This document shows positions 1-16,903 of a stretch of DNA of 16,903 nucleotides, piece after piece. Positions within the stretch are counted from its first letter, which is position 1. Every line of letters starts with the position of its first letter. The stretch is from contig JAAOMT010000288.1 in NCBI GenBank assembly GCA_016748015.1, positions 7,330 through 24,232 on the forward strand, written 5' to 3'. The notes beneath the pieces were generated by a model. The model did not search any database and had not been told where the DNA came from. It worked only from the letters and a program-made list of their open reading frames with translations. Origin of the DNA: Geosiphon pyriformis uo1 (Eukaryota > Fungi > Glomeromycota). The position numbers and the translations under genes were made by a program.

Positions 1-265
1 GTAAAAGAAAATAAAAAAAATCTAAAAGAAAAGAATTTTATCAAGAGAAACGTTTTCGATCCAGGCCTAGAGTCACTAACAGTTTATTCAAATTGGTAGC
101 TAATCAATTTCAAAATGTTAGTTGAGTTTTGAGGATTTTCCAAGTGTAATACTTAAAGAATTTGGTTTTTTGAATTATTTGATATTTATTTTTTTTGTGT
201 ATGTAGGAATGGTTCTAAGTGATAAATCTAAAGTAAGATATATTTTCTCGAAAAGAGAAGCTCTT

Positions 266-273
266 CTTTTATA
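266..273 (-). promoter_or_regulatory. TATA box in LTR (3' LTR copy; the functional copy is 9139-9146)
   Basis: TATAAAAG on the - strand, identical in both LTRs, about 50 nt downstream of the U3 repeat array. Confidence 0.6.
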
Positions 274-323
274 CAACTTGTTGTAACACTATTCTATGAA
301 CTTGAACTTTGCTATTTTCTACA

Positions 324-437
324 ATTTCACTAAACTAAAGATACATTTTGGCAAACTACAAGTTATTTCTGCGAACTATTAGATATTTTGGTGAACTATC
401 AATTATTTCGGCAAATTTCTACAAATTTTGGCGAACT
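324..437. repeat. U3 array of six 20-bp-period repeats with palindromic core ATTTCGGCGAACT (3' LTR copy)
   Basis: Cores start at 324, 345, 365, 385, 405 and 425: atttcactaaact, attttggcaaact, atttctgcgaact, attttggtgaact, atttcggcaaatt, attttggcgaact, separated by 7-8 nt variable spacers. Confidence 0.88.
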
Positions 438-619
438 TTTGAATGTTACATAGTTCGGGGTATTGCATGATTTGATCATCGCAATTAAGTAACATTTGTA
501 TTGTGTACAAATTGGGTTATTAATCAAATGATAATTTTGGACATTTTGCTAATGTAATAAGTGATAATTTGAAATGATAATATGCTAATTAATGATAGGA
601 TTTATAAAATAATTTCATG

Positions 620-1339
620 CTAAATAATATCTCTAATTTCATTTGGTAACATAACCTCCTCCTCAAAACTGAGCTCCGTTAAAGTCCAAGTACTGTCTGT
701 AATTTCCAGATAATAATCCAAAATTATTGAAGAAATTTGGTCTGAAAATTGTTGAAATTTCAGTTCTGTGAGCTTTCCAATGTATTGAATCTTCAAAGGT
801 CGTAATATTGGGTTTTGTAGGACATTTTCACAGGTGTGGAATAGGTCATAAAGTCTAAGAGCAGCTCTGAGCTTGTAGCAACTGTTTGTTGGTCCAGCTA
901 TTGTCTTGAATTCATTGTGGAGTTGCTTCTGAATAGCTTTTTTTGTGAGGTTTGCTGTTATAAGTTCCAGTTTCCATTTGTAAAGTGTTTTTCCAATGTG
1001 GAAATATCTATAGATTAAAGGATATTGAGTATTTTTCTCATTAAGACACAGTTGAAGTTTTTGTTGAATTGTAGCATTTGGTGAAATACTAATTGGAATG
1101 AGCATTAAGTTTTCTCTTAAAGCAAGCTATAAAAGTTCTGGCAGGTGAATTTCAGAATAACTTCTTGTGTTCTTCTTATATGGGTGATATTTTCGTGAAT
1201 TTGGGGCTAAATTTGTAACTACTTCTGTTTGGGTATAATTAATGTGGTTTTCAGTAACAATAATGAATAATTCGGGTATTGTTTTTAAAACTAATATTAA
1301 TTTTTGGGATAATTGTTGAATGTTTTGAAGAATAGTCAT
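620..1339 (-). pseudogene. Extra sense ORF3 of the LTR element (239 codons, one internal TAG), unknown function, overlapping the PPT and 3' LTR
   Basis: ORFs 1127..1339 and 620..1105 are in the same frame (234 nt apart), separated only by TAG at 1127-1129. ATG start at 1339; the stop lies inside the first 32 nt of the LTR. Confidence 0.82.
652..669 (-). other. Polypurine tract (plus-strand primer)
   Basis: The minus strand reads GTTTTGAGGAGGAGGTTA|TGTTACC, a T-run plus purine run directly before the 3' LTR. Confidence 0.88.
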
Positions 1340-1439
1340 TCTAAGAGATTTGAAAAAAAATTATTTTTGGTGTATGGGTTTTTATGTTATTTTTGTTTTG
1401 ATTGTTTCTAAATTATAAGGGAATAACTAGTAAATTAAA

Positions 1440-2825
1440 TTAAGTGTTCAGGTTGGAAGGTTGTTTAATGACAACTATTGGTTCTAAGTTTCGGGAAATA
1501 TCTTCGGGATTGACTAAAGGGGAATGTGTACCAATTTGTGGAATTAATGGTTTAGGATTGTTTCTTGAATGATAGTATTTCAAATGATCTCCATGTGCAA
1601 CTTTTGCTAGGATTTTGTCATTAAGTCTTAGCTTGTATAATCCGTTGTCTAGAACTTCATGGATAAAGAATGGTCCATCCCATTTGTTTTCAAATTTTTC
1701 ACTCCATTGTTTTTCCATTTTAGTTCTGTGTAAGAAAACTTTGTTTCCAATTTTAAATTCATTGGTGACTGGAGGCAAATTGTTGTCATGCCATTCTTTT
1801 TGTTGAGTTTGGGAGTGTTCAATATGGGTGGCTGCTATTTGTTATTTTCCTTCCAATGTGCTAAGCAGAGTGTAGACTCTTTACTAAAGCATTTCTTAGA
1901 AATTGTTTTCATCGATTGGTTGTGCTGGGTATGTTTCCACTGTGAAACTAATTGGTAATGTTGCTGTCCTTCTGTAAGTTAAATCAAATGGTGTGTGTTT
2001 TGTGGTATCTTGTTTTAGTGTTCTATATGTTAGCAACACTGATGGAATAAAGATATCCCAATCTTGCTCAAAATTAGTTGAAACTTTGGCTAATAACTCA
2101 CACACTATTCTGTTAAAACGTTCCATAAGTCTATTTGTTTGTGGATGGTAAGGCGAAGACAGAGGTCTTTTGACATTGAATTGTTTACAAATTTCTTGTA
2201 TCAGGTTGTTCACAAAGTGTGTCCCCTGATTGAATAAAAGTTCAATTGGACATCCGTGTCTACAAATGATGTCTTTGTAAATGAAATTTGCTACTGATTT
2301 TGTATCTGCTCGTTGAATGGCTCTGGCTTCGAGCCATTTAGTAAGATAGTCTACCACTACTGCAATATAACAGTTTTTTTGAGTGGTAATAGATAGTGGT
2401 CCAACTAAATCAATACCAACTCGGTCAAAGGGTTGTCCAACTTTGATTGGATTTAATGGTTCAGTAGGATGTGTTCCTCCTTTTCTTTGACAACTATTTC
2501 AAGATTTGACATATTCGTAAATGTCTTTTCTCATTTGAGGCCAAAAGTAGTATTCTAGTGTTCTTTGGGTGGTGCTGTCTTTTCCAAAGTGGACTGATAA
2601 AAGATCTGAGTGCATGTTGTATAATATAGTCTCTTTTTCCTGTTTTTGTATTAATCTAAGTAATTTGTCTGGGTTTTTAAAATTTCGATGATAAATAATG
2701 TTGTTGTGTAGAAAATATTGTTTGGTTTGTTGTTGTAGTCGATGTTTTTCATCTGGAAACCAATCTGTTGGGATTGTTAATGTTTTCAAATATTATTTGA
2801 GATTGTTGTAGTTTTTCGAATTCAT
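1440..2825 (-). pseudogene. Integrase (HHCC zinc finger, DDE core, GPY/F module; no chromodomain)
   Basis: In-frame fragments 2499..2789, 1896..2357 and 1440..1778. Motifs: MHSDLLSVHFG..YFWPQM..S*NSCQ (HHCC, one Cys lost), PFDRVGIDLVGP, LFNQGTHF (second Asp mutated), YHPQTNRLMERFN, KWDGPF. Confidence 0.95.
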
Positions 2826-2876
2826 TGTTTGTTGGCTCTTTTAGTTGGTTAAGTTAAGTGTTGGTTTTTGTGTTTT

Positions 2877-4200
2877 CTAATCTTGTCTTATTCTGAAGAG
2901 ACAGTCAACGTTGGTGTGGAGTTTTCCTGGTTTGTAATGTACTATGTATTGATAGTTTGCTAGAAATCCTGTCCATCAAGTTTGTTTTGCATTCAGCTGA
3001 GTATTTTTGTTCTGAAGCCATTTGAGTCCAATATTATCAGTGATAATATCGAATTCTTTAGGCCTGAGATAAAGGTTGAAGTGGTATAGAGCCCAAATTA
3101 CAGCTGCTGTTTCTAGTTCTGTGGCAGGATAGTTTTTCTCAGCTGGTTTTAATGTTCTGCTAGCATAAACAATTACTCATTCATTTCTATTGTCATCTAG
3201 TTGTAATAAGATGGCACCAAAGGCAGTATACGAAGCATCTATAGCTAGTTAAAATCGGTTGCTGAAATCCGGGTAGGCGAGAATTGGAGCTGTTGTCAGT
3301 TTTTTCTTGAGAATTTCAAAAGCTTTTTGGTGTTTGGTAGTCCATTTGTATTCAACGTTTTTGGTGGTAAGCTGGTTGAGGGGTTTTGCAATTTCCAAGA
3401 ATCCTTTGATAAACTTCTGATAGTAGAATGCTAATCTTATGAATTTTCTTAATTCTGTAGTATTTTGAGGAGTTTTGAAGTTTTTGACAACGTTGATTTT
3501 TCCAGGGTCTGGTTTGATTCCATTTCTACTAATGATATGTCCAAAGAAGGCCAAGCTTGTTTTTTCAAAGTAGTATTTTTCGATGTTGAGTTTTAGTCCT
3601 GCTTTTTGTAATCATTGAAAAACTTCTTGCAGGTGTTTTAAGTGTAATTTGAACAATGGAAAATAAACATCAGTATCGTCAAGATAAATGACTACTAATT
3701 TCCAAAGAAGTCCTTGGTACACACCATCCATTAATCTCTGAAACGTTGCTGGTGTATTGCATAATCCAAAAGGCATTACATTAAACTCGTAATTTCTGTC
3801 TTGGGTGGTGAATGTTGTTTTGGGGTGATCTTTGAGATCCATAGCAACTTGCCAATAACCGCTTTTTAAATCTAGTGTTGAAAAGTATTTGGATTTTCCA
3901 AAGGCATCCAACATGTCATCAATCTGGGGAAAGGGGTAGGCATTTCCAATTGTAATACTGTTGAGTTGTCGATAGTCAACACAAAATCAGATCTTCCCAT
4001 TTTTCTTTTTAACTAGCACTACAGGTGAAGCCCAAGAACTCATGAAGAGTTGGATGAGCCCATTGTTAAGCATTTGTTGTACTTCTTCTCAGATGAATTG
4101 GTGGCTTTCTGGAGCAACTCGATATGCTTGTTGTCTTCTTGGTTTAGCATCTTCTATGTAAATTTGGTGTTAGACCAAATCAGTTCTTCCCAAGTCATGG
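2877..4200 (-). pseudogene. pol: Reverse transcriptase and RNase H domains of Pol
   Basis: One frame with scattered stops. YLDD at 3675-3686; FFGHIISRNGIKPDP; LTTAPILAYPDF; RNase H motifs IDASYTAFGAIL, YASRTLKPAEKNYPATELE, ITDN, YKPGKLHTNVDCLFR. Confidence 0.97.
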
Positions 4201-4718
4201 TTGTTTTCAGTGAAAATATTGGCAAATTTTGCAATTAGCTCTTTGAACTGAGTCTGTTGTTGTAGTTTAAGTTGTCCCATGTTGATTCGAAATAGTTTTT
4301 TTATGACAACATAGTAGTTTTTGGAGCTGGAGTTTGGGTTGATTTTTGGTAGTGAATGTCCAATAATTTCAGAAAAATCGGGGACTGTTTGGAGTAATTC
4401 TTGTTGGAATATATTACTGTGAATAACTCCAATTTCTAAATTATTTAATAAAATTATGGGGTAATTATTGGGATTGTAAAAAGTAATTCGGACTTTCTTT
4501 GTTCCTTCTGGAATATAAATGTTTGGGATTGAAATATTATGTTCCAAGCAGACTTGTTCATTGGACTCAAAAATTTGTTGTGTGGTTGTTGGCTTTGAGC
4601 AGGTATAGATTTCCGGATGTTCTCCAAAGGGTGAGATGGTAATCGGTTGTGGAAGTCTTAGAATCTGGTGAGATTTGTTCTGTGTGTTAAGAGCTATATT
4701 AACTGGAACTGTGAATCG

Positions 4719-5150
4719 TCCAGTTGAACCAAAACTTTGAGTTCCTCTATCGCTTTTTCCTAATTGTTCTCTTTGATTGACTAGTTGCAAACCCAAAATG
4801 TTGATTAAGAGTAGGTAAATAGCTTGGGCAATTTTTTCAGCATGTTCAATCTTAAATGGTTTGTCAGTTTCGTTTTGAAGCATTACTATAATGTCTCCAG
4901 TATATCCAGCATTGATTATTCCTCCTCTGACATTGATTTTTTTGCTTGCCAGAGAAGACCAAGAGGTGATTTGAACCATTGCTTCTGGTGGGATTTCAAG
5001 TGCAATTTTTAGGTTGATTTTTGTAAGGAATTTGGGTTTGAGAACAAGAGTATCTTTGCCTGAATATTTTAGGTCATATCCAGCATCAATTTCGTGTGCT
5101 TTTTCAGGTTTTATTCTTTGTTCGTTGTTGTTGAAGTATTTAAGTTGTAA
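4719..5150 (-). pseudogene. dut: dUTPase domain (trimeric family) embedded in the Gag-Pol frame between protease and RT
   Basis: All five motifs in order: DAGYDL; SWSSLA (RSS motif mutated); GIINAGYTG (catalytic Asp to Asn); EKIAQ; RGTQSFGSTG. Confidence 0.93.
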
Positions 5151-5269
5151 AGGAGACTGATTTTCAATAAGGTAGATAGGTGTTGTTTCACTTTTTTCTA
5201 TTACTTCAGGTTCTCCAAATTCAATTTTGTTCTCATTATTTTTGCTGGACAAGGAGATACTAAGAGTGT

Positions 5270-5870
5270 AGCATTCAGGACACCACTGTTCATCGCAAGG
5301 CATAATGTATTCTTCACATGGCCTAATGTTCATTTGCTCTAATCATTGAATTTGAGCTTCTTGGGTTGGGTAGGTGTGACTTGTAATTTGGTGGTAGACT
5401 TCTACTTTATCTTCGTTATTGAATTCAGCTAATTCTATGGTGTATTCAATGTATTCTGCTTCCTTCATTTGACGAACATCTTCTTTGGTAGCTCCATTAA
5501 TTAATGCTATTGCTAGATCGAAAATCATCTCAGCATCATAGGAGTAGTGATAAAGTTTGTTGAGAGCACTGTTGTATGCTGCATTAAAGGGTGTTCCTCT
5601 TTTTACTTTTTCTGAAATTAATAAAACATATTGGCAGGTCTGATCGCAGACTTTGCCTCTCATGGCTACATCAATCCAATTGCATTCTTTCGGTAGCATA
5701 TCTCCACAAGTCAAACAAGGGATATTATCACATTTTCCGCTCCTTTTTATTAGATGGCCCTATTGTTCTCTATGGCAAGCCTTGCAGTAATAACAAGTAT
5801 GATTCTCATATTCTTTTTCAGGTGAAATGCAGGCTTCCATTGACAATAGTTTCTTGTAGCAGTCTTTACA
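5270..5870 (-). pseudogene. Cys-rich region with three putative zinc fingers, in frame between protease and dUTPase
   Basis: CKDC-x24-CKAC(H); CLTC-x19-CDQTC; CEE(Y)-x8-CPEC. ORFs 5760..6014, 5343..5714 and 4170..5333 share one frame, separated by single stops. Confidence 0.72.
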
Positions 5871-6094
5871 TTTAAGGGGAATATAGGAGCGTTGTTTTCT
5901 TGGTTCGTATTTTGGGTAAGGGATATTCCATCCAGAGGTTTCGGGTTTAGTGTATGGGGTAAAATGTTCTTGTTTTGTTTCATCAGCCCAGTTGGACATT
6001 GATCCCAGAGCCATGAATGTTTCAATGAGAGATTTTTCTCCTTCTGGTTCGAATTCAAAAGCCGGGGCTTTTTCAGGGCATTTGTTGAATGTAC

Positions 6095-6465
6095 CACAAA
6101 TGGCAGGTACCTGGGTGTGTTGTCCTTGGTAGGAGATTGTTAACTCTTGTGTTTCCCAATTCAGATTAGCATTGGCTTTTTAAAGCCAATCATTTCTGAT
6201 GAGAGCTTGGTATTGGGGTGTGTTCATTACAAGAACTTTGACTGGAATGGTGATTCCATCAAGCGTGAATGGAAAATTGTCAATTTCTCCTACTGGGGTT
6301 TTTTTCATGCCATCAGCAGTGATGATTACTGTTTGAGCTGATCAGTCGACATTTCTTTTCAATTGTTGCATTAACTGGTAAGTAATAATGCTTCTGGCAG
6401 ATTTACTGTCTAAGATCAAGTGAATTGTCTTTCCTTCAACTTTGGTTTCAGTGTACATGGCTGTG
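6095..6465 (-). pseudogene. Retropepsin-type aspartic protease domain
   Basis: VEGKTIHLILDSKSARSII (decayed LILDSGSA active site; Asp codon at 6408-6410), IITADG flap, YQALIRNDWL (ILGxDWL-type motif). Confidence 0.88.
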
Positions 6466-7765
6466 ATTGCTTTTTGTTCATTGGCGGCTGCATTGCTAAG
6501 CAGAAATGGTGACTCATTTGCTTTGAACTCAAAAGGGAATATATCTGAAAGGTTAATGTTTTCAGCGATTCTGGCTGGTGAAATTGTGGTGAAAGTATAG
6601 GAAGGGTTTTGTTGTTGTTGTGCTGCAGCTCTACCTTCTGAGAGTGCAGTATGGTGAAAATTCTGTTCTTCCGGCATTGTTAAATAACTGGGTTGAGTGT
6701 GGTAGTGGTTGGGTTTTGGTAGAGTGGTATTTCGGGGAACCAATTGGTTGTTCGAACTGATTCTATTGTTGTTTACTTGGTATCGGTTTTGTGGTGTGAA
6801 TTGATTTTGTGTAATCAGTCTTCGAACAGGTATTTGATAATATTGTGTAGGTGGTTGTTGGTATTGCTGTTGGATTAACTATGGGGCTGGCTGATAATAG
6901 TTATTTTGGTATTGGGGTCTTGGTAGATAGTAAGCTGGTAGTGGTGATTGATAATAAGATTGCTGTGGTAGAGGGTAATGTTGATTACTCCTATTTTGTT
7001 GGTCTCATTGTAGCTTTCTGCAATCTTTTTTCCAGTGGTCAGAGATTCCACAGTAATGGCAATTCTGAGACTGGTTATTGGAAAGTGGTGCAAAGTTATT
7101 TTGATTTCATTTTTGGGATGGTTGATATCTTTGGGGTTGCTGTTATTGTTGATTGGTGAAATAGTTTTCAACCTTCTTTGTGAGTTGGTCAATTTTTTCC
7201 TCGGCTGCTGAGCTGGTTTCTCCAATTGCCAAATTTACAAGTTTTGTGCAGTTGGCCTCTTCCATGGCCATTTTGTATCTTTTTGCATGCTGTATGACAG
7301 AGTTTAAATCTTCTGGCACATGTGGGCGAATCTTTTTAATTAGTTTATCTTTTAGACTAGCAATAAATTGATCCAAGATTTGAGCATCGGAATAATAATT
7401 GTTTGTTTTAAGTTGGCGAATTCATCTGAAAAGTTTGTTGAATTTCCCAATATAAGTCATAACAGATTCAGAGAGTTCTTGTTTGATATTTCGAAAACGA
7501 TTGCGAAAGGTGATGGAGGTATTATTGTCAGTGAACTGTTCAAGAAAGGCTGCTTTGAAAGTATTCCAATCATTAAATGGGGCGGCCAAGTTTTAAAACT
7601 ATTCTCCTGCTGTTCTTTTGAAAAAGTAGGGAATTGTTCTTAACATTCTGGCAGCATTCCATCCATTTGCATCTCCTGTTTTAGTAACTTGATCAAGCCA
7701 TTTTTGGGGACTGGTCTCAATGTTTTCTCCATTAAATTCAGGATTTTTGTGATGTATGTTGTCAT
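6466..7765 (-). pseudogene. gag: Gag: capsid domain, CCHC nucleocapsid knuckle, Q/N/Y/P-rich tail
   Basis: First in-frame ATG at 7765 (MTTYITKI, then a -1 shift to PEFNGE..PQKWLDQV..ANGWN). MHR-like IKQELSESVMTYIGKFNKL. Intact knuckle CHYCGISDHWKKDC at 7020-7061. Continues in frame into the protease. Confidence 0.92.
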
Positions 7766-8519
7766 TTCATTTTCTTCATTTTCACTGTCTATTAATTCTT
7801 CTTCAGATATTTCTGGTTTGTTTTCTTCGTTTGCTGCTGTCTCAAAATGTTCACTTTGATTTTCAGCTAGAAAGTCAAAGAGATTGGAACTAGTTTGAAG
7901 GGATTTCTTGTTGTCTGATGGGACTTCTGAGTGATGTAAAATCTTCTGGTCTTGCAAATCAATTCAAGGGTAAATTAGACGTTTGTGCTTGTGCAAGTGA
8001 AACTGGAAAAAGTGTGATAGTAAGTAGAAGTTTTGAACTGGTTCCTTGTTAAAGTGTTTGTAAATGGTTGGCAGTTGTTTTTGGTAGTGTTGAAGTATTT
8101 GGGGTGGTTTTTGAGTATTGCTTCAATTTGTTTTTGCCTTTGTTGCTTGTTTCTGTTTCCAATTCAAAATCAATAGTGTATTGAGACTGTACTGGATATG
8201 TCTCTTCACAGTATTTAATAATGTTAAAATTAAGTTTGTAAAAGTAAGTGGCAAGTGTTTTGCTGTTAAGGTCTTCAGTTTCCAACTGTGAATAGTGTGC
8301 TAAATTATTGTAAAAATTGCTTTTAACTTCTGAGATATTGTAATTTCCAAAAAGATAATTGTTGATGCGGTTTTCAATGTATTGGTATACTGATTTCTTG
8401 ACAACTTTAATTCCGTCTGGAATGTTGAATTTTTGTTTGCAGTGGGTGTAAATTGATTGGTAATACTCTAAAGTTGTTGCGTCTGGTGTGGTTGCCACTT
8501 TGAATTTGTTGTTGCTGTG
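7766..8519 (-). pseudogene. AUG-less N-terminal extension of the Gag frame (about 250 codons), unknown function
   Basis: ORF 8049..8498 (GTG start, no Met) continues through stops at 8049 and 7959 and a 1-nt shift near 7903 into an acidic tract that leads to the Gag ATG. It is in net frame with Gag-Pol. Confidence 0.7.
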
Positions 8520-8523
8520 TTAT

Positions 8524-8541
8524 TTCCGTGGGAGAGCACCA
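8524..8541 (-). other. Primer binding site (18 nt, TGGTGCTCTCCCACGGAA)
   Basis: Follows the LTR end GGTAACA plus TT. The complement reads as a tRNA 3' end (..TTCCGTGGGAGAGC-A-CCA) with C61/C62 at the expected T-stem positions. tRNA identity not assigned. Confidence 0.88.
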
Positions 8542-9138
8542 AATGTTACCGGAGGTTTTTGGTCTCTTTTCTGTAATGTTGTTGATACTTGTTTGCTGTG
8601 AATTAACGTTTTCTGGATGTGATTGAACCTCCAGTAACTGAATTTTAACTTCAAATTATCTTTTATAATTTGAACTTGCTGGGCTTATAAGTGGAATGGC
8701 CAATTCCATGCCAGTTACTTTATGTAGTTATGTTGTAGTAAATGTTAACTCTTTCCCAGGAATTGCTTATCTAAAAGCTCACTAAAAATATGTGTAGTTA
8801 CTTTGCTGTGAAAATCAACTCTTTTACAGGAATCTCATCTGTAGGTTATCTTAATGATTGTAATAAGAAAAGAAAAAGAAAAATAAAAGAAATGTAAAAG
8901 AAATAGAATTTTATCAAGAGAAACATTTTCGATCCAGGCCTGGAGTCACTAACTGTTTATTGAAATTGATAGCTAATCAATTTCAAAACGTTAGTTGAGT
9001 TTTGGGGATTTTCTAAGTGTAATACTTAAAGAATTTGGTTTTTTGAATTATTTGATATTTATTTTTTTTGTGTATGTAGGAATGGTTCTAAGTGATAAAT
9101 CTAAAGTAAGATACATTTTCTCGAAAAGAGAAGCTCTT

Positions 9139-9146
9139 CTTTTATA
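9139..9146 (-). promoter_or_regulatory. TATA box of the 5' LTR promoter (TSS predicted near 9110-9115)
   Basis: TATAAAAG on the - strand, downstream of the repeat array. The TSS position is inferred from typical spacing only. Confidence 0.6.
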
Positions 9147-9196
9147 CAACTTGTTGTAACACTATTCTATGAACTTAAACTTTGCTATTTTCTACA

Positions 9197-9310
9197 ATTT
9201 TGCTGAACTAAAGATACATTTCGGCGAACTACAAGTTATTTTTGCAAACTATTAGATATTTTGGTGAACTATCAATTATTTTGGCAAATTTCTACAAATT
9301 TTGGTGAACT
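9197..9310. repeat. U3 array of six 20-bp-period palindromic repeats (5' LTR copy)
   Basis: Cores at 9197, 9218 (perfect atttcggcgaact), 9238, 9258, 9278 and 9298. Confidence 0.88.
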
Positions 9311-9524
9311 TTTGAATGTTACATAGTTCAGGGTATTGCATGATTTGATCATCGCAATTAGGTTACATTTGTGTTGTGTACAAATTGGGTTATTAATCAA
9401 ATAATAATTTTGGACATTTTGCTAATGTAATAAGTGATAATTTGAAATGATAATATGCTAATTAATAATAGGATTTATAAGATAATTTCATGCTAAATAA
9501 TATCTCTAATTTCATCTGGTAACA

Positions 9525-10658
9525 TCATGAACACACCTAAGGAAAAAATTGTTACTGCAATAGCTAAGTTTGATAAAATTAAGTTAATCAAAATTTAATT
9601 AATTGGTATGTAATAAAAGACTATGGTAAAATTTACTAAATTTGATCAGCTGAACAGTTGGCTTCTAAATAGTCATTCTTAATTGAAAAAAATTCAGTGC
9701 ATGTAGCTATGGTTATAAATAATTATAATACTTAGATATCTAAGAATTGATTTAAGACACTACTATTATTTTGCCAGTGAGAACAACTGCTTATGATTTG
9801 GGTACTCTTTTGAAAGGAGGAAATGCGAAAACATGTATCATAAATTGATTATTGAATTCTGGCAATAGAATTCACTGTGCTGTAGTTGGTTTTAAGTCTA
9901 AAAATAGAATAGAATCTGTATATTGCATTGAGCTAATATTTGGTGAAGTTAAACTCACTTGAGCAAGATTAGATCTGGTTTGGTGTGATAAGTGTGAGAA
10001 GTTAAGTCATTCTGCATTAGAGTGTAATATAGCAAGTATGGCTGCCCCTTTGGCTGCAAAGTCATTTAAGAAGTCTATTTTTGAGGTGAATTGTCTTTAT
10101 TTGGCCAAGTTGTACACTAAAAAGAGTGTTTCTATTTTTCATTCTGCTGTCTTTGGTGGCAAATCTTGGGCCCAAGTGGTTTCACTTGCTGTCTATTTGG
10201 GAAATAGTTCCTATTTCTGGTTTTTTGAATGTCAAGAAACATTTGTTGGTTGTTCAGAATATTTTTCTGTAGTTGACTACTTAGCTTCTTTGGAATAATC
10301 TTTGAAACTCTTGGTTAATCAAGTATCAAGTATAGTGTACAAGTTAAATGACATAAAGCTGGTGCTTTTGATATCTGTCTCCAATTTTATTGTCCCAATT
10401 ATTCTTATTCCAACACTATTAGTACCAGATCTGGATATGATTTTGGATGATATGTTGATGATTCTTATTTTTTCCCTTTCAGTTGTTAACAGTATCACTT
10501 TTGGTCTTGGTTCAAGTAGTTCAAAGATTCTTACCACTAAGATGGATGGTTTGAAATAAAAAATGGTTGTTTTAGAAGTGTTAGTCAACTCAGTTTTGAA
10601 GAAGTTAGATCATCTGTGCTCTAATTTGGGTTCTTCAGCTCTCCTTTCATCTCAATGA
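9525..10658 (+). pseudogene. LINE ORF1 (interrupted): two RRM-like segments, CCHC knuckle, C-terminal helical region
   Basis: MNTPKEKIVTAIAKFDKIKLIKI..KTMVKF (RRM-like), LPVRTTAYDL..CAVVGF (second RRM-like), CDKCEKLSHSALEC at 9984-10025, in frame with ORFs 10038..10298 and 10302..10559. TGA at 10656-10658. Confidence 0.8.
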
Positions 10659-13600
10659 CAGATTTGGTTTGGAGGTTTGCTACATGTAATATTAGGAGCA
10701 TCAATGTTCCTGCAAAATTGGATGACATTGTTTATTGGCATAAAAATTTGGGTAACTTGGTTTCTATTGTTACTAAGACTAAATTAAGGTCTAACATTAG
10801 GCCATAGATTATGAATAAGTTTGATGAAGTTTGGATTTTTACTTCTGAGCTGGATGTAAGATTTTTTAGTGTTGAGATTGCTATTATTATGAACAGTTCT
10901 TTGGCTTATTATGTATCTAATATGAAAAAGATTTCTGGTCAGCTGATTTCTGTGTGTCTTTGTTTAAGAACAAACTTTCAGTTATAATCTTGAAGTTGTA
11001 TACTAGTGCTTTTATTGATGTATGTTTTAACCAAGCTTTTGATATCAATTTTTTGATCTCTAAAGTGGTTAATTCAAGTTTTTTTACAGTTTTGAATGGT
11101 GACTTCAATGAAAATAAAGCCAAAAGAAATGCAAGTTTCAAGTTTTGTGTGGATCTGGGCTTGGTTAACACCTTTAATAAATATTCTTTTACCAAAGCTT
11201 CTACTTGAAGCAATTTCAGAGGTGTAAAAAAGGTGATAGATTTTATTTTTGTGAGTGGAAATCTGGCTTCTGCTGTCACATCACATAGAGTTAATGACAT
11301 ATCTAAATTTTTTAATATGGATCATAAGTCAGTTTCAATTTCAATTAATTTGGGTAGACTTTTGAACACTTGTCTTATCAGCACTCATAAACAGACCAAC
11401 TGTAATCAGTGGAAGTTTAAATTGAAGAATGCTAATGAGACTTAATGGTTGTATTTTAAGAAGTGTTTTTCTGCTGAGTTGTTAGTTAGATCCACCACAT
11501 TTGGAAATACAAAAGACAATGATGACTTGGATATAATATAGAAAGTGTTAAAAGAAGCCATGATACAAGCTACTACTAAGATGTTTTCTAAGAGTTGGTA
11601 TAGTAAGTATGATTGTTCAAGGAACAAACAATCTTCAAAATTCTATAAATTGGAGCTGTTTATTGCTAAGATTGTGAGATGTTAGAATTCAGAAGATTTT
11701 CTGAATTTTGACTGTCTAGTTAAAATTTGGTCAGCTATTGATATGGTTGAGACATCCAAGATTACTAGTATAGTTCTAGATAGTAAAAGTTCAGTAAAAC
11801 TGCTTAGGCATTTGTCAGTAGTAAGGAAAGGGTATTGAAGATCTAAGTTTTATAAGTCAAAAACTGCTGAAAACACAGCTATTAGGAAGGCAATTAACCA
11901 TTATATGGAAAAGTTTTGTTCTAACAAAGAGCATATAATCAAGAGCATTTTGAAATACCCATTTTGCAAGGTTGTTTTGGATTACTTGGTAGTAGATGAT
12001 GCAATAGTGATTGAGCCTGATGAAGTAAAGCTTAAAATTAATGAGATCATAGAAAGATGAAAAAAAAAATAGTCAGTGCTTTTGAAGATGCCCAATTTTT
12101 GGTCTTATTAATATATGTCTTTAGATTATGTGAATGATAATGCTTTCTCTGGTGTAATGAAGGTAATTAACATGAGAAAATTGTCTTTGGTTGTTAACAA
12201 TTTGCCAAATAACAAAGCTGCTGAGTTGTTAGGGATACTTAATAAACTTTGAAAACACTATAATAAAAAGATGTTGGTTTGTCTTTTAACATTATTAAAT
12301 ACATGTTGGCTTTGAATACAGTTCCAATTTTCTGGAAAAGAGTATGGGTTTCAATGATTCCAAAATTTTATGAATGGAATGGCATATTAACGAACACTAA
12401 GCCTATTGTATTAATTAAGACTGCTCAAAAAATCTTGTCCAAGATTTTTTCCGACCAAATATCTTCAACTTATAGCAAATTTAATGTTCTTTATGGTAAT
12501 AATTTTTTAGTGCTGAAGGATACTTCAACTCAATCTTTTATTTTTGCCATTGGGTCAATTGTTGAAGATGCTTTAGAGAAAAATAAGAAGTTCTGGCTAG
12601 TATTATAGAACATGCACAAAGCTTATGATTTGATAGGCTGGTATTATCTAAAGACTAGCCTGTATTACATTAAAATATACAATCAGTTTATTGGGTTTTT
12701 TGGTAACATTTATGAGAATAGAATTAATAAAGTAATAATAAATTTTGGGCTTTCAAACAGTTACAAAGTACATGATGGTTTAGATCAGAGTGAAGTCTTT
12801 TCTTCACTTCTATAGAGGATCTTTTATGATCCACTTTTGTGTGAGATAAAAAAACATAAACACTTATATAGATATAGAATTAATACTAGGTTTATGGTAA
12901 AGTCTGGTAAGGTTAAAGCAGTTAAAGGAAAAACTTTTTTTTTGGCAGCTGGCGCCTTTGTTGATAATACAATTTGGATTGGAAGTTGTCAAACTTCCAC
13001 ACAGCATATTTTGGATATTGCTAATAGATTTTTGAAGTCAATAACATTTCAATTAATAATGATAAAATGGTAGCTATTCTGATCAATTAAAGCATCAAGT
13101 TTGCTTTACTGTTAATTAATGGTCTGCCAATTTCAATTGCTAAAAGGAATAAGGCACACAGATACTTGGGCATTTTTTTATCCACTAAGGGTCTCTCTAA
13201 GCCTAGTTTGGCTTAGGCTCATATGAATGTAAGATTTTTTTCTAATGTTGTATTAAGAAAAACTATCATAGATAAACAATTTTCTTACTTGGTTTCAGCT
13301 ATTTTGTAGCCAATTTTTAGCTATAGAATGCAGTTTAATTTTGTCTCTGTGGTTGTATGCCACAAGTGGAATGTAATAATCAGAAAAAGTTTTAAAGCCA
13401 AGACTGGTTTACTGTGTAATTTTTTAGTGAGGTTTTGCATCATCCATTTTTGTATGATTTAAAATTTTTTGAGCAAGTACAGGCTAAAGAGAAGCTGGCC
13501 ACACTGATTTTTTTCTCCAATGCTTATGGCATTATTGGACATTTGTTTAAACATAAGTTTTTAGATATGCAGGTTTTGAAGTGATCTTCTTTAGACTTTT

Positions 13601-15321
13601 TACAATATTTTGTTAGATTGTAAGTTAGTCCAGTAAATAATTTTTTGGCTGGTGTAATAAAATTTTTTTTGAAGAATAAGCTTTTTTTGGCAAACAATCT
13701 GCCCAATGCTTTTCATAAATCCAGCAAGTTTCTAATATCTAGAATCTTGGGGTATTCCTTATATTATAATTGTGTTTTTTTTTGAAATAATTTAGTGTTG
13801 CTTTTAATGATAGGCTTCTGGACAAAAGAGGAAAGGTAATAAACTGGAAAATGTTTTAGTAGTAGAAAAAGTTAGATCTAAGAGGCTCTGTATCTTACTT
13901 GTTCATTCTAGCTACTGAGTTTATGAACAAGCAAGTTTTTTTAAAGGCTAACTCTACTAATACTTCTGAATTACCAGTGCTGAATGTTTTAGAATCTGAG
14001 GCATTTTTTAATGTCTATGGTAAACTGATGAAAGTTTGGTCTAATTGTATTGAGATCTACACAGATAAGTTCTTAAAGAGTGCTAGTTCTGCTAAGATGG
14101 CAAGTGGTGTGACTGCTTATTTTCTGGCCACAAACATGGGTATTGGGGTTAGAGTGCTTGGGCTTTTGTTTTCTATTTTGGCTGAATTGCAAGCAATTGT
14201 TTTGGCCTTAGAGTATATTCTGTTTTTTTGTGTTATAGTTTTGTATTTGTACAGCCAATTTGCAATTGATACTTGTATAGCAGAGTTTTTTTTTGTTATG
14301 CTTAATTTTTGCAATTATTGCTAGATTAAGAGATTGCATATTGTCAATTTTATCAAGAATAAAAACATTTTGGTTAAGTAGGTAAAAGTTAAAAGACATT
14401 CTAAGGTTCTGAACAATATTAAGACTGATAAATTAGTAAGCAAGACTGCTTTTTTTTCACTTTTTTTACCAGTTGAGATTCGGAAATAGATTCTGGTGGC
14501 TAAAATACTGCTGTATTTAGTAACACTTGTCATTTTGTTTGTAATCTGTACTAATTAATTTGCTGTGCTTAATAAAAGGCTGGTTCTGGCTATAGTGTTG
14601 TTTAAAATGTCATGATTAGGAGAATAGATTGGAATATTATTGTGAAAGTTTGGCATTTTGATTTACATATGCTCTCTAAATTTACTAGTAAGAGCTTGGC
14701 TAGTATACATACTTACCTAATGAAAGCAATACATAAACAATTGTTGGTGGCAGTTAGGAAGAGATTATATGACAAAGATTATCCTAAGGTGCTGTGCTTG
14801 CTGTGTGGTGAAGTGGAGGTATCTGATCATGTTTTTACTTGTTCTGGTGATATTGAATTCCATAAAAACATTTTGAATAAAGCTGCTAAGAAATGGGTAT
14901 TGTTAACTGGTTTTTCCTGTTCATCAAATGTTTTATGTTCACTTTCAATGTGCTTTTCTGACATAGGCTTATACTCTGCTATATGCAAGAGTTTCATATT
15001 AAAGAATTGGTTTGCTGAAACCATCCAAATATTTGAGGAAAAAAAAAACTGCTTTGGTTTTTATTAAATATGTTAAGTTTGTAATTGAATTACATTATTC
15101 TAACTAGATCCAAACATAGGGTAGATATAAAGAAAGCTGGTTTAATCAAGAATAATGGCATGGTTTCAAAATTGTCTCAATGTTTAGTATTAATATTGTC
15201 AGATAAAATGATTCATATGCTTGGTGTTTTGGAATCTTTTGTTGTCAATTTTGATAGACACAGATTGTGTCATTTTTTTTCTGGTTTGAATGATGATGTG
15301 TGTGTTTGCATAAATGTGTAG
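10655..15321 (+). pseudogene. LINE ORF2: AP-type endonuclease, reverse transcriptase, RNase H, C-terminal Cys/His finger
   Basis: APE: MTDLVWRFATCNIRSIN, LNGDFNE, IDFIFVS, MDH. RT: MIPK..NTKPIVL, NMHKAYD, GLDQSEVFSSLL, AFVDN (12957-12968, decayed FVDD), RYLGIF. RNase H: IYTD (14058), AELQAIVLAL, VKVKRHS. CLLCGEVEVSDHVFTC at 14795-14842. Many stops and frameshifts. Confidence 0.93.
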
Positions 15322-15444
15322 TGTAGTTTTGTCTGGTTCGAGTGACTGGTCATATGTAGAAAGTGCATGAACTGTATTTAGTCTGTTCCACTTAGTTTGG
15401 TTCTATGTACTAAATAGCAATTAGGCTTTACTTATTAAATTATG

Positions 15445-15470
15445 TAATAAAAAATAAAAAATAAAAAATA
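15445..15470 (+). repeat. LINE 3' A-rich tail, (TAAAAAA)n
   Basis: taataaaaaataaaaaataaaaaata, about 125 nt after the ORF2 stop. Homology with the second LINE copy ends here. Confidence 0.75.
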
Positions 15471-15582
15471 GTAATTGTAAAAATAAAAACATAAAAAATT
15501 ATAATTAAAATTCTTTAAAATATTCTTTATATTTTTTAAATAAACTGGTATTTTTAATATTGCTTTAAAATAAAAACCAAAA

Positions 15583-16903
15583 TTTTTTTATTATTATTAA
15601 ATATTTAATAAATAAAGTCTAATTGCTATTTAATATATAGAATTAAATTAAGTAACTTAAACTAAATACAATTCACACTTTTACTACATATAATCAGCCA
15701 CTTAGATCAAATAAGACAACATTAAATGTCTATACAAATATATATATTTTTATCTAAACCAAAAAAAAACACTGTTTATATCTACTAAAACTAACTGCAA
15801 ATGATTCTATTATACTAAGCAGTTAAACTATTTTATCTAATAACATAAATATTAAACAACAAGACAAACCTAAAACTATGTCACTATCTTTGACCAATCC
15901 AGCTTTTTTTATGTCTATTTTATGTTTTGATTTCATAAATTATATCTTAGTTTAATGCAATTCTACCAGATTTTTTATATATTTAACAAAAACAAAAGTC
16001 ATTTTTACTCTTTCATTAAAAACTATAGCAGTTTTAGCATAATAATTTTTTAGCACAAATTTTTTGCAAATTGCCATATACAAATTTACATTTAATAAAT
16101 ATTAAGAAAGTATTTATAGAACAGCAAAAAAAGATAAGAAATAAGCACTTATCAATAATATTTATTTTTTAAAAGCTTTTAACAAAATATTTTCTTAAAT
16201 ACTACCATCTTTAGTACAATCAAAAACATGCTCAGATAATTTTACTTTACTACATAACAAACACAGTACACCAGAATATATTTTATTATACAATTTTTTT
16301 TAACTGCTACTAGTAGTAACTTGTGCATAGCTTTTATTAAATACATATGCTTATTTGCAGACTTTTTACTAGTAAACTCAGAAAACATATGTGAATTAAG
16401 ATTTTAAATTTTTATGGTAGTTAGCCAATTTACTTTCTTAATTAATGTATTCAGAATTATATTATATTCAGAATTGGTCTTTTATTAAATACAACAAATA
16501 TATATGTATAAATTACAAACAAAATAGCAAGTATTGCCAAACAGAACTATATTTTCAGCCATTATAAAATGTTTTTAAATCCCAATTGACAGAAAAAAAA
16601 AAAAGTAAGCAGTTTTATCTACTATTATATTAGCTTAAATATTGCTTAGAATATTTAAATAACTTTAATTTTTATCCATATAACAAAAAAATTTTCATTT
16701 CTAATCAAATTAGCAATATGTTTTCTCTCTATTTAACACTAATTATAAAAGTCTGGTATAGCAAATAAAACTTCAGAAACACACGCATCAATAATAAATT
16801 GGCTATACAAATATAAAATTACTGTATAAAAAAATAGAATACACTTTAAGAATAGTACAATAATCTGTAACTTGGCTATTGTAAAGAACAAAATCTTATG
16901 TAT
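15583..16903 (-). mobile_element. 3' part of a second, more decayed copy of a related LINE (RNase H, Cys/His finger, 3' UTR, tail); continues beyond the window
   Basis: The reverse complement aligns collinearly to about 14154-15450. It translates as HMFSEFTSKKSANKHMYLIKAMHKLLLVAV and CLLCSKVKLSEHVFDC (16216-16263), with ORF2 stop at 15722-15724 and tail at 15583-15599. Not visible in the ORF track. Confidence 0.9.

Follow-up and report, generated by a model that had tools for sequence, protein, structure and literature searches.

Extended forms of Gag that start at a non-AUG codon are known in a single group of retroviruses and in one domesticated gene. According to the sections of PMC3542737 cited here, the glyco-Gag of MLV (gPr80gag) begins upstream, at a non-AUG codon in frame, and gives an N-terminally extended Gag beside the Gag made from the AUG; the start is a CUG and the extension carries an ER signal peptide. 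PEG10, a domesticated mammalian host gene, is Gag-like and uses a non-AUG and a downstream in-frame AUG start, as demonstrated by mutagenesis in the part of PMC2800197 used, and its CUG start adds 34 residues. For ORF I-III of RTBV, passages of PMC5902531 and PMC3542737 describe a non-AUG start followed by scanning over about 900 AUG-less nt; there the ORFs are separate, the start is an AUU and a uORF-dependent shunt is involved. Among the fungal Ty3/gypsy elements, Tf1 and Tf2 of fission yeast have a single Gag-Pol ORF that is cut by the protease (PMC7175516, in part), the Gag of Tf1 is nuclear (PMC3856414, in part), and the portions of these two papers considered mention no non-AUG extension. 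PosPlaTy3-5 has a dUTPase between protease and reverse transcriptase (RT), and such dUTPase-bearing fungal Gypsy elements (PosPlaTy3-5 and those of Phanerochaete and Tuber) were placed among chromodomain elements in the section of PMC2864245 cited. In the literature within our scope, outside which most subscription journals lie, we found no mobile LTR retrotransposon with a non-AUG extension of Gag.

The window analysed here is a stretch of 16,903 nt from the genome of Geosiphon pyriformis. Judged by its sequence, the minus strand from 9524 to 1 is a decayed Ty3/gypsy retrotransposon with a dUTPase, laid out as follows.

8544 to 9524, minus strand: 5' LTR, 981 nt, with TG...CA ends and a 7-nt terminal inverted repeat
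8524 to 8541, minus strand: putative tRNA primer-binding site (PBS), 18 nt, starting with TGG, 2 nt past the LTR end
1440 to 7765, minus strand: gag-protease-dUTPase-RT-RNaseH-integrase, one reading frame broken by stops
620 to 1339, minus strand: extra 3' ORF, about 240 codons long, which starts at an ATG of its own, has a single stop within and ends inside the LTR
655 to 664, minus strand: polypurine tract (PPT) before the 3' LTR, recognised from its sequence
1 to 651, minus strand: 3' LTR, cut by the window edge, with an R/U5 part (238 to 1) that lacks ATG

The two LTRs were identical at 621 of 652 positions (95%, 5' LTR against window positions 1-651). Their terminal inverted repeat was read directly from the sequence, the end of the 5' LTR at 8544 mirroring the LTR start, and the contig depth rises about 3-fold at this end (8520-8565). 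The summed contig depth over the LTR (8520-8850) exceeds that of the internal region several-fold; depth is not copy number, and the excess is consistent with many solo LTRs. The match of the PBS to a tRNA 3' end follows from general tRNA geometry, and we take the site to be a likely PBS. Tf1 self-primes, whereas the Geosiphon element differs from Tf1 and Tf2 in its tRNA-type putative PBS and its dUTPase. In the U3 of both LTRs there is a 20-nt tandem repeat of about five degenerate copies (9198-9330 and 345-457), just upstream of a TATA-like box that lies near 9145 in the 5' LTR. From this box we assumed a transcription start site (TSS) near 9110.

Nine ORF pieces from 8519 to 1440 lie in frame with position 8498, and therefore gag and pol make up one ORF, now decayed. 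Pfam found dUTPase, RVT_1, RT_RNaseH_2, rve and SH3_Tf2-1 on the ORFs of the window, and the RT matched the Gag-Pol of Ty3-G with an E value of 5e-29; Retrotrans_gag, Ty3_capsid and the protease families were matched on relatives of the element and not on the window ORFs. The element thus has the traits of Ty3/gypsy (Metaviridae), namely two direct LTRs with TG...CA ends, a putative PBS, a PPT, the order gag, protease, RT, RNase H and integrase, and an RT and capsid of Ty3 type. A chromovirus carries a chromodomain at the C-terminus of its integrase; the last pol ORF of the decayed window copy had only SH3_Tf2-1, with a score under its cut-off, and no chromodomain was matched by Pfam on the window ORFs. 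In this the element would differ from the dUTPase-bearing fungal Gypsy elements, with which it was compared by description only. Between protease and dUTPase, about 280 in-frame codons (5343-6179, minus strand) hold several C-x2-C pairs and have no Pfam match; the same insert occurs in relatives such as P0008 and P0110 and is possibly an uncharacterised zinc-binding insert in Pol. The extra 3' ORF (620-1339) had no Pfam match and no informative match in the ESM Atlas, and the 234 nt right after its start are also free of ATG.

The part of the element that resembles the systems above lies between the LTR and the capsid.

7780 to 8706, minus strand: ATG-free stretch, 927 nt, comprising the LTR end, the PBS and the extension
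8496 to 8498, minus strand: candidate near-cognate start of a long Gag, GTG in C-AAA-GTG-GC
8199 to 8480, minus strand: four-helix N-terminal domain predicted by AlphaFold2, codons 7-100
7766 to 8198, minus strand: P/S/T/Q-rich linker, predicted disordered, basic and then acidic, interrupted by stops and a frame change in the window copy
7763 to 7765, minus strand: first fixed AUG (Met 91/115), at the boundary of disorder and capsid, the proposed start of a short, capsid-first Gag-Pol

A first-pass annotation of this DNA had seen no CAT on the plus strand from 7780 to 8706, where it expected roughly a dozen, and only five (7768, 7777, 8707, 8836 and 8924) from the TSS to the Gag ATG. Our recount gave the same five and no minus-strand ATG in the stretch, and the computed expectation was 11.3 from mononucleotide and 8.7 from dinucleotide composition. 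Further CATs lie at 7763, which is the Gag ATG, and at 9114. The resulting gap of 930 nt exceeds all other CAT gaps in the window, the next being 476 nt, and the majority read differences (the 40 listed of 93) would add no new ATG. The density of ATG was 21 per kb in U3, 0-5 per kb from the assumed TSS to 7766 and 18-21 per kb in gag-pol.

It is conceivable that the gap is an accident of the window copy, made by chance, composition or mutational decay. Methionine is a rare residue and the linkers are low in complexity. At least 8 of the 128 triplet/strand rows in the window have a gap larger, relative to their own mean spacing, than that of ATG; because other triplets show such gaps in a compositionally patchy window, the gap alone cannot carry the case. 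However, when 7780-8706 was compared with shuffled controls, as the annotation had proposed, only one of 5000 dinucleotide shuffles was without ATG, and none of 500 shuffles of the whole window reached a gap of 930 nt (maximum 761). Decay at CpG makes ATG from ACG and does not remove it, and the same pattern recurs in three families with 20-26% identity in the extension region. We regard an accident as very improbable, and chance as an explanation is already largely refuted.

The gap includes a portion of the LTR (8544-8706), and the GTG at 8498 follows it closely: with the LTR ending at 8544 and the PBS running from 8541, the codon comes 25 nt after the putative PBS. The usual place for a Gag start is just past the PBS. 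The first-pass annotation had proposed AAA-GTG-G as a start in good context, which agrees with our scan from 8603 to codon 13, where no other in-frame near-cognate codon combines A at -3 with G at +4; the remaining one is an ATT in poor context. An ATG at this position in the family would have spoken against the proposal. Among the 117 gene models that reach the codon, Val stands in 104, with Met in 9, Leu in 2 and Ile and Ala in 1 each, and GTG is thus the state of the family. Most of these Mets come after unrelated upstream exons, and position 8498 is absent from the 40 listed of the 93 read differences. The annotation also counted about 250 Met-free codons in frame with Gag. This is true for the family, in which the extension has 244 codons and no column with a Met majority before column 245, the capsid start (Met 91/115). 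It is not true for the frame of the window copy, which is broken by two in-frame stops between 8498 and 7904 and by one or more frame changes between about 7900 and 7740.

The family sequences were the best 120 of 418 protein matches to the extension, and all of them were gene models of Geosiphon pyriformis with 79-93% identity; we call them family A. When 1.84 billion representatives were searched with a profile, 203 matches were obtained. No homologue of the extension outside this species was among the matches listed (150 of the 203), and of ten weaker ones examined, eight were from Geosiphon and two were ENA proteins that aligned in the capsid part only, hence we found no extension homologue beyond the species. 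The DNA of other copies or relatives gave no confirmed locus in viral contigs, metagenome contigs or prokaryote genomes. In a divergent subfamily B, to which one marker assigns 13 models, the linker is re-written and still Met-free, and the subfamily's Met lies one codon earlier. Family C was found through one gene model that carried a second Gag with a homologous extension, and the extensions of A and C matched in a profile-profile comparison with an E value of 2.3e-5 and 22% identity. It had 93 matches; 72 of 94 sequences reach the start, and Val occupies it in 63 of the 72, nearly always after Lys. For family D the best 120 of 142 matches were taken, of which 93 had the anchor motif; Val was found in 90 of these 93, after K in 77 and after T in 10. 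The extensions are 244, 293 and 315 codons long in A, C and D. The family evidence consists of automatic gene models on decayed copies of one species, spurious introns included, and the independent lineages are three families at most.

In families C and D, as in A, the extension starts with (K/T)-V-A. Over the three families, the front Val varies to Met 14 times and to Ile once, whereas other Val columns vary to Ile 226 times and to Met 16 times. Since this Val changes to Met and almost never to Ile, the codon is probably GTG in all three families. Some of the front Mets arose as artefacts of splicing in the gene models; such splices also need xTG. The preceding residue, K (or T in family D), gives an A at -3, and the next residue, Ala or its G>A/C>T products, gives a G at +4, the key positions of fungal near-cognate starts in the part of PMC5487733 consulted. 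Val precedes the first conserved Leu by 9, 10 and 11 residues in A, C and D, and in one alignment (A2) the Val of family C is one column off; because of this offset, the equivalence rests on position and context together and not on one alignment column. Upstream of the GTG, three different frames are joined in the copies of family A (35, 8 and 15 of 120; 44 are other or spliced and 18 lack the motif), and family D has at least five variants. With both families variable upstream, coding conservation ends at the GTG, as far as gene models can tell.

Fixed Met was also missing from the extensions as a whole. Columns with at least 60% Met numbered 0 of 849 in the extensions and 8 of 601 downstream in the three families (p 8.5e-4); this cut was picked after column 178 of family C had been seen (Met 38, Thr 27, n=66). 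With a plain majority the counts were 1 of 849 and 9 of 601 (p 0.002), and at column 178 some members of family C may have a genuine in-frame AUG. The capsid-start Met is kept in A, B, C and D though its neighbours differ. Avoidance was not limited to the Gag frame, because in the window copy the 244 codons of the extension hold 2 out-of-frame ATGs (13.6 expected, Poisson p 1.3e-4) and the 2100 codons downstream hold 117. Both ATGs of the extension precede a Glu that has turned into Lys in 44% and 52% of the copies, over a background of 13%, and this excess appears to be the mark of an ancestral CpG. Likewise, N/D/H/Y-G junctions look like NAC/G (the slash marks the codon boundary) more often in the extensions than downstream (19 against 29 junctions, p 0.002, three families pooled); by family, p was 0.02 in A, 0.048 in D and 0.37 in C, which is not significant alone. 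In the family alignments generally, C>T/G>A decay is heavy among the copies, amounting to about 35-55% at CpG and 10-20% elsewhere, and the pattern suggests strong methylation-driven deamination of repeats in the Geosiphon genome.

The same decay bears on the upstream ATGs of the leader. The annotation had noted that the ATG at CAT 8924 (8926 on the minus strand) is ACG in the other LTR, and we saw this ACG in the 3' LTR. The indications of an ancestral ACG are thin at the other two LTR sites: about three read-through models at 8838 and two at 8709. If all five ATGs of the leader and extension were decay products, the active RNA would be AUG-free for about 1340 nt, which is plausible and only partly shown. 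The ATG at 8709 weighs against GUG initiation, because it has a strong context and 30 gene models start there. It might be the genuine start of a uORF, the GUG and the AUG then being reached by reinitiation or shunting as in plant pararetroviruses. The leader is structured (z -2.98 for 620 nt, 20 shuffles), which may hinder long scanning, and 8709 is absent from the majority read differences (the 40 listed of 93). However, the two read-through models have ACN or a G>A product there, as expected of a decayed ACG. Moreover, the frame that follows differs among copies through a 1-nt indel at 8676, and a uORF of 17 to about 53 codons is long for reinitiation. We consider a genuine uORF unlikely.

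The structured leader also holds a near-perfect 27-nt palindrome at 8960-8986 that folds as a long hairpin and may be a dimerisation or packaging signal.

AlphaFold2, run with an alignment of the three families, predicted four helices over residues 7-100 of the extension with a pLDDT of about 90. A longer model reproduced this domain; in it, the pLDDT of the linker was below 50 at residues 105-250 and the capsid fold began at about residue 251, which would put the conserved Met at the boundary of linker and capsid. The linkers consist of 38-44% P/S/T/Q, with 7-10 basic residues in the first 45 and 6-8 S/T-P pairs. Coding constraint on the extension, for which the annotation had called, is supported by homology across families at the 20-26% identity given above and by the confident predicted fold. 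Searches with the N-terminal domain by Foldseek had best E values of 1.6 in the PDB and 0.17 among viral structures, the best hits of a VIA fold search were unrelated helical proteins (Z 6.8, rmsd 3.4, 99 aligned), and the ESM Atlas gave nothing usable; searches without a clear match show neither a new fold nor the absence of one. The N-terminal domain has more sub-variants (P0251, P0257, P0246, P0272 and P0277), some joined to the linker and capsid of family A or B, which suggests that families have exchanged domains or that these gene models are chimeric.

A hydrophobic anchor was not seen in any of 280 sequences (118, 69 and 93 per family), none of which reached a 19-residue hydropathy of 1.6 in the first 120 residues. 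Therefore, the likeness to glyco-Gag that the first-pass annotation drew holds for translation only: an in-frame near-cognate start in an AUG-free leader is present at the level of sequence, and the membrane anchor is not. Compared with MLV, the Geosiphon element has a GUG, an extension of 244-315 codons, a predicted soluble helical domain and a fungal Ty3/gypsy context without env. In contrast to PEG10, its families are mobile, add a whole domain and have 730-950 nt free of fixed AUG. As in RTBV, the main AUG follows about 900 nt of AUG-less coding sequence; it differs from RTBV in that, in the gene models of the families, this upstream part continues in frame into Gag-Pol.

We propose that initiation at the GUG combined with leaky scanning yields a long and a short Gag(-Pol), and we put the probability of this reading at roughly 0.7. 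Ribosomes would scan from the cap, and a minority would start at the GUG just past the PBS to make a long Gag(-Pol), in which the predicted four-helix domain sits on a disordered tether in front of the ordinary protein. The majority would keep scanning past the AUG-free extension until the capsid AUG, where they would start the ordinary short Gag(-Pol). Because gag and pol share a single frame, each product would be a polyprotein that the protease cuts, by analogy with Tf1. GUG is second to CUG among near-cognate starts (PMC5666671, in part), and inefficient non-AUG starts lead to leaky scanning according to the section of PMC3542737 cited. No notable hairpin was found downstream of the GUG (z -0.82). 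The long Gag, as a small share, may co-assemble with the short one, and each particle would then display a few helical domains on flexible tethers. Speculatively, the basic, T/S-P-rich linker and the helical domain could act as a sub-stoichiometric module for targeting or docking, for example in nuclear entry. The annotation had suggested that AUGs were removed to allow a near-cognate long isoform beside AUG-initiated Gag, and the recurrence in families C and D argues for this.

The main rival is an AUG made by splicing. An LTR exon ending in A, joined to the TG at 8497, would create A/UG for the long Gag, and unspliced RNA would be scanned to the capsid AUG. The long protein would be identical, and the AUG-free leader would be accounted for as well. 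The context AAAG/TG would also fit a splice acceptor, which counts against GUG initiation; AG/TG exists whenever an A ends the codon before GTG, the LTR has four loose donor-like sites with an A in front, and a few gene models use the 8498 acceptor (the L/M-A variants). On the other hand, most gene models leave this acceptor unused, and its pyrimidine tract is missing, with 3 T in the 25 nt before GTG. No canonical donor is preceded by A, the sole branch-like motif is 109 nt upstream, and the GTG context fits the fungal start consensus. A splice-made AUG is thus an alternative to be taken seriously but rather doubtful; the uORF at 8709 and an internal transcript like that of Ty1 are less likely.

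In the latter case the genomic RNA would give one product, a GUG-started long Gag cut by the protease, and short Gag would come from a separate internal transcript. Both steps have precedents, since Tf1/Tf2 process a single ORF by protease (PMC7175516, in part) and Ty1 p22 is made from a sub-genomic transcript, as stated in the part of PMC8458377 seen. Such an arrangement leaves unexplained why ATGs are avoided past the GUG, in frame and out of frame, in three families and up to exactly the capsid Met, and we believe it to be quite improbable.

Returning to GUG initiation with leaky scanning, the AUG-free feature is real, and by comparative evidence, which is strong, it is probably a variant of a known translation strategy. 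We lean towards a broader reading, that a whole fungal Ty3/gypsy lineage fixed the GUG and cleared AUGs from 0.7-1.3 kb of sequence, with the result that each particle has a few long Gag molecules with an undescribed four-helix domain. With the same leaning, we see in this domain a translationally dosed accessory module that was kept across families sharing a fifth to a quarter of its residues. If this is true, retrotransposons gain another means of setting the dose of a minor structural protein, a new helical domain associated with Gag is defined, and the annotated starts of Gag in such elements are wrong. Gene models that enter an ATG-less frame through invented upstream exons would then make up hundreds of the Geosiphon 'hypothetical proteins'.

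Outside the element, decayed ORF pieces at 12267-15067 on the plus strand resemble non-LTR RT/RNase H text that is fused in several Geosiphon gene models. They had no Pfam match, and we presume from general knowledge that they are LINE-like RT/RNase H. At 15274-15769, in very AT-rich DNA, there is a pair of inverted repeats of 187 nt, 71% complementary and 122 nt apart, which is possibly a foldback or MITE remnant.
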